Origin: Thermoanaerobaculia bacterium
GTDB taxonomy: Bacteria > Acidobacteriota > Thermoanaerobaculia > Multivoradales > Multivoraceae
Length of the DNA stretch: 64,000 bases
Reading direction: 5' to 3'
Assembly: GCA_963664405.1 (NCBI GenBank)
Contig: OY761158.1
Span: 416,001-480,000, forward strand
Part shown: piece by piece, positions 1 to 64,000 of the stretch
Layout of the letters: each line of letters begins with the position of its first letter
Position numbering within the stretch: position 1 is the first letter of the stretch
The notes under the pieces: model-generated
What the model was told of the DNA's origin: nothing
The model's database searches: none
What the model saw: the letters and a program-made list of their open reading frames with translations, nothing else
Made by a program: the position numbers and the translations under genes

Positions 1-17
1 AGCGGCACCTAGCCAGC

Positions 18-848
18 TCACTCACTGGCAGACGCGGAGGATCCTGCCACTTCCAGGCGAAGCTGTCTTGCCTCAGCAAGCAGGTCGCGAGCCGCCGCAA
101 CCCTCTCTGCTTCAGCGGAGCCAACGGAAGGGCCTGACACCAGGAGCGGCTCCGCATCACCAAGGCCGGTGCCACGGACCTCCATCAGTCTCTTGTAGAT
201 AGAATCGCGAAGGCCTTCGGCGTCTTCGAGCCCTCTGAAGAGGCCGACATGAGAACTACTCTTCTTGTCCCCGCCTCCGGCCGCCTCGGCCTCTGAACGA
301 GAGCCGCCGCCCGCGGTATGCACCTCCAGGTCGGCGATCCCGATCAGACGCTGGATCGGGCCCTGGCGCACCGACATATTCTGGATACTGGCGATGGTCA
401 TGGTCTGCTCGCGGAGAGACCAAACGCCCTCGCGGATCCGCACCGACTCTTCGCCCACCACGTACCAGCGCAGATCCCAGGACAGCTTCAAGAGCGCTGC
501 GGTAAAGATCATCTGCGAAAGAAAGGAAACTACGGCTACGATTTCGAACACTCGGTAGATGAGACCCGGATCGAGAAGGAAATTGACGAATGGAACGTTC
601 TGCTCCACGAGCTTCCCGACCACGCGCTCCACATCCTCGCTAGTGTTTTCGGGCAACCCGAACGACCCAAAAAAGGCCAGAGAGCCGACCAAGGCCAGCA
701 AGGTGCCGACCTGTTTCGGAAACCACATCAGCACGCTGTAGTAGAGATAGCGACGGGAGGCACGAAAGAGCCGAGGCGAGCTACCCGCCCCCGCCGGCAG
801 ATCAGGGCGCTCACTCACTCTCAGCCAACTAAGGAGACGCTTCCTCAC
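18..848 (-). CDS. bacterial PH (bPH_2, YdbS/YdbT-like) domain membrane protein
   Basis: TM segments followed by 'VRIREGVWSLREQTMTIASIQNMSVRQGPIQRLIGIADLEVHTAGG', the typical bPH_2 signature. Confidence 0.8.
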   Translation of the reverse strand: MRKRLLSWLRVSERPDLPAGAGSSPRLFRASRRYLYYSVLMWFPKQVGTLLALVGSLAFFGSFGLPENTSEDVERVVGKLVEQNVPFVNFLLDPGLIYRVFEIVAVVSFLSQMIFTAALLKLSWDLRWYVVGEESVRIREGVWSLREQTMTIASIQNMSVRQGPIQRLIGIADLEVHTAGGGSRSEAEAAGGGDKKSSSHVGLFRGLEDAEGLRDSIYKRLMEVRGTGLGDAEPLLVSGPSVGSAEAERVAAARDLLAEARQLRLEVAGSSASASE

Positions 849-1384
849 TCGTCTGGCTCCTCAGCGCCCGCCCCGGCCTTGTCAGCCAGGAACTTTCTCA
901 GATCTCGGATCTCGGCAGCCGCTTCACGGAGGGCTGCAACCAGGTCGTCGCTCGATTCTTCCCCGAGCGGCGACTCCTGCGCCGGCACCAATCCCCGTGC
1001 AGTCCGCATCCGCGAATACAGGAAATCGCGAACATCGTCGTAGTTCTGCAGGCCCTCGATCGTCATCTCGGCTGCGGCGGTGCCCGAGGCGGTCTGCACC
1101 TGAACTCGGGCGAGACCCAGCCAGCGTTGCAAGAGATTGCTGGTGAGGTGGATGTCTTGAATACGACCGTAGGTAAGACTTACCTCTCGACGAAAGAGCG
1201 CTCCCCAGCGCATGGTGACACCCTCGTCGTCGAATTGGTATCGGAGAGTCCGGTAGCGAAGATAGCGCGGCAGCAGTAGCAGCGGAAAGAAGGGGCCGAC
1301 GAGCAGAGACTCGAGAGCGTAATAGGTAAGCAGATTCTGATGCGGGCGCCGTCGTCCACGAACCCGCTCGCCGAGATCAACCAC
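845..1384 (-). CDS. bPH_2 (YdbS-like) domain protein
   Basis: 'RYQFDDEGVTMRWGALFRREVSLTYGRIQDIHLTSNLLQRWLGLARVQVQTASG'; likely GTG start at 1384 just after the upstream stop; 4-nt overlap with the next gene. Confidence 0.8.
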   Translation of the reverse strand: MVDLGERVRGRRRPHQNLLTYYALESLLVGPFFPLLLLPRYLRYRTLRYQFDDEGVTMRWGALFRREVSLTYGRIQDIHLTSNLLQRWLGLARVQVQTASGTAAAEMTIEGLQNYDDVRDFLYSRMRTARGLVPAQESPLGEESSDDLVAALREAAAEIRDLRKFLADKAGAGAEEPDE

Positions 1385-1392
1385 GAAGCTAT

Positions 1393-2478
1393 TCAGTGGC
1401 CGGCGCCCGCCTTGACCGCCACTTCGGCCTCCAGCAGGCGCGCACCGCGCAGGATGTTGCCCATCGCGTAGTTGCCCTCGTGGCAGGCGTACTCGTAGAC
1501 CTTGTTGTCGGTGCCGGGCCAAAGGTACTCGCCGCTCCAGGGAGCTGTCCAGGTCCCCTCGTCCTCTACTGTAAAGCTGTAGAGCAGGTCGTCTTCGCCC
1601 ATCCGCTGGAAGCGCTCGATCACGTGCAGATTGCGAGTCGCTCCCAACAGTCCGGGACTATCCGTGAAGTTCGTCGTGTCCACGATCAGCGTCTCGCCTT
1701 CCCAGTGACCGATCGAGTCACCGAGCCACTTGCGCACTTCAGTCGGCGGATGCTCCGAGTTCAGGCGGATGATCCGGGCATCGTGGACCATCTCGACCAA
1801 GATCATCACGTATTCAGGAGTCTGGATGATTCGCTTGTGATTGTTGTAGAGCACGGGCAGCATGGGCGGCCCTTGGGTCGAGCCGAAACCCATGAGACAA
1901 CGCTCCGCCGGGGGACGCCGCTCCGGGTCGTCATAGGGGGCCGGCCCTTCGAGGTCGAGCCACCACGCCTCGCCGGTGTTGGGCCGAAACAAAGATCGAC
2001 GAAGGGCTGCGTGCTCTTCGCCTGCTGCCGTGAGCGGCGGCTTTCTGCCGTTCGGCGGGTCGACGATGATCGAGGTTCGGTACTCCCCATCGATGGAGAA
2101 AGCTTGGCTACCCCGGTCAGCCCAAAAAACGTTGTACCCACCGACACTGCCGGCGCCAAAGGCCTCGCGCGGGAAGTCCTTCTGCCCGACGAGCGTGGAT
2201 CCGCCCTTTGCCGGTGCCGATCTGTTGCCATCGCTGATCTGCGATCCGGCGGCAATGAAAGCTCTCTCCCCCTCTGCCACCGCCACCGCCTCTTCCTCCG
2301 TCAGATAGAGCCTGTCGCCCAATTTGACCGGTCGCTCGAGCGGTGTCAGCGTTGCCGTGTCATAGGTCCCGCTGAGATCCGGTGCCTCGAACGCCGAAAG
2401 ATGGACCTGGCCCAAGAGGTCCACAGTCGGTAGGCACACCGCAAAAAGCAGAGAGCAGTAAATGACTCGCTTCTTCAT
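1393..2478 (-). CDS. conserved hypothetical secreted protein (PDLSG...WEGxTLxVxT...EYACHEGN family)
   Basis: Signal peptide from MKKRVIY; motifs PDLSG, ERCL, GDSIGHWEGETLIVDTTNF, YEYACHEGN; paralog at 40550-41404. Confidence 0.75.
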   Translation of the reverse strand: MKKRVIYCSLLFAVCLPTVDLLGQVHLSAFEAPDLSGTYDTATLTPLERPVKLGDRLYLTEEEAVAVAEGERAFIAAGSQISDGNRSAPAKGGSTLVGQKDFPREAFGAGSVGGYNVFWADRGSQAFSIDGEYRTSIIVDPPNGRKPPLTAAGEEHAALRRSLFRPNTGEAWWLDLEGPAPYDDPERRPPAERCLMGFGSTQGPPMLPVLYNNHKRIIQTPEYVMILVEMVHDARIIRLNSEHPPTEVRKWLGDSIGHWEGETLIVDTTNFTDSPGLLGATRNLHVIERFQRMGEDDLLYSFTVEDEGTWTAPWSGEYLWPGTDNKVYEYACHEGNYAMGNILRGARLLEAEVAVKAGAGH

Positions 2479-2735
2479 CCCCGTAATACCTCGGTCATAG
2501 TCACTCCTCATCAGCGCGGAAGCGATTCTAGACACTCGCGCAATGATAGCAGGGGGAACAGGGGCCCTCTCTTCCTACCCTCGCGCCCGACGATGACGTA
2601 TTGTCGCCCCTGCGATGACAGGAACCACCGGGGTCGGCGAGCACTACACCACCGGCCGTGTCCTGGCGGAGATACTCCAGGTCAGGCCATCGCAAGAAAA
2701 GCCGCGGTGAGGAGAAGAGTGACTAAGGAGTGAAC

Positions 2736-3920
2736 ATGAAGATCGTCGACGCCAAGCCTTTCATCGTCGGAACGCCGCCCCCCCACTTCGGAGGTGCCAA
2801 CTGGGTCTTCGTGAAGCTGACTACCGACGAAGGGATCCACGGATTTGGGGAGTCCTACGGATCCGAGCTCTACTTCCCCAGTGCCGTAAAGCTGCTGGAG
2901 GATATGGCCGAGCACTTCGTCATCGGCTCGGATCCATTCAAGATCGAGCGACTGTGGAAGATGCTCTATGCCAGCGGCTACTCCCAGCACGCAGACATTC
3001 TGAAAATGGCGGCCATCAGTGCCATCGAGATGGCCTGCTGGGACATCATCGGTAAAGCTCTCGGCCAGCCGATCTACAACCTGCTCGGCGGGCAATATCA
3101 CGATAAAATCCGCACATACTCCTATCTCTACCCTGCTCCAGGGGACACCTTGCCGGCGAACTCCGCGATGCACTATTCACCGGAGCGGACGCGAAAGAGC
3201 GCGGAAATGGCGCTGAGCCAAGGGTTCACGGCGGTCAAATTCGACCCCCTGATGACCCGGTCGACATTCGGTCCGTCCGAGCTGTCGCGGGCAGAGCTGG
3301 ACAACGTCGAAGCCGTGGTCAGTGGAGTCAGAGAGGTGCTTGGAAACAAGGCCGAGATCCTAATCGGAACCCACGGCCAGATGACGGCATCGAGCGCGAT
3401 CATGCTCGCCAAGCGCTTGGAGCCGTACGAACCGGCGTGGTTCGAAGAGCCGGTCCCGCCGGAGAATATGGACGAAATGGCCAGGGTCGTCAGATCAACG
3501 TCTATCCCCATCGCGACCGGCGAGCGCCTCACCACCAAGTACGAGTTCGCGCAGCTGCTGAACAAGCAGGCGGTCGGAATCTTGCAGATGGCGCTCGGAC
3601 GAGTGGGGGGCATCCTCGAAGCCAAAAAGATAGCGAGCATGGCCGAGGCTCACTACGTCAATTTCGCCCCTCATGTGTGGGCCGGCCCCATCGAGGCGGC
3701 GGCCAGCATTCAGCTCGACACTTGCTCTCCCAACTTCTTCATCCAGGAAGGTATCGGCAGGTGGGGTGACTTCTATGACGAGCTCCTTGTCGAGCCCTTC
3801 GTCTGGGAAGACGGCTACATCATTCCCTCGGATCGCCCTGGTTTAGGAGTCGAGATCAACGAGGAGGTAGCTCGCAAGCATCCCTTCGTCGAGATCAGGG
3901 GGCGCGACCTGGTGATCTGA
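2736..3920 (+). CDS. mandelate racemase/muconate lactonizing enzyme family protein (galactonate dehydratase-like)
   Basis: AGGAG SD; 'VFVKLTTDEGIHGFGE', 'AIEMACWDIIGKALGQPIYNLLGG', 'WFEEP', 'ATGERL', 'PSDRPGLGVE'. Confidence 0.9.
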   Translation: MKIVDAKPFIVGTPPPHFGGANWVFVKLTTDEGIHGFGESYGSELYFPSAVKLLEDMAEHFVIGSDPFKIERLWKMLYASGYSQHADILKMAAISAIEMACWDIIGKALGQPIYNLLGGQYHDKIRTYSYLYPAPGDTLPANSAMHYSPERTRKSAEMALSQGFTAVKFDPLMTRSTFGPSELSRAELDNVEAVVSGVREVLGNKAEILIGTHGQMTASSAIMLAKRLEPYEPAWFEEPVPPENMDEMARVVRSTSIPIATGERLTTKYEFAQLLNKQAVGILQMALGRVGGILEAKKIASMAEAHYVNFAPHVWAGPIEAAASIQLDTCSPNFFIQEGIGRWGDFYDELLVEPFVWEDGYIIPSDRPGLGVEINEEVARKHPFVEIRGRDLVI

Positions 3921-3925
3921 CGCTG

Positions 3926-5089
3926 TCAGGCGCCAGCCCCGAGGCGGCCGTCATACAGCTTCTCGCCGTAGCGCGCGAGCACGCCCTCGTCGAGCACCAA
4001 GCCGAGGCCCGGTCGGTCGGGTACCCGGATATATCCGTCCGCCTCGATCTCGACCGGCTCGGCGAAGAGAGCGTCCCTCGCCGCCGGAGTCCAGGACGGG
4101 GGCTCGTAGGGGAACTCGCAAAATCTGCAGGAAGGAGACGCGGCGATGAGATGCAGGTTGGCGAGAAGGGCGAAGCCGTTGTTCCAGATGTGTGGAGCGA
4201 AGCCCAAATGGTTGGCTTCGGCCAATGCCGCCACCTTGCGACACAGAGAGATGCCGCCAAAGAACATGGCGTCTGTCTGAAGAATATCGAGGCACCTCTT
4301 CTCCACCAGCAAGGCGTACTCATGCAGCCGCCACATGATCTCGCCGCCCGCGATCCGCATCGAGGTCTGCTGGCGTAGCTCACGCAAACCCTCGTAGTTG
4401 TTGCGATCGAGGGGTTCCTCGAGCCAAAGCACTCCGAAGTCTTCGAGCGCACGGGCGACCTGGACAGCCGTCGCCACATCCCACTGCGGCGGGGTGCCGG
4501 GAAAGATGTTGAAGTGAAAGCCCTGATTGGCATCGACCAGGATATCCATGGTGTCACCGACGGCATCCCGGCAAGCCGCAATCACCTTCAGGTCATCGCG
4601 CCAGTCCGCACTGTGGAAGCGCAGTTTGACCGCCGAGAACCCCTTCTCTCGCAACTCCAGAAGATCCTCGGCACGGCGCTCGGGCGTCCGTAGCTCACCC
4701 GTCGAGCAATAGGTGCGCACGCGCTCCCGCCCACCACCGAGGAGCCGAAAGACCGGCAGGTCAGCCACTTTTCCCGCGATGTCCCAGAGCGCCGGCTCGA
4801 TCCAGGCGAGGCGCACGCCGAAAGCCAGCCCGGCCTCGAGGATGTCGGCAAAGCCGGCAATGTCCAGGGGATCACGGCCGAGCAGGAAGTGACCAAAGGT
4901 CTCGCCGATGCCGGCGTGAGCGCGCCCCAACGTAAAGCCGGCCGACTCGCCGACGACGCCGTCGTCGGTAGTGATGCGGACGAAAGTCAGCTCGTTGTTC
5001 TTGAATTGGAGCCCGGGCTGCGCCGAAACCTCTAGGGGCACCGGCAGCGGGACTGCAACGTAATAGAGCTCAACGCGATCGATCTTCAT
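3926..5089 (-). CDS. mandelate racemase/muconate lactonizing enzyme family protein
   Basis: 'ALWDIAGKVADLPVFRLLGG', KLR (KxK-like), 'VDANQ', 'WLEEP', 'AGGE', 'PDRPGLG'. Confidence 0.9.
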   Translation of the reverse strand: MKIDRVELYYVAVPLPVPLEVSAQPGLQFKNNELTFVRITTDDGVVGESAGFTLGRAHAGIGETFGHFLLGRDPLDIAGFADILEAGLAFGVRLAWIEPALWDIAGKVADLPVFRLLGGGRERVRTYCSTGELRTPERRAEDLLELREKGFSAVKLRFHSADWRDDLKVIAACRDAVGDTMDILVDANQGFHFNIFPGTPPQWDVATAVQVARALEDFGVLWLEEPLDRNNYEGLRELRQQTSMRIAGGEIMWRLHEYALLVEKRCLDILQTDAMFFGGISLCRKVAALAEANHLGFAPHIWNNGFALLANLHLIAASPSCRFCEFPYEPPSWTPAARDALFAEPVEIEADGYIRVPDRPGLGLVLDEGVLARYGEKLYDGRLGAGA

Positions 5090-5113
5090 GACATTCCTCC
5101 CGTACCGGCCATT

Positions 5114-7165
5114 CTACGGTGCACTCCAGACCGGATTGATAAAGGCGCCGTTCGCAGCCACGTCCCAGATAGCTACCCGGGCCCATTTCCAGCCTTTGGC
5201 GTCGACCGACCACTCAAAAGTCTCGCTGCCGAAGGCTCCGGTGTCAACCAGTGGAATGATCTCCCGCTTGGTGCCGGATTCGTCACCCCAAACGATCTCT
5301 CCGAAGCGGAGCGGGAAGGTCCAATCCGCCTGGACCCTCGCAACCAGCCGGTCAGCGGTAGAGTCCGAGAGGTCGACTTCGGGCATCAGGATCTCGCCGG
5401 TGGTGGTAAAGAAGTCGCCATCGGCCAAGGGCTCTAGCGCCTCCCCATAGTGCTCGAAGTCCGGAAGTCGATCCAGTTTGATGTAGTTGATATTCATGTG
5501 AGCGTAGAGCTCGTGCGTCTGGTCGAACTGGAAAACGTCGATCTCACCGAAAGTCTTCTTTCGTAGGCCTAGATTGCTCAGGTCGTCGAGGAGGTCGAGA
5601 GACCGCTCCCCTAGACGTGGCGACGAGAGGTCGGATGGCATCGCCTTCCACCCACCACCGAGGTAGCGAGGATCACGAAAGTGCTCAGTATCGGCAATCT
5701 TGTCGGGGTATCCAGTCGAGCCCTTGGTCCGGGGATGGGTTTGGTACATATAGCCCCCTTCGCGGCGAACCAGCTCGAGCATCTCCGCCGCATCCGCGGT
5801 GCTGTAGACCTTGCCATATTTCGGATGCTCCATCTCGAAGGAGCCACCCCGCGGACGGTTCATGAACCAATAGACGGGCTTGGGGAAGAAGAGCGCCCAG
5901 TGCCCGCCTAGATGCACATTGGCCTCCTCGCCTGGGATGAGAAGAAAGTCCTTCTCAGAGGTGGCCCGAAGCACGCGGAAGTAGGAATCGAGCTCCTCGA
6001 GTCTGAGCTCGGTCAAATCACGCGGGTGGCCATCGCCGTGGAAGTCCATGATGATGGAGGCGTCCACGCCCATCGCCTTCAGTACAGGCTTGAATGGAGG
6101 CGTCCACCGGGGTCCGTTGGCCACGGCCTGGCCGGTGTAGGCGAGGTGCCAGTGCGCACTCAGGGTCTTGTACCCAGGCAGCTCGCGAAATCGATCGCCG
6201 TTGGTAAACCTGAGCACCTGCTCGAGTGTCGAGTCGAGCGAAGTGTCGCTCAAGAGAAAAAACACCCCCATCCGCTGGGTCTGGCCCGGCGGCGCGTTGA
6301 CCCAAGGGTAGAAACGCCAGTTCGAGAAGGCGATCTGCCGGATGCCCAGCGACGACTCCCCACGCCAGGCGCGATGCCACAGATACCCCAGATTCGAAGT
6401 GAAATCTCTGGGGAAAAAATACTGATGAGGAGCGGGAAATACGGCAACGCTCCCACCCGCTGTCTTCACCGCCAATGTGCGATGACGCACCTTGGTGGGG
6501 ACAGGCTCCGGCTCGAGACCCGTCGCGACTTCGTGGCGCAGCTTGCCGGCGGTGTCGTAGTAGGCGACGGTCGTCGACATATTCCTGCCGGGAGTCAGGT
6601 CGGCTGCGGCCGCCATCTCCAGCCCGGTATCGTAGAAATAGGCAACATCCTCCTCCACCGTGCTCATCACCGCTTCCTGCTGCACCAGCCGGCTGCCGGG
6701 GAAGAAGGTATACGCGATTCCGCCGTCGAAAAGGCCCATGTGCAAGCCATCGAAGAGGAGCTCGACTCGCTCCCCCACACTCTGAGCGCGGGCCGATCTC
6801 AGTTTGAACTCGCCCTCTGCCCCTCGCGTGCCTTCCGGATGGCTGGGAGGAAAATCGAAGAATGCATTCCAACCCTTCCGGCGCTTGCCGGTCTCGGCGC
6901 GATACAGCGGCCGAGCGTCGCTGACAACCGGCACCTCGCCTACGGCAATCTTGGTAATCAACGGCCGATCGGGATCGAGGGAGAAGATGGCTGTCCAGCG
7001 GCGGCCGCTCTCGTCGGGCCATGCCACGGTGACCGAATCCTCTCCGGCTTCGACGGAGATCGGTCCAGCGCGAACGTCGCCTAGATCGACCGGCACAGCT
7101 GCGCCTATCGAGGCCGAGGTCGGGGCCAACAGCGTAACGAGAACAGCCAATCTTCCAAGCCGCAT
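5114..7165 (-). CDS. secreted protein with C-terminal PHP-like metal-binding domain
   Basis: Signal peptide; HWH, 'DFHGDGHP', 'PGEEANVHLGGHW' and 'THP' resemble PHP/CehA-type ligands; start uncertain (ORF extends to 7240). Confidence 0.6.
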   Translation of the reverse strand: MRLGRLAVLVTLLAPTSASIGAAVPVDLGDVRAGPISVEAGEDSVTVAWPDESGRRWTAIFSLDPDRPLITKIAVGEVPVVSDARPLYRAETGKRRKGWNAFFDFPPSHPEGTRGAEGEFKLRSARAQSVGERVELLFDGLHMGLFDGGIAYTFFPGSRLVQQEAVMSTVEEDVAYFYDTGLEMAAAADLTPGRNMSTTVAYYDTAGKLRHEVATGLEPEPVPTKVRHRTLAVKTAGGSVAVFPAPHQYFFPRDFTSNLGYLWHRAWRGESSLGIRQIAFSNWRFYPWVNAPPGQTQRMGVFFLLSDTSLDSTLEQVLRFTNGDRFRELPGYKTLSAHWHLAYTGQAVANGPRWTPPFKPVLKAMGVDASIIMDFHGDGHPRDLTELRLEELDSYFRVLRATSEKDFLLIPGEEANVHLGGHWALFFPKPVYWFMNRPRGGSFEMEHPKYGKVYSTADAAEMLELVRREGGYMYQTHPRTKGSTGYPDKIADTEHFRDPRYLGGGWKAMPSDLSSPRLGERSLDLLDDLSNLGLRKKTFGEIDVFQFDQTHELYAHMNINYIKLDRLPDFEHYGEALEPLADGDFFTTTGEILMPEVDLSDSTADRLVARVQADWTFPLRFGEIVWGDESGTKREIIPLVDTGAFGSETFEWSVDAKGWKWARVAIWDVAANGAFINPVWSAP

Positions 7166-7319
7166 CGGAACCCTCCCATAGCTGAGCGATAAGCCCAGCG
7201 GCATAGTTTGCTCTTCCCCCAATCGAACCGTATTCACCATTCTACAGGCAGCCGTGGAGTGTATCTGGCGAGCTCACGAGAGTGGGATCATCACCCGGCG
7301 GATTGCCTGGAAAGGCGAG

Positions 7320-7750
7320 TCTGATTCCCTCCCGGCCTCTGTCGTCTCGAGAAGTCAAGTTCCCGGGTTACCTATTTATCTGGGTGATGCGGGTATGTGC
7401 CCTCTTCGTAGCGGTGGCCGTAGCGCGCCAGGGCCGAGGAGCTATCCCGGTGCCTGGGTGAACATGATGTCGTGGCCAGTAGCTTCGATGACGCAAGCCT
7501 CTAGTACCATCTCGACTGGCCTGCCTACGGCTTCCTCAACACAAAGCGAACCGACGACTTCTTCGTCGGCCTTCTCGACCAGGCCGAAGAGAGAGGCTCG
7601 AAGGTCTGGTTCGCAGACACCCTCGAGGAATGGAACGATTGTCTGACCGACGAGTCGGAGCCCAGAGCATCGATTGTCGGGGTCTTTTCCCTCGGTTCTA
7701 TTCGCGCTGTAGCATCGAGGCTGATCAGCCTTCGGCTTCCGTCTGGCTGA
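7320..7750 (+). pseudogene. possible decayed membrane protein remnant
   Basis: Hydrophobic stretch 'EVKFPGYLFIWVMRVCALFVAVAV', then in another frame 'AEELSRCLGEHDVVASSFDDASL*YHLDWPAYGFLN...' with an in-frame TAG at 7502 and TGA at 7748. Confidence 0.3.
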
Positions 7751-7818
7751 CCGACACATAGCCCCGGGTTCCAGAGGGGAGAGAGTTGGCCAAACTCACC
7801 TCCGAGACTCGAGATCAA

Positions 7819-8757
7819 TCAGCGCATCCAGCTTCTGGCACCAATGCGAGCGATCTGGTCGGAAAGCAAACCGACCGCCCATACGATCGCGCCGCCGAGA
7901 AAGGCCATCACGGCGGTCTCCGAAATGTTCCCCAGGGAGACATCGTAGACGAGCTTCACAGTGCCCACGGCAAAAAAGACCAACCCCAGCGGGATGAAGA
8001 CCCTGAGTGGGTTGAAGTAAACGATGGTACGTAAGACGAGCAGGAAGAAGTCGAAGGCATGCAGCGCGCGGATCTTCGAATCGCCTACGCGGGGCCGGTA
8101 ATCGATCGGATGGAAACGCACCAACGCCCCACTGCACAAGGCTGCAAGGGTCACCGAGGTCGTGAAAGAGAAACCCGCAGGCAGAACGTGACTGAAGCGA
8201 TCCACCAGATCGCGCCGAAGCACCCGGAGCCCCGAGTTGAGATCGGGAATGGAACAACCGGCAAGATAGCTGGCGAGGACGGCCAAGAACCACTTGGCCG
8301 GGCGCCGCGCCAAGGGGATGTGTACGTCCTTACCGACCCGCGCCCCGACCACCATATCGTAGCTTTCGGAGTAGCTCAGAAGCTGGGGTATCGACTCGGC
8401 CGGGTAGGTGCCATCAGCATCAATGATAAGAATTGTGTCGTGATCGGCTCTGGCGATGCCGACTTTGATGGCGGCACCGTAGCCCCGATTCTCCGGTATC
8501 GAAACGACCTCGGCGCCTGAGTCTCGGGCTTCCCTGGCAGTGTTGTCCGTGGATCCGTCATCGACGACGAGAATTTGATGCTGGATTCCGGCCTCCATCA
8601 AGGCTGAACGCACTTCCCGAACGCAGGCAGCAACACCTTGATCCTCGTTGAACGCTGGCATGACTACGCTAACGGCTGGCAGCCGCTGCTCGACAACAGC
8701 TCGTGACGACTCACCAGCGCCTTGTTGAGAACATCCTCGTGTCATGCTCAATCCCAT
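7819..8757 (-). CDS. glycosyltransferase family 2 (DPM1-like) with C-terminal TM helices
   Basis: 'SVVMPAFNE', 'VVDDGSTD', 'NRGYGAA', 'IDADG', 'DLNSGLR'. Confidence 0.9.
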   Translation of the reverse strand: MGLSMTRGCSQQGAGESSRAVVEQRLPAVSVVMPAFNEDQGVAACVREVRSALMEAGIQHQILVVDDGSTDNTAREARDSGAEVVSIPENRGYGAAIKVGIARADHDTILIIDADGTYPAESIPQLLSYSESYDMVVGARVGKDVHIPLARRPAKWFLAVLASYLAGCSIPDLNSGLRVLRRDLVDRFSHVLPAGFSFTTSVTLAALCSGALVRFHPIDYRPRVGDSKIRALHAFDFFLLVLRTIVYFNPLRVFIPLGLVFFAVGTVKLVYDVSLGNISETAVMAFLGGAIVWAVGLLSDQIARIGARSWMR

Positions 8758-8763
8758 CCGGGC

Positions 8764-9290
8764 TCACAACGTCGTAAGGAGTCGCGCCGGCGGCGGGGCC
8801 TCCAGGTAGTCATGCAACGGATCGTCGATGAACGGGAAGACGTACTTTTCAACGTAGTCTCCACCCCACAGCTTCCACTCAAGCGATGCCTCCCCGACCC
8901 CGTCCAGAGTCGCCTCTCCGTACCGCCGGAAGCGGAGCTTGAAGAGTCTGACCTCTCCCTCCCGGATCGAACGAAGACAACGAAGACCAGGGCTGTCGAA
9001 GTCGCGCGATGTCACTGTTCTCTTGGGATGATCGCGCAGAGTGTTGGCGTCGCGAAGAAGCAGCCCGCCGACCGACTCGGGAGCAAGGTACTTGAGCTCA
9101 CGCCGCCTCACGGACACCCGCCTCCGACGCAAACAGGGGGGCGCCGGCTGCGAAGCCGTATCCTCCTTGACCTCATCGAAGACGATGCCGGACGAGATCA
9201 GCTGTGGCGCCGGGTAGCCCGGCTCGAGGACGTGAGTCGCCAGTCCGACCTCACCATGGCGGCCTTCGCCCGAGAATAGCTCTGCGACAA
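8764..9290 (-). CDS. hypothetical protein
   Basis: Open frame with GC3-rich codons between the kinase and GT2 genes; start and reality uncertain. Confidence 0.3.
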
Positions 9291-9295
9291 GCAAG

Positions 9296-10344
9296 CTAAC
9301 GGCTAGGCCCAGCAGCTGAGACCCCCGCCTCCTCTGCATCCTCTTCCGGCGCAGCCCCGGGCCAGTCCTCGCGGAGTACGAAAAAGGCCGCAATCAGGAT
9401 CGCGACAAGCGCAACGATCGCGACGACGCCAAGAAACACTCGTGAGACCTTCCTCTCGCCCTCCCGACCGGCACCTAGAAGCTTGGAGGTCGACCGTGAA
9501 AAGCCGTGCAGCTCGTTCAAGATTCCGAGTCGCAGCTGGTCCTCCAGGGCCGTGAGGCTGCGTCGAAGATCAGCGACCGAAGAGTAGCGATCTGCCGGAT
9601 TCTTGGCGAGGCACTTCAGTACCAAAGCGTCGATCTCAAAGGGGACCTCGGGGTTGCGGCTGCTCGGCAGGGCAACTCGACCTCCCGGCACCCGGCCCGT
9701 GAGCATCTCGTAAAAGATCACACCCGCCGAGTAGATGTTGCCCGTAGCTCCGGCTGTCTCCGGATCCTCGGCCTCCTCCGGCGACATGTAGTGAAGCGAA
9801 GCGATTCCACCCACCTGGGTCCGGGTCAACACCGTTCCCGTCGTGGGGCCGCCCTCCCGACATCGACCGAGGCCAAAGTCGGATGCCTTGACCAGAGCGA
9901 GATCCTCAGAGACGAGGATGTGCTCCGGAGCGAGGGCGTGGTGAAACAGATCCTGCTCATGAGCTGCCTGGAGCCCCGCCAAGATGCCCTTGAACACGCG
10001 TACGGCCTCGTGCAGGGAGAGGCGCCGACGACTCAAGACTTCAGTCAAAGGGACGCCGTTCAAGTACTCCATTACGAAGAACGCCCTGTCGCCCTCCCTT
10101 CCGTGATCGTAACGCGGAGAACGTTGTCGTGCTCGAGCTCTGACAGACGCTCGACTTCGTCCTCAAAGCGAGCGAGTGACTCTTCGTCCTCCGTCAACGC
10201 AGAATGAAGTAACTTGACGAGTACGACTCGCTGACGAGACTCCTTGACCGCGTCGAAAGTCTCGCCCGCGGCATCACGACCGCGCCGACGCATGATCTGG
10301 TAGGGGCCTATGGCCTTCAGGCTGTCTTCAGTCGATGTACTCAT
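9296..10344 (-). pseudogene. Hanks-type Ser/Thr kinase-like membrane protein (pseudokinase), split by a 1-nt frameshift near 10111
   Basis: N-part 'GPYQI...VLVKLL...RFEDEVERLSELEHDNVLRV'; C-part 'MEYLNG...SDFG...YMSPE...IYSAGVIFYEMLTG' plus TM helix; adding one T (GTTAC->GTTTAC) gives VLRVYDHGREGDRAFFVMEY. Confidence 0.85.
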
Positions 10345-11645
10345 AGACGATCACTGTATCTCCCACCGCGATCCTATCGAGATGCCGCAGTGGAGTCTCC
10401 TCTACTCGTCGACCGTTCACCCTGGTTCCACCGCGACTCGCAAGGTCGACCAGGCGGTAGCCATCCTCCCCGGGCTCGAGCCGAAAATGCTCCTTACTCA
10501 CATGACGGGCCTGCAACACGAAATCACACCCTGCCGAGCGCCCCACCCGGACTTCGGTATCGCCGAGAGCGAACGACGAACCGTAGTCGGGGCCTTCAGA
10601 AACCCACAGCGTAGCTCGTGGTGACGGCGCGGTGTCTGGGCGCTCGGAATCGACGTGTCGCACATCGACGACGTTGACCTGGGGCTCGACCTCGAGAGTA
10701 CGGATCGGGAATGGGATCGTCAGGTCGGCGCGGCGAAATTCTTCCCAGATCGCCCGCTTGACATCGCTGTCGATGCGAGGGAGCTGCGCGATGTCCTCGA
10801 TCCACGCTCGCAACTCGTAGGTGATGGCACTGTCGTCGAAGGACTTAAGAAAGACGTTGGAGGTCGGGCTCTCCAACACGCCCGGCGCGCGAGCTGCAGC
10901 GTCGAGAAGTGCCTTCTCCACCCGGTAGGGAGGGTGGCGATAATGCGCGCCGACCAAGATGCGCAGCATGTGCAGCGGATGCGGATAGTAGAGATTGAGG
11001 ATCTCGTGAGCCGCGATCAGTCCGTTCGGAATCACCAGGTTGTCGTTCTCTCGAGTCCTCAGATGGGTAGTACGCCAAGTGATGTCCACGACCCGCCCCT
11101 CGATCTCTCGGAAGCGGATCCAATCGTTGATCCGAAAGGGCCGCTCTAGGCTGATCACGAGCCCGGCAAAGAAGTTTCCGAGAATAGGCTGTAAAGCTAG
11201 ACCGAGGACCAGGGAGGTCACCGCGCTGGTGGCTACGATCGGGGTCAGATTCAGCCCCGGATAGACCAGCGGCATGATCAGGAGGCCGGTAAGCACGTAG
11301 GCGCCCGCCAAGGCCACGCGACCGAGGAAGGGCGGCAAACGCAGCCCGCGCACCCCCGGCAGGTAGTAGTCGAAGAGGAAGAGCCCGAGAAGACGTAGTA
11401 CGACGATGAAGGCGAGAAAGAGAAGCGTCCATCTCAGCGCGCCCTCAAGCCGCGACATCTGGCCACTGTCGAAGAGCGAGAAAATCAAGAGCCCGACGGC
11501 AAGTGAGGCGACGTAGAGCGGGAAAGAACGCGAGCTGACGAAAAACCCGCGCCCGACGCTTCATGTAGAGCACCAGGATTACGAGAAGCGACGCTCCAGC
11601 GAGACTGGCGAAGAAACCGGTGACGAGACGGAGGGGATCTGACAT
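10328..11645 (-). CDS. MscS-family mechanosensitive channel with C-terminal FHA domain (frameshift near 11520 separates the first TM segment)
   Basis: 'LGLALQPILGNFFAG...RPFRINDWI...EGRVVDITWRTT...IPN'; FHA 'VGRSAGCD...VSKEHF...DLASRGGTRVNG'; ORF 11445-11645 joins after removing 1 nt (QLAFFPLYVASLAVGLL). Confidence 0.85.
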
Positions 11646-11898
11646 TTTTGGCAGGTCGAAAGCGCGAGATTCCGAGGCGAGCCGTTAGATGCTAATCGTT
11701 GCACCGGGCGGAGGCAACGGTTCGAAGCTCCCCACCCCGCTCCACGGATCGATCGAGGTAGTGAAGAAGCTGCGGCGGCGATGCTTGCCGCCTTCATCCC
11801 GACGAGAGGAGCGAAGCGAGCTTTTGCTACGAGCGCCCTCTGCTACGAGTAGGCGAGATTCGGCGCCACATTCGGACCTATCTATATCTCGAGCGCGG

Positions 11899-11942
11899 GG
11901 TTGACACGACCGGGCAATAGCTCCGAGAATACCCTGTCAACC
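11899..11942. promoter_or_regulatory. inverted repeat GGTTGACA...TGTCAACC in the divergent intergenic region; putative sigma70 promoter(s)
   Basis: TTGACA at 11901 followed after 18 nt by GAGAAT; a second TTGACA on the minus strand at 11935-11940. Confidence 0.35.
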
Positions 11943-12024
11943 GGCCCAGTATCGGCCAATCAGATCTTCTATTAGCGAGGAAGTCGGCATTTCCTTCGAC
12001 CCTACGGCGCGTCCTGCGCTAGCC

Positions 12025-12861
12025 ATGCACCGGAGGAGCATCCTCGACCGGGTGAGGTCCCGCTCGCCGTGGCTGCTGCTGAGCGTGTTGATGGTGACCG
12101 TTTTCGCCACCTTTTCGACTCTTCGTTTCGCGGCCCTGCAGGGAGGCGCAGAGGAGCTTCAGGCTCTGCAGAGGGAGAACCAGCGTCTGAGGGAGGTCAA
12201 CCGATCCTTCGAGCGTTCGCTCCAAGGCCTCCAAACTCGTCTGGCGGAGCAAGAGAGCCGTACCAACGAGCTAGCGATCGTGGCGGGCATCGAGCACGCG
12301 TCCCAGAAAGTAGAGGGCGCCGATGCTTCGAATCAAGCGGGCGTCGGCGGCACCTGGAGCCCTCACGATCAAACTCCCGACCTGCCCGACCTAGAGAACC
12401 GAGCCAGAACCCTCGCCGACTCCTTGGAGACGGTCAGTAGGGGTCTCACGCAGCGTGAGCTGCGTATCTCCGCCCGCCCCGCTCTAGCCCCGGTACGGGG
12501 CGTCATTACCAGTGGCTATGGCGAGCGAAGCGACCCGATCACCGGCGGCAGGGGCTTCCACCGAGGCCTCGACATCTCCGCCCCTCCAGGGAACCAGGTA
12601 TTTGCCACCGCCGACGGAATCGTCACCCGTGCCGGACGCAACGGCAACTTCGGTATGACGGTCTATGTTGCGCACGGCTTCGGTTACTCGACCCGTTACG
12701 CTCATCTGTCCACGATCCTGGTCAAACCTGGAGCGCGGGTCAAGAGAGGGGAAGTCGTCGGCGAAGTGGGGCGCTCGGGGCGCGCCACCGGGTACCATGT
12801 GCACTACGAAGTGTACGATGATGGCCGCTCGCAGAACCCCCTCTCCTACCTTCTCGACTGA
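12025..12861 (+). CDS. M23 family metallopeptidase
   Basis: N-terminal TM and coiled coil; 'FHRGLDI', 'YAHL', 'GRATGYHVHYEV'. Confidence 0.9.
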   Translation: MHRRSILDRVRSRSPWLLLSVLMVTVFATFSTLRFAALQGGAEELQALQRENQRLREVNRSFERSLQGLQTRLAEQESRTNELAIVAGIEHASQKVEGADASNQAGVGGTWSPHDQTPDLPDLENRARTLADSLETVSRGLTQRELRISARPALAPVRGVITSGYGERSDPITGGRGFHRGLDISAPPGNQVFATADGIVTRAGRNGNFGMTVYVAHGFGYSTRYAHLSTILVKPGARVKRGEVVGEVGRSGRATGYHVHYEVYDDGRSQNPLSYLLD

Positions 12862-13002
12862 TCCTCCCCGCGCTTCTCCTTTGGTGTTTTTGGGCCGCCT
12901 CTCGCCGGGCGCTGTCTGCTAAACTGCGCGTGTCTTCCTTCTCGGCGCAGGCGTCATCCGTCGGCCGCTGTAACCCTGGACCAAGTCAGACCAGAGCTCC
13001 GC

Positions 13003-15738
13003 ATGTTGGGTCGCGCTCTAACCAAAGTATTCGGCAGTAAGCACGAGCGCGACATCAAGCGGGTGCAGCCGCTGGTGGTCGAGATCAGCGCTCTAGAGCC
13101 GGAGCTGAGGGCACTCTCGGACGACCAGCTCCGAGGAAGGACCGCATCGCTGCGAGAGCAGCTCGATCAGGGTGCGGCACTCGACGACCTCCTCGTCGAG
13201 GCCTTCGCCGTGGTCCGAGAGGCAGCCGTCCGAACCGTCCAGATGCGACCTTACGACGTCCAGCTGATCGGCGGTATCGTTCTCCATCGCGGCAAGATCG
13301 CAGAAATGAAGACCGGCGAGGGCAAGACCCTGGCAGCGACCCTGCCGGTCTACCTCAACGCGCTCACCGGAAAAGGAGTCCATGTCGTCACGGTCAACGA
13401 CTACTTGGCACGACGCGATGCGGAGTGGATGGGGCTCATCTATCGGTTTCTCGGACTCGAGGTCGGCATCATCCAGCACGACATGCCGGAAGCAGAGCGC
13501 AAAGCCGCATACGCAGCTGACCTGACTCACGGCACCAACAATGAGTTCGGTTTCGACTATCTACGCGACAACATGAAGTTCACCCTCGAGAGCATGGTTC
13601 AACGAGGTCACAGCTTCGCCATTGTCGACGAGGTCGACTCGATCCTGGTCGATGAGGCGAGGACTCCGCTTATCATCTCAGGCCCCTCCGAAGACTCCAT
13701 CGACAAGTACTACCAGCTCGACCGCATCATCCCCCGACTCGAGCAAGGCGAAGAGATTCAGGAAGGGGACGAAAAGTACACCACGGGCGACTTCCTCGTT
13801 GACGAAAAGGCTCACACCGTCGCTCTCACCGAAGAAGGGGTGGAGAAGGTCGAGAAGCTACTCGGCCTCGGGAACCTCTATGACATGGAGAACATGGACT
13901 TTCTCCACGGTGTCAACCAGGGTCTTAGGGCGCACACACTCTTCAAGCGCGATGTCAATTACCTGGTGAAGGAGGGCCAGGTAATTATCGTCGACGAGTT
14001 CACCGGTCGAATGATGCCGGGCCGGCGGTGGTCCGATGGTCTGCACCAGGCGGTCGAGGCCAAGGAGGGCGTGAAGATCGAGCGTGAAAACCAGACGCTC
14101 GCCACGATCACTTTCCAAAACTATTTTCGAATGTACGAGAAGCTTGGCGGGATGACCGGAACGGCCGATACCGAGGCTACCGAGTTTGGGGCGATCTACG
14201 ATCTCGACGTCGTGGTCGTCCCCACCAACATGCCGATGATCCGTGACGATGGCGAAGACATGGTCTACGTCACCGCCAATGAGAAGTGGAACGCTGTCGT
14301 CGATGAGATTCGTGACTGTCACCAGCGCGGTCAGCCAACCCTGGTCGGCACTATCTCGATCGAGAGCAGCGAGATGCTCTCGAAGCGGCTGGACAAGGCC
14401 CGCGTCAAGCACGTCGTGCTCAATGCGAAGTACCACGAGAGAGAAGCTTCGATCGTGGCTCAGGCAGGGCGAAAGGGTGCCGTCACAATTGCCACCAATA
14501 TGGCGGGACGCGGCACCGACATCGTTCTCGGCGGCAGCCCGGAGGGCCTCGCCCGTGCTCAGGCCAACCCGGAAGAAGAGCTCGAGAAGTACGAGTCGTC
14601 GCTCGACAACTACGAACGCTCCTGCGAAGAAGAAAGGGGTCAGGTGCTGGAAGCTGGCGGCCTCCACATCCTCGGCACCGAACGACACGAGTCCCGGCGC
14701 ATCGACAATCAGCTTCGCGGCCGCTCGGGGCGCCAGGGAGATCCCGGATCTTCGCGATTCTCCTTGTCCTTGGAAGACGACCTCATGCGCATCTTCGGAA
14801 CCGATCGAGTCAAGGGGCTGATGGGTCGACTGGGTATGGAAGAAGGTGAGCCGATCGAGGCAAAAATGGTCAGCCGGGCGATCGAGCGCGCTCAGACACA
14901 GGTCGAAGGTCGCAATTTCGAGATGCGCAAGCATCTGCTCGAGTACGACGACGTCATGAACAAGCAGCGGGAGGCGATGTATCAGCTCCGCCGCGACATT
15001 CTCGAGGGCGCGGAGGGGCGCGACTACATCCTCAAGATCTCCTCCGACATCGTCGACTACCTCGTCGAGACGCATTGCCCCGAAAAGGCGGATCCGCGCG
15101 ACTGGGACATCAAAGAGATCGCCACCGAGATGCTCGCCTATTTCGACATCGGCGTTCATAGCGGCCAGACGGCCCTGGACGAGCTCGGTGTCGAGGAGCT
15201 TCGCACCCATCTATTCGGCCTCGTCGAGGCCCGCTATACCGAAAAAGAGCAGAGGCTCGGCGAAGACCTGATGCGTGTTTTCGAGCGCGACGTCATGCTC
15301 AGAATCGCCGATCAATCGTGGAAAGACCACCTCCTCGCCCTCGACCACCTGCGTGAGGGAATCGGGCTGCGAGGGTATGGACAACGCGATCCCAAGAACG
15401 AGTACAAGAGAGAAAGTTACGAGCTCTTTCAGGAAATGAAGGAGCGGATCGAAGATACGATTCTGAAGACCCTATTTCGCCTCGAGCCGATCAGCCCGGA
15501 GCAAATGGAAGAAGAGAGACGCCGAAGGGCTCAGAGGGCCCCGCGCCCGAGCTTTCGCATGGGCCCCGAGCCCGGAGCCGCTCCCTTCACACCCTCCTCG
15601 GCTGGACCTCCTCAGGAGCCTGCCACGCCCCGGACGGTTGTGCGCCAAGGCGAGAAGGTCGGGCGCAACGCCCCCTGTCCCTGCGGCTCCGGCAAGAAAT
15701 ATAAGAAGTGCCACGGCGCCGCGCAAACGGTAACCTAG
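13003..15738 (+). CDS. secA: preprotein translocase subunit SecA
   Basis: 'MKTGEGKT', '[20 protein letters not shown]', '[11 protein letters not shown]', C-terminal SEC-C '[18 protein letters not shown]'. Confidence 0.99.
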
Positions 15739-15769
15739 CCACTAACATGATCAAATCGGAGACCGCATT

Positions 15770-17245
15770 TTGACCGAAGCCGATCTCCCGCTGGCCCTGA
15801 CTTTCGACGACGTCCTGCTCTCACCAGGAATGTCCGAGGTCCACCCCAACGACGTGGACCTCAAGACCAAGCTGTGCGACCGGATCACTCTCAACATCCC
15901 GCTGATCTCGGCAGCGATGGATACGGTAACCGAATCGAGACTCGCGATCGCTCTCGCCCAGGAAGGCGGCATCGGCGTGATTCACAAGAACCTCAGCGTC
16001 GAAGAGCAGGTAACCGAGGTCGACAAGGTGAAGCGCAGCGAGGCCGGCATGATCGTCGACCCGATCACGATGCGCCCGGAACAGCGGATCAGCGAAGCTC
16101 TGCAGTTGATGGCGAGCTACAAGATCTCCGGCGTACCTGTCACCGACGGTGACGGACACCTGGTCGGGATCTTGACCAACCGCGACCTCCGATTCGAGAC
16201 CCAGCTCGATCGCCGTATCGAAGAACTGATGACCAGTGAAGGCTTGATCACGGTCCCGGTCGGCACCACCCTCGAGGAGGCCAAGGCCGAGCTCCACACG
16301 CATCGCATCGAGAAGCTATTGGTGGTCGATGACGACGGAAACCTGAAGGGCCTGATCACGGTCAAAGACATCCAGAAGATGATGCAGTACCCCAACGCCT
16401 GCAAGGACGATCTCGGTCGGCTGAGAGTGGCGGCGGCGGTAGGAGCTGCCGGAGACTTCCTGGAGCGGGCCGAGGCCCTGGTCGAAGCAAAGGCCGATGT
16501 TTTGGTACTGGACTCCTCCCACGCTCATAGCCGTGGTGTCCTCAACGCCATAGCAGCGATCCGCGATCGATTCCCGGAAACCAGCATCATCGCCGGCAAC
16601 GTCGCCACTGCCGATGGAGCCCGAGAGCTCGTCGCTCGAGGCGTGAACGGCATCAAGGTCGGCATCGGCCCCGGTAGCATCTGCACCACTCGAGTGGTAA
16701 CCGGCGCAGGAGTGCCCCAAATCACGGCGATTCTGGAATGCAGCCGCGCTGCCGACGAGCAGGGGGTACCGGTCATCGCCGACGGTGGCGTCCGTTTCTC
16801 AGGCGACTTGACCAAGTCGCTTGCGGCCGGCGCTTCCGCGGTAATGATCGGTTCGCTCTTCGCCGGGACCGAAGAAAGTCCGGGAGAGACGATTCTCTAC
16901 CAGGGCCGCACCTACAAGGCACACCGCGGCATGGGCTCGCTGTCGGCAATGGCCAAGGGTAGTGCGGAGCGCTACTTTCAGAGCGAGGCCGGCGGCCTGC
17001 AAAAGCTCGTTCCCGAAGGTATCGAGGGTATGGTGCCTTACAAGGGCAGCGTCCACCAGATGGTAGGTCAGCTCACCGGCGGCCTCCGCCAAGGTCTCGG
17101 GCTCACAGGCAGTGCGGGCGTAGCCGAGCTCCGGCAGCGCAAGTCGCTCATCCGCGTCACCTCGGCCGGGCATCGTGAGAGCCACGCTCACGACATCGTC
17201 ATCACCAAGGAAGCGTCGAACTACTGGGTCGAACGGGGAGAGTGA
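15770..17245 (+). CDS. guaB: IMP dehydrogenase
   Basis: 'ALTFDDVLL', 'SAAMDTVTE', CBS pair, '[11 protein letters not shown]', 'IADGG', 'PEGIEG'. Confidence 0.98.
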
Positions 17246-18402
17246 GACTCGCAGAGGCTTCGGTAAAGGGAGAAGTGGGCGTCCGCGACTACGCCGATCG
17301 AATACTCCTCTTCGAAGACTCTCCGAGCGGCCGCACCCATCTCGTCTTGCAGATCTTCATCGCCGAGCAGCCGGCCTAGAGCGGAAGCGAGGCCTTCCGC
17401 GTCTTCGGGATCTACCAGGATACCGGTAACACCGTCGCGGACGGCCTCGGGAACACCGGCGACTCGAGTGGCGACAACCGGAAGCGCGGCCGCCATAGCC
17501 TCGAGGATTGTCACCGGAAAGCCTTCGTAAAGCGAGGGGAGACAAAGCACCGCGGCTTTCTCATAATGTTGCGCGACCTCCTCGCGAGCCAAGGCGCCTC
17601 GGAAGCGGACCCGATCACTCAGTCCCAGAGCCGAGCACTGTCTTTCAAGCTCCCGCTCCTGCTCTCCCGAGCCGACAATGTCCAGAGTCACATCCGTGAT
17701 CCGCTCGACGAGCAGCGCCAACCCCTCCAGTAGAACTGCAACCGCCTTACGAGTTCGCAGCCGTCCTACGTAGAGAACGCCCTTGCCTCGGCCGCGGAGC
17801 CCCGGCTCGGAGACCGCGAGAACACCATTCGGGATCACCGCATCGACAGTGCAACGATAGTCGCGCTCGAGCTCGCGGGCGGTCGCCTGGCTTGGCGCCA
17901 CTACCGCGTCGGCTGCCTTCGCGGTGATACGTCCCATCACTGCGAGAAGAGGAGCGCGGCCCCAAGCAAAGATCCGCTCGCCGAGAGTCGGCCTGGAGAC
18001 GACTACACCGTCCACGCGGAGGCTTCTCACCGAGAGGCGCTCTTCGCGGTAAGAGACCTGCAGCGTGGCAACCACTCTAGCGGCGCCCGCACGGTGCCCC
18101 AGAAGACGACACACGCGGACCAGAAGGGCAGTGGGAGCTCCGTCCGATTCGTGAACATGGATCACCTCCGGCGGGCGAGCCCGAAAGCGCCACAGAAAAA
18201 CCGCAGCGGCGGTCAACGGGAACAGGATCTTGGGCCCCGGCACGCGAAGCAGCGTCGCGTCGCCACCCGTCCCACTAGCGCGACGAAGCACTCGCACTTC
18301 GTGACCTCGACGTCCGGCCTCACCCGCCAACTCCGCGACCAGAGCCCCGACCCCGGAGATGTCACCCGGTGGAAAGGTGTTTGTGATGAGTAGCAGCCTC
18401 AT
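17221..18402 (-). CDS. glycosyltransferase family 4
   Basis: 'VIPNGV', 'YVGRL', '[23 protein letters not shown]'. Confidence 0.92.
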
Positions 18403-18459
18403 TTTCCTCTAGACCTCTGATAAGTTGACCCCAGCGTCAGCCCAGGGGGCCGCCGAACA

Positions 18460-20277
18460 GTGAGAGATTCAAGACTGCGTGTGGCCCTTTGGGTCGGATC
18501 CTCCTACGGAGCCCTCGTCTTTGGTGGGACGATCTCGCTCCTACACCTGTTTTACAACCGGTTGAGCAGCTTCCAGGACGCAATCGTTCTCTGGCTCTTC
18601 TTGGGTCTTCTCTTCGGCATTCCCTGTGCTCTGGTGTGCGGAGGTCTCACCGCGGGACGGATCCTCGTCGATCGCAAGGAGCATCGTAACAAAGCAGACA
18701 CAGGGCTCGATACGGCTCTTGCCGGACCGCTGACCTGCGCTCTCGCGCTATTTCACAGTGGCTTTTTTGTTCCGTTCTTTCTCTATGGCCTGACCTACGA
18801 CCAACTGCCGCTCGAGGCGCTCCGCAACCGCAGCGGGATGCTCTTATTTCTCGGCCTCAGCTCAGCGCTCATCGTCACAGCTGCCGGCTTCTTGTCGAGA
18901 CGGATTGCCCTCTTTCTTGGTGCGCGCCTGGCCGCAGGAAGCTGCAAACGCGGGCTGAGGCTAGGCTTCGCGATCGTCGCCGCCGGGCACCTTGTACTCG
19001 CCCTCACCTTCAAGCTGCTACCGAGTCCCTCCCCGCCTTCAGCAAGCCCATACCGACCCCTTCGGGAAGGAGCCGGTGCGCGCGGACGAGTCGTTTTCGT
19101 CGGACTCGACGGAGCGGACTGGCGGGTCGCGAAACCGCTCATCGAGTCCGGGGAGCTACCGGTCTTCGAAAAGCTCATCGCGGAAGGTGTTGCCGGCGAC
19201 CTGGCGACTCTCGGAGGTAGTAACTCGGCCGTTATCTGGGCCTCAATCTATACCGGCCGGCGCCCCCGCGAGCATGGGGTCCTCGACTTCTATCGCATTC
19301 GCCTGCCGGGCATGGCGGGCCCCGGCGTCTTTCCGGTCCACCGAACCTACTTCAAGGAGGCGGCGGACTTGCTGGAGCCTCTGGGACTCTCCCGCAGGCG
19401 CATCGCCGATCGCTCGTTTCTTCGACACCGACCGATCTGGGAGACCCTCGATGACCTGGGTCTGAGTGTCGGCGTCGTCGACGGCTATTACTTCTCGGTG
19501 CCGGCTCGCGGACAAGAGAACGGCCAGAGCTTCCTCTACTCCTACGCCTTGAACGCGACCTCGCGCCGAAAGGGGTGGCAGCCGAGGTCGCTGTCGGACG
19601 TCGAGACCGCGCTGCTGGTCAATCCTCCAAAGATGATCCGCCACTATCTTCCCTACGCGGGTAGCGAGGACTTCGACTGGCAATCCGGGACTTTGCTCGA
19701 GGTCCTCGAAGAGGAGTCTCAGCCCGACTTTCTGCAGCTCTACACCCACCAGCCCGACAGCGCCCAACATTCCTACTGGAAGTGGCATGCGCCGGACCTC
19801 TTTCTGGGTGTCGATTCTCGAGAATTGGCCGAAAACGGCCCCGAGATCGCCCGAATTTACCGTGACGTCGACCGCTTTCTCGGCGCGCTACTTGCGAGGC
19901 TGGAGCCGGACACTACTCTGATCGTAGCTTCCGACCACGGGCACAGCCCGACACTCACCCACAAGCTCTACACTCAGCATCGACACGGTCCGCCTGGTGT
20001 GATCCTGATGTGGGGTCCTCGAATCGAGCCGGGAGCGGAGCTGATCGCCCCTCATATCTACGACTTGGCGCCCACCCTTCACCACCTCCTCGGCCTCCCG
20101 GTCGCGAGTGACATGGCCGGCCGAGTTCTGCTCGAGGCGCTGAAGGAAGGCGACCCGAGCGACGTTCGTCAGATCGACTCCTACGACGCCTTCGACCCCG
20201 GCTTCGAGGATCAGGGGCCCAGCCTGGAGCTCAACGAAGAAGAGCTCGAGCGTCTACGAACTCTGGGCTACGTCTAG
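18460..20277 (+). CDS. membrane-anchored alkaline phosphatase superfamily protein (type I phosphodiesterase-like)
   Basis: N-terminal TMs; 'VGLDGADW', 'WASIYTG', 'PDSAQH', 'ASDHG', 'IYDLAPT', C-terminal 'RLRTLGYV'. Confidence 0.85.
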   Translation: MRDSRLRVALWVGSSYGALVFGGTISLLHLFYNRLSSFQDAIVLWLFLGLLFGIPCALVCGGLTAGRILVDRKEHRNKADTGLDTALAGPLTCALALFHSGFFVPFFLYGLTYDQLPLEALRNRSGMLLFLGLSSALIVTAAGFLSRRIALFLGARLAAGSCKRGLRLGFAIVAAGHLVLALTFKLLPSPSPPSASPYRPLREGAGARGRVVFVGLDGADWRVAKPLIESGELPVFEKLIAEGVAGDLATLGGSNSAVIWASIYTGRRPREHGVLDFYRIRLPGMAGPGVFPVHRTYFKEAADLLEPLGLSRRRIADRSFLRHRPIWETLDDLGLSVGVVDGYYFSVPARGQENGQSFLYSYALNATSRRKGWQPRSLSDVETALLVNPPKMIRHYLPYAGSEDFDWQSGTLLEVLEEESQPDFLQLYTHQPDSAQHSYWKWHAPDLFLGVDSRELAENGPEIARIYRDVDRFLGALLARLEPDTTLIVASDHGHSPTLTHKLYTQHRHGPPGVILMWGPRIEPGAELIAPHIYDLAPTLHHLLGLPVASDMAGRVLLEALKEGDPSDVRQIDSYDAFDPGFEDQGPSLELNEEELERLRTLGYV

Positions 20278-20286
20278 CGGCCGACA

Positions 20287-20453
20287 CTAGACCAGCGTTT
20301 CCAAAGTCGCGCTACAATAGCTCGCGGTCATTCTGTTCGCTGGCAAGGCGCGCCGACGTAGGCATATTGGGGAATATGTCGAGGAGGCGCAACGCCGCCA
20401 GCGGGGCAGAACGGGCCGAGATATGTAGTGCTACTTTGGAAACGCTGGTCTAG
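20287..20453. repeat. CTAG-bounded palindromic MITE-like element, copy 1
   Basis: Perfect TIR CTAGACCAGCGTTTCCAAAGT / ACTTTGGAAACGCTGGTCTAG; nested internal stems; near-identical copy at 36851. Confidence 0.9.
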
Positions 20454-22135
20454 GTGAGCAATGCGTTGTAAACATCGAGAGTCGTCGACGACGGCTCGAC
20501 GCCGAGCTCCAAGAGGAGCAGCTGGCGCAGCCGGCCATATTGCCGGTTGACCAGATCTCTACGGCCTCGCGCCGCATAGACCTTCATGATCGAGACGTGT
20601 ACCGATTCCTCGAGAGGATCCTCAAAGAGCAGCGAGCGGTAGGCATCTTCAGCATCGCTCCAACGCTCGAGCCGACTGTAGACATCGCCCAGTCGACGCA
20701 GGAGATCCACATAGCGCAGCTGGAGCTCATCACGTCGTGACAGCATCCATGAATCGCTCATCCCTTCGAGGAAAGGCCCCTCATAGGTGCTCCAGGACTC
20801 CTGCCACACCTTCGCCGCCTCCTCCAGGCGGCCCCTGTCGCGAAGCTCCCTCCCGCTTCTGAGTCCGTCGAGAAAAACGCGCAGGTCGACATCCCAGCGC
20901 AGCTCAGGATCGAGATCGTAAATGCCGTCACGCAAGCGAATCACGGCACCATGCTCGGTTCCTTCGGGCTGAAGACTGCGACGCAGGCGCGAGATGGTCG
21001 GATGGAGATTGCGCCGAACCTGATCTTCGGTGGCGTCTCGCCACAGTACGCTGACAATCTCTTCGCGCGAGGCGGCCAGGCCCGGAGAGGCCGCTAGATA
21101 GGCCAATACGCGCAGTGGCCTCTTGAAGCTCCAGGTCACGAGGTCGAAGTGGCCGTCTGTGCTCAGGCGCTCGACCCGAGGCGTACCGAGAAGCTTGATC
21201 TTGAGGTCCGGCTCTTCCCGGCTTCGTCGCCACGGCTCGCGCTCCCGCGAGTGTCGACCGGCAACTCTCACCCGAGACCGCGCAAGGGACGCGACCCGTC
21301 GCGTTCCCCACCGCACGAGGGCCTCTTCTTTCAACACAGCCTCGAGCGGAGCCGGCAAACGCAGCCGCCCCTGTTTCACCATCGGCAGCCCGACCTCACG
21401 CGTGAGCCGGCTGAGAACCGCATCTCGATTACGCCGGTTCCCACGGCTTCCGACGAAGCTCCGCCAGTCCTGGTGTTCGCTACAGGCAAGCTCGAGCAGC
21501 AGCTCCTGTTCCGGTTCCGACAGCGGCTGCAACACCCTCGTGCGCAGAAAGCCAGCCACGGAAGAGACCGACATGAATGCGTCACTTCTAGGACTCGCTG
21601 ACGCGCAGCCAGGGTCGCGGCTCCACAGCACGAGAGGCAGCAGCCAGCCCTCGCTCCAGGTCACGAGCGCTCGGGCATCCGCCTCGTTCACGACCCGCGA
21701 CGTTTCGTCCTGCCATAGCTTCGCCACCTCCTCGATGTTGAGGAGAAGTTGCTCGGGCGATGTCGAGAGAGCTCCCAGGCTGGTCGCAAGAGGTGCCTCT
21801 CCAGCAACTACCACGCGCTCACCGGGGCGTAGCCACGAGGTCAGCTCGTCCGCATCGGCGTCAGAAGGGTCCTGACAGACGAACCAAGACACGCCCCTCC
21901 CCCTCATCTCCTCGATCCGACCCTCGAGTCGATCAGAGCTTTTCAGCCACCCGGAAGGTACGAAATCGACAGCTTCGTCTTCTAAGAACCGGCCGAGGAG
22001 AGCCCGCTTCCCTGTTCCGGGCCAGCCCCAGAGTTGAACCAAAGGCGCATCGAGCGACTCGACTATGTCGCGAAGACGGGCGAAATGAGGAGCTCCGGCC
22101 GCCCCAGTCCCCGCGCGGGAGGATCGAGTCGGCAA
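20450..22135 (-). CDS. SARP/BTAD-domain transcriptional regulator with degenerate MalT-like N-terminus
   Basis: 'GWPGTGK' P-loop remnant; 'IKLLGTPRV', 'SREEIVSVLW', 'YEGPFL', 'EDPLEESVHVSIMKVYAARG', 'ELGVEPS'. Confidence 0.85.
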   Translation of the reverse strand: MPTRSSRAGTGAAGAPHFARLRDIVESLDAPLVQLWGWPGTGKRALLGRFLEDEAVDFVPSGWLKSSDRLEGRIEEMRGRGVSWFVCQDPSDADADELTSWLRPGERVVVAGEAPLATSLGALSTSPEQLLLNIEEVAKLWQDETSRVVNEADARALVTWSEGWLLPLVLWSRDPGCASASPRSDAFMSVSSVAGFLRTRVLQPLSEPEQELLLELACSEHQDWRSFVGSRGNRRNRDAVLSRLTREVGLPMVKQGRLRLPAPLEAVLKEEALVRWGTRRVASLARSRVRVAGRHSREREPWRRSREEPDLKIKLLGTPRVERLSTDGHFDLVTWSFKRPLRVLAYLAASPGLAASREEIVSVLWRDATEDQVRRNLHPTISRLRRSLQPEGTEHGAVIRLRDGIYDLDPELRWDVDLRVFLDGLRSGRELRDRGRLEEAAKVWQESWSTYEGPFLEGMSDSWMLSRRDELQLRYVDLLRRLGDVYSRLERWSDAEDAYRSLLFEDPLEESVHVSIMKVYAARGRRDLVNRQYGRLRQLLLLELGVEPSSTTLDVYNALLT

Positions 22136-22141
22136 ACCGTC

Positions 22142-22876
22142 TCAGGCCCGAGAGCCCACCGGTGTACTCGGCCCGCGAAGATCCTCGACGAGACGAGCGC
22201 GCACGATCTTCATATCCTCCCAGGTCGGCCTCTTGTACTGTTGGCTGCGAAGCAGTGCCGCGGGGTGGTAGGTAACCCTCAGGGGAGCTCCACGAAATTC
22301 ATGCCACTCGCCTCGCATACGACCCAACGATAAGTCGCTGCCGAGAAGAGTCTGAGCGGCAACCCGGCCCAAGGCAACAACGATCTTCGGCTGCACCAGG
22401 TCGATCTGACGCTCCAAGAAGGCACGGCACGCGGCCACTTCGGCTGGAAGAGGATCCCGGTTTCCTGGCGGTCGACACTTGACGATATTGGCGATATAGA
22501 CCTCTTCGCGAGTGAGGTCGATCGCTTCGATGATGCGGGTCAGAAGCTCGCCGGCGGGCCCGACGAAGGGGAGGCCCTTGGCGTCCTCATGGGCTCCAGG
22601 ACCTTCTCCCACAAACATCAGCTCCGCATTGGCGTTGCCCGACCCGAATACGACATTCTTGCGTTGGCCCGCGAGAGCACAGGCTTCACAGCCGGCCGCC
22701 TCCTGCGCGGCTTCACTCAGAGCAATCGCTCGTGAAGCAGGGCTGGCCCCCAGCTCTGTACTGGGTGCACCCGCGCCAGCCGCAGATCCCTCCGCCCCCT
22801 CTACGGGGCGAGACGCCCGAGGATAGACGTATTCATAGTCCAAGTCGCGGAGATAGCGAAGTACCTCGTACACCAC
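22142..22876 (-). CDS. uracil-DNA glycosylase family 4
   Basis: 'CEAC', 'FVGEGPG', 'PFVGPAG', 'NIVKCRPPGNRDP', 'TYHPAALLR'. Confidence 0.95.
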   Translation of the reverse strand: MVYEVLRYLRDLDYEYVYPRASRPVEGAEGSAAGAGAPSTELGASPASRAIALSEAAQEAAGCEACALAGQRKNVVFGSGNANAELMFVGEGPGAHEDAKGLPFVGPAGELLTRIIEAIDLTREEVYIANIVKCRPPGNRDPLPAEVAACRAFLERQIDLVQPKIVVALGRVAAQTLLGSDLSLGRMRGEWHEFRGAPLRVTYHPAALLRSQQYKRPTWEDMKIVRARLVEDLRGPSTPVGSRA

Positions 22877-22909
22877 GGTTTCCCTAGACCTCCGATGAGG
22901 AGCTCCTGT

Positions 22910-24148
22910 TCAGGGGCTCGCTCCGGAATCTGCGGTCTCTCGCGATGGGCTCGCGCCATTGCTATCAAGAGCCACTATCAAAAGCTCGAACAGCCTCCTT
23001 GCGACTTCGGCCTTCGAGCAGCGCTCGATGAGGGTGACTGATCCGTCTCTTCCATAGACAGTCACTTCGTTGCAGTCGCTGCTGAAGCCGATATCGGAGC
23101 GCGATACATCATTCGCGACCAGGAAGTGAGCTTGCTTGCGCTCGAGCTTCGCCCTTGCATAGTCCTCGAGGCCTTCGGTCTCAGCGCCGAAGCCCACTCG
23201 TATCGCTCCAGCCGCCGTCTTGGCGAGCCCGGCGAGAATGTCGGGGTTCTCTACCAAGGGAATCTCGCTAAGGCCGCCAGTCTCCTTCTTCAACTTCTTC
23301 GCTGCCGCGTGCTCGGGACGGTAGTCGCTTACGGCAGCCGCCATGATCACAAGATCGGCACCCTCCACGGCACTCTCCACCGCGCTCTTCATCTCCACCG
23401 CCGACTCGACGTCAACACGAGTGACGCCCGCAGGTGTTGGCAAGCTAACCGGACCTGCCACGAGGCACACGCCGGCGCCGCACCGTGCCGCCTCGGCAGC
23501 GAGCGCAAAGCCCATCTTGCCACTCGAGCGATTCCCCAGAAAACGGACCGGATCCACGGCTTCATAGGTAGGCCCGGCACTAACCACTACGCGTCTGCCG
23601 ATCAGAGTGCCCAGCCCGGCCGTGCTCTCCTCGACAACATCAAGGATGGTCTCCGGCTCGGCCATCCGGCCCCAGCCGACCTCCCCCGAAGCGAGATCGC
23701 CACACTCGGGGCCAATCATAGTGACGCCGCGCCCCTCGAGCCGACGCACGTGCTCCTGCACACTCGCCTTCTCCCACATCGCCGGATGCATCGCCGGCGC
23801 GGCGAATACAGCTCCATCGAACGCAAGCGCCATCGTCGTCAGGAAATCGTCTGCCAAACCCAGAGACAAGCGCGCCAGCGTGTGCGCCGTCGCCGGCACC
23901 ACGAGCAGGGTCTGCGCCCACTGCGCAGCGCTGATGTGAAGTTCCTCGCCGGAGCCATTTGCTTCGAGGTAGGCGTCGTCGTAGACCGGATAGCCGGACA
24001 GCACCTCGAGACTCAGCGGAGTCACGAAAGACTCCGCAGCACGGGTAAGAGCGCAGCGCACCTCGTGCCCTCGCTCGCGCAACCGGCGCACGAGCTGAGG
24101 TGCCTTGATCGCCGCAATACCTCCACTGACCCCGACCAGGACCCGCAC
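22910..24148 (-). CDS. coaBC: bifunctional phosphopantothenoylcysteine decarboxylase/synthetase
   Basis: 'GVSGGIAA', 'APAMH', 'AGPTYEAVDPVRFLGNRSSGKMG', 'AAVSDY'. Confidence 0.97.
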   Translation of the reverse strand: MRVLVGVSGGIAAIKAPQLVRRLRERGHEVRCALTRAAESFVTPLSLEVLSGYPVYDDAYLEANGSGEELHISAAQWAQTLLVVPATAHTLARLSLGLADDFLTTMALAFDGAVFAAPAMHPAMWEKASVQEHVRRLEGRGVTMIGPECGDLASGEVGWGRMAEPETILDVVEESTAGLGTLIGRRVVVSAGPTYEAVDPVRFLGNRSSGKMGFALAAEAARCGAGVCLVAGPVSLPTPAGVTRVDVESAVEMKSAVESAVEGADLVIMAAAVSDYRPEHAAAKKLKKETGGLSEIPLVENPDILAGLAKTAAGAIRVGFGAETEGLEDYARAKLERKQAHFLVANDVSRSDIGFSSDCNEVTVYGRDGSVTLIERCSKAEVARRLFELLIVALDSNGASPSRETADSGASP

Positions 24149-24165
24149 TAGTGCGTCCTCCTACG

Positions 24166-24411
24166 TTACTCCTCGGCCAGCTCCTCGGCCCCTTCCGCTC
24201 CCTCTACAGCCTCCTCCTCCACCACCGGAGCTGGACCATGGTCCCACTCGATGAGGCCCCCAAGCACCTCTTCCATCGCCCCCCTGGCCAGCTTGGGGCT
24301 CGAGTATTCGATCTTCGGGCGGGCCCCGCGCATCACTTGCTCTGCGCGTCCGGCAGCCAGAAGAATGAAGCGGAATTTACTGTCTATATTGGTATGCTCG
24401 TAATTTGGCAT
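24166..24411 (-). CDS. rpoZ: RNA polymerase subunit omega
   Basis: 'IDSKFRFILLAAGRAEQVMRGARP...AMEEV'; lies between gmk and coaBC. Confidence 0.9.
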   Translation of the reverse strand: MPNYEHTNIDSKFRFILLAAGRAEQVMRGARPKIEYSSPKLARGAMEEVLGGLIEWDHGPAPVVEEEAVEGAEGAEELAEE

Positions 24412-24457
24412 GAACTCCTCCACGATCCCGGCGGGAGCGCCAGAGCGACGGTTCCGC

Positions 24458-25129
24458 TCACGAAGCTGTCCGGCTGAAGTCTTCGAGCACGACCGCGATG
24501 CGGTCGCGCACACGTTCTCTTCTATGACGCTTTTCTATGATGATCGACGCGAGAGCCGCACTTGCCGCCTCTACATCATCATTAACAATAACATATTCAT
24601 AATTCTCAAAAGAGAGGATCTCCTGAAGGGCCGCTGCCAACCTTCGCTCGATGGCTTCGGCAGCATCGAGATCCCGAGCCAGCAGTCGCGCCTTCAGATC
24701 TCGATAGCTCGGCGGCACGACAAAGACGCCATGCACACGCTTGAAGGCCAGCTTCGAGCGGCTGTCGTCGAGTACCTTGCGCGCGCCCTGGACATCAATG
24801 TCCATGACCACATCTACTCCGCCATCGAGCCGCGGGAGCACCTCGTCGAGCGCGGTGCCGTAATGGTGGTCGTGCACACGCGCCCACTCGAGAAAGCGCT
24901 CGTCCTCGATCATCTCCTCGAAGGTCGCCTCAGTCACAAAGTGATAGTCGCGACCGGTCTCCTCACCGCATCGAGGCCGCCGAGTGGTGTGGCTTACAGA
25001 AAACGCCAGGCGCTCGACCTGTTGGCCCTCGAGAAGTCGACGAATCAGCGTCGTCTTGCCGCTTCCAGAGGGGCCCGAAAGGATAAAGAGCTCGCCGTGG
25101 TCGGCGACCTTGTCTTTACTACTGGACAT
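24458..25129 (-). CDS. gmk: guanylate kinase
   Basis: 'SGPSGSGKTT', 'SVSHTTRRPR', 'DYHFV', 'YGT', 'DIDVQGA'. Confidence 0.96.
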   Translation of the reverse strand: MSSSKDKVADHGELFILSGPSGSGKTTLIRRLLEGQQVERLAFSVSHTTRRPRCGEETGRDYHFVTEATFEEMIEDERFLEWARVHDHHYGTALDEVLPRLDGGVDVVMDIDVQGARKVLDDSRSKLAFKRVHGVFVVPPSYRDLKARLLARDLDAAEAIERRLAAALQEILSFENYEYVIVNDDVEAASAALASIIIEKRHRRERVRDRIAVVLEDFSRTAS

Positions 25130-26009
25130 TCTGCACTTGCTCCCGCAACTGGTCGGCAACGAGCCTGGCATCGAGGACGGCCTGCGCCATCGAGAGGTCT
25201 CGGCACTTGGCTCCTATCGTGTTGAGCTCCCGCATGAGCTCCTGACACAGAAAGTCGAGTCGCTTGCCTACCGGCGGCGGGTTACTCATGATCTCGGCTC
25301 CATGCTCCAGATGCGCTCGCAACCGATCTAGCTCTTCGCGCACATCTCCGCGCTCGACCAAGAGGGCGACCTCCTGCAAGAGGCGCTGACGATCCGGCAG
25401 CGCTTCTACCACCAGGGCGTGCAGACGTTCCTCGAGAGCACCGAGCTGGTGCTCCGCGACCTCCTGCCTACGGCGCGTCAGCTCTTCGACAATCCCAGCG
25501 AGTTGGTCGAATCCCGCCTGCAGCTCTTTGGCTAACTTCGCCCCTTCGATCCCTCGAGCGTCCTGGAGCTCATCGAGGGCGATCGAGCTCACTTCAATGA
25601 GGAGCTTCTCGTCGGCACGAGACCACGAGGCCTCAGCCTCTCGGATCTCGAGAATGCCGGGAATTCGTAGCAGGTCGCCGGCGGACAGCGGCGCCAACTC
25701 TAAGCCCTCCGCCCGAAGCCCAGCGACCAGCTCGACGAGCGCTTGAGCACGACGCCGGTCGATGTCGACGCTGGCCTCGAGCTCGACAATTCTCTCGACA
25801 TCGACACTGACCTCTACCCGCCCGCGTCGCAGACGACTCTTGACCAGATCTCTCAACGCCACCTCGTTTCGACGGTAGGGATCGCGGAGACGGACCACCA
25901 GATCGAGACCGCGATGGTTGACGGATCGAATCTCGACACCGATGCGGTAACGGTCGTTCTCCTCGACCGCGGAACCGAAACCGGTCATGCTGGTCAAGCC
26001 CTCACTCAT
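25119..26009 (-). CDS. yicC: YicC/YloC family endoribonuclease
   Basis: 'SMTGFG', 'EIRSVNHR', 'EELDRLRAH', 'GKRLDFLCQELMRELNTIGAK', 'REQVQNV'. Confidence 0.93.
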   Translation of the reverse strand: MSEGLTSMTGFGSAVEENDRYRIGVEIRSVNHRGLDLVVRLRDPYRRNEVALRDLVKSRLRRGRVEVSVDVERIVELEASVDIDRRRAQALVELVAGLRAEGLELAPLSAGDLLRIPGILEIREAEASWSRADEKLLIEVSSIALDELQDARGIEGAKLAKELQAGFDQLAGIVEELTRRRQEVAEHQLGALEERLHALVVEALPDRQRLLQEVALLVERGDVREELDRLRAHLEHGAEIMSNPPPVGKRLDFLCQELMRELNTIGAKCRDLSMAQAVLDARLVADQLREQVQNVQ

Positions 26010-26193
26010 GCGACCTCCTCCAGCAGCGCCGGTCTCCAATCAGCGAGCTCCCCTCGAGCAGCTGGTCGAAAAGTGCGCTCGGCAAGCCTGGCGCCTCAAC
26101 CAGTACAGCCTTCAGTGAGCGCTCTTGCGCCACTCTGGCAAGGCCTCCGAGCATTGTGAAAGGGAGCGAGCGAACCTCGCGCTCTCCGTTCAT
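26002..26193 (-). CDS. small hypothetical protein
   Basis: ATGA overlap with the upstream gene and overlap with the yicC start; no motif recognised. Confidence 0.35.
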   Translation of the reverse strand: MNGEREVRSLPFTMLGGLARVAQERSLKAVLVEAPGLPSALFDQLLEGSSLIGDRRCWRRSHE

Positions 26194-26381
26194 GGAAACG
26201 GAGTGGGCGGTCCCGACGGGAAGGGGTACATAACCCACGCCGCCGCGATTCCACCTAACATCAACCCCAAAAAGAGCTGCGCGAACAGTTTGATCTGCTC
26301 CCCTCGATGACGTCGCCACAGCACGGAGAAGAAGGTGCTCAGCAAGAGAGCGTAGACCGTCATGAGGAAGAGATGACTCAT
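26190..26381 (-). CDS. small two-TM membrane protein
   Basis: 'MSHLFLMTVYALLLSTFFSVL...WVMYPFP'; operon context. Confidence 0.7.
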   Translation of the reverse strand: MSHLFLMTVYALLLSTFFSVLWRRHRGEQIKLFAQLFLGLMLGGIAAAWVMYPFPSGPPTPFP

Positions 26382-26403
26382 CTTCTTGCCCGGGAGAGCG
26401 CGA

Positions 26404-26814
26404 TCAGTCCTTCTCGCCCCGCCCGATGTCGAAGACGTCGAGAATCACGAGAATGTTCATCAAGCCGGAAGTGAGGATAAAAGCCTTTCCGTATTCGTAG
26501 CCCGCGGACTCGAGATTGCCGGCGTAGTCGAGAACATGAAGGAAGACAAAATACAGGGAGCCTGTAGCCGCACAGGCCAGCGCAGCGAGGGTCGCCAGCG
26601 GTTGACCGACGTCATGATAGAGCTCGCCCTCCAGCTGGCAACCGAGCAAGAAACAAGCTGCAACGATGGCGAAGAAGACGACTGCCCGAGCGCGACGGCC
26701 AAGCGCCCAGTGCCCGGCTCCCGGAATCGCCCAAGCCAGTACGAGGGCTAGCGCAAGCTTTCCGCCGGCGACCGAAGACGCAACCGAGACGCCATCCTGC
26801 GTAGAAGAATCCAT
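26404..26814 (-). CDS. DUF6677-like membrane protein
   Basis: 'LAWAIPGAGH', 'YEYG..F...SGLMNIL..LD'. Confidence 0.7.
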   Translation of the reverse strand: MDSSTQDGVSVASSVAGGKLALALVLAWAIPGAGHWALGRRARAVVFFAIVAACFLLGCQLEGELYHDVGQPLATLAALACAATGSLYFVFLHVLDYAGNLESAGYEYGKAFILTSGLMNILVILDVFDIGRGEKD

Positions 26815-26837
26815 CGACGCAAGAGGCCCCGACGCGA

Positions 26838-27131
26838 TCAGGACCCGGAGGGGTTGTCTCTGTTGAGGAGCTCTCTGAGTTCCTTGCCGGGCTTGAAGTA
26901 GGGGATACTCTTCGAGGGAACGTCCACCTTAGCCCCGGTCTTGGGATTTCGGCCAGTTCGCGAGCCACGCTGCCGAATCCGGAAACTCCCGAAACCGCGT
27001 AGCTCGATCTTCTCGCCATCCTTCAGCGAACCGACAATACTGTCGAATACGGTGTTGACCATCACTTCGGCGTGCTTCTTGGTCAGCTGCGTGTTTCTCG
27101 CCACCTGATCGACCAACTCTGCTTTCGTCAT
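26838..27131 (-). CDS. ihfB: integration host factor beta / HU family DNA-binding protein
   Basis: 'MTKAELV...IELRGFGSF...GRNPKTG...PYFKPGKEL'; follows rpsA. Confidence 0.92.
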   Translation of the reverse strand: MTKAELVDQVARNTQLTKKHAEVMVNTVFDSIVGSLKDGEKIELRGFGSFRIRQRGSRTGRNPKTGAKVDVPSKSIPYFKPGKELRELLNRDNPSGS

Positions 27132-27150
27132 CCCTCCACGCATGAGCACC

Positions 27151-29337
27151 TCACTCCTTCTCTTCCTGTGCCTCTCCCTCGTCCGCCGGCGGCGCGGACT
27201 CGCTACTGCCTTGAGCGCCGTCTTCCGCGGGCTCGCCTTCGGATCGGGCCGCTTCGGCCGAAGCCTCTTGCGCGGCAGCCTCTTCGGCTGGAGCCTCTTC
27301 GTCCGTGGCCGGTTCACTCGAGGCCGCGGCCTCCGTGGTCTCCGAGCCTGAAGCCTCCTCCTCGGTCGACTCGCTATCGGAAGCCTCGGCGGCCTCACTC
27401 TCGGCAGCAACCTCGACTGCGTTCTCAGCCCCAACTGCGTCTACAACCTCAGCCTCCGGCTCCGCTTCGGCTGAAGCAGTGGAGGTGTCCTCGAGGCTGC
27501 TGACGTCGGCCGCATCGTCGGTCGCAGCTTCGGTCGCAGCTTCGGTCGCGGCTTCGGCCGCCGCTTCGGCCGCCGCTTCCGGACCGGCCTCTTCGTTTTC
27601 GGCAGCCTCCGCATCGGTGGCTGCCTGCACGACCGCTGCAGCCAGGGTCGACAGCTTCTCCTGGAAAGTCTGCTCCAGAGCCTCAGACTCCTCGTTCTCG
27701 AGAGGTGTTACACCTCGCATCGTCAGACCGACCTTGTGATCGTCGTCGTCGACGCGCAGGATTCTCACCCGCACCCACTTCCCGACCACGTAGTGATCCT
27801 CCAAGCGTTGCCCAGGGATGTCGATCTCGCTGACGTGGGCCAGGCCCTCCAGCCCCTCGTGTACGTCTATGAACAGACCGAAGTCCGTGATGTTGACCAC
27901 CCGTCCTTCGATCGTGTCTCCCACCATGTGAGAGTCCACGAAGTCTTGCCACTCATTCGGCAAGAACTCCTTGATCGAAAGTGAGACCCTCTGGTTGTCG
28001 ACATCGATCGAAGTGATCCGGGCACGCACCGCGTCCCCCTTGTTCAGCACTTCGCTCGGGTGCTTGATCCGCCTGGTCCAGCTCATGTCCGAAACATGGA
28101 TAAGACCGTCGATCTCGTCGGTGATCTCGACAAAGGCGCCGAACTCGGTCAGGTTGCGCACCGCACCCTCGATAAGAGTTCCTACCGGGAAGATGTTCGC
28201 AAGGTCCTCCCACGGGTTCGTCTCGGTCTGTCGCAGCGAGAGGCTGATGCGTCGATTGCTCATATCGAGCTCCGAGACGATCGCCTGCACTTCGTCTCCG
28301 ACGGTCAGCATTTTGGACGGATTCACTACCTTCTTCGTCCACGACATCTCGCTGACGTGAATCAGGCCCTCGACCCCGTCCTCGAGCTCGATGAACGCAC
28401 CGTAATCGACCAAGCTCACGGCTTTGCCGCGAACCAAAGAGCCGAGCGGGTACTTCTTGTCGACCAACGACCAAGGGTCCTCCCCACGCTGCTTGTAGCC
28501 CAGCGAAACTCGCTCAGTCTCGCGATCAAACTTGAGGATGACGATCTCGACCTCGTCGCCGACGCCAAAGTGCTCGGAGGGATGATTGACCCGGCCCCAG
28601 GAGATATCGGTGATGTGAAGCAGCCCGTCGATGCCTCCGAGGTCGATGAAGACGCCGTAGTCGGTGATGTTTTTCACCGTACCCATCATCACCGCACCTT
28701 CGCGTAGGTTCTCCAGAGTCTCGGCCTTCTGCTTCTCGTATTCCTTCTCCAAGACCGCTTTGCGGGAGAGCACGATGTTGTTGCGCCGTCGGTCCAGGCT
28801 GATCACCTTGAACTCGAGGTCTTCCCCCCGGAAGCTCTCGAGATTTTTCACCGGCTTGATGTCGACCAGAGAACCTGGGAGGAAAGCCCGTAGACCCACG
28901 TCGACGGTAAGACCTCCTTTGATGCGATCAATGACGCGGCCGGTGAGGATTGTGCCCTCTTTATAGGCATCCTCGACGCGGTTCCAAATCTTCATCCTCT
29001 CGGCCTTCTGCTTCGAAAGCAGGACATGGCCGTTTTGGTCCTCGGTCTGTTCGAGAAGGACTTCGACTTCTTCGCCTACGTCGACACCAATCTGACCGTC
29101 ACGGTTCCGAAACTCATCGAGGGAGATCAACCCCTCCGACTTGTAGCCGATGTCGATGATGACTTCGTTGGGAGTAAAGCCAATCACCGTCCCCGAGACG
29201 ATCTCACCCTCCGAAAGGTTGCGCATACTCTCATCGTAGAGAGCTACGAGCTCTTCGTAGCCGAGCTCCTGACGATCACCGCTAGCCTTCCCCTCGGGAG
29301 ACCCCTCAGCGCCGCCTTTATCTTCAATAGGCTGCAT
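27151..29337 (-). CDS. rpsA: 30S ribosomal protein S1 with long acidic C-terminal tail
   Basis: Six S1 repeats ('DIGYKSEG', 'GIDGLLHITDISW', 'GLIHVSEMSW'); Ala/Glu-rich tail. Confidence 0.97.
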   Translation of the reverse strand: MQPIEDKGGAEGSPEGKASGDRQELGYEELVALYDESMRNLSEGEIVSGTVIGFTPNEVIIDIGYKSEGLISLDEFRNRDGQIGVDVGEEVEVLLEQTEDQNGHVLLSKQKAERMKIWNRVEDAYKEGTILTGRVIDRIKGGLTVDVGLRAFLPGSLVDIKPVKNLESFRGEDLEFKVISLDRRRNNIVLSRKAVLEKEYEKQKAETLENLREGAVMMGTVKNITDYGVFIDLGGIDGLLHITDISWGRVNHPSEHFGVGDEVEIVILKFDRETERVSLGYKQRGEDPWSLVDKKYPLGSLVRGKAVSLVDYGAFIELEDGVEGLIHVSEMSWTKKVVNPSKMLTVGDEVQAIVSELDMSNRRISLSLRQTETNPWEDLANIFPVGTLIEGAVRNLTEFGAFVEITDEIDGLIHVSDMSWTRRIKHPSEVLNKGDAVRARITSIDVDNQRVSLSIKEFLPNEWQDFVDSHMVGDTIEGRVVNITDFGLFIDVHEGLEGLAHVSEIDIPGQRLEDHYVVGKWVRVRILRVDDDDHKVGLTMRGVTPLENEESEALEQTFQEKLSTLAAAVVQAATDAEAAENEEAGPEAAAEAAAEAATEAATEAATDDAADVSSLEDTSTASAEAEPEAEVVDAVGAENAVEVAAESEAAEASDSESTEEEASGSETTEAAASSEPATDEEAPAEEAAAQEASAEAARSEGEPAEDGAQGSSESAPPADEGEAQEEKE
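27518..27577. repeat. 12-bp tandem repeat x5 (TCGGYCGCVGCT) in the rpsA tail
   Basis: Five consecutive units encoding EAAA/EAAT. Confidence 0.8.
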
Positions 29338-29461
29338 TGAAACCCTTACCTCCTGGCTCTTTTTTTGGCTACCCGCTCGCCGAGTCGACGCAGCAACAGT
29401 GCAAGATCCCTGCGTAGAGGAAGCCCAGAACCCCGGAGTATAGGGGCGGCTTCTTCAGGGG

Positions 29462-30628
29462 TCAACCGACGGTGGGCTCAGCGCGGCCACCCGAGAGTCC
29501 GGCCAACGCACCCTCGAGCTCCTCCAAGACCCCCCCATCGGCCTCCTCGGTCAGGGCCTTGCTCAGAGCCGTCCGGGCTTCTTCGCCTCCGATCCGGCCG
29601 AGTGCCCAGGCCGCATGACCCCTCAGCACCGGCTCCTCCTCGAGGAAAAGGAGATCCGATAGCGCCGGTACGTACTCGCGGCGACGGCGATTCCCCATCA
29701 CAACAGTAGCGTTGCGCTTCAAGCCTGCCAGTTTGGCACGCTTGATCGGGCTACGGCGGAAGATCTCGACATAGTCGTCGCGTGACAGCCGGAGAATATC
29801 GACCAGACCCAAGTGTCGTCTCCGCTCAGGAATAGCGAAACTCGCTTCCCTAGCCGGCGTTGGCTCAGCGTTCCACGGGCAGACCTCCTGGCAGACATCG
29901 CAGCCAAAGACCCATTCCTCGACCCACTTCCTTGCCGGCAGTGGAAAAGGCCCCCGATGTTCGATGTTCCAGTAACTAATGCAGCGGCGGCTATCGAGCT
30001 GGTACGGAGCCACGAAGGCATCGGTGGGGCAAGCCTCGAGACAGGCCGTGCAAGAGCCACACATATCCGCGAGCGGCACATCCGGAGCGAGCTCGAGGCT
30101 GGTGAAGATCTCTCCCAGAAGAAAGTAGGAACCGCCTTCCGGATGGAGGAGATTGGTGTTCTTACCCACCGCACCCAGTCCAGCTCGGGCGGCCAGCTCA
30201 CGCTCGAGCACCGGCCCCGTATCGACGTAGCGACGCGTAATCGCATCGGGAAGGGCCTCCTGAATGCGCTCCTCGAGCAGAGCCAGACGACCTATCATCG
30301 TCTCGTGGTAGTCGTCGCCACGAGCGTAGCGAGCCACCCCCGGCCAAAGATCTCCACTTCCCTCCGCGTCCTCCATCGGCGCATATTGCAGAGCAACACA
30401 CAGCACGCTCCGCGCACCGGGGAAGATCCGACTGCCGTCGAGCCGCTCCTCCATCTTGCGCTCCATGTACCGCATCCCTGCGTGTCGCCCCGCCGACAGC
30501 CACTCGCGCAAAGAATCTCCGTGGGCTGAAGGCGCGAGCTCGCCCACACCCGCACGATCGAAGCCGCACTCCAAGGCCCATCGTTTGAAGACCTCCGCGC
30601 TCACGAGCGGTGAGGAGTCGGTCGTCAC
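29462..30628 (-). CDS. queG: epoxyqueuosine reductase
   Basis: 'ARYARGDDYH', 'VDTGPVLER', 'CGSCTACLEACPT', 'CISY', 'FGCDVCQEVCPWN', HEAT tail. Confidence 0.96.
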   Translation of the reverse strand: MTTDSSPLVSAEVFKRWALECGFDRAGVGELAPSAHGDSLREWLSAGRHAGMRYMERKMEERLDGSRIFPGARSVLCVALQYAPMEDAEGSGDLWPGVARYARGDDYHETMIGRLALLEERIQEALPDAITRRYVDTGPVLERELAARAGLGAVGKNTNLLHPEGGSYFLLGEIFTSLELAPDVPLADMCGSCTACLEACPTDAFVAPYQLDSRRCISYWNIEHRGPFPLPARKWVEEWVFGCDVCQEVCPWNAEPTPAREASFAIPERRRHLGLVDILRLSRDDYVEIFRRSPIKRAKLAGLKRNATVVMGNRRRREYVPALSDLLFLEEEPVLRGHAAWALGRIGGEEARTALSKALTEEADGGVLEELEGALAGLSGGRAEPTVG

Positions 30629-31125
30629 CGCCCCGGCCCGCAGCGGTCCAGCACCAGCCAGGAGAACGCGTAGGGGTTCTTCCCATCGGCCTCGAAGTCG
30701 GTACGCTCCATCTGGCGCCAGTTTTCGGACGAAAAGTCCGGGAAGCGGGTATCTCCTTCGACATCCGCGTGGACTCGGGTCATATACATGCGATCGGCCA
30801 ACTCGAGAGCGAGAAGGTAGATCTCTCCCCCACCAACGAAAAAGAGCTCGTCCTCCCCAGCCTCTTCAGCGATCTCGAGGGCTTCGGCAAAAGAACCTGC
30901 CCGCAATACACCTTCGGGCAGCTCCGCCTGGCCTCGAGTGAGCACGATGGTGGTACGCCCCGGCAGCACCCCCATCGAGTCGAAGTTCTTGCGCCCCGTG
31001 ACCATGTGGTGCCCCAAGGTCAAGCTCTTGAAGTGACGCAGATCGGCCGAAAGGCGCCAAGGCATGTCGTTGTCGACGCCGATGATTCCGTTGGCTGCAA
31101 CCGCGGCGATGATGGAAAGCCTCAT
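30625..31125 (-). CDS. folA: dihydrofolate reductase
   Basis: '[26 protein letters not shown]', 'GRK', 'GGGEIY', 'EGDTRFP'. Confidence 0.95.
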
Positions 31126-31916
31126 ACCGCAATCGGAGCCGAGATCGCCTCGTGCGGCTCGTAGCCCTCGAGATCGAGACTCTCGTAGCGAAAGTCGAAG
31201 AGCTCGTCCACCGACGGATCGAGCCTCAGCCTCGGAAGCGCTCGGGGAGCCCGCTCGAGCTGGGCTCTGGCCTGGTCGAGATGGTTGAGATAGAGGTGGG
31301 CGTCTCCGAAAGAGTGAACGAAGTCGCCAGCGCCAAGATCGCAGACCTGGGCAATCATATGCGTCAGTAGCGCGTAGGACGCAATATTGAAGGGTACGCC
31401 CAAAAAGATATCGGCGCTACGTTGATAGAGGTGACACGAGAGCTTTCCGTCCGCCACGTAGAACTGAAAAAGGGCGTGACAGGGAGCCAACGCCATCTTG
31501 GGAAGATCGCCGACGTTCCAGGCCGAGATCACGTGCCGTCGTGAGTAGGGGTCGCGCCGGATCGCCTCCACCAGTTCTGCCAGCTGATCCACGGTCCCAC
31601 CATCGGCGGTCGGCCAAGCGCGCCACTGCCTTCCATAGAGAGGGCCCACCTCGCCGCTCTCGTCCGCCCAATCGTCCCATATCTTGACTCGGTTCTCGGT
31701 CAGATAGGCGATGTTGGTCTCACCCCGAAGAAACCACAGCAGCTCGTGAAAGATGCCGGGCACGTACAATTTCTTCGTTGTGAGCAAAGGAAACCCCTCG
31801 CTCAAATCAACCCGTAACTGATAGCCGAAAACACTGCGAGTACCAACGCCGGTACGGTCCGATCTCTCCACACCTGTCTCCAAGACGTGCTCAAGGAGAT
31901 CGAGATAGCTCTGCAT
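31122..31916 (-). CDS. thyA: thymidylate synthase
   Basis: 'DRTGVGT', 'FPLLTTK', 'MALAPCH', '[18 protein letters not shown]'. Confidence 0.98.
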
Positions 31917-32010
31917 CGGCGGGGCCTAGTCTACTCCGTCACGAGGCGACCGGCTGGCCTCTTGGTCGATGACCACAGTCCACTACAATGCGCCCCAGAA
32001 GGAGACACTG

Positions 32011-32925
32011 ATGCCAAAGATGCTAATCGAAAAAGTCGTTATCGTGACCGGCGCGGGTCGCGGTATCGGACGGGATATCGCGCTACTCGCTGCCGCACAG
32101 AACGCGCAGGTCGTGGTCAACGACCTCGGCGGTTCGGAGCGCGGAGACGGTTCGAACTCGGCACCGGCCGACGAGGTAGTCGAAGAGATCAAGCAGGCGG
32201 GCGGACAAGCCGTCGCCAACTTCGACAATGTCGCCGACCCTGCGGGCGCACAGCGGATCGTCGAAGCGGCTATGGACAGCTTCGGCCAGCTCGACGGCGT
32301 GGTCAACAATGCCGGAATCCTGCGCGACGTCATCTTCCACAAGATGACCGACGACGATTGGGACTCGGTGATGGCGGTGCACCTCAAAGGGAGCTTCAAT
32401 GTGAGCCGCGCGGCGGCACCTCACTTCCGTAAGCAGATCGCCGGCGCCTTCGTCCACATGACCTCCACGTCAGGGCTCATCGGCAACTTCGGCCAGGCCA
32501 ACTACGCTGCGGCAAAGCTGGGGATCGTCGGCCTGTCGAAATCGATCGCGCTCGACATGTCCCGTTTCGAAGTGCGCTCGAACTGCATAGCCCCCTTCGC
32601 GTGGAGCCGTCTCATCGGCACTATCCCCACCGCCAATCCAGAGGACGAAGCGCGAGTGGAGAAGATCAAGCGCATGACGCCTGCCAAGATCGCTCCCCTC
32701 GCCGTGTATCTTCTCTCGGACCAGGCCAACGAAGTCAGTGGACAAATCTTTGCGGTGCGTATGAATGAGATCTTCCTGATGAGCCAACCCCGACCGGTAC
32801 GCTCTGTCCACCGCGCCGAGGGCTGGACGCCCGAGGCGATCGCCGAGCACGCCATACCCGCCATGCGCTCTCACTTCTATCCTCTCGAGCGTTCAGGAGA
32901 CGTCTTCAGCTGGGACCCGGTCTAG
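32011..32925 (+). CDS. short-chain dehydrogenase/reductase (hydroxyacyl-CoA dehydrogenase-like)
   Basis: 'VTGAGRGIG', 'VVVNDLGG', 'NNAGILRD', 'GQANYAAAK'. Confidence 0.92.
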   Translation: MPKMLIEKVVIVTGAGRGIGRDIALLAAAQNAQVVVNDLGGSERGDGSNSAPADEVVEEIKQAGGQAVANFDNVADPAGAQRIVEAAMDSFGQLDGVVNNAGILRDVIFHKMTDDDWDSVMAVHLKGSFNVSRAAAPHFRKQIAGAFVHMTSTSGLIGNFGQANYAAAKLGIVGLSKSIALDMSRFEVRSNCIAPFAWSRLIGTIPTANPEDEARVEKIKRMTPAKIAPLAVYLLSDQANEVSGQIFAVRMNEIFLMSQPRPVRSVHRAEGWTPEAIAEHAIPAMRSHFYPLERSGDVFSWDPV

Positions 32926-33668
32926 GAAGGCACAGCGAGAAAGTCGAGGTTGAGCGAAGGTTTCTGAAGCTTTGAGCATCCCCTATACCAAGAGCCCTCC
33001 GCGGAAGACCGCTGGGCAAGTCGAATCAACGGAACTGGAGGTAGGGGATGAAGAACAGAACGTTTCGTACCGCGCTCGGTTGTCTGTCGGTCTGCGCTTT
33101 GCTGGCCTCGGCCGCAGCTCCCGCTCACGCCGGGCCCGGAGAGCGCCGGCTCGATCTCGAGCAGGGCCTCAAATCAGAATCGCTCACGCCGGTACCGCAG
33201 GCCGAAGAGGCGGGTGGTGAGAACAGCGAACCGAGCAAGGCCCTCCGAGTCGAGGAGTTTCGCCTCCATGAGGCCGCCGAGGCCTATTCGCGCTCAGAGG
33301 CGGGGGTGGTGTTGATGGCTGCGAGAAAGCGCATCCCGTTGGCTGCGAGCGCAGTTTCCGGGATGGAGTGAGCTGAGGGCTTCGCGACCGCGGGAAAGCT
33401 AGGCCTTCTTCAGGAAGGGCGGCATCATCCCGCCGGAACGGCGGTCCGGGTGCGTGGTCCCGGCGGCGTGTTTGCGGTCGGAAGAGATGCGTGAGTCGGT
33501 GTAGGGCTTTGCAGTGCGGGCTCTGCTCTGATAGAGCAGGCCGACCAGAGACGGCGAGAGCCCGGGAAAGCGAAGTAGAAAACGCCCCGGGCTCTGCCCC
33601 AAACCGCAGCATTAGCTGCGCTTGCAGTATGGCAGAGAGTCGGGGTCGTCGTCGAATGGGAGGCGACG

Positions 33669-34064
33669 ATGCGACCGGACTACCGACTCTTCGACTGTGC
33701 TCGATGCCGTCGGCGTATCTCGCTGTGCTCGCACTGTGACCGTGGCCAGCGTTACTGCCGGGCTTGTGCTCTGGTGGCTCGTCGGGAATCGACTCGGGCG
33801 GCCGGCCATCGGTACCAGCGAAGCCTCCGAGGTCGGCATTGTCATGCCGCCCGTCAGGCCCGCTACCGTCGGCGCCAGCGCGAGCGGGCAGAGAAAGTGA
33901 CGCATCAGGGTACCCCAGGCGGTACTTCGGGGAGGACACTGTGTCGGATCGAGACTCCGAGGCGCGAAGTGCGCTACGACCCGAGGAATCCGCGATGCAT
34001 GCAGTGTGGAGAGGCCTGCCGAGAGTTTGTGCGAACGAGCTTTCGTCGTTGCCGACGGAGATAG
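33669..34064 (+). CDS. IS21-associated Cys-rich, Arg-rich protein (putative zinc finger)
   Basis: GGAGG SD; CARC-x6-CSHC-DRGQRY-CRAC, basic helix, KVTH, CMQCGEAC; homolog at 49622-50113. Confidence 0.8.
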   Translation: MRPDYRLFDCARCRRRISLCSHCDRGQRYCRACALVARRESTRAAGHRYQRSLRGRHCHAARQARYRRRQRERAEKVTHQGTPGGTSGRTLCRIETPRREVRYDPRNPRCMQCGEACREFVRTSFRRCRRR

Positions 34065-34068
34065 GGGC

Positions 34069-35577
34069 GTGATCGACGCACAGCTGCGCGGGGAGATCCG
34101 TCGTCTGTTCCTGGTCGAGAAGTGGAAAGTCGGCACGATCGCTCGACAGCTACAGCTGCACCCCTCAACCGTGCGCCGGGCGCTGGAGAAGTCCGGCGTG
34201 CTACCCCAGCAGCGACGAGGGAGGATGATCGATCCTTACCTGCCGTTCATCGAGCAGGTGCTCGGGACCTACCCACGACTGCCGGCGAGCCGTCTCTACA
34301 CCATGGTGGTGGAGCGCGGCTATCCAGGAGGCCCGGATCAGTTTCGCCACCTGGTGGCCTCGATGCGACCGAAGCCCCAGCGCGAGGCGTTTCTCTCGCT
34401 GCGCATGCTGCCAGGAGAGCAGGCGCAGGTCGACTGGGGCCACTTCGGTCGGCTCCGCGTCGGCCGGGCACATCGTCGGCTCTATGCCTTCGTCTTCGTG
34501 CTGTCGTTCTCGCGCACGGTCTTCGTGCACTTCACCCTCGACACTCGTCTCGAAACCTTCTTGCACGCTCACCAGCTGGCCTTCCACTACGTCGACGGCG
34601 TCGTCAGGACCGTTCTGTACGACAACCTGCGAACCGCGGTGATCGAGCGGCAGGGAACCGCGGTGCGCTTCCATCCCGTGCTGCTCGATTTCGCCAGCCA
34701 CTACGGCTTCCTTCCCACCGTCGCCGCGGTGGCTCGGGGAAATGAGAAAGGCCGCGTCGAGCGCGCAATCCGCTTCCTGCGAAGCTCGTTCTTCGGCGCC
34801 CGAACGGTGAGCGATTTGGATCGTCTGAATCGGCAGGTCCTGGAATGGTGCCAGAGGTCGCAGCGCAGACCCTGGCCGCAGGACCGACAGCGAACCGTGA
34901 AAAGCGCCCTGGCCCAGGAACGACCTCGACTGCTTGAGCTTCCCGGAGACGACTTCGAAACCGACCTGCGACTGGAGATCAAGGTCAGAAAGACGCCGAT
35001 CGTGCGCTTCGACCTCAACGACTACTCGGTGCCGCACAGTCATGTGCAGAGGACCGTCACGCTCCTCGCCAGCGAGCATCGGGTGCGGATCCTCGATGGC
35101 CAGGAGCTCCTCGCCGAGCACCCTCGCTCGTACTCCCGGGGCGAGCAGATCCTCGATCCTCAACACCTCGAGGAGCTCCTCGCTCACAAACGCAGGGCCC
35201 GACGACACCGGGGCTTCCATCGGCTGTTTTCCGCTGTGCCTCGATGCGAAGAGCTGATGCAGCAGCTCGCCGAGCGAGGCGAGAACCTCGGAACGCAGAC
35301 CGCCGGCCTGCTCCGACTCCTGCGCCAGTACGGCCCCCAGCGACTCGACAAAGCCGTGCGCGAAGCGCTCCTGAACCACGCACCGCGATTCCAGTCCGTC
35401 CGGCTCCTACTCGAACGGCACCAGCGCGGCCTCGGTCAGCCCCCGGCTTTACCGGTGCCGCTCAGCCAGGAGCTCCAACAGCGAGATCTCTCCGTGAGAC
35501 CGCACAACCTCGAGGACTACGACCAACTTGGAGGCAACGACGATGGCCCGACCCAGGAAGAGTCCAACGATCCCTGA
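34069..35577 (+). CDS. istA: IS21 transposase IstA
   Basis: N-terminal HTH; 'PGEQAQVDWG', 'LYDN', 'GNEKGRVERAI', 'FDLNDYSVP'. Confidence 0.96.
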   Translation: MIDAQLRGEIRRLFLVEKWKVGTIARQLQLHPSTVRRALEKSGVLPQQRRGRMIDPYLPFIEQVLGTYPRLPASRLYTMVVERGYPGGPDQFRHLVASMRPKPQREAFLSLRMLPGEQAQVDWGHFGRLRVGRAHRRLYAFVFVLSFSRTVFVHFTLDTRLETFLHAHQLAFHYVDGVVRTVLYDNLRTAVIERQGTAVRFHPVLLDFASHYGFLPTVAAVARGNEKGRVERAIRFLRSSFFGARTVSDLDRLNRQVLEWCQRSQRRPWPQDRQRTVKSALAQERPRLLELPGDDFETDLRLEIKVRKTPIVRFDLNDYSVPHSHVQRTVTLLASEHRVRILDGQELLAEHPRSYSRGEQILDPQHLEELLAHKRRARRHRGFHRLFSAVPRCEELMQQLAERGENLGTQTAGLLRLLRQYGPQRLDKAVREALLNHAPRFQSVRLLLERHQRGLGQPPALPVPLSQELQQRDLSVRPHNLEDYDQLGGNDDGPTQEESNDP

Positions 35578-36337
35578 CGAACCACTACGAGAGCTCGCCC
35601 GATCCCTCGGCTTCTACGCCCTCGTCGACGACTGGGGCACCTACCGAGAACAGCCCTGGCTCGAACAGCTGCTGCGCAAAGAAGAGGCCGAGCGCAAACG
35701 GCGCAGCCTCGAACGGCGCATCCGCACCAGCCGCGTCGGGCTCTTCAAGAGCATCGCCGACTTCGACTTCTCCTGGCCCCAGCGCATCGACCGCGAGCAG
35801 ATCCAGGATCTGCTCACCCTCCAATTCCTCGACGACATCACCAACGTCATCCTCCTCGGACCCAACGGTGTCGGCAAGACCATGATTGCCAAGAACCTCC
35901 TCTACCAGGCGCTGCAACGAGGGGCCACCGCCAGCTTCGTCACCGCCTCCGACATGCTCAACGATCTCGCCGTCCAGGAAACCCCCTCGGCGCTCCAGAG
36001 AAGGCTCTCCAAATACACCCGACCCTCGCTTTTGGCAATCGATGAGCTCGGCTATCTCTCCTACGACCACCGCCACGCGGATCTCCTCTTCGAGGTCGTC
36101 TCCAGGAGATACGGCAACAAGCCCATTCTTCTCACCACCAACAAGCCCTTCGCCGAATGGGCCGAGGTCTTTCCCAACGCCTCCTGCGTCGTCACTCTCG
36201 TCGATCGACTCACCCACCACGCCGAGATCGTCAAGATCGAGGCTAACTCCTATCGCCGCAAGGAGGCCAAGGAGGCTGCTGAAAAAAAGGCCAAGGACCG
36301 CGCCAAAAGGCGGAGCGCAGCACGACGACGCTCATGA
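35543..36337 (+). CDS. istB: IS21 AAA+ helper ATPase IstB
   Basis: 'DFDFSWP', Walker A 'GPNGVGKT', Walker B 'LAIDELGY', 'TTNKPF.EW', 'DRLTHH', 'SYR'. Confidence 0.96.
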   Translation: MARPRKSPTIPDEPLRELARSLGFYALVDDWGTYREQPWLEQLLRKEEAERKRRSLERRIRTSRVGLFKSIADFDFSWPQRIDREQIQDLLTLQFLDDITNVILLGPNGVGKTMIAKNLLYQALQRGATASFVTASDMLNDLAVQETPSALQRRLSKYTRPSLLAIDELGYLSYDHRHADLLFEVVSRRYGNKPILLTTNKPFAEWAEVFPNASCVVTLVDRLTHHAEIVKIEANSYRRKEAKEAAEKKAKDRAKRRSAARRRS

Positions 36338-36691
36338 CCCGAAGCCACTATCGGCGCCAGCTCCTCCGCCTCTATCGACTCCTTCCCGACACCCCGCACC
36401 GCTTCCACCACGGCGACCGCGTCATCGTCGACCAGCTCTTCGACCAAGACCTGCCTCTCACCGTCCTCCAGGCCGCCCTCCTCCTCGGCTCCGCCCGACG
36501 CGCATGCCGAGATCCGCGCCTACCAAAGCTCCAGCCCATCCGATCCCTCGCCTACTTTCTCCCCATCCTCCGAGAACTCCCCACGACGCCACCCCCCGAA
36601 GGGGTACCTCGACTATCTGCGCCACACCCTGAGTCACGCCTCGCGGGGACAAAAAACCGACTCGCAGCCAACTAAGTGCGCTTTCTCGTAG
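36334..36691 (+). CDS. IS21-associated small helical protein (apparent +1 frameshift at the G-run 36601-36604)
   Basis: ATGA coupling to istB; 'YRRQLLRLYRLLPDTP...IRSLAYFLP'; removing one G restores 'EGYLDYLRH', matching homolog 'PQYVRYILLRH'. Confidence 0.75.
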
Positions 36692-36850
36692 CCGGTAACA
36701 GGTGGCAGCCGCCGCGGCCGCCGAGGCCACTCCAAGGCGCCACGGCTTCGGACGGTGGCTCAAGAAGCACTGGTACGTTCCTGTGCTGGTAGGCGCCGCC
36801 ATCGGCTTTGCCGTCTCCGATGACAGCGACGATCCGAACGAGATAGACGA

Positions 36851-37016
36851 CTAGACCAGCGTTTTCAAAGTTCGGGTTGCATAGCTCGAGCTCATTCTGT
36901 TCGCTGGCAAGGCGCGCCGACGCAGGCATATTGGGCAATATGTCGAGGAGGCGCAACGCCGGCAGCGGGCAGAAGGGGCCGAGATATGTACGCGAACTTT
37001 GGAAACGCTGGTCTAG
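36851..37016. repeat. CTAG-bounded palindromic MITE-like element, copy 2
   Basis: CTAGACCAGCGTTTTCAAAGTTCG ... CGAACTTTGGAAACGCTGGTCTAG; same core as copy 1. Confidence 0.9.
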
Positions 37017-37178
37017 ATCGGCCAGTTGATCGACGGCATTCCCCGCTCCGGCTCTCCCGTACCGGAGCGGGGGCTTCTTTGCCTGCGACGAGCTCCCCAG
37101 GATGAGCGGAATTCCTTCTCCTGCCCAGGCGGTTGGACAGAGCATGAGCCGGGAACGGCTCAAACAGGAGGGCCTGAA

Positions 37179-38291
37179 ATGACCGCAGTCAAAGTGAGTA
37201 AGCAGCCCACGTCCTCTCACCGCGCCCCGCTCAGTTACTCGACCGTTGCCACACTCATCATCGCCGCAGCAATAGCTGTTATCGCCTGCCGGCCCGCTCC
37301 CCCCCAGCAGCTCGAGAGCTCGAGCGGCAACGGACTCGACATAGAGAAGGTGAGACTTGAGGCTCAGCAAGCCCAAGCTGCAGCCGACCAGGAACGTGAT
37401 CGCGAGGCCTTGGCACGGCAAGCTCTCGCGGAGCGCGAACAGCGGCTCGCCGAGGAAGAACGCGCCCTCCAGACCGAAAAGCAGCAGCTTCTCGAGCGCC
37501 AGGCAATCGCCAAACAAGAAGAGGAGCTCGCTGCGCGCGAGGCCACGGTTCGGGAGCGCGAGCTGCGTCTCGAACGTGAGCAACGGCAGGCGGCCGTCGA
37601 AGCCGAACGGATCAGGCTGGAGGAGGAGCGCAGGATCGAGCTCGAGGCCTCGGAGGCGGCTGATCTGGAGGCGGAGCGTCGAGAGCAGCTAGCCGGCGAG
37701 AGCGCTACCATGTTTTCATCTGAAGCGCAGGATCCTCCCGAGCCGATCAACGTCGAAGTGACTCTCGACGTCGGCAGCGTGCTCGAGGTCGAGGTTCAAG
37801 AAACGCTGTCGAGCGCCTACGCCCGCGTCGGAGATACCTTCTCCACCCGCGCGGCCAGAGACCTCTACAACGAAGATGGCGTCCTGGCTATCCCAGCCGG
37901 CACCGCCATCCTCGGACAGGTCACCGAAGCCAGGCCACTGCGGCGGGTGGGGGGTCAAGCGGCGCTCGGATTCGAGCTCACCCACGTAATCTTGGCCAAT
38001 GGCGATCAAGTCGCGATCCGCGCGTCCTTCGTCGAGTTGGGCGACAACAACAAGAAGGACAAGAAAAAGATCGCGATCGCCGCCGCCGCGGGTGCCGTGC
38101 TCGGCGGCATCCTGGGACACGACGCAGGTGGCGCCGCGGTAGGCGCCGCGGCCGGTGCCGCAGTCGGGACCACAGTCGTCGCGACCTCAAAAAGCGAGGA
38201 TGTCGAAATCTCCCAGGGGCAGATCCTTGCCATTCGCCTGGAAGAAGTGGTGACAGTGACCACTCAGACCGGCGGTTTGGCCCCGCGCTGA
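37179..38291 (+). CDS. putative lipoprotein: coiled coil plus VirB10/TrbI-like beta domain and glycine zipper
   Basis: Lipobox-like 'VIAC'; E/R/Q coiled coil; 'TLSS...GDTF...AIPAGTAILGQVTEA'; GAAAG repeats. Confidence 0.65.
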   Translation: MTAVKVSKQPTSSHRAPLSYSTVATLIIAAAIAVIACRPAPPQQLESSSGNGLDIEKVRLEAQQAQAAADQERDREALARQALAEREQRLAEEERALQTEKQQLLERQAIAKQEEELAAREATVRERELRLEREQRQAAVEAERIRLEEERRIELEASEAADLEAERREQLAGESATMFSSEAQDPPEPINVEVTLDVGSVLEVEVQETLSSAYARVGDTFSTRAARDLYNEDGVLAIPAGTAILGQVTEARPLRRVGGQAALGFELTHVILANGDQVAIRASFVELGDNNKKDKKKIAIAAAAGAVLGGILGHDAGGAAVGAAAGAAVGTTVVATSKSEDVEISQGQILAIRLEEVVTVTTQTGGLAPR

Positions 38292-38313
38292 GGTGGCGTG
38301 CCCTCGGCCGGCC

Positions 38314-38790
38314 CTACGACATCAGGCCGATCAGTCTCGCCCAGATCGCCACGCCGCCCCAGATAGCCATCGAAAGCACCGCCACTGCCTTGGGCAAGAT
38401 GCTTCCATGCCTGCCTTTCTCGGCAAGCGCGACCCGACGGCGAATCGTAAAGGTGAAGACCACTCCCGCGGCCATCAACTGCATCTTCCACCAGAAAAAG
38501 GGGCTGTAGTACTGCTTGAGGGCGAGCGACATCATCATCGGGATGCCGGTCGCGAGCAGAACGAGAAAGCCCCCGATCATCCATTTCTCTGCTTCGCGGG
38601 CCAGCTCCGCCAGGGGGCGGCTGGTCAGCCCGCGGCCGAGCATTCGAACGTCGACGATCAGAATGGCGCCGGTGAAGATAACTATAGCCACCAGATGGAT
38701 GCACTGAACAATCGGCGACGCCCAGGTCCTCTCCAAAAAGAAACTGCTGATCCCGAGGTCCTGCATCCACTCGAAGAACGGTAGCAACAT
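38314..38790 (-). CDS. DUF6644-like 4-TM membrane protein
   Basis: 'CIHLVAI...IVDVRMLG...TG...FWWKM...W...ARLI'. Confidence 0.75.
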   Translation of the reverse strand: MLLPFFEWMQDLGISSFFLERTWASPIVQCIHLVAIVIFTGAILIVDVRMLGRGLTSRPLAELAREAEKWMIGGFLVLLATGIPMMMSLALKQYYSPFFWWKMQLMAAGVVFTFTIRRRVALAEKGRHGSILPKAVAVLSMAIWGGVAIWARLIGLMS

Positions 38791-38803
38791 TACGCTCGCT
38801 CCC

Positions 38804-39334
38804 CTATCCGCCCAGATTAAGGTCTTTCCACCATTGTGGAACGAGCCCGCTGTAAGCCATTAGCCGCCCGGTCACCACGACTCCAGCCCACAACACCAGG
38901 GAGAAGACTCCAGCCAGCTGCGCGCCGAGGGGCGGTTTAGCGGAAGTGTCCCAGGAGGCAACCGAGCGTTCAGTCGTGTAATGGAAGACCATCATATTGA
39001 TTCCGGCAAGAACGATCATGCTGCTCTTGAGCCAGAAGTAAAAATTCGTGTAATAGACCATCGGCTTGCTGTACAGCAGCAGGCCGCCGGTGATTAAGCT
39101 GATCGCGAAGCCGGTGAGCGCCCAGGGAAAGAGACCCTTCGGAATGTCAGAGACCGAAACGCGCTTCAGCGCCAGACCTACCAGTCGCAGATCCCAATAG
39201 GCGATCAGACCCGCAAACAGGCACATGCTGACCACATGAGCGGTCAGCAGCATGGGATAGGCATTGAGCGACTCCCGCAGCGCTATGCTCGAGGGAAGGG
39301 TATCCGCCCACTCGAACAACGGCCGCAGACTCAA
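38804..39334 (-). CDS. DUF6644-like 4-TM membrane protein
   Basis: 'TAHVVSM...WDLRLVG...TGGLL...FWLK...W.GVVVTGRLMAY'; paralog of the neighbour; start approximate. Confidence 0.75.
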   Translation of the reverse strand: MSLRPLFEWADTLPSSIALRESLNAYPMLLTAHVVSMCLFAGLIAYWDLRLVGLALKRVSVSDIPKGLFPWALTGFAISLITGGLLLYSKPMVYYTNFYFWLKSSMIVLAGINMMVFHYTTERSVASWDTSAKPPLGAQLAGVFSLVLWAGVVVTGRLMAYSGLVPQWWKDLNLGG

Positions 39335-39375
39335 ACCTTCATGCTCCAGGGAGTGATCAAGAACAGGCCCTAGCC

Positions 39376-39891
39376 TTACTGCGTGCAGCGATCCTGGTAT
39401 CGCCGATACTTGGTGTGGCAGTCCTCGCACGCCCCAGCCACCTGATTCGTCAAATCGCTGACGGTGTCCCGATCCTTCTTGCGCGCCGCTGCCAACACTT
39501 CCTTACCGGTGTCGGTGAGCTGTCGCGCCCACTGCTGGTAGTCCTCCTGAGCGGTCGGCACTGGTTTGCCGTTCTCACACAGACGTCCCTCGAGCATGAT
39601 CAACGACTCCACCTCGGCGAGAACGATCGCCGCCTGCTCGACCAATTGCCATCCCTTGTAGATGCCAGAAAAGGTCGAGGAGACGGAGTCACCTTCCTTC
39701 TTCTCTCCGATAGCTTCGGGGTCGTTGACTTGAACGTCGAAAAGGATATTGGAGTTCGGGAACAGAATTGCCCGCATGAACTCTGCCAGATTACCGACCG
39801 GCTGGGCGGTGCCGACGGCCGGCTCCTGTGCGCTGACTGAGGCGCTGGCGATCAGCAGCAGCAAGACGACGAACGTTTTCAGGCTACGCAT
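39376..39891 (-). CDS. cytochrome c'-like (class II) periplasmic protein
   Basis: Signal peptide; helical body; C-terminal heme motif 'GACEDCHTKYR'. Confidence 0.75.
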   Translation of the reverse strand: MRSLKTFVVLLLLIASASVSAQEPAVGTAQPVGNLAEFMRAILFPNSNILFDVQVNDPEAIGEKKEGDSVSSTFSGIYKGWQLVEQAAIVLAEVESLIMLEGRLCENGKPVPTAQEDYQQWARQLTDTGKEVLAAARKKDRDTVSDLTNQVAGACEDCHTKYRRYQDRCTQ

Positions 39892-39999
39892 ACTTTACCT
39901 CCGCGGAAAACGGGCACAGCACTCTGCATCCGAAGGCACCACTACGGGAAAGAAAGTCTCCGGGAAGGGGCTGAACCTCCTCCTGTGGGAAGGTTTCTT

Positions 40000-40434
40000 C
40001 TACCTCTCTGTCTTATCGCGACCGTCTCGCGGCGCGCCTGTACCCGAAGAGCCCATGAAGAGCTTCCTTCCGTCCGGGAAAGTCACATCGCGCCCGTTGG
40101 CGCGGTTCGAGCGGTCCTTGCTCTGATAACCGTCAACGACAATCACCGTTCCCGGTAGGAGAGAGTTTCTGTCGATGCCCCGTCGCAGCAAGGTGTTGGG
40201 AGTGCCCCCTTCGACCATCCATGACTCGACGGTTCCATCTTCATTGGTCACGTCGAGATGAATCCAAGCGTGAGGGTTGACCCACTCCACCTTGGTGACA
40301 GGGCCCTTGAGAATCAGAGGCCGATTGGGGTCGAACTCGGCACCGAAGGCGTGATGCGCCACGACCGGTACAGCGGCGGCAAGCAGGAAGCCAAATGCGA
40401 CCAGGATGACGGCTCTTTTTGTGTTTCTTTGCAT
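40000..40434 (-). CDS. DUF6152-like secreted protein
   Basis: Signal peptide then 'AHHAFGAEFD...GPVTKVEWVNPH.WI.LDV...W.VEGG.P..L.RRG'. Confidence 0.8.
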   Translation of the reverse strand: MQRNTKRAVILVAFGFLLAAAVPVVAHHAFGAEFDPNRPLILKGPVTKVEWVNPHAWIHLDVTNEDGTVESWMVEGGTPNTLLRRGIDRNSLLPGTVIVVDGYQSKDRSNRANGRDVTFPDGRKLFMGSSGTGAPRDGRDKTER

Positions 40435-40549
40435 TGAATTGTCCCTCTTGTCGTTGTGCCAGGACTTAACGTCCGATTTGCACCTAATCACGGCATCCAA
40501 TTTCCAATAGCCTAACATCTAAACGGCGGTATCCCTATGTGAGTACAGG

Positions 40550-41404
40550 TTACTCGACCTTGCAGCGAGGGAGTGGATTCCTTCGCCATTCGCCGTACAT
40601 CAGCTCTTCAACGAACTCCACACACTTGAAATCCAAAAGTTGTGCATTCTTCTCCATACGCCGATAGAGAGGCATGCTGATCTTCCACGGCCTTGTATAG
40701 ACCATCGGGTCTGTGAGGGTCGCTTCATACTGAAGATGATTGGGGCCCATCAAGGTATAGCGCTCTTCTACAACCAGCTTGTCACTGTGATGGTTACCCG
40801 AGCGGTCGAACCAGGTCGAGTCGTACTGGGAAGTGACCTCTACAACTAGAGTGTCTCCCTCCCAACGCCCGTGGGATTGCCCCATCCACGAATCGACCGG
40901 TGCCGGCCCCGGGTCCTTCATGTAAATGTCGCGAACCGCACCGGCGTAGGTGTAAGCGATGAAGGTGGAGTTCTCGCTCTGAAAGAGCTGGAAGGGATAA
41001 GGCATATAGGTCGCACGCGGAACGCCAGGCAGGAAGCACTTGATCTCAGGATCTCGATCCAGGTAGTTCTCCTGGTTCTCCATCTTCAGCTTCAGCGCCT
41101 CCGGCGTGTACGGGATCTTGCCCCCCTCTACCACTCCGAGGCCACCCGGAACCGATCCGACCGCGCCCAATGAGAGTATTTCCGCTGCAGGAATCGGTAC
41201 CACCGGCCCCTCTCTGAGCGCCAACGCTGGGCGCGCCATATGGATCTCGAGGTCATAGTTCGCCTCGTTCAGTGCCTGCCAAATCCCGTTGAGATCGGGG
41301 TGTCCATTAGCCAGGCGCGGGGGCTCGAAATCCGAACCCTGTGCGTACATCGGAACTGCCGCGAATGCGAGGGCGGCAAGCGCCGCCGTCAGGAATACCC
41401 TCAT
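40550..41404 (-). CDS. conserved hypothetical secreted protein (PDLNG...WEGDTLVV family)
   Basis: 'GHPDLNGIWQ', 'DPEIKCFLPGVPR', 'GQSHGRWEGDTLVV', 'ERYT', 'DFKCVE'. Confidence 0.75.
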   Translation of the reverse strand: MRVFLTAALAALAFAAVPMYAQGSDFEPPRLANGHPDLNGIWQALNEANYDLEIHMARPALALREGPVVPIPAAEILSLGAVGSVPGGLGVVEGGKIPYTPEALKLKMENQENYLDRDPEIKCFLPGVPRATYMPYPFQLFQSENSTFIAYTYAGAVRDIYMKDPGPAPVDSWMGQSHGRWEGDTLVVEVTSQYDSTWFDRSGNHHSDKLVVEERYTLMGPNHLQYEATLTDPMVYTRPWKISMPLYRRMEKNAQLLDFKCVEFVEELMYGEWRRNPLPRCKVE

Positions 41405-41637
41405 CGTGCCTCCAGATCTACTCTCTTCAAGATTGAATATCAGCAACTCGGACAAGGCCCGCGAGCATCTGAAGAGCAGTGCCTCGCGCGGGGCGACCCT
41501 AGAGAGCCCCCTTTTCGGCCCAATCAAAAACAATACCCCATACTACCTACAAGACGTTGCTACGGCTAGCCTTTGTTTCAAAGCTACCTCCGCCGCCCGC
41601 TCCGGCGCTCGAGCTCCTCGCCGGCGCTATCTCGTTA

Positions 41638-42231
41638 TCACTCGACTTCGATCAAGTTGCCTCGCGCATCCCTCAGCCTGCGCTGACCGCTGACGCGATC
41701 CCGAGACTCCTGCGCTGACAGGTAGAACCCCGCCGTCGTGATCCTGACCGTTAGCTCTTCCTCGCCCAAGTTCTCCCAGTACCACCCATGGATCCCGGAA
41801 AAGGGCGCGGTATAAGTGCCGTGTCCCTCGCTACTCTCCTGGCTGTCGAAGCTCTCCGCATAGCCCGGAGGCGCGCCATCGGGCTGACTGTGAAAGTTGT
41901 AGCTGACCGGGCTGGTGGCCTGCCACGAAAACAGCATGCTTCCGCCCTCGTCGAAGCGATAGATGTACTCAGCCCACTCCTCCGGCAGTAACTCGATCTC
42001 GATCGAATCGAGCTTGTACTCCTCGACCTCGCGAGCGATCGGGTTCTCCTGCGCCAACGCGAGCAGACCCAAGAGCTTGCCGGTCCCGAGCGGGTCGAAA
42101 CCGCGCTCCGCCGGCAGCACGACCGCGAAGAGACCTACCACCGCAACCAAGAGCGCGCCGAGGGTCGCTATCACGATCTTGGTGCGCGACGCGGTCTGCT
42201 TGGTTGCGTCGATGGTCTCTTCATCTGTCAT
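41638..42231 (-). CDS. membrane-anchored protein associated with HupE/UreJ
   Basis: TM then 'VLPAERGFDPLGTG', 'YNFHS', 'APFSGIHGWYWEN'. Confidence 0.7.
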   Translation of the reverse strand: MTDEETIDATKQTASRTKIVIATLGALLVAVVGLFAVVLPAERGFDPLGTGKLLGLLALAQENPIAREVEEYKLDSIEIELLPEEWAEYIYRFDEGGSMLFSWQATSPVSYNFHSQPDGAPPGYAESFDSQESSEGHGTYTAPFSGIHGWYWENLGEEELTVRITTAGFYLSAQESRDRVSGQRRLRDARGNLIEVE

Positions 42232-42956
42232 GCATACACCACATAGCCGAAGATCTGATAGCAGGCCAGGATAAAGCCTCCGGCCATCAACGCCGTATTG
42301 GTCGCAAAGGAGTACCTCAGAAAGCTGGGCCGCGTGCGCCAGTAGTTCAGTACTGCGAGCACGGCCGTCAGCGCCAAGATCTGGCCAAGCTCGACGCCAA
42401 CATTGAAGCTCAAGATATTCGCGACCAACCCGTTCCTAGACAGCGTGAACTCTTGCAGCTTGGTGGCCAGGCCAAAGCCATGGAAGAAACCGAAGATCAG
42501 CACCGCCACTCTGGCATTGGGACGAATGCTGAAGACGCGCTCGAAACCTCCAACATTCTCGAAGCCCTTGTAGGCGACCGAGAGCCCGATGATCGCATCG
42601 ACGATGTGGGCGTCGGCTCGAACCCCGCCGAGCACTCCGACGAGGAGTGTCACGCTGTGTCCGAGCGCGAAGAGGCTGACGTATTGGACGACATCCTTCA
42701 GCCGGTAGAGAAAAAAGATCACGCCGACCAGGAAGAGTAGATGGTCGTAACCCGTCACCATGTGCTTGGCGCCGAGATACAAGAACGGGCCGAGCGCGAG
42801 TCCATCGACGCCCTCCACGAAACCGGCGTTGCTCCCCTCCATCGGATGCGCCTCGACAGCGGGTCCGGGGAGGAGCATCACGAGGCAGGCGAAGGTGATG
42901 AAGATGATCAATCGTCGCATCACATAGCCTCGGGCGGCAATCATCTTACTCGACAC
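42228..42956 (-). CDS. HupE/UreJ family metal (Ni/Co) transporter-like protein
   Basis: 'AHP', 'GAKHMVTGYDHLLF', 'GHSVTL', 'FGFFHGFG', 'FNVGVELGQ'. Confidence 0.88.
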   Translation of the reverse strand: MSSKMIAARGYVMRRLIIFITFACLVMLLPGPAVEAHPMEGSNAGFVEGVDGLALGPFLYLGAKHMVTGYDHLLFLVGVIFFLYRLKDVVQYVSLFALGHSVTLLVGVLGGVRADAHIVDAIIGLSVAYKGFENVGGFERVFSIRPNARVAVLIFGFFHGFGLATKLQEFTLSRNGLVANILSFNVGVELGQILALTAVLAVLNYWRTRPSFLRYSFATNTALMAGGFILACYQIFGYVVYA

Positions 42957-43048
42957 AATGCGGCCGTCGTCCCTTGACCTTTGCTATGGTTCTCGTCGAC
43001 CTCGCTAAAACACGGAATCTCGCTTCAGGACCCAGCAGGAGGGGTGAA

Positions 43049-45178
43049 ATGCGCTCGATTGTTTTCACTGCAGTGGTGATCGGACTGGTAGTGGGTGGCT
43101 GCGGCACCGCTAACGAAGAGAGCTCTGGAGACGAAGAGCTCGGCGCTCAGGTCTCGATCGTCGGCGCGGAACGCCTGGTGGCGGCGGATCAAGAGCCGCA
43201 CAACTGGCTCACACACGGGCGCACCTACGACGAGCAGCGCTTCTCACCCCTGGACCAAATCAACGAAGGCAACGTCGGACAGCTCGGCCTGGCGTGGAGC
43301 TACGATACCGGCCAGCATCGCGGGCACGAAGCAACCCCGATTGTGGTCGACGGAGTGATCTACCTCACTGCCGCCTGGAGCATCGTCCACGCCATCGACG
43401 CCCGCAGCGGTGAGGCGATCTGGACCTACGATCCCAAAGTGCCGGGAGGCTACGCTCGCTGGGCTTGCTGCGATGTGGTCAACCGTGGAGTCGCAGTCTG
43501 GGAAGACAAGGTCTACGTCGGCGCTCTGGACGGACGCCTCATCGCCCTGAATGCCGCCAGCGGCGAGGAGATCTGGTCAGTACAGACCACCGATCCACAG
43601 CGGCACTACACCATCACCGGAGCGCCGCGAGTGGCCAAGGGCAAGGTGGTCATCGGCAATGGCGGAGCCGAATACGGCGTCAGAGGCTACATCACCGCCT
43701 ACGACGCCGACAGCGGTGAGGAGGCGTGGCGATTCTGGACCGTCCCTGGAGACCCGTCGCTACCCTTCGAGCACGAGGAGCTCGAGGCGGCGGCGGCGAC
43801 CTGGACCGGAGAGTGGTGGAAGGTCGGCGGCGGCGGCACCGCTTGGGATTCGATGGCCTACGACCCGGAGCTCGAGCTCATGTACGTCGGAACCGGCAAC
43901 GGCTCGCCGTGGACCCGCGTTCACCGCAGCCCCGACGGCGGCGACAATCTCTACCTGTCGTCGATCCTGGCGCTCGACATCGACAGCGGCAAGCTGGCCT
44001 GGCACTACCAGACCACGCCTGGCGACAACTGGGACTTCACCGCCGTACAGCCGATCACGCTGGCGGAGCTCGAGATCGACGGCACTCGTCGTAAAGTTCT
44101 CATGCAGGCGCCGAAGAACGGCTTCTTCTACATCCTCGATCGCGCCACCGGCGAGCTGCTCTCAGCCGAAAAATATGTTGAAACGACCTGGGCCTCGCAC
44201 GTCGACATGGAGACCGGCCGTCCCGTCGAGACTGCCGGTGGCGACTACCTAGACAAGCCCAAGGTGGTCTTACCCGGCCCCTTCGGAGGACACAATTGGC
44301 ATCCCCAGTCCTACAGCCCCGAGACCGGCCTGATGTATCTCCCGGCCCGCGAAGCCTCGTTCATCTACCCACTGAACAGAGAGTTCGAGTACAACGAGCC
44401 CGGCTGGAACCTCGGCCTCGACATGAGGGGGCTCCCCCGCCACCTGGTCGAAATGGAGCAGCCCGTCCCGACGGGTCATCTTCGCGCCTGGGACCCCGTC
44501 GCCAGCAAGGTGGTGTGGGATGTCGAAGTACCCGGCTCGGTCAACGGCGGAGCCCTCTCGACAGCCGGCAACCTCGTCTTCCACGGTACCTCGGAAGGAG
44601 AGTTCGCTGCCTTTGCCGCCGACTCGGGCAAGGAGCTTTGGGAGGTTCGACTCAACATCGGAGTAATCGCAGCGCCAGTCACCTACACAGTCGACGGCGA
44701 GCAGTACGTCGCGATTCTCGCCGGCTGGGGCGGCGGCGCCATCATCGGATTCGACGTCGCCATCACGGCGGCCTATTCCTTCGAGAACGTCGGCAGGCTC
44801 TTCGTCTTCAAGCTCGGCGGCACGACGCCGATCCCCCTGGTCAAGGAGCGCAATCTCGAGATCCCCGAGCAGCCGCCGCTGACAGCCTCGGCGGCGACGA
44901 TCGAGAACGGCCAGGGCCTCTTCCACGAATACTGCGCCTTCTGTCACGGACTTCTCGCCCACAGCACCGGGGTCATCGCCGATTTGAGGATGATGGATGA
45001 AGGGGCGCACGCCACCTTCGACGCCGTGGTGCTCGATGGACTGATGGAGTCGGAGGGGATGGCGAGCTTTGCCGACGTGCTCGACAAAGATCAAGCGGAC
45101 GCCGTCCATGCCTACATCGTCTCGCGCGCGCGGGAGGACCGCGAGCTCCAGGCCACCACCGATGCAGGTGGCCTGTGA
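43049..45178 (+). CDS. PQQ-dependent quinohemoprotein alcohol dehydrogenase (type II) with C-terminal cytochrome c
   Basis: 'RFSPLDQIN', vicinal 'ACCDVVNRG', 'GAEYGVRG', 'TPGDNWDFT', 'GGHNW', heme 'CAFCHG'. Confidence 0.93.
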   Translation: MRSIVFTAVVIGLVVGGCGTANEESSGDEELGAQVSIVGAERLVAADQEPHNWLTHGRTYDEQRFSPLDQINEGNVGQLGLAWSYDTGQHRGHEATPIVVDGVIYLTAAWSIVHAIDARSGEAIWTYDPKVPGGYARWACCDVVNRGVAVWEDKVYVGALDGRLIALNAASGEEIWSVQTTDPQRHYTITGAPRVAKGKVVIGNGGAEYGVRGYITAYDADSGEEAWRFWTVPGDPSLPFEHEELEAAAATWTGEWWKVGGGGTAWDSMAYDPELELMYVGTGNGSPWTRVHRSPDGGDNLYLSSILALDIDSGKLAWHYQTTPGDNWDFTAVQPITLAELEIDGTRRKVLMQAPKNGFFYILDRATGELLSAEKYVETTWASHVDMETGRPVETAGGDYLDKPKVVLPGPFGGHNWHPQSYSPETGLMYLPAREASFIYPLNREFEYNEPGWNLGLDMRGLPRHLVEMEQPVPTGHLRAWDPVASKVVWDVEVPGSVNGGALSTAGNLVFHGTSEGEFAAFAADSGKELWEVRLNIGVIAAPVTYTVDGEQYVAILAGWGGGAIIGFDVAITAAYSFENVGRLFVFKLGGTTPIPLVKERNLEIPEQPPLTASAATIENGQGLFHEYCAFCHGLLAHSTGVIADLRMMDEGAHATFDAVVLDGLMESEGMASFADVLDKDQADAVHAYIVSRAREDRELQATTDAGGL

Positions 45179-45225
45179 GGGTTCTTCCCTTCCTTCGACG
45201 AGGCCGCTGAAACGAGACCCGAGTC

Positions 45226-46953
45226 ATGTCCGATCTTCGCTACGAGGTCCACGATCGACCGCCGCATCTGCTCTCGGCCGCTCTAGGCTTTCAGGTCGTC
45301 GTTCTCATCCTCGCCGGCATCGTCCTGGTCCCGGTGATCGTCCTCAAAGCGGCCGGAAGCGCCCCCCCCATCATCACCTGGGCCGTCTTCGCGGCGCTCT
45401 TGGTCAGCGGCCTGATCACGATCGTGCAGGCGAGGCCGATCGGACCTGTCGGCGCCGGCTACGTCCTCTTCATGGGCACCAGCGGCGCCTTCATCGCGGT
45501 TTCGACGGCGGCGGTGAAAGCCGGCGGCCTCGCTCTTCTTGCGACCCTGGTCGCTCTCTCGTCGCTCATCCAGTTCGCCTTCTCGGCACGCCTCGCACTC
45601 TTCCGCAAGGTCATTACGCCAACGGTCGGCGGCACGGTCATCATGTTGATCGCCGTCGACGTGTTTCCTATCTGCTTTGGCATGCTGACGACCGTCCCCG
45701 AGCATGTCGATCCGGCGTCCAACGCCGGTCCGCTCACCGCAGCAGCTACCTTTGCCGTCATTCTCTTCGTTTCTCTCTTAGGCACCGGAAAGGCCAGGCT
45801 CTGGGCACCTCTCATCGGCGTCATCGTCGGTTGCAGCGTCGGCTATGGAGTAGGCCTGTTCAACCTCGAGGCGGTGCGTAGCGCCCCTTGGATCGGCATC
45901 CCGTCCGCAGGGTGGCCGGGCCTCGATCTCTCTTTCGACGCGCGACTCTGGAGCCTGCTTCCCGCCTTTCTCATCGTCACCATCGTCGGCGCAATCGAGA
46001 CCTATGGCGACGGCATCGCCATCCAGAGGGTCTCGAAGGGTCGTCGCGAGCCGGTGGACTTCAAGGCTGTGCAGGGCGCCGTCAACGCTGACGGGGTCGG
46101 CAATCTACTCTCCGGGCTGGCCGGAACTCTTCCAAACACCACCTACTCCACCAGCATCTCGGTCGTCGAGCTCACCGGTGTCGCCGCGCGGCGTGTTGGC
46201 ATTTACGCCGGAGCGCTGATGGTGGCTTTCGCCTTCCTGCCCAAGGTCTCGGCCCTGCTCCAGTCGATTCCCGACGCAGCCGCGGGGGCCTACATCATGA
46301 TCCTCCTGGCCCTTCTCTTCGCCCAGGGTCTACGTCTGGTATCGGACGGCGGTCTCTCCTACGAGAACGGCCTCGTGGTCTGCCTTTCGTTCTGGATTGG
46401 GACCGGGTTCCAGGGCGGGCTGATCTTTCCCACCCAGATGCCCGAGTGGGCGCACACCCTCCTCGACAACGGCATGACCTCTGGCGGAGTCACCGCCATC
46501 CTTCTCACCCTGCTCTTGTCGATCAAGCATCGTTCCCACGACCGCCTCAAGCTCGAAGCGGCCCCTGCGGCAGTACCGGCGTTACACGATTTCCTCAAAT
46601 CGATCGCCAGCCGAGCCGGCTGGGATCAGACCGCGGTCGACCGACTCCAGCTCGCCGGTGAGGAAGCTCTACTCTTTCTCATCACCAAAGAGGAGGAAGC
46701 GGAGCGAGCCGGCGAGGCAGCAATCGGAGTTTCGGCTCGCGAGTCGGAAGGGGTTATCGAGCTCGAGTTCGCCAGTGGCCCGGGCGCCGCCAATATCGAG
46801 ATTCTGGTCCGCGACCTCGATGATGCGGATCGCGCCCCCTCCGATGACGCAGGACTCCGTATCCTCCGCCATCTGGCTAAAGAACTGCGTCACGAGCAGT
46901 TCCACGACCGCAACTATCTGATGGTCAGAGTGGAGAGCAAGCCGCTGGCCTAG
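45226..46953 (+). CDS. NCS2 (xanthine/uracil/ascorbate) permease with C-terminal RsbW-like domain
   Basis: Multiple TMs; 'MGTSGAF', 'IETYGD', 'ADGVGNLLSG..GTLPNTTYS', 'TGVAARRVG'; extra ~130-aa C-terminal domain. Confidence 0.85.
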   Translation: MSDLRYEVHDRPPHLLSAALGFQVVVLILAGIVLVPVIVLKAAGSAPPIITWAVFAALLVSGLITIVQARPIGPVGAGYVLFMGTSGAFIAVSTAAVKAGGLALLATLVALSSLIQFAFSARLALFRKVITPTVGGTVIMLIAVDVFPICFGMLTTVPEHVDPASNAGPLTAAATFAVILFVSLLGTGKARLWAPLIGVIVGCSVGYGVGLFNLEAVRSAPWIGIPSAGWPGLDLSFDARLWSLLPAFLIVTIVGAIETYGDGIAIQRVSKGRREPVDFKAVQGAVNADGVGNLLSGLAGTLPNTTYSTSISVVELTGVAARRVGIYAGALMVAFAFLPKVSALLQSIPDAAAGAYIMILLALLFAQGLRLVSDGGLSYENGLVVCLSFWIGTGFQGGLIFPTQMPEWAHTLLDNGMTSGGVTAILLTLLLSIKHRSHDRLKLEAAPAAVPALHDFLKSIASRAGWDQTAVDRLQLAGEEALLFLITKEEEAERAGEAAIGVSARESEGVIELEFASGPGAANIEILVRDLDDADRAPSDDAGLRILRHLAKELRHEQFHDRNYLMVRVESKPLA

Positions 46954-47045
46954 CCCCAGAAAACGCGCCTTCGGCCCGTTTTCCGGCCCATCCCCGCCTG
47001 AGAACTACTCGCCTGTCCGAATTCTCGGACACGTGTTATCGGCGG

Positions 47046-47399
47046 TCATAAAGTGCGGGATTCCGGCTGTGTAGTGGCGCTTTTGGTTTCATCCTCCTCG
47101 AGAAGGGACCGGTGCCGAAGGAGGATGTAGCGGACGTATTGAGGGTCGAGCTCGTCGTTGGTCAGGGCTCGATGTACGGAGCGGTAGTAGGCAAGTGAGT
47201 GAATCTGCGGCAGCGGATCGGTGCTGAGGCGCCGTCGCAAGGTGGCGAGTCGAATGGCATGGGCAAGCTCTTCGAGGGGGACGTTGGCTTGATAGAGCTT
47301 GTCGGCGATGGCCCAGTCTCGGCGCCGAGGTCTAGACGGGGTTTTAGGAGCGTCGAGGTAGAGGCGGATGAGCTCGGCGCGATACTCCTGTCGGATCAC
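47046..47399 (-). CDS. IS21-associated small helical protein
   Basis: GTGA coupling to the istB stop; 'YRAELIRLYLDAPKTP...DWAIADKLY...IHSLAYYRSV'; homolog of 36334. Confidence 0.8.
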   Translation of the reverse strand: MIRQEYRAELIRLYLDAPKTPSRPRRRDWAIADKLYQANVPLEELAHAIRLATLRRRLSTDPLPQIHSLAYYRSVHRALTNDELDPQYVRYILLRHRSLLEEDETKSATTQPESRTL

Positions 47400-48169
47400 G
47401 AGGTCTTCGCACTGCGCCGTCGAGGGCGAGTGCCGCTTCGGCGGGCCGAAGCGCGCTTCTTGGCGTGCTCCTTGGACTCCTTGAGCCGATAGGAATCGCC
47501 CTCGATGTTGACGAGCTCGCAGCGATGGACGAGGCGATCGACGATGGTGACGACGGTAGTAGCGTTGGGGAAGACCTCTCCCCATTCTCCAAAGGACTTG
47601 TTTGTGGTGATGAGAAGGGACTTATTTTCGTACCTGCGGGAAACGACCTCGAAAAGTAGATCGGCGTGGCGCGTGTCGTAGGACAGATATCCGAGCTCGT
47701 CAATGCAGAGCAGGGATGGGCGCGCAAAGAGCGCGAGCTTGCGCTGAAGGCTGGTCGAGGAGTCTTGTTCGGCGAGGGTGTTGAGCAGCTCCGAGGCGGT
47801 GAGGAATCGGGCGGTGGCTCCACGTAGTACGGCTTGATGGGCGAGATTCTTGGCAATGAGCGTCTTGCCGATGCCGTTTGGCCCTATCAAGACAGCGTTG
47901 TGCCCTCGGGCGAGCCACTCGAGCCGAAAGAGATCTTCGATCTGCTCGCGGTCGATCTTCTTGGGCCAATTCCAGTCGAAGTCGGCCAGCGGCTTGAAGG
48001 TGCCGAGCCGGGCCCGACCCAGGCGTCGCTCCAGTCCGCGACGGGCTCGCTCCTGCTCTTCCCAGTCGAGCAGGTCGGGGAGCCAGGGTTGGTTGGCGAC
48101 CTCATCCCAGTGGGCTAGGAGGCCATGGAGTTTCAGGGCTGTGGCACGCTCTTGGTCGGTGTTGTTCAT
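47396..48169 (-). CDS. istB: IS21 AAA+ helper ATPase IstB
   Basis: 'GPNGIGKT', 'LCIDELGY', 'TTNKSFGEW', 'DRLVH', 'GDSYR'. Confidence 0.96.
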   Translation of the reverse strand: MNNTDQERATALKLHGLLAHWDEVANQPWLPDLLDWEEQERARRGLERRLGRARLGTFKPLADFDWNWPKKIDREQIEDLFRLEWLARGHNAVLIGPNGIGKTLIAKNLAHQAVLRGATARFLTASELLNTLAEQDSSTSLQRKLALFARPSLLCIDELGYLSYDTRHADLLFEVVSRRYENKSLLITTNKSFGEWGEVFPNATTVVTIVDRLVHRCELVNIEGDSYRLKESKEHAKKRASARRSGTRPRRRSAKTS

Positions 48170-49665
48170 TCGTCGTCCTCCTCGTCGTTGGGGTTGTCGT
48201 AGTCGGCCAGTGCATGGGGAGTGACCGTGAGCTCCCGGATCCTGGGATCGTCGGGGAGCTGGACAGGCAGCGCGGGTAGGAGTCCCCGCTCGTGGCGCCG
48301 ACGATCGAGGATGAGTCGCACCGCTTCGGGATGCGGGGATCCTTTTTCGAGGGCCTCGTCGATCGCCACTGCAAGCTCCCTGGGTCCACTCTCGGCAAGG
48401 AGCTCGAGGAGTCTGGCGACGGCACTCGAGAGTCGTCTCTGCCGTCGGGCCAGCTCCCGCAGGAGCTCTTCGGCCTGGGGCACCGTACGCAGCAGGTAGT
48501 CCTGGCCGCGCTGTGTACGTGCCTCGCGTTTCTGTCGTTCCAGCTCTTCTAGGTGACGGGGGTCTTCGATGATCTGGCCCTTGTCCCAGGACCTTGTGTG
48601 CTCGGCGATGAGCTGCTCGCGATCGAAGATGCGCACACGCTCCGGGTCTGCGGCGATCTGTAGCGAGCGGGCGATGCGATCATGCGGGATCGAGTAGCGA
48701 TTCGCATCGAAGCTCAGGTAAGGAGTGCGCCGCGTGATCCGCTCGACCCATTCGTGGCAGGGGAAAGGCTGCGCCGGAAGGCTCACGAGATGAGAGCGCT
48801 CCTCGAGATAGGCCTGCTCGACGGTGCGACGCCGGTCCTGGGGCCACGGGCGCTTCATCGCTCGGTCGCGACACCACTCCAGAGCGTCCCGGTTCAGCGC
48901 TTCTCTGTCCCAGGTGCGACGCAGCGGAAAGAAGGAAGTTCTGACAAAACGAATGGCTCGTTCGACGCGACCTTTTTCATTTCCTCGTCTGGGAGCAACG
49001 GGCCTTGGATCAAAGCCGTAGAAGTCGGCGAGCTCGAGAAGCCGTGGATGAAAGCGAATGGCGCTGCGGCGCCGCTCGAGCACAGCGCTGCGCAGATTGT
49101 CGTAGAGGTGGATCTTGGCCAGACCCTCAAAGAAGGAGAAGGCGAGGACATGCCCGGTCAGGAAGCTCGGCAGACGAGCGTCGTAGAAGAAGTGCAGAAA
49201 GAGAGCTCGCGAGTAGCTCAGCACCATGACGAAGGCGTAGAGACGGCGCTCTCCGCCATCGACCTTTCGGGTGCCGAAGTGAGCCCAGTCCACCTGGGCC
49301 TGTTCGCCGGCAAGCGTACGGAGCACAAAGAAAGCCTCAGGCGCCTTGCGGGGGCGCAGGCCGAGCTCGGCAATGCAGTGGCGGAAGTGATCCTCCCCAC
49401 CGGGATAGTCACGCTTCTTGACCATCTCGTAGAGCACGCTCGCCGGCAGCTCCGGGTAGCGCTCAAAGACTTCCTGGATGAAGGGGACGAAGCGATCGAC
49501 CATGGACGCTCGTCGCGGCGATCGAGGCCGGCTCAGCCCTTCGCGTCGAAGGACTCGAGTGACCGTCGAGTGATGGATTCCCAGATGGCGGGCGATCGTG
49601 TTGCGCCGCCAGCCCTCCGACTCATAGAGACGGCGGATCTCGGCGGCGAGCTCGGGAGAGATCAT
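48166..49665 (-). CDS. istA: IS21 transposase IstA
   Basis: HTH; 'GEQAQVDW', 'LSYSR', 'LYDN', 'GNEKGRVERAI', 'FDANRYSIP'. Confidence 0.96.
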   Translation of the reverse strand: MISPELAAEIRRLYESEGWRRNTIARHLGIHHSTVTRVLRREGLSRPRSPRRASMVDRFVPFIQEVFERYPELPASVLYEMVKKRDYPGGEDHFRHCIAELGLRPRKAPEAFFVLRTLAGEQAQVDWAHFGTRKVDGGERRLYAFVMVLSYSRALFLHFFYDARLPSFLTGHVLAFSFFEGLAKIHLYDNLRSAVLERRRSAIRFHPRLLELADFYGFDPRPVAPRRGNEKGRVERAIRFVRTSFFPLRRTWDREALNRDALEWCRDRAMKRPWPQDRRRTVEQAYLEERSHLVSLPAQPFPCHEWVERITRRTPYLSFDANRYSIPHDRIARSLQIAADPERVRIFDREQLIAEHTRSWDKGQIIEDPRHLEELERQKREARTQRGQDYLLRTVPQAEELLRELARRQRRLSSAVARLLELLAESGPRELAVAIDEALEKGSPHPEAVRLILDRRRHERGLLPALPVQLPDDPRIRELTVTPHALADYDNPNDEEDDE

Positions 49666-50113
49666 CCCGCGCCCGCCTGCGCACCGGGCGTACTCGGCGC
49701 GATCGCAAGAAGTCGTGGCGGACAATCGGCTCGCAAGGATGGCGGCACAGCCTGCAGAGAAGCTCCTCGTTCCGACCTCCAACGGACAAGCCTTGCAAAA
49801 ACAACGGAAGCGGCGCGGTGGGCCATGACGCCACCGTCGCAGGGCAGCCCCCGGTGCGGCAACTGTGATGCGTCACTTTCTTTGAGCCTTGCTGCTTGCG
49901 ATCTCGATAGGCCTGCTGACGACGAGCATGCAAGCGGCGCCCTCGCGGCGTCTGCTGATAGCGACGCCCGGCCCCGCGAAGGCTGTGGCGCCGAGCCTCA
50001 TCCCGGCACTCCGGCGTGCAATAACGATGGCCGCGATCGCACCAAGAGCAAATGTAGACAGCTTGCCGGCAACGATCGCAAACGAAACGGCGACAATCGG
50101 GACGGCGGCGCAC
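49622..50113 (-). CDS. IS21-associated Cys-rich, Arg-rich protein (putative zinc finger)
   Basis: AAGGAGG SD before GTG at 50113; CDRC-x6-CSWC-DRGHRY-CTPEC, basic helix, KVTH, CRLCRHPC. Confidence 0.8.
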   Translation of the reverse strand: MRRRPDCRRFVCDRCRQAVYICSWCDRGHRYCTPECRDEARRHSLRGAGRRYQQTPRGRRLHARRQQAYRDRKQQGSKKVTHHSCRTGGCPATVASWPTAPLPLFLQGLSVGGRNEELLCRLCRHPCEPIVRHDFLRSRRVRPVRRRARDDLSRARRRDPPSL

Positions 50114-50377
50114 GGCCCAGGCCTCCTTCGGCCTGGACTTCGCCACCCGCAGGCGGAATACTCCCTCTTCTGGGGCGTCATACCCCAGGCCTTCCGGCGG
50201 TGGGCGGTCACCTTGCTTGGAGTCGCCCCCGCCGGTCTCCCCATACTCCCACCTGCCACGCTGCTCGCGCGCTCGCGCGCGACGATGATGCTGAAGAGAC
50301 TCTCAGCAGGAAACGCGGTCAGAAAGCCGGGATCGCGCGCTTCTTAAGCGCCGTTGACAACACGCTCCTAGCCTCCA

Positions 50378-50397
50378 GAAATGATTACTATCATTTC
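50378..50397. promoter_or_regulatory. AT-rich palindrome GAAATGAT-TACT-ATCATTTC (possible operator)
   Basis: 8-bp perfect arms in an otherwise GC-rich sequence. Confidence 0.4.
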
Positions 50398-50668
50398 CTC
50401 CGGCTAGTTGCAGTTTGGCGCCGAGGACGGCGCACTCAGGCGTTGATTCCTATTCGCTTCGGAAACGCCGGGGCCGATTCTTCACCGACATCGTGACGAA
50501 TAGCCCTGCACTCTTGTCCTCTCTTGTCCGGATTCGGTCATTCATGATGCTCCTACTGCGGTGCCGCAGCACCTCGCTACGGACCTCATGAATACTCCAG
50601 GCTAAGCGGAATCCCCGGGCCCCCATCCTCGCCGTCTAGCGAGACCCCCTTAGCGAGGTGCTCATGGG

Positions 50669-50693
50669 AGCCCGGGAACCCACAGCCCGGGCT
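50669..50693 (-). terminator. hairpin downstream of the 50710 gene
   Basis: AGCCCGGG-N9-CCCGGGCT; no clear U-tract. Confidence 0.35.
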
Positions 50694-50709
50694 TGACTCC
50701 TGATCTTGA

Positions 50710-51414
50710 CTAGTCGATCCCGAACTCCGTCTCCGAGATGGTTTGGTTGCCGCTCTCCTCGATCGCCAAGACCTCCCACTTACACTCATCCGCCCCATCC
50801 AGGACCTCGGGTGCGACGGTCAGAGTCGTCACCATCGGCCCGACGTCAGCCTCGAGCTTTCGTAGGGCCGGCTCTTCGCACTCGACGACGACGTGATAGC
50901 TAACGATCTCGCTACCAGGCGGATCGGCCACCGGCGCCCACTCGAAGACGGCGTCCTCGGGGTCGACGTCCTCACCGTCCTTGGGAAAGACCTGAAGCGG
51001 TGCCGCAGGGAGCGCGTGCGTCAGCATTGCCTTGCCTTTGAGGCTGTGCCCGTCGGTGGTCATACCCTTGAAAACGTAAGTGCCCTCTGGAAACAAGGCG
51101 AGGAGATCGGCCAGCGGTTGCTCGTCGAAACTCGGCTCGGCGCTCTCGAAGAAAAGCTCGGTGATCCCTTGTATGCCGACGCTGCCCTTCCCTTTGAAGT
51201 TGAGGATGGTGTTTCCATCCGGGTCCTTGACTTTCATCTTGTCCCAGCCTTCGCCGTCCAAGAAAATCTGAATGCCTGCATCTCCGTCCGTGTCGTTGAT
51301 TTCAAACCATATCCCCACCTCGCTGAGTGGCCTCGCCTGCACCTGCGGCGCGCCCAACCCCAACAACAGTGCGACGATGGCCATCGTTGGTAACCAAACT
51401 GTTCTACCCGTCAT
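50710..51414 (-). CDS. secreted acidic beta-rich hypothetical protein (FN3-like C-terminus)
   Basis: Signal peptide; 'FEINDTDGDAGIQIFLDGEGW', 'FFESAEP', 'EVLAIEESGNQT'. Confidence 0.7.
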   Translation of the reverse strand: MTGRTVWLPTMAIVALLLGLGAPQVQARPLSEVGIWFEINDTDGDAGIQIFLDGEGWDKMKVKDPDGNTILNFKGKGSVGIQGITELFFESAEPSFDEQPLADLLALFPEGTYVFKGMTTDGHSLKGKAMLTHALPAAPLQVFPKDGEDVDPEDAVFEWAPVADPPGSEIVSYHVVVECEEPALRKLEADVGPMVTTLTVAPEVLDGADECKWEVLAIEESGNQTISETEFGID

Positions 51415-51826
51415 ATCTCTTCCTCCTAGAAGTGCGAGAGAGTTAATGCCTCGAGAAGCGTTCCCGCACGCCGCTCCTCTCTCAATGAAGATGCACGCAC
51501 GGCGGAATCCCCTCGATCTCTTTCGAGTTTCTTCAAAGACCAAAAAATCGGCGGACTCCACGGGACTCCCTCGACTCGCCGGAAGAGATGCTGAGCGAGT
51601 TGTACTGAGAGAGCCCCGGGAGCCCAACCCAGGAGCTCCGTCTCAGACCGGGCATGGTTTTGCCATCCTCCTCAGTCCGAGAGGTAATGGCCTCCTGGAG
51701 CGTTCTCCCACGCCGCTCCTAAATCAATAGGATACGCAGAAGGCGGGACCCCCTCGACATTCTTCCGAGCCCAGGATCTCAGAGCGGAGGCCGGTGCACC
51801 GGACTCGGCTCACCGAGAGCTCTCTT

Positions 51827-52159
51827 CTAGGCTTTGCCGAAGAAGGCATCGGCCACGAAGAACTTCACCCGTTCGCGCTCCTCATCGCCAAGCTCCTCGA
51901 AACGAAGAGCCATCCCAGCATTGGCCTCGGTCCAAACTACGGAGGCCTTACAGCGAATCGGGCTCTCTCCTGTCTCGCCTGGCAGAGCGAAGGTCAGAGT
52001 CACCGACTCGCCTGCCGGGAGAGGGGTGAGAGTCCCGGCGTACACGCCCGTTTCACTAATGTCTTCGATCCGAGCTTCGAAGGTCGCTCCGCGCGCTTCG
52101 ATCGCAGCCTCGATCGGACTGGATACTCGGACGGCTCGCCTCTCTACCTCAAAAGACAT
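51827..52159 (-). CDS. PilZ domain protein
   Basis: 'ERRAVR' (RxxxR) and 'DISETG' (DxSxxG) c-di-GMP motifs. Confidence 0.88.
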   Translation of the reverse strand: MSFEVERRAVRVSSPIEAAIEARGATFEARIEDISETGVYAGTLTPLPAGESVTLTFALPGETGESPIRCKASVVWTEANAGMALRFEELGDEERERVKFFVADAFFGKA

Positions 52160-52508
52160 GGCTTCGCACCCCTTCTGCCCCCGGCCTCCGCCGACCGATC
52201 AATTTCAGTCACCGCGACGGCAATAGATGTCTCCAATAGCTTACATTCGTGACGCATGAATCAAGTCTTTCTCAAAGCGAATTCGTGCCGGGCGTTCAGG
52301 GTGCCCCAGATCGCCGCAGCGCGAAGGATCTCGGCGACGTAGGCGTACTGAGGGGTACGTTGGCGGTGAGTGGGGTGCAGCTGAATGGCCGGAGGTTCGG
52401 GATGCGCCGTCCTCGGCGCCATGTTCCGCATCCGGAGGAAGTGATACCGATCACTTCCGTAGGATGCGACGAGCACGCGGTGAGGTGGGGTGCCCTGGAC
52501 GGCCGGCC

Positions 52509-52679
52509 TTAGCGGCCAACGCCCATCGCCCGGTGCAGTACAAAGCCGATCGAGCCGACCGCCGCCACCAGAGACGCGACCAGCCAGAAGCGCCATCCCT
52601 CGCTCCAAGCTATCCAAGCGAAATAGGCGAAGCCAAATCCTACGCATACGGCCATCGGGATGGCTTGGTTCGCCTTCAT
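52509..52679 (-). CDS. small two-TM hypothetical protein
   Basis: 'MKANQAIPMAVCVGFGFAYFAWIAW...WLVASLVAAVGSIGFVLH' with GGAG upstream. Confidence 0.35.
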   Translation of the reverse strand: MKANQAIPMAVCVGFGFAYFAWIAWSEGWRFWLVASLVAAVGSIGFVLHRAMGVGR

Positions 52680-52769
52680 TCTTGAGCTCCACTCCCGGTC
52701 TTGTTTCCGTGCCTGGCAAGCCGAGGCGCCGCGCCCGCCAATGATAGCCTCCTCGGCGGTAGGCACGAC

Positions 52770-54047
52770 ATGACCTCGACCACTGTCCACAACGAGACCG
52801 GTCACGAGATTCCCGGTTTCCGCCCGGTTCCCCGTACTGGCGTGATCTATGTCATGCATCGCGCACAAGAGCTCGGCTTCGCTTCCCATCGAGAGGAGTG
52901 GTCCAACCTTGGGCAAGGAGCCCCGGAGTGCGGTTTGATTCCGGGCGCACCTGCACGCAGAGAGCAGGTCCTGATCCCGCCGTCTCATCACGAGTACGCC
53001 CCCATCGGTGGCATCCGCGTTCTTCGAGAGAAAGTCGCCGACCTCTACAACCGCGCTTATCGAAAAGGTCGCTCTTCGCTCTACACCGCCGATAACGTCA
53101 GCATCGCACCCGGCGGCCGCGCCGCGATGACTCGACTCGTGGCGGCGATGGGCGAGGTGAACATGGGGCACTTCATCCCCGACTACACCGCCTACGAAGA
53201 GCTTCTCAGCACCTTCAAAGGCTTCGTCCCGATCCCCATCCTGCTCAGCCGACGAGCCGGCTACAGAATCGGTATCGAGGAACTGGAACGCGAGATCGTC
53301 GGCCGCGGTCTTTCCGCCCTCCTCTTCAGCAACCCCTGCAATCCCACCGGCCAGCTGGTCGAGGGTAGGGAGCTAGAGCAGTGGGTGGAGCTAGCGACGA
53401 GAGAGCGTTGCACGATGATTGTTGACGAGTTCTACAGCCACTACATCTACGGCAGCGCGGCCGCAGAGGCCCGAATGGTTTCCGCGGCTGAGTTCATCGA
53501 CGACGTCGAGCAAGACCCGGTAATCATGGTTGACGGCCTCACCAAGAACTGGCGCTACCCAGGCTGGAGGGTGAGCTGGATCGTCGGGCCCCGCGAGATC
53601 ATCGCTCAGGCGACCAGCGCCGGATCCTATCTGGACGGCGGAGCCAACCACCCCTTCCAGCGAGAAGCCGTGACTCTGCTCGATCCTGGGCTGGTGCACC
53701 AAGAGACCCAGGCCATCCAGCAAGAGTTCCAATCCAAACGACAGTACCTTCTCGCCCGGCTGCGCGATCTCGGCGTTGAAGTCGACGTAGATCCGCAGGG
53801 GGCCTTTTACGTTTGGGGCAATCTGCACCGCCTGCCTCCTCCCCTCGACGACGGAATGCACTTCTTCGAGGCGGGCTTGAAAGAGAAGGTCATCACCGTT
53901 CCCGGAACCTTCTTCGACGTCAACCCGGGCAGACGTCGTGCTCACGGGCGCTACCAAAGTTACTCCAGGTTCAGTTTCGGGCCCTCATTACCGGAGCTCG
54001 AGCGCGGCCTCGATTCCGTCGAGCGCATCGTTCGTTCCGCGAGCTGA
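52770..54047 (+). CDS. class I/II PLP-dependent aminotransferase
   Basis: 'NLGQGAPE', 'SNPCNPTG', 'VDEFY', 'DGLTKNWRYPGWRV', 'PQGAFY'. Confidence 0.92.
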   Translation: MTSTTVHNETGHEIPGFRPVPRTGVIYVMHRAQELGFASHREEWSNLGQGAPECGLIPGAPARREQVLIPPSHHEYAPIGGIRVLREKVADLYNRAYRKGRSSLYTADNVSIAPGGRAAMTRLVAAMGEVNMGHFIPDYTAYEELLSTFKGFVPIPILLSRRAGYRIGIEELEREIVGRGLSALLFSNPCNPTGQLVEGRELEQWVELATRERCTMIVDEFYSHYIYGSAAAEARMVSAAEFIDDVEQDPVIMVDGLTKNWRYPGWRVSWIVGPREIIAQATSAGSYLDGGANHPFQREAVTLLDPGLVHQETQAIQQEFQSKRQYLLARLRDLGVEVDVDPQGAFYVWGNLHRLPPPLDDGMHFFEAGLKEKVITVPGTFFDVNPGRRRAHGRYQSYSRFSFGPSLPELERGLDSVERIVRSAS

Positions 54048-55552
54048 TGCCCCCCAAGCCCGGGCTCCGATACCGGATCCCGGCGTTGCCGACGATCACT
54101 GCGATCGCACTCGCGAGCTTCACCGCGATCCTGCCCCTGTCCGCCCAGGAGCTACCGCCGCCCGGTGAGCGCTGGCGAGAAGTCCGCGGTGAAGGTTTGG
54201 TACTGCGGAGCGCCGCAGCCGAGAAGAGGACCGCCTCAGTGGCCCAGGATCTTGCAAGCTTCCGCAAGACCCTGCTGAAACAGCTGGAGACACCGGAGCA
54301 TCAGTCGCCCTACCCCACCGAGATCCTGCTTTTCCGTCGTAAGGACGATTTGGCCTCTTACCATCGACAGGCTGATGGATCCCCGCCGCCCGAGCCCGTG
54401 CTCAGTGTTTTCGACCGCCGCGGACGGCTGGTCGCGCTTGCGGCCGATGCACTCGAGCGAGACCTCCCTCAGATCCGCAGGTTACTCGCCCATGATTTGA
54501 TCAGCGAGCTTGGCCCGGTAGCGCCAGCTGGATCAGATACAGCCCTAGTCTCGCCGACTGCAAACACCGAGCCCGCCGTGCTTTCAACCCCACGCCAGCT
54601 CGATCGCGACGAGCTGCTCCTGGCTCTGGGTGACCTGATCGCCCGCAGCACATCCTGGAACACGGTCGGCGCCGAGCTTCACTACAGCGAGATCCAAGAG
54701 AGCAGCCGCCTCTACGCAGCAGCGCTGCGGGGAATCGCGACCCTTCGCGACATCGACGGCAGATCCGAAGACGCTACCGAGGTCTACCTGCAGAGCCTGG
54801 CCTTGGAGGCGAACGACGCACTCACACTCACACTGGCGGGATGGAGCCGCCTCGACGGCTTCCGCTACCGAGTGGGAACCCGGCGAGCACGGGAGGATCC
54901 TCTGCCCGAGACGGCCAAAGCCGCCTACGAGCTCTTTTCCCGCGCAGTCGAGAGCTCACCGCGATCCCCGTACCCCCTTCACGGCCTCGGCGCCAGCCTT
55001 CTCTACGGGACTCATCACCTCGACGAAGGCCTACTCGCGTTAAGGAGCGCCCACGAGCTTCTGCCCAATGACTACGAGATTCTTGGTGACCTCGTGATCT
55101 TCTACGCCCACTCGGGGCGAAACACCGAGGCCCACGAGCTCTTCGCCGAACGCCTCGAGGGTCGAGGTCCCGAGCCACTCCTAGATCTGGTCGACAGAAT
55201 GCTGGTCGAGGAAGACCTCGCTCAGGTCACGACCCTGGTCCAACAGGAGCATGCGGAAGAGGCGATTCTCGTTCTTCGAACATCACTCGAGCACGCCCGC
55301 AGCGAAGAGACCAGGGACCTCTTCGAGCAGGTTCTCGAGCAACTCGAGAAGATCCGCGAGGGCCAAGCACGAGACCGAGAGGTCGAGCGCTTCAACACCG
55401 AGGTCTATCCGAAACTAAAAGAGCTGATGGACCAAGGTAGACTCGAGGAGGCGCAAGATCGGCTTGAGGAGTTGCTGGCCCAGGACCTTCACCCAGACGT
55501 CAGGGCAAGAGCGGGAGAGCTACTTCTTACTCTCCAGAACCTCGGCCCCTAG
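54047..55552 (+). CDS. secreted TPR-like protein
   Basis: TGATG coupling; signal peptide; helical repeats. Confidence 0.6.
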   Translation: MPPKPGLRYRIPALPTITAIALASFTAILPLSAQELPPPGERWREVRGEGLVLRSAAAEKRTASVAQDLASFRKTLLKQLETPEHQSPYPTEILLFRRKDDLASYHRQADGSPPPEPVLSVFDRRGRLVALAADALERDLPQIRRLLAHDLISELGPVAPAGSDTALVSPTANTEPAVLSTPRQLDRDELLLALGDLIARSTSWNTVGAELHYSEIQESSRLYAAALRGIATLRDIDGRSEDATEVYLQSLALEANDALTLTLAGWSRLDGFRYRVGTRRAREDPLPETAKAAYELFSRAVESSPRSPYPLHGLGASLLYGTHHLDEGLLALRSAHELLPNDYEILGDLVIFYAHSGRNTEAHELFAERLEGRGPEPLLDLVDRMLVEEDLAQVTTLVQQEHAEEAILVLRTSLEHARSEETRDLFEQVLEQLEKIREGQARDREVERFNTEVYPKLKELMDQGRLEEAQDRLEELLAQDLHPDVRARAGELLLTLQNLGP

Positions 55553-55571
55553 ACTGGACCCGGAGTCGCCG

Positions 55572-56843
55572 TCACGCCAGACGACCCATCCAATCGACAA
55601 TCAACGAGGCAATCTCTTCACCGGCGTCTTCCTGGATGAAATGGCCCGCACCCGCAATGGCAACAGCCGCTGAGGAGTTTGGAAAGAGCCGTTCAACGTC
55701 CTTCACCCACGCCGCGGTAATCGGATCTTCTTCCGACCAGATCGGCAGCACCGGTATCCGTAGGTCACGGAGGGCCAAGCGGGCCATGCTGTTTTCGTAG
55801 GCACCAGGGTGGTCAGGGCGAGTCGGCACCAAACGCGGAAAGATCCGAGCGCCTGTCTGATACTCGCGGTCGGGGAAGGGTGCCCCATAGGCCTGCGCTT
55901 CAGCGGTCGAGAAGTCCGGCCGCCGAACCGCGCTCTGCATCATTCTCGGCACATCCATCTCCGGGACCGATTGCGAGAAGCGGCGCCAGGCCGTGAACGC
56001 CTCCGCCACTGGCCCGCTCCCATCGGGAAGACCGGTATTCATCGCCACCAATCGACGGAAGCGATGAGCCTCATCGGCAACCAAGCGAAGACCGAGAAGC
56101 CCGCCCCAGTCCTGGCACACCAATGTCAAATCACCAAGGTCCAGGGCCGCGACGAAGCGTCGCAGCCAGCGAAGGTGAGAGCGGTAGGTATAGGCGCTGC
56201 TGAGAGTCGGCTTGTCAGAGCGGCCGAAGCCGATCAAGTCCGGGGCAACGACTCGTCCGGCCTGCGCCAGCACGGGGATCATGAAACGGTATAGATAGCT
56301 CCACGTCGGTTCGCCGTGGAGCAATAGAAAGCACTCCTCGGCGTCTTCGCTTCCGGCCTCCACATAGGCCATGCTCAGGCCCTCGACTTCGACCTCTCGT
56401 CGCTCCCAATGGAAGCCGGGAAGGTTGCTGAAGCGCTCTTCAGGAGTCCGCAACACACTGCCCTCGGGCCAGCCACCCGGAGTACCGGCGTAGCTGAATA
56501 CCTGACTTACATCGTCGACATCCAAACTCTCGGCCACCTCTGCGACCCACAACCCGAGGTCGGCCAGGTCGGCATCGATCTCGTGCTCTGGAGGGCGTGG
56601 CTCGAAACGATGCCACCAACCGTACACCCTAGCCATACTCGGACGGCCGCGCCCGAGGTCGGCTAGCTCCAACGAGTACAGATGGTCATGCCCCGAACGC
56701 CAGAAACTCTCACCGCTGCGCTTTCCGAGCGCTCGCTCTAGATCGCCGGCGACATCGGGACGCACGTCCAACTCCTGCTCCCAAAGAAGAGGGTCGGAAC
56801 GCAAGAGCGAGAGCTCTTCAGCGGGAGGCTCTACCCACTTCAT
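55572..56843 (-). CDS. haloalkane dehalogenase (HLD-I-like) with N-terminal extension
   Basis: 'LRTPEERF', 'LLHGEPTWSYLY', 'PDLIGFGRSDKP', 'QDWGG', 'GHFIQED'. Confidence 0.88.
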   Translation of the reverse strand: MKWVEPPAEELSLLRSDPLLWEQELDVRPDVAGDLERALGKRSGESFWRSGHDHLYSLELADLGRGRPSMARVYGWWHRFEPRPPEHEIDADLADLGLWVAEVAESLDVDDVSQVFSYAGTPGGWPEGSVLRTPEERFSNLPGFHWERREVEVEGLSMAYVEAGSEDAEECFLLLHGEPTWSYLYRFMIPVLAQAGRVVAPDLIGFGRSDKPTLSSAYTYRSHLRWLRRFVAALDLGDLTLVCQDWGGLLGLRLVADEAHRFRRLVAMNTGLPDGSGPVAEAFTAWRRFSQSVPEMDVPRMMQSAVRRPDFSTAEAQAYGAPFPDREYQTGARIFPRLVPTRPDHPGAYENSMARLALRDLRIPVLPIWSEEDPITAAWVKDVERLFPNSSAAVAIAGAGHFIQEDAGEEIASLIVDWMGRLA

Positions 56844-57769
56844 GAGCGAGCTCGATTCAGGAATTCCACGAGAGCGCGTGCCAGATCAGGGCCTCTATCA
56901 TCCTGAAGGAAGTGGCGGGCGCGGTCGAAGCAGGTAGGTCCCTCCGCATGCGGCAAGAGCTCTTTGAGACGATTCGCGTACTCGATCGGAAAGACGTTGT
57001 CCTCAGGCGCCCAAAGCAAGGCGGTGGGTACCTCGCTCAGCTCAGCGAGCCGGCTCTCGACGGCCTGCATGTCGCTCCAACCCCTGTCTCCTTCTGTCAT
57101 CGGGATGTTTCGAGGCCAGGTGAGCACGACATGGTCGGAGTCGGGCTCGTCGAATACGTGGTGGTACGCGGCGCCCTCAGCCGCACTCATGCCGCGCTGC
57201 GTCAGCGCGGACGGGCCATGCTGGGAAAGCACTCTCACCCGCTTCATCAAGAGCTGCCCGATCAGGGGCGCATGCCATGTCGTCCAGGGGCGCGGTGACG
57301 AATGGAATTTGCCGACGTAGCCGGTAAAGAGCCAGGTGTTCATCAGCACCAGCGCTCGCAGCTTCTCGACCCGTTGCAGTGCCGCTCCGACACCCTGGGG
57401 ACCACCCCAGTCCTGGCCGACGACAACAAACTCGTGAAGATCCAACTGGTCGATCAGCGACACCAGGTCGGCGACATGGTGAGCCATGGTCAGACTCGCA
57501 TCCAGACGAGGGTGGTCAGAATAACCGGCGCCGACCCAGTCGGGCGCCAGTGCTCGATAACCCGCCTCGCGCAAGGGCTCGAAAAAATCCCGATAGAGGA
57601 AGCCCCAGGTCGGGTTTCCGGAGAGCAGCAAGACCGGCAGGCTCGCCGCATCGCCCTCGTCGACATAGGCCATCCGGCGACCGTTGACGATCAACGAGTG
57701 CTGTCGGTAAGGAAAGATGTCCCGCAGCCACCCGGGTTTGGGTCGGAGGCCACGCTCGCTTCCACTCAT
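56840..57769 (-). CDS. alpha/beta hydrolase, haloalkane dehalogenase/OleB-like
   Basis: 'MAYVDEG', 'LLSGNPTWGFLY', 'GQDWGG', 'MNT', 'HFLQDD'; true start at 57769 because the ORF extension is the repeat element. Confidence 0.85.
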   Translation of the reverse strand: MSGSERGLRPKPGWLRDIFPYRQHSLIVNGRRMAYVDEGDAASLPVLLLSGNPTWGFLYRDFFEPLREAGYRALAPDWVGAGYSDHPRLDASLTMAHHVADLVSLIDQLDLHEFVVVGQDWGGPQGVGAALQRVEKLRALVLMNTWLFTGYVGKFHSSPRPWTTWHAPLIGQLLMKRVRVLSQHGPSALTQRGMSAAEGAAYHHVFDEPDSDHVVLTWPRNIPMTEGDRGWSDMQAVESRLAELSEVPTALLWAPEDNVFPIEYANRLKELLPHAEGPTCFDRARHFLQDDRGPDLARALVEFLNRARS

Positions 57770-57774
57770 CGAAG

Positions 57775-57940
57775 CTAGTGTCCTGTAACAGTGGTTCGTT
57801 GCATAAATCGCGCAGTCATTTTGTGGGCTGCCAAGGCGCGCCGACGAAGTCATATTGGGAATATTTCGAGGAGGTGCTACGACGGCAGGACGCAAAAGGG
57901 CCAGCGAGTTATGTGACGAGCCACTGGTACAGGACACTAG
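57775..57940. repeat. CTAG-bounded palindromic element, divergent copy 3
   Basis: TIR CTAGTGTCCTGTAACAGTGG / CCACTGGTACAGGACACTAG; core CAAGGCGCGCCGACG...CATATTGGGAATAT.TCGAGGAGG shared with copies 1 and 2. Confidence 0.85.
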
Positions 57941-59592
57941 GCCTCTTTCTCGGGCGGCCGCGAGCGCGGCGACCTTCGGCGTCCTCCACGCCGACGACGC
58001 GACGGCCTTTTCGGGGTTGCGGGTTGCGAGCTCGACTCCGGTTGCGAGCCTGCTGGCGCCGCCGGTTGAGTCGCTTCCACCGATGGCTGCATCCGCGTCA
58101 CCGCCTCACGTTCCTCTTTGCTCAGCGAGGTCCACTGCACGTCTTCGTCTAGACGCTGAAGCACCGGTGAAGCCCTCACCTCGATACGAATGCCGTGCTC
58201 CTCCTCCATCCGGGCGAGCTCTCGACGACGGAGGTTCTGAAAAGCATCAGCGACCTCAGGATGAAGTCGGATCACGACTGCCTTCATCGCACCTGCCGCC
58301 GCCCGACCCTCGATCCTTCGAAGGAGCTGCAATGAAGCGAGCTCCGGCGACGGCACCAGACCGCGACCCCGACAACTCGGGCACTCGGAGAACGAGCGCC
58401 CGGTCAGCGACTGGCCGACGCGCTGACGATTGATCTCGAGCAGGCCATTGGAGCTGATGTGAGAGACGCGTGCGCGGGCCTTGTCGTCTTTGAGCGCGTC
58501 CTTCTGCGCACGCTCTACCTTGCGCCGCGCTTCGGGCTTGTCGAGATCAATGAAATCCACCACGACCAAACCCCCGATATCCCTGAGACGCAGCTGTCTT
58601 CCGACTTCCTTCGCCGCTTCTAGGTTGATCTTCAAGGCCATCTCGGCCTGACTCGACGCCTGGGTCGCGCTTCCCGAATTTACGTCGATGGCGGTGAGCG
58701 CCTCGGTGGGGTCGATGACGATGGAGCCACCACTGGGCAGGGGAACGTTGCGCTTGTAGATGCTTTCGATCTGCTGCTCGAGGTTGAAATGCGAAAAGAG
58801 TGGAACGCGGCCTTCGTAGTGCTGGGCCTCAACAGTGCTTCGGGGCATGAAAGCCTTCAGGTAGTGCTGCGCCCTCTCTTTCAGGTCCTCGTTGTCGACA
58901 AGGATCTCGTCGACACTCGAGTCGACGTGGTCTCGAAACACCTTCAATACCAAGTCCTGATCGCCGTATAGCTGACGAATGCCAGCGCCAGACTGGGCCT
59001 CTTCGTAAATCCTGCGCCACAGACGCAGCAGGGCGGCGAGGTCGCGAGAGAGCTCGCGCTGACTCTGATCCCTGGCGTTGGTGCGTACCACCAGACCGCA
59101 TCCGTCAGGAAGGTTGAGATTAGCTGCGACTTTCTTCAATGCGCTGCGACTCTCGTCGTCTTCGACCTTGCGCGACACACCGCGAGTGCTGTCGAAGGGC
59201 GTCAGCACCAGATACCGCCCGGGCAGCGAAAGATTGGTCGTCAGTACCGCCCCCTTGCGGCCCTCTGCGTCCCGGGTCACCTGCACCACGATCGGTTGCC
59301 CTTTCTCGAGCAGATCGGTAATGCGTGGGATGCCCCCTCCTTTGGGATTCTTGTAGCGCGCCTCCTTCACCACATCGCGACAAGTCAGAAAGCCGTGCCG
59401 TGACGCCCCGTACTCGATGAAGGCCGCGTTCAGGGACCCCTCCAACGAAGCGATGACTCCAAGATAGATGTTCCCTCGGGTGAGACCTGCGTCCGCCACC
59501 TCGAAGTGATAAGCCTCGAGAGTCGAGTCACGCTCGATGGCAATGCGTAGTTCGTCGGGGGAGTGTCCGCTAATCAGTAAACGTCGTGTCAT
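57937..59592 (-). CDS. Rne/Rng family ribonuclease
   Basis: 'GNIYLG', 'AAFIEYG', 'PGRYLVL', 'TEALTAIDVNSG', 'LRLRDIGGLVVVDFID', 'CPSCRGRG'. Confidence 0.95.
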   Translation of the reverse strand: MTRRLLISGHSPDELRIAIERDSTLEAYHFEVADAGLTRGNIYLGVIASLEGSLNAAFIEYGASRHGFLTCRDVVKEARYKNPKGGGIPRITDLLEKGQPIVVQVTRDAEGRKGAVLTTNLSLPGRYLVLTPFDSTRGVSRKVEDDESRSALKKVAANLNLPDGCGLVVRTNARDQSQRELSRDLAALLRLWRRIYEEAQSGAGIRQLYGDQDLVLKVFRDHVDSSVDEILVDNEDLKERAQHYLKAFMPRSTVEAQHYEGRVPLFSHFNLEQQIESIYKRNVPLPSGGSIVIDPTEALTAIDVNSGSATQASSQAEMALKINLEAAKEVGRQLRLRDIGGLVVVDFIDLDKPEARRKVERAQKDALKDDKARARVSHISSNGLLEINRQRVGQSLTGRSFSECPSCRGRGLVPSPELASLQLLRRIEGRAAAGAMKAVVIRLHPEVADAFQNLRRRELARMEEEHGIRIEVRASPVLQRLDEDVQWTSLSKEEREAVTRMQPSVEATQPAAPAGSQPESSSQPATPKRPSRRRRGGRRRSPRSRPPEKEA

Positions 59593-59669
59593 TTGTATGG
59601 TTGTCCTTGAGCTCCTTCATTCGCCGGCGTAGCTTACACGCGAAAACCCCGTCTCCGAGGAGATCGAAG

Positions 59670-60611
59670 CTAGTTGGCCCAGCCACTCTTCGATTGCTCC
59701 CACGCTTCCTCAGCCGCCCAGGCCTCCATCAGCTCCCGCGCCCGGCGGCGGCGGCGCTGCGCGGCTACGACGGCAAGTATCGTGATCCCGAGCCACAGAG
59801 TGCTCGAGCCGGTCAGCAACGGGAGCCAACGCGACACCCAGATGCGGCGCCGGCGCCATTGAGCTTCGGCATCGAGCAACGATAAACCGGTCACCTCTTT
59901 CCAGGCTTGCGAGAAACTCGCTTCAGGTAGTTGAGCGAGAATGGAGGGAATGAGCTGCGCCCCGTTGCGTCGAACGCCCCAGGCGACAAAGTCGAAAGAA
60001 GCGGCGTAGGCGAGGCGCGCACTGCCGCGAGAGTGGCCAAAGGCCCGGTCGAGAGAGTCCAGGGAGGGAAGATCCCTAGCCAGAAGAGACGAAGAGAGTA
60101 CGACGGCATCACGCCACGCCCATCGACGCTCCACCCAGGAAGCGACTCCTTCGTCAAACCAGCGCGGCAACTTCCCCGCCGAAGCATCGTGCAGAGCCAT
60201 GTGAGCCGACTCATGGACCAACACCGAAAGCAGCCCCTGATACGGATAAGTCTCGACCAAGGCCAGTCGGATCCCTCCTACACGGCTTCGAGGCACTAAG
60301 AAGCCCGAAGCCCAAGGCGGCGCGAAAGCGTCGAGCCGCGCAAGTTCGCTGTCTCGCATCGTTCCGCGGGGGATAAGGAAAATGCGATAGGGCGCTCTCG
60401 GGCTCACGCCAAGCTCTCGATAGAGCTCGGGAAGGGCCACGCGGGCATCTTCCGCCAGGGCCTCGAGCACGCCCTCGAGCTCCGCCGGCGCCTCGAGAAC
60501 GCAGCTGCCCACCGCGATGTGGACGCGCGCGGCCTCGAGCGCGCCGCAGCAGCACAGCCAGGCCGCCGAGAGGAGTACAGCTCTTTGCCACCGCTTCGGC
60601 AACAGGCTCAA
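59670..60611 (-). CDS. peptidase MA-like (gluzincin) domain protein
   Basis: 'LVHESAH', 'PRWFDEGVA', 'AYAAS'; signal peptide and C-terminal TM. Confidence 0.8.
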   Translation of the reverse strand: MSLLPKRWQRAVLLSAAWLCCCGALEAARVHIAVGSCVLEAPAELEGVLEALAEDARVALPELYRELGVSPRAPYRIFLIPRGTMRDSELARLDAFAPPWASGFLVPRSRVGGIRLALVETYPYQGLLSVLVHESAHMALHDASAGKLPRWFDEGVASWVERRWAWRDAVVLSSSLLARDLPSLDSLDRAFGHSRGSARLAYAASFDFVAWGVRRNGAQLIPSILAQLPEASFSQAWKEVTGLSLLDAEAQWRRRRIWVSRWLPLLTGSSTLWLGITILAVVAAQRRRRRARELMEAWAAEEAWEQSKSGWAN

Positions 60612-61624
60612 AGCGCAGAGGTGAAGCCGACCCTCTGCTTCACCAGTTCGATCTTGGGCTCGGCTATGGCCCGCGCCGCTTCGGCGCCTACCGCCAACAG
60701 GCGATCGAGCTCCCGCTCATCCTTCATCAATTCCTCAAAACGAGCGCGAATAGGACGCACCTCCGCCACCACCGCCTCCGCGACGCTCTGCTTGAGATCG
60801 CCGTAGCCACGAGCATTGGCGAAGTCCGCTTCGACGTCCTCCTTCGATTTGGAGGTGAGTACCTGGTAGATCGTGAGTAGGTTCTTCACGCCGGCCCTCT
60901 CCGGGTCCTCGGAAAATAGAATCTGCCGTCCGGAGTCGGTGACCGCCCTGCGAAGACTTCGCTCGATCTCGTCGTCCGAGTCGGTGAGGAGGATCGCATG
61001 GCCACGCACATCGGTGCTCTTGGACATCTTCTGCGCTGGATCGTCCAGCCCCATGATGCGTGCGCCGAGCCGAGGGATCACCCCCTCCGGCAGGACGAAG
61101 GTGTCGCCGTAAAGTTGGTTGAAGCGCTGCGCAATGTCGCGACACAGCTCGATATGCTGCTTCTGGTCCTCGCCGACTGGGACCTCGTCCGCGTCGTAGA
61201 GGAGAATATCGGAGCTCTGCAGGACCGGATAAGTGAGCAGCCCGGTCGACACACTCTTCTGCTGCGCGGACTTCGCCTTGTACTGAGTCATCCGCTCCAA
61301 CCAGCCAAGCGGCGTAACGCAGCCGAGAATCCAAGCGCACTCCGCATGGGCGCACACGTGGCTCTGCACGAAAAGCGTCGTGCGCTGCGGATCAATCCCG
61401 CAAGCAAAGAGCTGCGCCGCTAGCTCGCGCGTGCGCTCAGCCAGAGCCCGCGGATCCGGCGAAGAGCTGATGGCGTGCATGTCGACGATACAGATGAAGT
61501 TCTCTTTCTCACCCTGTCCGGCGACCCATTGGCGAATCGCCCCAATGTAGTTGCCGAGGTGTAGGGCCCCCGAAGGTTGGATGCCTGAGAACACGCGTTT
61601 CTTTTTGGCAGCCTCGAGCGTCAT
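60608..61624 (-). CDS. trpS: tryptophan--tRNA ligase
   Basis: 'SGIQPSG.LHLGNYIGA', 'VPVGEDQKQH', 'KMSKS'. Confidence 0.98.
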   Translation of the reverse strand: MTLEAAKKKRVFSGIQPSGALHLGNYIGAIRQWVAGQGEKENFICIVDMHAISSSPDPRALAERTRELAAQLFACGIDPQRTTLFVQSHVCAHAECAWILGCVTPLGWLERMTQYKAKSAQQKSVSTGLLTYPVLQSSDILLYDADEVPVGEDQKQHIELCRDIAQRFNQLYGDTFVLPEGVIPRLGARIMGLDDPAQKMSKSTDVRGHAILLTDSDDEIERSLRRAVTDSGRQILFSEDPERAGVKNLLTIYQVLTSKSKEDVEADFANARGYGDLKQSVAEAVVAEVRPIRARFEELMKDERELDRLLAVGAEAARAIAEPKIELVKQRVGFTSAL

Positions 61625-61627
61625 GCG

Positions 61628-63145
61628 TCAACCTCGCGCAGCGATTTCTCCGGCCTCTTGCGACGCCGGTCCGAACAGGCCCCCTACGATACACACCGAG
61701 TAGTTGAGCGCAAGACCCCATAGCCCGGCGCTGAACCCGAGCGGCGCCCTTTCCTCCCAGATACCGAACATCGCACCACCCCAGATGAGGAGAGTCAGCA
61801 GAGTGCCCAGGAGCATACCGGCGAAAACCGCGCCTTCTTGCAGCCGTCGCCAAAACAGGCCCAGCAAGAACACCGGAGAGAGCTGCACCAAGAATTCGAG
61901 TTTGAGCCGGATCAGCAGCCATAGCGAGCTTTCCGTCTTGAGCGACACCCACGCCATCAGAATCAACACCGCCATCACCACCCAGCCAAACACCTTGCCG
62001 ACCAAGAGCAACTGACGAGAGTCGGCGCTCGGTCGCACATGGACCTTGTAGATGTCCTTGGTGAACATCGAGCCCATGCTGAGTAGGGCCGAGTCCGCTG
62101 TCGACATGATCGCCGCTACCAGAGCAGCGAAGACCACTACGACCAACCAGTAGGTGAACACGCTCTCTCCGATGATGTCCGAAAGTACGAAGACGGTTAC
62201 TTTGTCGCTCTCCAGCTGGCTCAGGCCAGGGAAGCGACTCAGCGCCATGAACCCGATCAGAAAGGCGAGAAAGGTCGTCGCGAAAGGCATGAACGACATT
62301 CCCGCCAAGGACCTCCGCAGGGTCGTCAAGGAACGAGCGGCGAAGATGCGCTGGATCGCATGAGGATAGATCGAAGCGCCCAGACCTAGCAGGATCAAGT
62401 TGGAGATCCACACTCGAACGCCATGGCTACCCGGTACCTGAAGCTTCTCGGGCTCGGCCTCGACGATGACCGCAGTCGCTGCGGGGATCCCACCCTGCGA
62501 GGTGAGGAGGATGTAGAGGATGCAGCTGCAACCGACGAGCAGAAGGCCGCCTTGCACAACATCGGTCCAGGCGACGGACCTCATTCCGCCAAGAGACTCG
62601 TAGACCAACATCACCACCGCCAGAGTCAGAACTCCGGCCATGAAGCCGACCTTCCCGCTCGAGATCCCCTCGATCGCATGCCCCATCGCCACCAGCTGTT
62701 CCAAGATGTAATTCGCCAGCCCCCAACACAACAAGATCACGCTGAGAATCCGCAAGCGATGGGAGCCGAAGCGATGAAATATGTAGTCCGAGGGCGTGAT
62801 GTAGCCGAAGCGGCGAGCAAGACGGAAAAGTCTGGGTGCGTAGATCATCATCGAGGTGATGATCAGAATCATGAAAGTAATACTCGCAATGTATGTGCCC
62901 CCCTGCTGGTAGGCACGACCGGCAAATCCGAGCAGAGTGTTGCCACTGTACTGAGTGGCGAACAGGGTCAGAAAAAGAACAGCGAGACCAAAGCTCGAGC
63001 CGCCGAGGTAGAAGTCTCTGAGTGACTCCTCCTTGCGACTGGCACGCCCCGCCCAGCCGAGAAGAAGGACCACCACCAGGTAGATTCCGACAATGACCAG
63101 CGCTCCGTTGCCCAGTTCGAGGGTATCGGGACCGGTCACGCCCAT
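61628..63145 (-). CDS. sodium:solute symporter (SSS, PanF-like)
   Basis: 'DFYLGG', 'ATQYSG', 'GGMRSVAWTDVVQG', 'AAIMSTADS'. Confidence 0.9.
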   Translation of the reverse strand: MGVTGPDTLELGNGALVIVGIYLVVVLLLGWAGRASRKEESLRDFYLGGSSFGLAVLFLTLFATQYSGNTLLGFAGRAYQQGGTYIASITFMILIITSMMIYAPRLFRLARRFGYITPSDYIFHRFGSHRLRILSVILLCWGLANYILEQLVAMGHAIEGISSGKVGFMAGVLTLAVVMLVYESLGGMRSVAWTDVVQGGLLLVGCSCILYILLTSQGGIPAATAVIVEAEPEKLQVPGSHGVRVWISNLILLGLGASIYPHAIQRIFAARSLTTLRRSLAGMSFMPFATTFLAFLIGFMALSRFPGLSQLESDKVTVFVLSDIIGESVFTYWLVVVVFAALVAAIMSTADSALLSMGSMFTKDIYKVHVRPSADSRQLLLVGKVFGWVVMAVLILMAWVSLKTESSLWLLIRLKLEFLVQLSPVFLLGLFWRRLQEGAVFAGMLLGTLLTLLIWGGAMFGIWEERAPLGFSAGLWGLALNYSVCIVGGLFGPASQEAGEIAARG

Positions 63146-63185
63146 GGCTCCCGGAGGAAAGCGCGAAACAGAACGACTGCGCTCA

Positions 63186-63476
63186 CTACTGGTCGTCCTC
63201 CCAGCAGAACAGGCATACGAACGCAGTCACCGCGGAGATTCCGAGCGAAGAAGCCAACGCAGTCCACATCCAGATCGGCAAGCCACCCACCAGTCGGCCC
63301 ATCGTTCCCGTAGGGAGATACCAGGGCACGCTGACCGCGATCAACAAGAGAATCAGAGGCAAGAAGAAGCGCCGCTGCATCGGCTCCCGCTGCGGCTTGA
63401 TCTCCTGCCAGAAACGCTCCATGTCGCGCTCACCGGCGTACTCGGCTACGCGCGACTCCGCCGGAACCTTCGTCAT
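63186..63476 (-). CDS. small two-TM SSS-associated protein (DUF997/DUF3311-like)
   Basis: 'SVPWY...GGLPIW'; directly upstream of the SSS gene. Confidence 0.65.
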   Translation of the reverse strand: MTKVPAESRVAEYAGERDMERFWQEIKPQREPMQRRFFLPLILLLIAVSVPWYLPTGTMGRLVGGLPIWMWTALASSLGISAVTAFVCLFCWEDDQ

Positions 63477-63585
63477 CTGCACCCTCCCATCCTTGCCTCC
63501 ACCGCCAGCCTGCGAGATTCGGCGATTCGCGCCATGATACCCGAGTGCGCGAGGTACACTTCGTTGCGCAAGACGGGAGCTCTCG

Positions 63586-64000
63586 ATGCAAAAAGACACA
63601 CCCCTCCACCGCTTTCCCGTGCTCTGGGGCGAGATCGCCGACTTGCGCGCGTGCGAAGAGAATCTGCACTGGGATCAAGAGACGATGATGCCGCCCGGGG
63701 GGCAGCTCGCCAGAGCCGAGCTGCTCGCAACCGTTGCAGGACTCAGACACCGCGCGCTGACTTCTGAGGAGCTCGCCGACACCATTGCCGCCAATCTCGG
63801 CAGCGACCGAATCGACGAGGTCGAGCGCCATCAGCTCCTCGAAGCGCAGCACGAGCGTGAGCGAGCGACCCAAGTTCCTGAACGACTCGTCCAAGCGCTG
63901 GCGATCGCCGGGAGCGAGGGCATTGCCCGTTGGCGAGAAGCGAGAGATCAGAGCGACTTCTCCATCTTCGCCCCGGCCTTGAAGCGCATAGTCGAACTGC
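63586..64000 (+). CDS. M32 carboxypeptidase (partial, runs off the window)
   Basis: Translated from the sequence: 'MQKDTP...LHWDQETMMPPGG..ARAE', later 'WREAR..SDF.IFAP.L'. Confidence 0.88.
   Translation, partial: MQKDTPLHRFPVLWGEIADLRACEENLHWDQETMMPPGGQLARAELLATVAGLRHRALTSEELADTIAANLGSDRIDEVERHQLLEAQHERERATQVPERLVQALAIAGSEGIARWREARDQSDFSIFAPALKRIVEL

What the first reader, a model, noticed from the sequence alone, without database searches (positions are those of the whole stretch)
33310..36700. Four-gene IS21 architecture shared by two divergent elements: Zn-finger protein, IstA, IstB, helical protein
Seen: this element and the one at 47034-50359 have different TIRs and TSDs (GGTGG vs ACACG) and clearly diverged IstA. 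Both still carry, inside their TIRs, the same two extra homologous ORFs in the same positions, each with an SD or stop/start overlap. Known: canonical IS21 encodes only IstA (DDE) and IstB (AAA+), the counterparts of Tn7 TnsB/TnsC and MuA/MuB. Inference: retention across divergence suggests these ORFs are core components, not cargo. They may define a subfamily with dedicated accessory factors for targeting, regulation or host-replication coupling.
Basis: partly seen in the sequence, partly recalled or inferred. Interest (0 to 1): 0.85.

Follow-up and report, generated by a model that had tools for sequence, protein, structure and literature searches.

The report
Four-gene IS21 insertion sequence clade
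Two active jumping genes of the IS21 family each carry two extra conserved genes, a zinc-finger protein and a small helical protein distantly like the replication factor DnaD, and this layout marks a large, apparently undescribed branch of the family.

Summary
E1 (33310-36700, +) and E2 (47034-50359, genes on -) are bounded by imperfect TG...CA inverted repeats and 5-bp duplications. Each encodes ZnF, IstA, IstB and Hel in one direction. Identities between the two elements are ZnF 40%, IstA 50%, IstB 60% and Hel 38%.

Both elements look active: the genome holds 23 near-identical E1 copies and 8 E2 copies.

ZnF (eight invariant Cys) and Hel (five helices, pLDDT 91.5) match no Pfam or NCBIfam model. 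Both show purifying selection (dN/dS 0.37 and 0.38).

ZnF lies directly upstream of istA in 69 of 74 assessable loci from many phyla. All 32 ZnF-linked IstA sequences form one clade (support 100), apart from IS21, IS100 and IS1326.

The slot after istB is always filled, with overlapping stop and start codons. It holds Hel here. In proteobacterial relatives it holds an unrelated ~70-aa protein whose tail resembles the SSB C-terminus.

Hel is linked only indirectly to DnaD-like proteins.

ZnF and Hel also occur fused, or adjacent to each other beside tyrosine recombinases, so they form a portable module.

Insertion sites show no target preference. Function is inferred: most likely DNA binding or coupling to host replication, not target selection.

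The window's E1 copy has a frameshifted Hel.

The parts
33305..33309 (.). E1 left target-site duplication GGTGG
   Evidence: Same 5 bp at 36701-36705
33310..33349 (+). E1 left terminal inverted repeat (begins TGTTGATGG)
   Evidence: 32 of 40 positions complementary to 36661-36700
33669..34064 (+). E1 ZnF, 131 aa. Two N-terminal CxxC pairs with a CDRGQRYC motif, a basic helical hairpin, and a C-terminal CxxC.
   Evidence: ORF. GGGAGG lies 7 nt before the ATG. No Pfam or NCBIfam match. Family alignment A2 has 8 invariant Cys. AF2 pLDDT 83.2.
34069..35577 (+). E1 istA (DDE transposase). GTG start 4 nt after the ZnF stop; the frame is open from 34006.
   Evidence: NF033546 IS21 transposase 244.8 bits against a cutoff of 160. 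rve and Mu-transpos_C_2 matches. Junction read.
35528..36337 (+). E1 istB (AAA+ helper ATPase)
   Evidence: PF01695 at 211 bits. NF038214 at 210.6 bits against a cutoff of 200.
36334..36675 (+). E1 Hel as it reads in this copy (113 aa). The ATG overlaps the istB stop (ATGA). An extra A near 36599 frameshifts the C-terminus.
   Evidence: 21 of 23 genomic copies lack the extra A and encode a 118-aa protein.
36602..36691 (+). Segment that encodes the conserved Hel C-terminus (GYLDYLRHTL...) in the majority frame. It ends inside the right inverted repeat.
   Evidence: translation. YLDYLR is conserved in alignment A1.
36661..36700 (-). E1 right terminal inverted repeat
36701..36705 (.). E1 right target-site duplication GGTGG
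47029..47033 (.). E2 target-site duplication ACACG (right end of the element in gene orientation)
   Evidence: Same 5 bp at 50360-50364
47034..47071 (+). E2 terminal inverted repeat next to Hel (begins TGTTATCGGCGG)
   Evidence: 27 of 38 positions match the other end
47046..47399 (-). E2 Hel, 117 aa. The GTG start overlaps the istB stop (GTGA). The stop codon lies 12 nt from the element end.
   Evidence: Included in alignment A1.
47396..48169 (-). E2 istB
   Evidence: PF01695 at 203.9 bits. 60% identical to E1 IstB.
48166..49665 (-). E2 istA (ATG at 49665; frame open from 49782)
49622..50146 (-). E2 ZnF, 174 aa. Its 3' end overlaps the first 44 nt of istA.
50322..50359 (-). E2 terminal inverted repeat next to ZnF
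50360..50364 (.). E2 target-site duplication ACACG

Best explanation
E1 and E2 are two active members of a distinct, widespread clade of IS21-family insertion sequences. In this clade the mobile unit holds four co-oriented genes inside the terminal repeats:
- a Cys8 zinc-finger protein with a basic helical hairpin (ZnF)
- the DDE transposase IstA
- the AAA+ helper IstB
- a small protein whose start codon overlaps the istB stop

In these two elements the fourth protein is Hel, a five-helix domain distantly related to DnaD-like (DDBH2-type) replication-initiation domains. These points are shown here.

The following is inferred. ZnF and Hel act together as a portable, two-part nucleic-acid-binding accessory factor made alongside IstA and IstB. 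It most likely binds element or strand-transfer DNA and connects the transposition intermediate to the host's replication or repair machinery (primosome or gap repair). It probably does not choose target sites.

My odds are about 0.85 that these are dedicated accessory genes of the clade. They are about 0.4 that the role is DNA binding or coupling to host replication.
For: Element structure and activity.
- Anatomy and homology between E1 and E2.
- The genome holds 23 E1 copies at 99.9-100% identity and 8 E2 copies.
- A 5-bp duplication flanks 18 of 23 E1 copies and 7 of 8 E2 copies.

The two extra genes are real.
- The ZnF family has 232 word-based hits and 8 invariant Cys.
- The Hel profile finds 1668 cluster representatives at E<=1e-3 and 930 at E<=1e-10.
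- AF2 mean pLDDT is 91.5 for Hel and 83.2 for ZnF.
- dN/dS is 0.37 for ZnF and 0.38 for Hel.

Linkage to istAB.
- IstA is adjacent to ZnF in 69 of 74 genome loci with at least 300 nt downstream.
- 63 of the 80 kept metagenome loci have ZnF-IstA-IstB-Hel.
- All 32 ZnF-linked IstA sequences form one clade with SH-aLRT 100.

The slot after istB.
- Among 54 loci with IstB, 12 have Hel and 38 have the ~70-aa protein, almost all with a 4-nt overlap. Two end at the contig edge and 2 are disrupted or odd.

ZnF and Hel as a module.
- Four divergent natural ZnF~Hel fusion proteins exist, 47-54% identical to each other.
- Four loci have a fused ORF and 8 have adjacent ZnF and Hel without istAB. All three distinct contexts examined lie upstream of tyrosine recombinases.
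- In other IS21 lineages Hel is fused to a winged-helix N-terminus after istB.

The replication theme.
- hhalign of the Hel profile against a single-copy chromosomal family gives 97.8% probability, E 1.2e-12.
- A member of that chromosomal family matches phrog_7498, 'DnaD-like helicase loader', at 1.4e-11.
- The winged-helix N-terminus matches phrog_186, 'DnaD-like helicase loader', at 1.4e-4.
- Hel helix IV carries Y-x3-[VI]-x3-L, like the DDBH2 motif YxxxIxxxW.
- In the replacement protein, 29 of 34 distinct sequences end in an acidic stretch followed by PF. E. coli SSB ends ...DFDDDIPF.
- IstB belongs to the DnaC/DnaI-like AAA+ group (weak DnaC and DnaI matches; otherwise established knowledge).
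Against: - No experiment bears on function.
- The DnaD link is indirect. PF07261 and phrog_7498 do not hit the Hel ORFs in this genome at E<=1.
- Foldseek finds nothing significant for Hel in the PDB or BFVD (best E 4.8 and 1.3). It finds nothing for ZnF.
- The tryptophan of YxxxIxxxW is not conserved in Hel.
- Hel follows the TniB-like ATPase only in this genome and one near-identical genome. The other 5 related loci have no Hel.
- The module also occurs with tyrosine recombinases, which have no AAA+ partner. A role tied to IstB is therefore not required.
- Five of 74 ZnF loci have no IstA next to them.
- The SSB-like tail belongs to relatives outside this window. Its meaning is inferred from resemblance alone.
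- The window's own E1 copy and one other copy carry a frameshifted Hel. They may have been mobilised in trans or be recent mutants, so a requirement for Hel in cis is not shown.
Confidence: 0.55

Rival explanations
1. ZnF and/or Hel are element-encoded regulators. They would be repressors or translational modulators that keep transposase expression low, like IS1 InsA, IS911 OrfA or Mu Ner. They would bind the left-end promoter region or the terminal repeats.
For: - ZnF is the first gene. It lies 360 nt (E1) or 214 nt (E2) from the left end and has a very basic helical hairpin.
- In E2 versus its diverged variant, the ZnF and Hel ends co-diverge with the terminal regions (dS 0.23), while istAB stays more similar (dS 0.07-0.11). 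This would fit proteins matched to their own ends.
- Small DNA-binding regulators are common in insertion sequences (established knowledge).
Against: - A regulator matched to its own ends would not be expected to move as a fused or adjacent module onto tyrosine-recombinase elements.
- Nor would Hel be expected to be swapped for an acidic-tailed 70-aa protein unrelated to it.
- The mosaic divergence can equally be gene conversion of istAB.
- No promoter-like site was found to anchor the idea.
Confidence: 0.2
2. ZnF and Hel are a target selector that docks on the AAA+ IstB, in the way TniQ/TnsD docks on TnsC. They would direct insertion to particular sequences, structures or replication features.
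For: - Hel, or its replacement, always overlaps the stop codon of the AAA+ gene, here and in the third element T3.
- TniQ-family selectors also carry zinc fingers (recalled).
- IS21 has no reported selector (passage seen in PMC10293859), so the niche is open.
Against: - The 18 E1 and 7 E2 sites with clean 5-bp duplications show no consensus.
- Orientation relative to replication is 14:9 for E1 and 5:3 for E2.
- Neither protein matches TniQ or TnsD in Pfam.
- The module also occurs without any AAA+ partner, next to tyrosine recombinases.
Confidence: 0.08
3. The extra genes are passengers that benefit the element or host in some unrelated way, for example counter-defence or addiction. They would not take part in transposition.
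For: - The module is portable between unrelated mobile elements.
- The fourth slot is exchangeable.
- One ZnF-Hel-recombinase locus lies next to a DruA-like gene.
- The accessory genes have a higher dN/dS than istAB.
Against: - Their positions are fixed and they are translationally coupled.
- Hel ends inside the right terminal repeat.
- They are retained across a clade spanning many phyla.
- None of the 8 proteins tested matches PADLOC.
- The elements carry no other cargo.
Confidence: 0.1
4. The extra ORFs are chance open frames in 63% G+C DNA.
For: Many long spurious ORFs overlap the element on both strands.
Against: - Protein-level conservation across phyla, with invariant cysteines.
- 1668 profile hits for Hel.
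- dN/dS below 1.
- Confident folds.
Confidence: 0.01

Closest known systems
Canonical IS21-family elements (IS21, IS100, IS1326, ISPsy4, ISSen3, ISBce16, ISBcen28)
   Same: - IstA DDE transposase followed by the IstB AAA+ helper, with overlapping or abutting genes.
- TG...CA terminal repeats and short target duplications.
- Both proteins pass the NCBIfam IS21 models.
   Different: - Named members share only 26-33% IstA identity with E1 and fall outside the ZnF clade.
- Their plasmid records annotate no co-oriented gene before istA or overlapping the istB stop, in 7 of the 7 records fetched that carry a co-oriented istB.
- E1 and E2 are 3.3-3.4 kb with four genes. The literature states two ORFs (passage seen in PMC10122671).
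Tn7-like TnsB/TnsC with TniQ/TnsD, and Mu A/B
   Same: A DDE transposase plus an AAA+ regulator, with an extra small protein encoded after the ATPase. The T3 element of this genome also has TG...CA ends and 5-bp duplications.
   Different: - Neither ZnF nor Hel matches TniQ or TnsD.
- There is no site-specific insertion.
- The extra proteins also travel with tyrosine recombinases.
DnaD/DnaB (DDBH2) proteins and phage replisome organiser plus DnaC/DnaI-like loader pairs
   Same: - Hel is a small five-helix domain with A-x3-A and Y-x3-[VI]-x3-L in the penultimate helix.
- It is linked by profile to a chromosomal family that matches a 'DnaD-like helicase loader' PHROG.
- In other IS21 lineages Hel follows a winged-helix N-terminus, as the DDBH2 domain does in DnaD.
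- It is encoded next to IstB, a relative of DnaC/DnaI.
   Different: - No direct match to PF07261 or to the PHROG.
- No significant structural hit.
- The tryptophan of the motif is absent.
- The context is a transposon, not a replication module.
SSB C-terminal tail (DDDIPF)
   Same: The ~70-aa protein that replaces Hel in proteobacterial members ends in an acidic stretch followed by PF in 29 of 34 distinct sequences, for example ...NDEIPF and ...VDDDMPF. E. coli SSB ends ...DFDDDIPF. This tail is the docking site for many genome-maintenance proteins (passage seen in PMC5531588).
   Different: - It is not an SSB: there is no OB fold and it is only ~70 aa.
- It is not in this window.
- Binding has not been tested.
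IS66-family elements (TnpA, TnpB, TnpC)
   Same: An insertion-sequence family whose unit contains conserved small accessory genes of unclear role beside the transposase (annotation seen; otherwise recalled).
   Different: The proteins and the transposase are unrelated to those here.

Membership tests
IS21 family | IstA-type DDE transposase | tested here: met
   NF033546 at 244.8 bits against a cutoff of 160. rve and Mu-transpos_C_2 matches.
IS21 family | IstB AAA+ helper encoded directly after istA | tested here: met
   NF038214 at 210.6 bits against a cutoff of 200. PF01695 at 211 bits (E1) and 204 bits (E2).
IS21 family | Imperfect terminal inverted repeats ending TG...CA, with short target-site duplications | tested here: met
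   Arms match at 32 of 40 (E1) and 27 of 38 (E2) positions. A 5-bp duplication flanks 18 of 23 E1 and 7 of 8 E2 copies; two more E1 copies show 6 bp by eye.
IS21 family | Two-ORF unit (istA and istB only) | tested here: not met
   Four conserved ORFs lie inside the repeats. The two-ORF rule is quoted from PMC10122671. These elements are therefore IS21-family by their enzymes but not by gene content.
DnaD/DnaB DDBH2 domain (Hel) | Match to the Pfam DnaB_2 model (PF07261) or to a DnaD-like profile | tested here: not met
   No Pfam match. PF07261 and phrog_7498 searched over the whole genome do not hit the Hel ORFs at E<=1.
DnaD/DnaB DDBH2 domain (Hel) | YxxxIxxxW motif in the penultimate of five helices | tested here: inconclusive
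   The model has five helices. Helix IV carries Y74-x3-[VI]-x3-L82, so the tryptophan is not conserved. The motif is taken from PMC2978336.
DnaD/DnaB DDBH2 domain (Hel) | Indirect profile link to annotated DnaD-like proteins | tested here: met
   Hel profile A3 against chromosomal family A4: 97.8% probability, E 1.2e-12. An A4 member matches phrog_7498 at 1.4e-11. The same PHROG hits the A4 homologue in this genome at 2.6e-11.
DnaD/DnaB DDBH2 domain (Hel) | Structural similarity to solved DnaD C-terminal domains | tested here: not met
   Foldseek against the PDB gives a best E of 4.8, and no DnaD entry is among the 18 rows. In BFVD, 'replisome organizer', 'Replication initiation and membrane attachment' and 'DnaD-like' rows appear only at E 1.4-4.4.
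TniQ/TnsD target selectors | TniQ or TnsD domain | tested here: not met
   ZnF and Hel have no such Pfam match. The only TnsD hit is weak (E 0.0011, below cutoff) and lies in the HTH region of E2 IstA.
TniQ/TnsD target selectors | Directed or site-specific insertion | tested here: not met
   No consensus in 25 reconstructed sites and no replication-orientation bias.
Anti-phage defence or counter-defence proteins | Match to a PADLOC model | tested here: not met
   None of the 8 proteins tested matches at E<=0.01.

The most novel reading that the evidence does not exclude
A large IS21 clade carries its own means of engaging the host replication-restart machinery. After the DnaC-like IstB it encodes either a DnaD-like protein (working with a zinc-finger DNA binder) or a mimic of the SSB C-terminal docking peptide. 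The strand-transfer intermediate would then be handed directly to the host primosome or gap-repair proteins. The IstB plus Hel pair would be the transposon counterpart of a phage helicase-loader plus replisome-organiser module, which hints that IS21 helper genes descend from such a module. The same ZnF plus Hel unit has been taken up by tyrosine-recombinase elements.
Probability: 0.25. Interest if true: 0.9.

Novelty: new variant of a known kind. Interest (0 to 1): 0.68.

Why it matters
IS21 is currently a structural model for how AAA+ ATPases control DDE transposases. It is described as a two-gene element with no known accessory or targeting factor.

This work points to a widespread, active clade with two further conserved proteins. 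Neither belongs to a described family, and annotation pipelines often miss them.

The clade offers a natural experiment: the fourth gene exists in at least three forms (Hel alone, winged-helix plus Hel, and a protein with an SSB-like tail). This makes the long-standing question of how transposition intermediates are passed to host replication and repair directly testable.

The results also define two new protein families, one of which has more than 1600 cluster representatives.

Tried and rejected
Searches that found nothing useful.
- Pfam, NCBIfam, PHROGs and PADLOC on ZnF and Hel: no family.
- Sequence search of the PDB with both profiles and with the chromosomal homologue: only chance-level rows.
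- Foldseek of both models against the PDB, and of Hel against BFVD: nothing significant.
- ESM Atlas: the nearest clusters are unnamed. Among named clusters, the best that carries a functional name (second in the listing) is 'Replication initiation and membrane attachment domain-containing', at a score of only 0.75, so it is a lead and not evidence.
- Complex prediction on ZnF with Hel gave no answer.

Ideas tested and dropped.
- ZnF-IstA fusion or programmed frameshift. The 'longer' search found 5 proteins of 231-274 aa, and none had a transposase Pfam domain. In many loci ZnF and istA do not overlap. One Thiotrichales locus (L056) has both in one frame, but its istA is broken.
- Homology between the first ORF of T3 and ZnF: hhalign probability 0.04% (BLASTP).
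- Homology between the ~70-aa protein and Hel: probability 0.1%. The ~70-aa protein has no meaningful Pfam match: the best E among the 16 members scanned is 0.093, each family hitting a single member.
- My passing guess that the 878-aa protein P0221, which has two Hel repeats, has a primase-like N-terminus. It got no support and I dropped it.
- Hel as a general partner of TniB-like ATPases: 0 of 5 related loci in other genomes have it.

Uninformative scans.
- The promoter and terminator scan of E1 found no promoter-like site, and terminator-like sites only at chance level.
- Expression. Three metatranscriptome runs gave one exact 247-nt contig inside istB. The other pieces were diverged and came from other organisms. 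Nothing covered ZnF or Hel, so nothing can be said about their transcription.

Not available.
- Supplementary files of the papers were not opened. The supplements of PMC10122671 (IS21 organisation figure) and PMC10293859 (neighbourhood tables) could list extra IS21-linked genes.
- ISfinder and TnPedia could not be consulted.

Full report
1. THE OBSERVATION

E1 is bounded by the arms 33310-33349 and 36661-36700, which are complementary at 32 of 40 positions. GGTGG is duplicated on both sides.

E2 runs from 47034 to 50359. Its ends match at only 27 of 38 positions, so the repeat finder did not list them. They begin with the same TGT. ACACG is duplicated on both sides.

Each element carries four ORFs on one strand. 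The middle two are istA and istB. They match the NCBIfam IS21 transposase and helper models above cutoff, and Pfam rve, Mu-transpos_C_2 and IstB_IS21.

The outer two are homologous between the elements. ZnF is 40% identical (E 2e-22) and Hel 38% (E 5e-12). IstA is 50% and IstB 60% identical.

The genes are tightly packed:
- In E1 the ZnF stop lies 4 nt before the IstA GTG, with GGAGA upstream.
- The Hel start overlaps the istB stop as ATGA in E1 and GTGA in E2.
- Hel ends inside the right terminal repeat.

2. ACTIVITY, AND A DEFECT IN THE WINDOW'S COPY

The window lies in a single 6.78-Mb contig. That genome holds 23 E1 copies:
- 21 full length
- 1 lacking the last 24 nt
- 1 split by an insertion

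All are 99.9-100% identical. It also holds 8 E2 copies, one of them a variant at 95% identity and one doubly interrupted.

A clean 5-bp duplication flanks 18 of 23 E1 copies and 7 of 8 E2 copies. Two further E1 copies show 6 bp by eye.

21 of the 23 E1 copies are one base shorter than the window's copy. The window's copy and one other have an extra A near 36599. This replaces the last 27 residues of a 118-aa Hel, including the family-wide GYLDYLR motif, with an unrelated 22-residue tail. A DNA run holds both forms; it may come from the same sample as the assembly. So the copy under the finding probably encodes a crippled Hel.

Three other IS21-type loci in the genome have IstA only 25-30% identical to E1 and E2. 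They have no ZnF or Hel nearby. Two of them are partial or disrupted.

3. ARE THE EXTRA ORFS GENES?

Neither protein matches Pfam, NCBIfam, PHROGs or PADLOC.

ZnF:
- It has 232 word-based relatives, and every one that carries a source name is called 'hypothetical protein'.
- In a 28-sequence alignment, eight cysteines are invariant, together with CDRG..YC, RYQ, HA.RQ and a conserved VTHQG-type segment (T78 and H79 invariant).
- The AF2 model (pLDDT 83.2) shows two N-terminal hairpins, a long basic helical hairpin, a disordered linker and a C-terminal CxxC knuckle.

Hel:
- The profile finds 1668 cluster representatives at E<=1e-3, and 930 at E<=1e-10, among 1.84 billion proteins.
- The model is a confident five-helix bundle (pLDDT 91.5).

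Selection, measured between E2 and its 95% variant:
- dN/dS: ZnF 0.37, Hel 0.38, IstA 0.11, IstB 0.15.
- The two ends of the element, which hold ZnF and Hel, are more diverged (dS about 0.23) than istAB (0.07-0.11). This is a mosaic pattern that I did not resolve.

4. DISTRIBUTION AND LINKAGE

A scan of one genome per species found 347 ZnF-encoding stretches. The 80 best come from Acidobacteriota, Planctomycetota, Burkholderiales, other Beta- and Gammaproteobacteria, Mesorhizobium and Hydrogenophaga plasmids, and other groups. Three of these loci are 100% identical to E1 and lie in an Acidobacteriota MAG, so the window's genome is probably of that phylum.

Among those 80 loci:
- 74 have at least 300 nt downstream of ZnF, and 69 of these have IstA adjacent. 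The exceptions are L074, L098, L105, L107 and L108.
- 41 have at least 2.9 kb downstream. Of these, 38 have IstA, 34 have IstA and IstB, and 11 have Hel.

A metagenome scan used a ZnF~Hel fusion profile as query, so it is biased towards loci with these genes. It found 490 stretches, of which 80 were kept:
- 63 have ZnF-IstA-IstB-Hel
- 4 have ZnF and Hel in one ORF
- 8 have them adjacent without istAB
- 2 have partial istAB
- 3 are cut or otherwise different

In 401 genomes of the window's phylum, the Hel profile hits 41. Of these, 22 are strong hits (E<=1e-13), often in 7-11 copies. The other 19 are weak single-copy hits, and those examined (10 loci) belong to a chromosomal family described below. 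One of the 22 is the unpublished genome G049.

5. THE IstA TREE

I built a tree of 50 IstA sequences (quick search, SH-aLRT support only, midpoint root).
- All 32 ZnF-linked sequences form one clade with support 100.
- IS21, IS100, IS1326, ISBce16, ISPsy4, ISSen3 and ISBcen28 fall outside it. These named elements are only 26-33% identical to E1 IstA.
- Their plasmid records annotate nothing before istA or overlapping the istB stop.
- Inside the clade, the Hel-bearing elements, including E1 and E2, form the deeper branches. The proteobacterial elements form one nested subclade (support 90).

6. THE FOURTH SLOT

In proteobacterial clade members the A1 Hel profile finds nothing after istB. However, annotated plasmids show a 63-71-aa 'hypothetical protein' that overlaps the istB stop.

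Among 54 loci with IstB:
- 12 have Hel
- 38 have this small protein, nearly always with a 4-nt overlap
- 2 end at the contig edge
- 2 are disrupted or odd

The 34 distinct small-protein sequences share a W[ST]PEQALAV..LLDDLR..IW.HY core. In 29 of 34 the C-terminus is acidic and ends in PF. This resembles the E. coli SSB C-terminus ...DFDDDIPF. That tail is the conserved docking peptide for many genome-maintenance proteins (passage seen in PMC5531588; abstract start of PMC7913777 seen).

The small protein is unrelated to Hel and matches no Pfam family.

In a 3502-bp element found in 6 copies in Mesorhizobium and Hydrogenophaga, all four genes lie inside the repeats. Those repeats begin TGTTAGCGGCGGTC, close to the E2 ends.

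7. WHAT HEL IS

Direct tests for DnaD membership fail. Pfam DnaB_2 and phrog_7498 do not hit the Hel ORFs in this genome. Foldseek returns nothing significant.

The indirect evidence is consistent:
- The Hel profile aligns with a single-copy, ~230-aa chromosomal family of the same phylum at 97.8% probability, E 1.2e-12.
- A member of that family matches the C-terminal part of phrog_7498, 'DnaD-like helicase loader', at 1.4e-11 (the same hit in this genome is).
- In a second, distant IS21 lineage the gene after istB encodes a ~250-aa protein. Its C-terminal half is Hel. Its N-terminal half is a winged-helix-like domain matching phrog_186, 'DnaD-like helicase loader', at 1.4e-4. This is the DnaD domain order.
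- Helix IV of Hel carries Y-x3-[VI]-x3-L, preceded by A-x3-A in helix III. This echoes the YxxxIxxxW and A166/A170 features of DDBH2 (passages of PMC2978336). The tryptophan is not conserved.
- Weak RepB_primase_C matches recur (E 0.0065-0.1).

I therefore call Hel DnaD-like in the sense of a probable distant relative, not a member.

8. THE MODULE IS PORTABLE

- Four divergent natural proteins (47-54% identical to one another) join ZnF and Hel in one chain.
- Loci with fused or adjacent ZnF and Hel but no istAB lie directly upstream of tyrosine recombinase genes in all three distinct contexts I examined: L171, L175/L176 (two tandem recombinases) and L238/L236. A fourth such locus, L173, has an IS110 transposase downstream.
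- This genome has a third element, T3, in 5 copies of ~3.56 kb. It has TGAGAGTGATCA ends and a 5-bp duplication in 5 of 5 copies.
  - It encodes a Cys-rich HTH protein unrelated to ZnF.
  - It encodes an rve transposase nearest to the IS481 model but below its cutoff, and an AAA_22 ATPase.
  - Overlapping that ATPase gene, it encodes a Hel homologue 41% identical to E1 Hel.
- Five T3-like loci in other genomes lack Hel, so this association is local.

9. MECHANISM

Shown:
- the gene content
- conservation of both extra genes
- their coupling to istA and istB
- clade structure
- portability of the module
- absence of target preference: no consensus in 25 sites, and orientation relative to replication of 14:9 (E1) and 5:3 (E2)

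Inferred:
- ZnF (a zinc-stabilised basic hairpin) and Hel (a DDBH2-like bundle) bind nucleic acid together. They are made in step with IstA and IstB.
- Because the module also serves tyrosine-recombinase elements, and because Hel can be replaced by a protein with an SSB-tail-like end, the common denominator is more likely the host's replication or repair machinery, or DNA architecture, than the IstB ATPase itself.
- Regulation remains a serious rival. Target selection and pure cargo are less likely.

10. COMPARISON WITH WHAT IS KNOWN

By their enzymes, ends and duplications these are IS21-family elements. By gene content they break the stated two-ORF rule (passage in PMC10122671).

A 2023 survey states that IS21 has not been reported with a target selector (passage in PMC10293859).

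Five full-text searches and passages read in PMC4608216, PMC7371123 and PMC11208146 turned up no description of these ORFs. I could not consult ISfinder, TnPedia or the supplements, so an existing unannotated entry cannot be excluded.

Verdict: this is a real, ordinary-looking but apparently undescribed variant of a known kind, with an open and testable functional question.

Noticed in passing
window 36590-36610 (extra A near 36599): The window's E1 copy and one other (G000 C1:2716753-2720143) carry a one-base insertion. It frameshifts Hel and removes the conserved GYLDYLR C-terminus. The other 21 of 23 copies lack the insertion. A DNA run holds both forms.
   Followed up: yes
L025 (G000 C1:537000-541800); copies at about 264978, 537661, 4399924, 6174109 and 6610183: T3 is a third element of ~3.56 kb in 5 copies, with TGAGAGTGATCA ends and 5-bp duplications. 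It encodes a Cys-rich HTH protein, an rve transposase (nearest to the IS481 model but below cutoff), an AAA_22 ATPase and a Hel homologue. Five related loci in other genomes lack Hel.
   Followed up: partly
L032-L106, L159-L161 (after istB): A ~70-aa protein family overlaps the istB stop in proteobacterial members of the clade. In 29 of 34 distinct sequences its acidic C-terminus ends in PF, resembling the SSB tail DDDIPF. It matches no Pfam family and is unrelated to Hel.
   Followed up: partly
L131-L138, L154, L155; G000 C1:6684555-6684806: A single-copy chromosomal family of ~230 aa occurs in the window's phylum (9 of 9 genomes of one genus). Its N-terminal domain is homologous to Hel and matches a 'DnaD-like helicase loader' PHROG. 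In L154 its neighbours look like a BirA-like ligase and valyl-tRNA synthetase, judged by eye only.
   Followed up: partly
L027 (G000 C1:2512933-2516246) compared with window 47034-50359: The 95%-identical E2 variant is a mosaic. The ZnF and Hel ends have dS of about 0.23, while istAB has 0.07-0.11. This could be gene conversion of the middle or exchange of the ends.
   Followed up: no
G000 C1:2641757-2650333 and 6339246-6345987: These are nested insertions. One E2 copy is interrupted twice, once by a 1.85-kb insert and once by an E1 copy. One E1 copy is split by a ~3.3-kb insert. In a near-identical genome (L150), E1 sits inside a T3 copy.
   Followed up: no
window 46966-47012: The sequence just outside the Hel-side end of E2 (...cggcccgttttccggcccatccccgcctgagaactactcgc) recurs almost unchanged as the target of an E1 copy at G000 C1:6281845. 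Two other E1 copies, at 5444194 and 6746429, lie in copies of another short repeat. This may be a preference for repeats or only chance.
   Followed up: no
L141, L142, L143, L151, L152, L156, L158: A distant IS21 lineage encodes a ~250-aa winged-helix plus Hel protein after istB. In L151 this protein is in frame with IstB as one 501-aa ORF.
   Followed up: partly
L175 3638-5999: A DruA-like (Druantia) gene and a DDE_5 transposase lie next to a ZnF-Hel-recombinase-recombinase cluster in a metagenome contig.
   Followed up: no
L159-L161 (plasmids of Methylotuvimicrobium, Paraburkholderia and Aromatoleum): In deposited annotations the ZnF gene is missing, truncated, or replaced by an opposite-strand call. 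Features under the ZnF match are listed as 'none' for 13 of 18 plasmid records, and one further record has no annotation at all.
   Followed up: partly

Follow-up and report, generated by a model that had tools for sequence, protein, structure and literature searches.

A predicted antisense small RNA and a structured sense leader at the left end of a four-gene IS21-family insertion sequence

Self-restraint by antisense small RNA is known in other insertion sequences and, as far as we found, is apparently undescribed for the IS21 family. [quoted passage not shown] In IS10, RNA-OUT arises from an outward promoter near the end of the element and forms a stable single stem-loop that covers the start codon of RNA-IN, and in IncI-alpha/IncB plasmids the antisense Inc RNA prevents an activating pairing between distant parts of the rep leader. 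The left end of IS200 carries the antisense sRNA art200 and a translation-blocking 5′-UTR stem-loop (Ellis, Trussler and Haniford, 2015, PMC4513863, available text). In ISPpu9, of the IS110 family, the sRNAs Asr9 and Ssr9 and a structured 5′ UTR control transposase expression (PMC8450116, available text). A different role is played by the IS110 bridge RNA and the omegaRNA of IS200/IS605, which direct the choice of site and show covariation with target and donor (PMC11208160, available text).

Canonical IS21/IS5376 elements encode IstA and IstB, end in L1/L2 and R1/R2 terminal repeats, generate 5-bp duplications and show no strong target specificity; antisense RNA is not mentioned in the available part of this account (PMC10122671). 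No antisense RNA of IS21 appeared in the titles and abstract openings listed for papers that combine IS21, antisense RNA and transposase, and the available portions of publications on IS21 with sRNAs, and on structured RNAs of insertion sequences, held no IS21 case. The term "non-coding RNA" is absent from the structural papers on IstA/IstB that were covered, and IS21, IstA and IstB are absent from the available main text (supplements aside) of 2026 preprints that map prokaryotic non-coding elements.

The element described here, Element 1, lies in a stretch of 64,000 nucleotides from a Thermoanaerobaculia bacterium; this whole stretch is called the window, and all coordinates refer to it. The element and its genes are laid out as follows.

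33305..33309, and again 36701-36705, unstranded: target-site duplication GGTGG, 5 bp, flanking the window copy
33310..36700, plus strand: Element 1, IS21 family, 3391 bp in the window copy
33310..33349, plus strand: left terminal inverted repeat, 40 nt, 80% complementary to 36661-36700
33669..34064, plus strand: first gene, Cys- and Arg-rich zinc-finger-like protein of 131 aa, ATG at 33669
34006..35577, plus strand: IstA transposase, longest ORF, true start uncertain
35528..36337, plus strand: IstB helper ATPase (NF038214, 210.6 bits, cutoff 200; PF01695, 211 bits)
36334..36675, plus strand: fourth small ORF, which stops within the right inverted repeat

IstA matches NF033546 at 244.8 bits (cutoff 160) as well as Pfam rve and Mu-transpos_C_2; the zinc-finger-like protein had no match in Pfam or NCBIfam. 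With a zinc-finger ORF 5′ of IstA and a small ORF 3′ of IstB, Element 1 has four ORFs where canonical members have two (PMC10122671, available part). The four-ORF layout is a feature of a subgroup and gives no ground for excluding Element 1 from the IS21 family; a small ORF in the equivalent position, annotated as hypothetical, is present in a copy on a Burkholderia thailandensis plasmid.

Element 1 is an active insertion sequence. Genome-wide BLAST recovered 22 full copies, one interrupted copy and one 3367-nt copy that lacks the right tip, at 99.9–100% identity. The length is 3390 bp in 19 of the 21 full copies that were aligned, and the window copy carries at 36599 a 1-nt insertion that is the minority state. 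Genome copies align across element positions 1-3391, so the non-coding end of about 360 nt proposed in the preliminary description is the true left end, of 359 nt. The termini are TG...CA, and flank inspection revealed a 5–6 bp duplication at 20 of 23 insertion places; no common target motif was found among these 20 duplicated sites of identical copies. Within the left end, GGCTGCGAG occurs twice as a direct repeat (33318-33326 and 33342-33350), and the two copies may be read as candidate L1/L2 transposase sites by analogy with the L1/L2 architecture of IS21 ends (PMC10122671, available part).

Between the inverted repeat and the first gene, the promoter pair, the two hairpins, the further stem and the sense CATCAT that had been described were all found in place, together with structures of the sense leader.

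33645..33670, plus strand: start-codon hairpin, 9 bp including two G.U pairs, arms S (33645-33653) and T (33662-33670), predicted to hide a portion of the ribosome site as well as A and U of the start codon (fold −17 kcal/mol, z −1.7)
33626..33655, minus strand: outward promoter-like site by sequence match, −35 TCGACG (33655-33650), 18-nt spacer, TG (33634-33633), −10 CATACT (33631-33626)
33605..33620, minus strand: 5′ hairpin of the predicted antisense RNA, CGCAGC-UAAU-GCUGCG, 6 bp (sequence and fold)
33557..33595, minus strand: long hairpin of the predicted antisense RNA, 10-bp stem AGAGCCCGGG/CCCGGGCUCU, 19-nt loop (sequence and fold)
Minus strand, after the long hairpin: pyrimidine-rich tail of the predicted antisense RNA, CGCCGUCUCUGG (sequence)
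33547..33562, plus strand: segment A of the sense leader, best leader-wide partner for the 5′ arm of the start-codon hairpin
33523..33539, minus strand: third stem, CUGCUCU-AUC-AGAGCAG, downstream of the long hairpin (sequence)
33423..33428, plus strand: CATCAT motif, present also in the subfamily of a second element of the window (Element 2, below), there as CAGCATCATCGTCGCGCGCG

The promoter-like pair begins 14 nt upstream of the ATG with its −35 and ends 38 nt upstream with its −10. It has 8 of 12 matches plus the TG, and a promoter scan tool was silent here because 8/12 falls under the tool's cut of 9/12; when the 110 nt preceding the start were shuffled 500 times by mononucleotide, 1.2% of the shuffles attained its score of 9 (maximum 13). 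Transcription would start near 33619, taken as the seventh nucleotide after the −10. The predicted 80-nt RNA (33619-33540, minus strand) folds at −39.1 kcal/mol (z −3.4); the plus strand of the same segment also folds (z −5.9), so folding energy carries no strand information, nor do the stems of Element 1, as all are perfect Watson–Crick helices. The tail after the long hairpin contains 3 U in 12 nt. Older fragmentary copies in the genome differ, within the part of the RNA they cover, in loop bases only, and none of the 6 variable sites among 21 Element 1 copies lies within 33546-33655, an invariance that is weak evidence because the copies are young. The 7-nt word GAAAGCG occurs both in the loop of the long hairpin and in the left inverted repeat. 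Rfam 15 gave no match at gathering score in the window and, at E up to 5, only chance matches to microRNAs in 33250-33750; over 14 related loci, its sole match was traJ-II, unrelated and far from the left end.

The zinc-finger ORF has relatives in 340 stretches from genomes and 339 from metagenomes, and the hosts of this IS21 subgroup belong to Pseudomonadota, Acidobacteriota, Myxococcota and other phyla. Plasmids of Aromatoleum aromaticum EbN1, Alicycliphilus denitrificans BC and Methylotuvimicrobium alcaliphilum 20Z carry relatives of this ORF. BLASTN of the Element 1 left end against 85 loci matched the identical locus L051 alone, and when metagenomes were scanned with its zinc-finger protein, the best identity was ~50%, or 68% across 80 residues; since Element 1 has no alignable relative, the comparative test rests on more distant ones. 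The test set comprised about 160 fetched relatives, each with a zinc-finger ORF before IstA. Their ends were set from alignments, short-BLAST detection of inverted repeats being too noisy, and left ends in the four-ORF subgroup measured ~240–520 nt. A DNA search of a plasmid collection with a representative left end of the largest group used here, a 60-locus subfamily, returned no match.

An outward promoter inside the element is found among these relatives as a conserved motif. Most subfamilies share the minus-strand consensus T(G/C/A)GAC(A/G/T)-N17/18-nA(T/C)ACT, frequently with TG, the −35 of which lies 12–60 nt upstream of the zinc-finger start. Of 156 upstream regions, 118 have a best score of at least 8 on the minus strand and 5 on the plus strand; 11 of 14 cluster representatives reached it on the minus strand. 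In locus L064 and in the B. thailandensis plasmid copy the outward pair is the sole promoter-like site reported by the scan tool. No plus-strand sense promoter conserved in position was found in the relatives' upstream regions.

The strand of the putative RNA can be read from the relatives' long hairpin. In the 60-locus subfamily (49 distinct sequences), pairing is possible in 98.5% of cells when the helix is read as minus strand and in 81.7% when it is read as plus; both sides have changed in 6 of 14 pairs, and none of 500 shuffles reached the observed values. Wobble cells that pair on one strand only favor the minus strand in each of six subfamilies (minus-only to plus-only 114:1, 9:0, 15:1, 8:0, 5:2 and 21:0; 172 versus 4 in sum, cell counts that exceed the number of independent events since members of one subfamily are related to each other). 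No clear strand bias was seen for outer helices of other subfamilies. Of 103 sequences, 46 have at least 4 U within the 12 nt past the hairpin on the minus strand and 3 when read as plus; two subfamilies show clear U-runs there, and the median hairpin occupies +25 to +69 of the predicted RNA. The 5′ hairpin is likewise kept, as are single-stranded stretches such as GCAACG at the RNA 5′ end in the 60-locus subfamily. The structural covariation among homologous ends that the preliminary description had tied to an RNA is present in the long hairpin of six subfamilies of relatives. Compensatory and wobble changes on the minus strand in all six argue for selection on the RNA fold itself, beyond the needs of a modest terminator, and selection of a structured minus-strand RNA in the relatives is supported by these comparisons. 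A likeness of the hairpin loops to transposase-binding repeats, judged by eye, falls on different strands in different subfamilies.

Covariance models R1 and R2, built on the 60-locus subfamily, gave full-length matches on the minus strand only and at the expected place in members of seven further subfamilies and in several unclustered loci; the same search did not find Element 1, Element 2 or their nearest subfamilies. Element 1 and the relatives have a common layout of start-codon hairpin, −35, −10, small hairpin, long hairpin and pyrimidine tail, and it is by this layout alone that Element 1 would be assigned to the RNA-bearing group. Of the outward structured RNA first proposed, the conserved minus-strand promoter pair, the strand-specific changes and the model matches in relatives bear out the general form; Element 1 itself can be neither aligned with them nor found by the models, and its predicted RNA does not overlap a start codon.

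The start-codon hairpin shows the opposite bias. In Element 1 both of its G.U pairs are plus-only, and in the equivalent hairpin of the 60-locus subfamily 95.9% of cells pair on the plus strand versus 88.8% on the minus, a strand bias opposite to that of the long hairpin. These opposed biases support two RNAs, a structured antisense RNA of at least ~75 nt and a sense leader with a buried start codon. In one group within the 60-locus subfamily, a hairpin 75–108 nt from the left end has 49 plus-only wobble cells versus 1 minus-only, which indicates that sense transcripts cover the leader.

The predicted antisense RNA begins ~50 nt before the ATG, heads in the opposite direction from the gene and does not overlap the ribosome site or start codon, and trans pairing with the zinc-finger translation start did not exceed chance in 21 representatives (z −2.07 to +2.06). 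A sliding-window duplex search suggested another connection: the duplex of segment A with the 5′ arm of the start-codon hairpin is worth −17.8 to −18.1 kcal/mol versus −15.9 for the local hairpin, and in the predicted antisense RNA the 3′ arm and tail contain the complement of segment A. In the 60-locus subfamily, 41 of 49 sequences have a segment-A-like site at a constant position, and its pairing with the 5′ arm is only moderately above that of shuffles (median z −1.6; 17 of 49 below −2).

The reading that we favor, at a probability of roughly 0.6, is that the left end of Element 1 is a post-transcriptional control region making an antisense RNA and a sense leader, with the antisense RNA as a repressor akin to RNA-OUT and art200. 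A sigma-70-like outward promoter with its −35 14 nt upstream of the zinc-finger ATG would drive a small RNA from ~33619 that consists, in order, of the 5′ hairpin, the long GC-rich hairpin and a pyrimidine/U-rich tail; it would end at ~33546 or somewhat beyond, and hence be at least ~75 nt long, with the long hairpin probably acting as stabiliser and weak intrinsic terminator. As the −10 box of IS21 lies in the left terminal repeat (PMC10122671, available part), sense transcription would span the entire leader, in which the hairpin directly before the gene would bury the start codon. The small RNA would be fully complementary to the leader ~50–125 nt upstream of the start codon and would most likely lower expression of the zinc-finger/IstA/IstB operon; all copies being identical, it would act on every one, and inhibition would rise with copy number. 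By one possible route, pairing of segment A with the 5′ arm (S) of the hairpin would free the start codon, and the small RNA, by covering segment A, would keep it buried. Production of the RNA in Element 1, its exact ends, repression and the route are what we infer from sequence comparison.

Such a system would resemble IS10 RNA-OUT in its outward promoter near the end, its stem-loop RNA and an inhibition expected to grow with copies, and would differ from it in having two hairpins, in leaving the ribosome site uncovered and in belonging to the IS21 rather than the IS4 family. The RNA-OUT-like regulator of the preliminary description fits and a guide RNA does not, except that the start codon is not overlapped as it is by RNA-OUT. 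The Inc RNA of plasmids provides a parallel for an antisense that masks a leader segment whose long-range pairing would open the translation start; there the process is plasmid replication rather than transposition, and the activating pairing of segment A with the 5′ arm is here suggested by the duplex search only. As in IS200, a cis-encoded small RNA against the transposase leader and a start-hiding mRNA structure would be combined in a non-coding left end; art200, however, overlaps the tnpA translation start and blocks 30S binding, whereas the Element 1 RNA would lie wholly upstream of the start-codon hairpin, and the enzymes differ (HUH in IS200, DDE IstA with AAA+ IstB in Element 1; PMC4513863, available text). 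Control by sRNA and 5′-UTR structure would be similar to that in ISPpu9, which has a different family and enzyme (PMC8450116, available text).

If this reading is right, RNA-level control would join the IS21 family, with an RNA family that is new and absent from Rfam. The subgroup is set apart by an additional zinc-finger gene and a leader that is long and structured, with a predicted antisense RNA that is conserved; segments A, S and T may form a three-part switch of decoy, sequestor and start, and antisense control might help to explain the tolerance of 23 identical copies in one genome.

An alternative holds that what counts is the outward promoter rather than the RNA made from it: convergent transcription that stops at the hairpin would, by transcriptional interference, obstruct polymerase entering from the left end or from flanking genes, or the pair would simply be half of a divergent promoter with a symmetric −10, the useful half being a weak sense promoter. 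The AGTAT(T) motif offers an A at position 2 and a T at position 6 on both strands with a one-base offset, the predicted RNA leaves the ribosome site uncovered, and its tail is weakly terminator-like; if AGTAT were the −10 of a divergent sense promoter, antisense and sense RNAs would not overlap at all. We consider this unlikely, given that in six subfamilies compensatory and wobble changes preserve the minus-strand pairing of the long stem, that the 5′ hairpin is preserved too, and that the rarity of high plus-strand scores speaks against a conserved plus-strand −35.

Quite unlikely, in our view, is that no RNA is made in Element 1, its hexamers and hairpins being products of chance in GC-rich DNA or DNA sites for IstA, the zinc-finger protein or host factors. 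Such a view can draw on the failure of Element 1 to align with relatives or to be found by R1 and R2, on stems without strand information, on the silence of the scan tool and on the word common to inverted repeat and hairpin loop; yet the order and spacing of the features fit the relatives, the promoter score is rarely reached by shuffles, the fold is stable for its composition (z −3.4) and, weakly given the youth of the copies, 33546-33655 is free of variable sites.

Two proposals give the RNA a part in transposition itself. That the small RNA and the Arg-rich zinc-finger protein form an RNP in transposition, sensing copy number or licensing IstA/IstB assembly on the left end, has a slim chance; it would place an RNA-dependent layer in a DDE/AAA+ transposon and make the RNA more than a passive antisense brake. 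Slimmer still is the chance that the RNA is a transposition cofactor, either a guide in the style of the bridge RNA or omegaRNA or a partner of the Arg-rich zinc-finger protein. RNA and zinc-finger ORF occur together in every subfamily examined, the relatives all having been chosen as carriers of the ORF; the protein is rich in Arg and Cys like many RNA-binding peptides, and the fold is conserved beyond what simple antisense pairing needs. Against a guide, 20 duplicated sites of identical copies without a common motif imply that the RNA cannot determine target choice, inspection by eye revealed no covariation between loops and element ends, and IS21 integrates via IstB without strong target specificity (PMC10122671, available part). 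The predicted structured RNA in a non-coding end is a likeness to bridge RNA and omegaRNA (PMC11208160, available text), but the insertion sites lack a motif and the transposase is of the DDE type with an AAA+ ATPase helper, with no IS110, TnpB or IscB-type protein among the profile matches, so the bridge-RNA- or omegaRNA-like cofactor that had been offered as an alternative is set aside. Finally, action in trans on messages of the host or of other elements, as discussed for art200 and 5′tnpA of IS200, would suit the high RNA dose from 23 identical genes and conserved single-stranded stretches such as GCAACG, but is highly improbable, as hosts spanning several phyla make a common host target unlikely and pairing with the zinc-finger translation start does not exceed chance.

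A second four-gene element lies in the window.

47034..50359, minus strand: Element 2, related four-gene IS21 element, 3326 bp (BLAST)
50134..50235, plus strand (antisense for Element 2): predicted antisense unit, TGGACT-N17-AATACT (50134-50162), small hairpin (50170-50188), long hairpin (50194-50235) (sequence and fold)
50285-50290, plus strand of the window (antisense for Element 2): CATCAT motif, inside the true left end

BLAST found seven further full-length matches of Element 2 (one at 95% identity) and one copy split by an insertion of Element 1. Its zinc-finger ORF starts with GTG at 50113, and its true left end runs from 50359 down to 50114, beyond which (from 50360) lie unrelated short repeats. 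The same order of features that had been claimed for Element 2 does hold, within an end of only ~246 nt, and in the long hairpin of its subfamily, one of the six counted above, wobble cells are 8 minus-only versus 0 plus-only.

Read as a whole, the left ends of one subgroup of IS21-family elements probably (about 60%) encode a cis-antisense small RNA accompanied by leader structure. The window is high in G+C and contains two related IS21-type elements, Element 1 and Element 2; in what follows, the minus strand of a left end is the strand antisense to the transposase genes.

33310-36700, plus strand: Element 1, with 40-nt terminal inverted repeats, TG...CA ends and four ORFs
33669-34064, plus strand: ORF 1 of Element 1, zinc-finger-like, Cys/Arg-rich, 131 aa
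36334-36675: fourth ORF of Element 1, small, with its stop within the right inverted repeat
33619 (approximate start), minus strand: predicted RNA of Element 1, with 5' hairpin 33620-33605, long hairpin 33595-33557 and tail CGCCGUCUCUGG
47034-50359, minus strand: Element 2, delimited by BLAST and genome copies

The second and third ORFs of Element 1 are IstA (NF033546, 244.8 bits) and IstB (NF038214, 210.6 bits); neither Pfam nor NCBIfam has a family that matches the first gene of either element. In the genome (6.78 Mb, a single contig), Element 1 is present as 22 full copies and one interrupted copy at 99.9-100% identity; a 3367-nt copy truncated at its right tip and several fragments occur as well. 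Six positions vary among the 21 full copies that were aligned, none of them within 33546-33655. An extra A at 36599 occurs in the window copy and one other and is absent from 19 of the 21, so the 113-aa reading of the fourth ORF is a minority frame. At two genome places (G000:C1 2646767-2650158 and 6339246-6345987), one Element 1 copy is nested in a copy of Element 2 and another is interrupted by ~3.3 kb of DNA inserted at element position 1438-1443. Duplications of 5-6 bp were present at 20 of the 23 Element 1 places with inspected flanks, with no common target motif at these 20 sites, which matches the 5-bp repeats and lack of strong target specificity reported for IS21 (PMC10122671). A guide resembling bridge RNA or omegaRNA, one role suggested in the preliminary description, is unlikely given that the duplicated sites of identical copies share no motif; the enzymes encoded are IstA and IstB, and neither an IS110 recombinase nor TnpB or IscB is present.

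Every feature that the preliminary description named in the left end of Element 1, the non-coding stretch before ORF 1, was recovered at its position. The promoter-like pair is weak (8/12 to consensus plus TG, below the cut of the scan tool), and under our own scoring its score is attained by 1.2% of shuffled versions of the 110 nt upstream of the start. Compared with shuffles, the 359-nt left end has a more stable fold on either strand (z -3.5 and -3.1), and the same holds for the predicted 80-nt RNA (z -3.4 minus, -5.9 plus). Because all three stems are perfect Watson-Crick, Element 1 alone gives no strand signal, and for this element by itself a DNA-level explanation is possible; what favors the proposed outward-transcribed structured RNA is the strand-specific fold and promoter-like pair of its relatives.

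These relatives are widespread: a pattern scan found a zinc-finger ORF before IstA in 340 stretches from species-representative genomes and 339 from metagenome contigs, and 160 loci were fetched, with hosts in Pseudomonadota, Acidobacteriota, Myxococcota and other phyla. By BLASTN, the 600 nt upstream of the ORF cluster into subfamilies of 60, 16, 12, 11, 6, 6, 4, 4, 3, and 3 loci, with a few pairs beyond these ten. In the 60-locus subfamily the element starts with TGT(G/T)AACGGC and the non-coding left end spans ~240-520 nt; long left ends are thus typical of the subgroup. Element 2 belongs to the 11-locus subfamily and has a non-coding left end of ~246 nt, because its zinc-finger ORF begins at GTG 50113, with GGAGG ahead of the start; the DNA past 50360 consists of short dispersed repeats outside the element (BLAST). 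Seven further full-length matches to Element 2 were found in the genome by BLAST, including one with an identity of only 95%; a further copy is interrupted by an Element 1 insertion. Element 1 has no close relative: the fetched locus L051 holds Element 1 itself, and beyond it the best matches are ~50% identical in protein. In a BLASTN comparison with 85 loci the left end of Element 1 matched only L051, and Element 1 would join its relatives by layout, not alignment. A Burkholderia thailandensis plasmid copy has the same four-gene order, with the first ORF missing from the gene table and the fourth annotated as hypothetical. In plasmid records generally, the zinc-finger-like first gene is mostly absent from gene tables or hypothetical. 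The first genes of both elements (33669-34064; 49622-50113, minus) share invariant CxxC...CxxCDRGxRYC and KVTHQG-like motifs.

Across left ends that are otherwise unalignable, one minus-strand arrangement recurs just before the ORF start.

Promoter-like pairs
Element 1, minus: TCGACG-18-(TG)CATACT
Element 2, antisense to element: TGGACT-17-AATACT
60-locus subfamily, minus: T(G/C/A)GACA-18-(TG)AATACT
A Rhizobium subfamily, minus: TCGACG-17-TATAAT

The -35 begins 12-60 nt ahead of the start codon in most subfamilies. When the best pair within the last 110 nt upstream of the ORF start was scored, 118 of 156 regions reached at least 8 on the minus strand vs 5 of 156 on the plus strand. Eleven of 14 cluster representatives reached at least 8, scores that shuffles match in 0-6.4% of trials; the site is weak or unclear in subfamilies of 16, 12, and 4 (c4a) loci (representatives scoring 7, 6, and 7). 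In the fetched locus L064 and the Burkholderia plasmid copy, the scan tool found the pair as the sole promoter-like site. A divergent, weak sense promoter may share the same -10 motif, as AGTAT(T) meets both key -10 positions on either strand, but a plus-strand -35 is not conserved.

The strand of the fold is indicated by wobble pairs. With 49 distinct sequences of the 60-locus subfamily, RNAalifold places a 14-bp helix directly after the promoter on the minus strand and recovers only 5 of those 14 pairs on the plus strand. On the minus strand 98.5% of cells pair, 6 pairs have changes on both sides, and none of 500 shuffles attains the paired fraction or covariation score; read on the plus strand, 81.7% of cells pair. 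One pair is G.U in 44 of the 49 sequences, and at two further pairs a wobble (G.U or U.G) occurs in 18 and 21 sequences. The structural covariation for which the preliminary description proposed aligning many left ends is thus present on the minus strand in relatives, with Element 1 itself unalignable. Helices were also defined without strand preference, and cells pairable on one strand only were counted.

Cells pairable on one strand only (minus-only; plus-only)
60-locus subfamily: 114; 1
16-locus subfamily: 9; 0
12-locus subfamily: 15; 1
11-locus subfamily, with Element 2: 8; 0
4-locus subfamily: 5; 2
6-locus subfamily: 21; 0
Six subfamilies, total: 172; 4

These counts exceed the number of independent events, because sequences within a subfamily are related; the direction, minus-favored, is identical in all six. 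A purely DNA-level explanation fails for the relatives because the wobble is strand-specific. A hairpin with the start codon in its 3' arm has the reverse bias (95.9% plus vs 88.8% minus in the 60-locus subfamily). In Element 1 it pairs 33645-33653 with 33662-33670 (two pairs G.U); the loop is predicted to contain part of the ribosome site, and the stem the first two bases of the ATG.

With its start taken as the 7th nt after the -10, the predicted small RNA begins GCA or GC in nearly every lineage and folds into a small 5' hairpin, a long hairpin (median 16 pairs, +25 to +69) and a pyrimidine/U-rich tail. At least four U occur in the 12 nt past the hairpin in 46 of 103 sequences on the minus strand vs 3 of 103 read on the plus strand; U-runs are clear in two subfamilies (GGUUUUUUU and GUUUUCU), and the 60-locus subfamily has an extra small stem and a conserved UUU(C/G)UA tract ~35 nt beyond the hairpin. 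Covariance model R1, made with 48 largest-subfamily sequences, and its iterated form R2 matched over their full length on the minus strand, where the RNA was expected, in loci from seven other subfamilies (c2c, c3a, c16, c6a, c6b, c12, and c2b), several unclustered loci and the Burkholderia plasmid; plus-strand matches were partial (hairpin alone) or much weaker. Neither model matched the two window elements or the subfamilies closest to them, and no Rfam family covers the left-end RNA in the window or related loci searched.

We infer the 3' end of this RNA, the sense promoter and the mode of action from sequence. In IS21 the left terminal repeat holds a -10 box and the right one a -35, which form a strong promoter when ends are in tandem or joined (PMC10122671); if this arrangement applies here, sense transcription from the left end would span the whole leader. 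In line with such transcripts, a hairpin 75-108 nt from the left end in one group within the 60-locus subfamily shows 49 plus-only vs 1 minus-only wobble cells. The small RNA would be the exact complement of the leader stretch ~50-125 nt upstream of the start codon. Close to the long hairpin, on its 5' side in the leader, lies segment A, which resembles the start region and can pair with S; here S denotes the 5' arm of the start-codon hairpin and T its 3' arm, which contains the start codon. In 41 of 49 largest-subfamily sequences the best S partner is found at a distance of 2-10 nt from the hairpin, and A changes with S (GCCUGUGU with GCAUGGGC, GCCGGUGG with CCAUUGGC); A:S energies are only moderately better than those of shuffles (median z -1.6; 17 of 49 below -2). 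In Element 1 the best S partner across the entire leader is 33547-33562 (-18 kcal/mol; local S:T -16 kcal/mol). Since A is complementary to the small RNA in its 3' arm and tail, a masking model is proposed in which A pairs with S and would free the start codon, and the small RNA masks A, so that the start codon would remain buried. Repression could equally come about by transcriptional interference or by RNase III cutting the duplex.

IS10 RNA-OUT is the classic case of an IS antisense RNA. A regulator of this kind, as the preliminary description suggested, agrees with the antisense layout in relatives, but the predicted small RNA stops short of the ribosome site, and its pairing with the first gene's translation start did not exceed chance. 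The left end of IS200 offers the nearest known parallel: there, translation of tnpA is repressed independently by art200, by Hfq and by a stem-loop in the 5'UTR (PMC4513863). The predicted RNA differs from both art200 and RNA-OUT in where it stops, and its host element, unlike IS200 and IS10, is an IS21 with two extra genes. No description of an antisense or structured RNA of IS21 elements was found in titles and abstract openings, and IS21, IstA, and IstB are absent from the main text of two 2026 preprints on non-coding elements; an antisense small RNA in IS21 elements is apparently undescribed within this literature.

Several minor observations concern the surroundings. At ~70-115 nt from the left end, a CATCAT-containing block (33423-33428; 50285-50290; in the Element 2 subfamily CAGCATCATCGTCGCGCGCG) is strongly conserved and may be part of a sense promoter or be bound by a protein. 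Element 2 seems to have landed among short dispersed repeats, being bordered by two families (46949-47033 and 50360-50467), one of ~85 bp with more than 40 genome matches and the other of ~105 bp with ~20 matches, some as tandem arrays. In the fetched locus L068 (Methylomagnum contig), a traJ-II RNA (Rfam RF01760, 239-339, 80 bits) ~4.6 kb upstream of the IS21-type element suggests a conjugative-plasmid context. A MITE-like element of ~167 bp with terminal inverted repeats of ~30 bp (CTAGACCAGCGTTTCCAAAGT...) occurs in three copies in the window (20286-20453, 36850-37016, and 57775-57940), one of them 150 bp to the right of Element 1.

Follow-up and report, generated by a model that had tools for sequence, protein, structure and literature searches.

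A conserved Cys/Arg-rich gene ahead of istA in a cross-phylum group of IS21-family elements

Results and discussion

Elements A and B and their genes

The 64,000-nt stretch of DNA analyzed here (the window) contains two divergent elements of one IS21 subfamily, termed A and B. Features of both are listed in Table 1. Element A has about 22 copies in its own genome (22 BLAST alignments of more than 3300 bp at 99.8% identity or above). A target-site duplication is present in 19 of the 21 copies with both ends intact, and is 5 bp in 18 copies and 6 bp in one. The left inverted repeat begins TGTT and contains GGCTGCGAG twice. IstA matches NF033546 with an E value of 1.3e-72 (244.8 bits against a cut-off of 160) in addition to the Pfam domains rve and Mu-transpos_C_2; IstB matches IstB_IS21 (PF01695) at 1.8e-62 and NF038214 at 2.6e-62 (210.6 bits, cut-off 200). 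By its IstA, downstream IstB, inverted repeats, short target-site duplications and multiple copies, element A is an IS21-family element.

The first gene of element A, orf1, is preceded by a leader of 359 nt. The GTG start of istA, as placed from the sequence and an alignment with relatives, is 4 nt past the orf1 stop codon (TAG, positions 34062–34064), and a GGAG ahead of this start (34057–34060) is inside orf1. Element B has five more full copies at 99.9% identity or above and one at 94.9% in the source genome. The homologous part of its orf1 paralogue, orf1b (49694–50104, minus strand), is 45% identical to orf1 (E 1.6e-17), or about 43% in the multiple alignment, and the 3' end of orf1b overlaps the istA start of element B. 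Three other IS21 types are found in the source genome, all without orf1.

Element A resembles the canonical IS21/IS5376 elements in that IstA and IstB score past the NCBIfam cut-offs, in its multiple copies, and in having TG-initiated inverted ends, repeated subsites and a short target duplication. Unlike canonical IS21, as far as the available part of the literature describes it, element A has a conserved gene before istA, another after istB, and the long leader. Multi-ORF structures are given as typical of IS21 and IS66 in the available part of PMC3281130.

Table 1. Positions of the features of elements A and B in the window
Feature	Positions	Strand	Details
IS21-family element A, complete	33310–36700	+	3391 bp; four genes, orf1-istA-istB-orf4
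Left terminal inverted repeat, element A	33310–33349	+	40 nt, 80% complementary to 36661–36700
Right terminal inverted repeat, element A	36661–36700	+	pairs with left end; ends of copies aligned
Stem-loop at orf1 start	33645–33670	+	RNAfold; 9 pairs, 8-nt loop
orf1, Cys/Arg-rich protein	33669–34064	+	131 aa; family, purifying selection, AlphaFold2 model
istA, IS21-family DDE transposase	34069–35577	+	NF033546, rve, Mu-transpos_C_2
istB, AAA+ helper ATPase	35543–36337	+	putative start ATG 35543; frame opens at TTG 35528
orf4, helical protein, last gene of element A	36334–36675	+	113 aa; similarity to orf4b, homologues
Element B, divergent, same subfamily	47034–50359	-	3326 bp; orf1b-istA-istB-orf4b
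orf1b, orf1 paralogue	49622–50113	-	putative start GTG 50113; ORF 49622–50146

Conservation of the orf1 protein

The orf1 protein of element A has the motif C10xxC13-x6-C20SHC23-DRGQRY-C30xxC33, followed by RAAGHRYQRSLRGRHCHAARQARYRRR, KVTH and C110xxC113xxxC117. The pattern in orf1b is the same but with a Cx3C. This succession of Cys residues, basic helix, KVTH and distal Cys was reported in the first-pass annotation as common to both copies in the window, and it holds in the alignment of orf1 and orf1b. Twenty-eight sequences of the family share as invariant residues R6, C10, C13, C20, S21, C23, D24, R25, G26, Y29, C30 and C33, and further along R38, Y49, Q50, G55, H59, A60, R62, Q63, T78, H79, C110, C113 and R122. 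C117, the third distal Cys, is not invariant in this set. When 120 family sequences are compared, there are eight conserved Cys, six of them invariant and two present in at least 90%; H79 is invariant and H59 is present in at least 90%. The searches found 232 homologous proteins among 308 candidates at E ≤ 1e-3, and 3915 representatives of 50%-identity clusters at the same threshold, 2717 of which are at 1e-10 or below. Because of this number of homologues and cluster representatives, and the residues invariant over 28 sequences, conservation of the motif as seen in the alignments is far beyond chance.

An open frame may also arise from a high G+C content or from selection that acts on the other strand. 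The window is G+C-rich, two long antisense ORFs overlap orf1 (33184–33939 and 33612–34136, minus strand), and RefSeq at times annotates the opposite strand or no gene at this position. Against such an origin, the plus-strand frame is open in all 27 homologous segments, while the two best antisense frames are each open in 8 of 27. Among the closest pairs dN/dS is 0.20–0.36, and the 12 pairs with dS < 1 have a median of 0.33. The Cys pattern is invariant across thousands of sequences, and the predicted fold is confident. The comparison of frame openness and dN/dS refutes a spurious frame and rules out the antisense frame as the cause of the conservation; the probability that orf1 is not a gene is close to nil. 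Comparative sequence analysis thus confirms orf1 as a genuine gene for a small Cys/Arg-rich protein under purifying selection. The earlier description of a conserved Cys/Arg-rich protein upstream of istA is borne out by the homologues, the open frame, the dN/dS values and a predicted basic helical hairpin.

Neither Pfam nor NCBIfam has a model for the orf1 family, and annotated genomes often lack the gene or have one on the wrong strand instead. Recognition of orf1 would improve the annotation of thousands of IS copies.

Predicted structure and search for relatives

The AlphaFold2 model of orf1 (pLDDT 84.1) shows a predicted beta-hairpin that bears the N-terminal Cys residues (strands at 5–9 and 16–20), a basic alpha-hairpin (helices at 31–51 and 53–75), and C-terminal strands that bear a CxxC; residues 78–108 are of low confidence. 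The six N-terminal Cys (CxxC-x6-CSxC-x6-CxxC) and the distal CxxC may form a compact metal-bound knot, from which a 45-residue Arg-rich helical hairpin would project. On the basis of these conserved Cys, orf1 probably binds zinc. Its many Arg residues and modeled basic alpha-hairpin suggest that it binds nucleic acid, and the projecting hairpin would be the part that does so.

Searches of Pfam gave no family for orf1 at E ≤ 0.1, and NCBIfam, PHROG and PADLOC gave no match. A sequence-profile search of the PDB gave none at E ≤ 10, and Foldseek comparison of the model with the PDB, proposed earlier as a check against TniQ and other zinc fingers, gave 0 matches at E ≤ 10. The best match in BFVD has an E value of 1.8, with none at E < 1. 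The 30 nearest clusters in the ESM Atlas have no common Pfam family; the nearest named ones are NinG (0.85), Cys_rich_VLP (0.83) and DUF7576 (0.81), all under the lead threshold. Profiles of known zinc-finger families, compared with 120 family members at E ≤ 1, gave sub-threshold matches and no significant one. These sub-threshold profile matches include Rhodanese_C in 38 of the 120 (best E 0.0065), NinG in 8 (best 0.011) and zf-C4_ClpX in 2. The Cys spacing presumably resembles that of MYND/HIT fingers. A search for fused or split forms yielded only five longer proteins, all of 231–274 aa. The main texts of the full-text literature searched do not describe an orf1-type gene of IS21 elements.

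Linkage of orf1 to istA and istB

Among 80 related loci from several phyla, found through the orf1 protein itself, orf1 is directly upstream of istA-istB in 76. In these, istA begins 2–281 nt after orf1 on the same strand (median 57.5). Three of the remaining four loci are without room for istA, and one (L052) is without istA. Acidobacteriota IS21 loci that were sampled irrespective of orf1 carry the gene in 5 of 29 cases. The hosts of the orf1 branch are Acidobacteriota, Beta- and Gammaproteobacteria, Planctomycetota and Myxococcota, and the branch is also present on plasmids of cultured Burkholderia, Cupriavidus, Aromatoleum and Methylotuvimicrobium.

The IstA tree of 79 rows is a 'quick' tree with long-branch warnings, in which the orf1-positive loci were gathered by the orf1 search and the orf1-less set is from one phylum; in it 59 of 60 orf1-linked transposases fall in one clade (SH-aLRT 99), and all 19 orf1-less transposases are outside that clade. 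One exception is L118, where orf1 is 741 nt from istA and the IstA falls outside the clade. Lengths of the IstA domains are equal in orf1-linked and orf1-less elements, and the possibility that orf1 substitutes for a missing IstA domain was rejected on this ground. Clade-specific residues are found at 67 positions of IstA; they are scattered and mark no docking patch.

A gene inside an insertion sequence may also be a passenger, i.e., a selfish add-on unrelated to transposition, such as an anti-defence protein, a host-interfering protein or a partner of the fourth ORF. The absence of a known function for orf1 would fit this, as would the variable fourth gene that the elements also bear (encoding a 113-aa helical or a ~65-aa acidic protein); a very basic and a small acidic protein could form a couple. 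However, the place of orf1 between the left end and istA is fixed across phyla, the gene is inherited with a single IstA clade where passengers are usually variable, it has no PADLOC or PHROG match, and it stays when the fourth gene changes. A passenger role is very improbable. Because orf1 is inside the inverted ends of an element of about 22 copies, has a fixed place and follows one IstA clade, it is considered a core part of the insertion sequence. On the best reading of these sequence comparisons, one monophyletic IS21 subfamily, spread across phyla, has orf1 as its dedicated third component.

IS21 is the structural model for the control of a DDE transposase by an AAA+ ATPase. It is treated as a two-protein system, yet a large cross-phylum branch keeps an extra, strictly linked gene before the transposase. 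Knowledge of what orf1 does would show if a third factor can serve regulation or targeting in IS21-type machines, as it does in the related Tn7 and Mu systems.

Short first ORFs are known from other insertion sequences. IS1 InsA and IS3-family OrfA are encoded by short upstream ORFs with a DNA-binding or zinc motif, on a transcript common with the transposase; they presumably bind to the ends of the element and lower its transposition, and they share their DNA-binding part with the transposase via programmed frameshifting. orf1 is likewise a short first ORF ahead of the transposase gene. It differs from InsA and OrfA in having no sequence similarity to them and no transposase-fused form, the five longer proteins being the only ones found. 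Fusion of orf1 and IstA by frameshifting was rejected, since no fused homologues were found and the istA frame closes 4–21 nt past the orf1 stop in eight loci (L016, L020, L022, L037, L080, L084, L085 and L113).

Prediction of protein partners

A three-chain prediction of IstA, IstB and orf1 gave a score of 0.57 (runs of 0.58, 0.57 and 0.53), in a range (≤ 0.60) where passes are false more often than true for guesses not already likely beforehand, compared with 0.00 for the best of three controls, which are not charge-matched and leave room for an Arg-rich helix to score non-specifically on an acidic surface. The control that kept orf1 and IstB but replaced IstA gave 0.00. The runs have at least 64% contact agreement and a partner pLDDT of at least 64, and no interface was returned. 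In the calibration, which is only rough for a case with its own alignments and three chains, the mark was reached by 58 of 80 solved complexes and 2 of 110 mismatched pairs; scores at or below 0.60 comprise only 7 of the 80 solved complexes plus both passing mismatches.

Binding of orf1 to the Ist proteins was also put up for checking in the first-pass annotation. The part of this that concerns IstA is in keeping with the score, which is lost on IstA replacement and hints weakly at a link between orf1 and IstA in the models; the 0.00 of the control with IstA replaced does not count against a contact between orf1 and IstB.

The start-codon hairpin and the leader

The stem-loop at the start of orf1 has a predicted free energy of -17.0 kcal/mol (RNAfold, z -3.9) and is also present in the fold of a 371-nt segment. 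The A and U of the orf1 start codon (AUG) are buried in it, and a GGGAGG Shine-Dalgarno sequence is in the loop and 3' arm. An equivalent hairpin (CATCGGC-N6-9-GCCGATG) was compared in 61 distinct relatives, where 84.7% of cells are paired, versus 26–63% on sliding. There are 28 double-change cells as opposed to 10.7 in shuffles (0 of 500), and pair 4, for example, is CG in 16, GC in 12, UG in 10 and UA in 6. The hairpin of element B and its kin is placed differently.

Folding of the longer left-end RNA shows modest z values of -3.25 (371 nt) and -2.98 (260 nt), with no Rfam match at E ≤ 1; elements A and B share no sequence conservation there and could not be aligned convincingly. Of the structured left-end RNA suggested earlier, only the covarying start-codon hairpin was upheld. 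This hairpin bears on the RNA binding that the first-pass annotation suggested for orf1. A conserved stem-loop that hides the start codon may gate the synthesis of orf1 and offers a direct handle on the means by which the elements limit their own activity. Since the istA start of element A is 4 nt past the orf1 stop, the stem-loop would probably gate istA there as well.

These features also raise the possibility that orf1 is an expression regulator that sets the level of orf1-istA-istB by binding to DNA of the leader or to the hairpin in its own mRNA, with no role in the DNA chemistry. By analogy, it might act by autogenous repression as IS1 InsA does, or by translational activation as does Com of phage Mu. 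orf1 is first in its operon, as are small regulators of other IS families. The covarying stem-loop sequesters the orf1 start, and an RNA-binding zinc-finger or Arg-rich protein could open or lock it. With the istA start adjoining orf1 in element A and its Shine-Dalgarno sequence inside orf1, control of orf1 translation could spread to istA; however, most relatives have a gap of about 40–280 nt between the two genes, so translational coupling is not general. The hairpin may also be a stand-alone cis brake, its placement is different in element B and its kin, and the complex score with IstA, though weak, would favor a partner that is a protein. No Rfam family was matched, and a promoter scan found 0 sigma-70-like sites, a result that carries little weight in this phylum. 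A purely regulatory role is considered rather unlikely.

Mu is the closest transposon relative of IS21. The phage regulators Mu Com and P2 Ogr are very small Cys4-type zinc-finger proteins from mobile elements, each with a single RNA hairpin or promoter as its target. orf1 has no detectable homology to them (PHROG, Pfam and BFVD at E < 1), and is larger, with a predicted long basic alpha-hairpin.

Comparison with TniQ and target choice

TniQ/TnsD proteins are similar to orf1 in that they are small-to-medium zinc-finger proteins encoded next to a DDE transposase and an AAA+ regulator that are related to IstA and IstB, as given in the available part of PMC10293859. orf1 might by analogy be a minimal TniQ-like selector, which reads a target feature and passes it to the IstB ATPase. 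Pfam gives no TniQ match, and TniQ is absent from the best 25 of the 48 families listed for 120 orf1 members at E ≤ 1; those 25 reach down to single-member matches, and the other 23 are taken to be single-member as well. TniQ/TnsD structures are present in the PDB, where the orf1 model has no fold match. The available part of PMC10293859 describes the TniQ/TnsD core as ~300 aa with a helical domain, zinc finger, connector helix and second helical domain (Hel1-ZF-linker-Hel2). This is unlike the 131 aa of orf1, which are modeled as a beta-hairpin and a single alpha-hairpin, followed by a disordered linker and a CxxC at the C terminus, with no Hel1 or Hel2.

The insertion sites of element A are scattered over the chromosome, and the 18 sites with 5-bp duplications show no sequence consensus (at most 0.61 bit at any position), as opposed to site-specific insertion. 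No sequence motif would be expected, however, of a selector whose target is a structure or a protein of the host. Three of the 22 copies are within 150 bp of a 167-bp genomic repeat, where ~0.4 would be expected by a rough estimate; this link to the repeat is too weak and was rejected. In the available part of PMC11208146, the IS21 model system is a two-protein machine in which canonical IstB alone selects targets by DNA shape. The one partner signal that computation gave for orf1 depended on IstA. The idea of a minimal TniQ analogue, as first suggested for this gene, did not gain support, and a TniQ-like selector is highly improbable.

Proposed role of orf1

The favored reading, which is tentative and falls somewhat short of probable, is that orf1 may be a zinc- and nucleic-acid-binding accessory protein or regulator that works with IstA. 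The protein would be made from a transcript common to IstA and IstB. It would most likely act with IstA, which it could assist as a cofactor or else restrain in recognizing the ends and assembling the transpososome, unlike a TniQ-type selector that recruits IstB.

A bolder proposal, quite improbable at present, is that orf1 might be a third IS21 subunit, an adaptor on IstA that licenses or steers IstA-IstB to a target feature other than sequence, for instance a structure in the DNA, an intermediate of replication or repair, or a protein of the host. If this is true, IS21-family elements would have their first known selector or licensing factor. A related bold version has orf1 reading its own covarying start-codon hairpin, by which the element would sense its own dosage.

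The fourth gene

The last gene of element A, orf4, has a counterpart in element B, with 38% identity across 82 aa (E 5e-12). Pfam, NCBIfam, PHROG and PADLOC gave no match for the orf4 product, and Foldseek gave none at E < 1. Nine homologues were aligned, and the predicted structure (pLDDT 83.4) has four helices. The fourth gene varies between elements while orf1 is constant. In kin from Acidobacteriota and Planctomycetota it encodes the helical protein of 113 aa, and in 44 loci, most of them proteobacterial, an acidic protein of ~65 aa.

Conservation of orf1

The product of orf1 is Cys- and Arg-rich, with the motifs CxxC-x6-CSxC-DRGxRY-Cx2C, a long basic stretch, KVTH and a distal CxxCxxxC. 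This is the motif string given by the first-pass annotation, and the same motifs are present in a minus-strand second copy (homologous part 49694–50104, 45% identity). A word-indexed search with 308 candidates gives 232 proteins that match orf1 at E ≤ 1e-3. The best 120 of these 232 are 84 to 221 residues long, are called 'hypothetical protein' where the source gives a name, and have no precomputed Pfam domain. A family profile built from 120 of the matched proteins (alignment A2) matches 3915 representatives of 50%-identity clusters at E ≤ 1e-3, 2717 at ≤ 1e-10 and 617 at ≤ 1e-30. In an alignment of 28 sequences, the invariant positions comprise eight Cys, two His and several Arg, Tyr, Gln and Gly.

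The plus frame of orf1 is open in 27/27 homologous DNA segments and the other plus frames in 0/27; the two best antisense frames are open in 8/27 each. The closest pairs have a dN/dS of 0.20–0.36, and the median over the 12 pairs with dS < 1 is 0.33. An antisense frame, raised earlier as a possible cause of the conservation, fails as an explanation because the plus frame is open throughout and dN/dS is low. The same two results leave practically no probability that orf1 is not a gene. Together with the homologues and the linkage described below, they confirm the conserved Cys/Arg-rich protein upstream of istA that had been proposed, and orf1 is very probably a real gene and a fixed part of this IS21 subfamily.

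Full-text literature searches gave no description of the gene, and an earlier listing as an unnamed ORF, in ISfinder or a supplementary file, is possible. In RefSeq records of cultured carriers the orf1 homologue is unannotated, truncated or called on the wrong strand. Of 18 plasmid records (RefSeq and PLSDB), among them those of loci L089 (NC_016108.1) and L090 (NZ_AP023183.1), 13 have nothing annotated under the orf1 match. Only the last 63 codons of the homologue are called in L089, and an opposite-strand 'hypothetical protein' is called over it in L090. The element is built around an uncharacterised protein family.

Host elements

Features of the two IS21-family elements and their surroundings (window positions)
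Feature	Position	Strand	Remarks
Element A, complete IS21-family insertion sequence	33310–36700 (3391 bp)	+	four genes, orf1 first; from ends, copies and duplications
orf1 start-codon hairpin	33645–33653 paired with 33662–33670	+	nine pairs including two G-U, 8-nt loop
orf1	33669–34064	+	ATG-to-TAG frame, 131 codons
istA GTG start (inferred)	34069	+	4 nt past orf1 stop
orf4, fourth frame of element A	36334–36675	+	stops 25 nt short of right end
~167-bp repeat	36850–37016		about 375 BLAST hits in the 6.78-Mb genome, 86–97% identity
Element B	47034–50359 (3326 bp)	-	same four-gene order as A

Element A ends in 40-nt inverted repeats that are 80% complementary and start with TGTT. BLAST against its own genome gives 22 alignments > 3300 bp at ≥ 99.8% identity. 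Direct duplications flank 19 of the 21 copies with both ends intact (18 of 5 bp, one of 6 bp). The two copies without a duplication are at genome C1:50517–53906 and 6746429–6749818, and one of them has a flank that recurs beside the copy at 5444194; there are hints of recombination between copies or of insertion into another repeat. Downstream of orf1, both istA (NF033546, 1.3e-72) and istB (NF038214, 2.6e-62) pass the curated cut-offs. As read from the sequence, a GGAG lies inside orf1, 8 nt ahead of the inferred istA start.

Element B has five further full copies at ≥ 99.9% and one at 94.9%. The genome totals are 23 identical orf1 copies, eight of the paralogue type and one fragment. Outside the window (genome C1:2641757–2650333), an element A copy (2646767–2650158) is inserted in an element B copy, with parts of B on both sides. 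A repeat of ~85–97 bp, with many genome copies at 96–100% identity, adjoins the right end of element B at 46940–47033.

Linkage to one IS21 clade

Scanning one genome for each prokaryotic species turned up 253 stretches that encode an orf1 relative. The 80 loci kept span Acidobacteriota, Beta- and Gammaproteobacteria, Planctomycetota, Myxococcota and others. For 76 of these, istA starts on the same strand 2–281 nt (median 57.5) past the orf1 match; the contig ends first in three, and at locus L052 no istA lies within 5 kb. An orf1-blind sample was drawn through IS21 transposase genes in 121 Acidobacteriota genomes, of which 29, including the window's own, were matched. It gave 30 loci, and with one from an unpublished genome left out, orf1 is present in 5 of the 29 scored. 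Three other IS21 types of the window's own genome are without orf1.

A quick maximum-likelihood search over 79 distinct IstA proteins, which gave long-branch warnings, places 59 of 60 orf1-linked rows in a single clade (SH-aLRT 99) and all 19 orf1-less rows outside it; the orf1-linked rows were gathered through orf1 and the orf1-less rows come from one phylum. The exception, locus L118, has a long branch and an orf1 741 nt away from the istA frame, and may hold pieces of two elements. That orf1 is a passenger is very improbable. The lengths of the IstA domains are equal in the orf1-linked and orf1-less groups; therefore orf1 replaces no lost IstA domain, and a role as stand-in was rejected. 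No fused orf1-IstA protein was found, and only five homologues are longer (231–274 aa).

Predicted structure and target choice

The AlphaFold2 model of orf1 from the 120-row alignment is confident (mean pLDDT 84.1, pTM 0.62). Short strands (5–9 and 16–20) span the first two CxxC pairs, and the third Cys pair (C30, C33) is at the start of the first of two long helices (31–51 and 53–75), which bear the majority of the invariant Arg, Tyr, Gln and His residues. Residues 78–108 are a low-confidence linker, and the invariant distal CxxC is borne on C-terminal strands. From this model we infer a compact, probably metal-bound module that the distal CxxC closes and from which a basic alpha-hairpin projects. 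A BFVD search gives nothing significant (best E 1.8), a PDB sequence profile search has no match at E ≤ 10, and orf1 itself has no match in Pfam, NCBIfam, PHROGs or PADLOC. None of its 30 nearest ESM Atlas clusters is named. Over the 120 members, matches to Cys-rich domains all stay below threshold: Rhodanese_C matches 38 members (best E 0.0065) and NinG 8.

A minimal TniQ analogue, as proposed in the first-pass annotation, is not supported, and orf1 shows none of the TniQ membership features tested. The TniQ/TnsD core, as described in PMC10293859, is ~300 aa with a helical domain, a zinc finger, a connector helix and a second helical domain, whereas orf1 has 131 aa. The 18 sites with 5-bp duplications have no insertion consensus (maximum 0.61 bit at any of 50 positions) and the element A copies are scattered along the chromosome; therefore there is no sign of TnsD-like site specificity. 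A selector reading structure or a host protein would escape this analysis, but with no consensus and with copies so spread, a target selector is very improbable. Three of the 22 element A copies are within 150 bp of the abundant 167-bp repeat, which looks like a MITE or REP-like element; this association is suggestive but weak. The copy at genome 6281845–6285234 has pieces of the repeat on both sides.

Possible association with IstA

PMC11208146 describes the IS21 model system as one of IstA and IstB, with IstB giving structure-based site selectivity. Element A differs in having orf1 ahead of istA and orf4 after istB. A three-chain complex was predicted from IstA, IstB and orf1, with an alignment for each and orf1 as the scored partner. 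The score is 0.57 (runs 0.58, 0.57 and 0.53) vs 0.00 for the best of three controls, a verdict of weak support; the runs share at least 64% of contacts and partner pLDDT is at least 64. In calibration, 58 of 80 solved complexes reached the mark, as did 2 of 110 mismatched pairs; scores no higher than 0.60 account for only 7 of the 80 and for both passing mismatches, counts that are only rough for a three-chain complex with its own alignments. Because of these counts, a pass at 0.57 is more likely to be false than true unless the partnership was already probable. For orf1 and IstA the prior is reasonable, given the strict linkage and the co-inheritance with one IstA clade. One of the three controls, which keeps orf1 and IstB and replaces IstA, scores 0.00; therefore the signal, such as it is, depends on IstA. 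The prediction gave a score but no interface. The predicted association is a lead and not a finding. The best reading of orf1 is a nucleic-acid-binding partner of the Ist machinery, tentatively of IstA rather than IstB, and an accessory or regulator associated with IstA has a little under an even chance.

Fourth genes

orf4 and its element B counterpart (47046–47585, minus strand) have 38% identity over 82 aa (E 5e-12). orf4 has nine homologues and a confident four-helix model (pLDDT 83.4), with no family or fold match. Its C-terminus in the window departs from the 'GYLDYLR' motif of its relatives, and a near-identical copy from a MAG (locus L009) outscores it on the profile, 178.8 vs 153.2 bits; a frame change close to the right end may account for this. 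A different gene follows istB in the mostly proteobacterial members of the orf1 subfamily and encodes a ~63–71-aa acidic protein with the motif WTPE..A..V..LLDDL. It is present in 44 loci by jackhmmer, e.g., L089 (6754–6945) and L090 (6690–6905), and is non-homologous to the Acidobacteriota orf4.

Start-codon hairpin

The AUG of orf1 sits in the 3' arm of a stem loop (-17.0 kcal/mol, z -3.9), and a GGGAGG lies partly in the loop and partly in that arm. Outside this hairpin, the 359-nt leader has modest folding z-scores. The leader has no Rfam family, and no leader conservation was found between elements A and B. Most relatives' leaders have CATCGGC-N6-9-GCCGATG or a variant; in element B and its close kin the hairpin is placed differently, just ahead of the start. 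Over the leaders of 61 distinct relatives (alignment A6), 84.7% of the cells of a seven-pair hairpin are paired vs 26–63% with the partner slid 1–3 columns, a control somewhat favourable to the hairpin in that the structure was taken from one of the aligned sequences. Cells changed on both sides number 28 vs 10.7 in shuffles, with 0 of 500 shuffles reaching 28. One pair is CG in 16, GC in 12, UG in 10 and UA in 6. Such covariation in the aligned leaders speaks for a folded strand and against a palindrome recognised by a protein, and the simplest reading of the hairpin is a brake on orf1 translation.

IS1 and IS3 have small upstream regulators. orf1 is like these in organisation, but their frameshift fusion is missing; the istA frame is closed directly past the orf1 stop in at least 8 loci, which rules out a conserved fusion of this kind. 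That orf1 is purely a regulator of expression is possible but rather unlikely.

A short conserved motif, TGTC...CAG / GTCCAG, is present about 10–25 nt upstream of the hairpin in A6, and many betaproteobacterial copies have TAT(G/T)TCACGAAGCG further upstream. Both may be promoter or binding-site elements.
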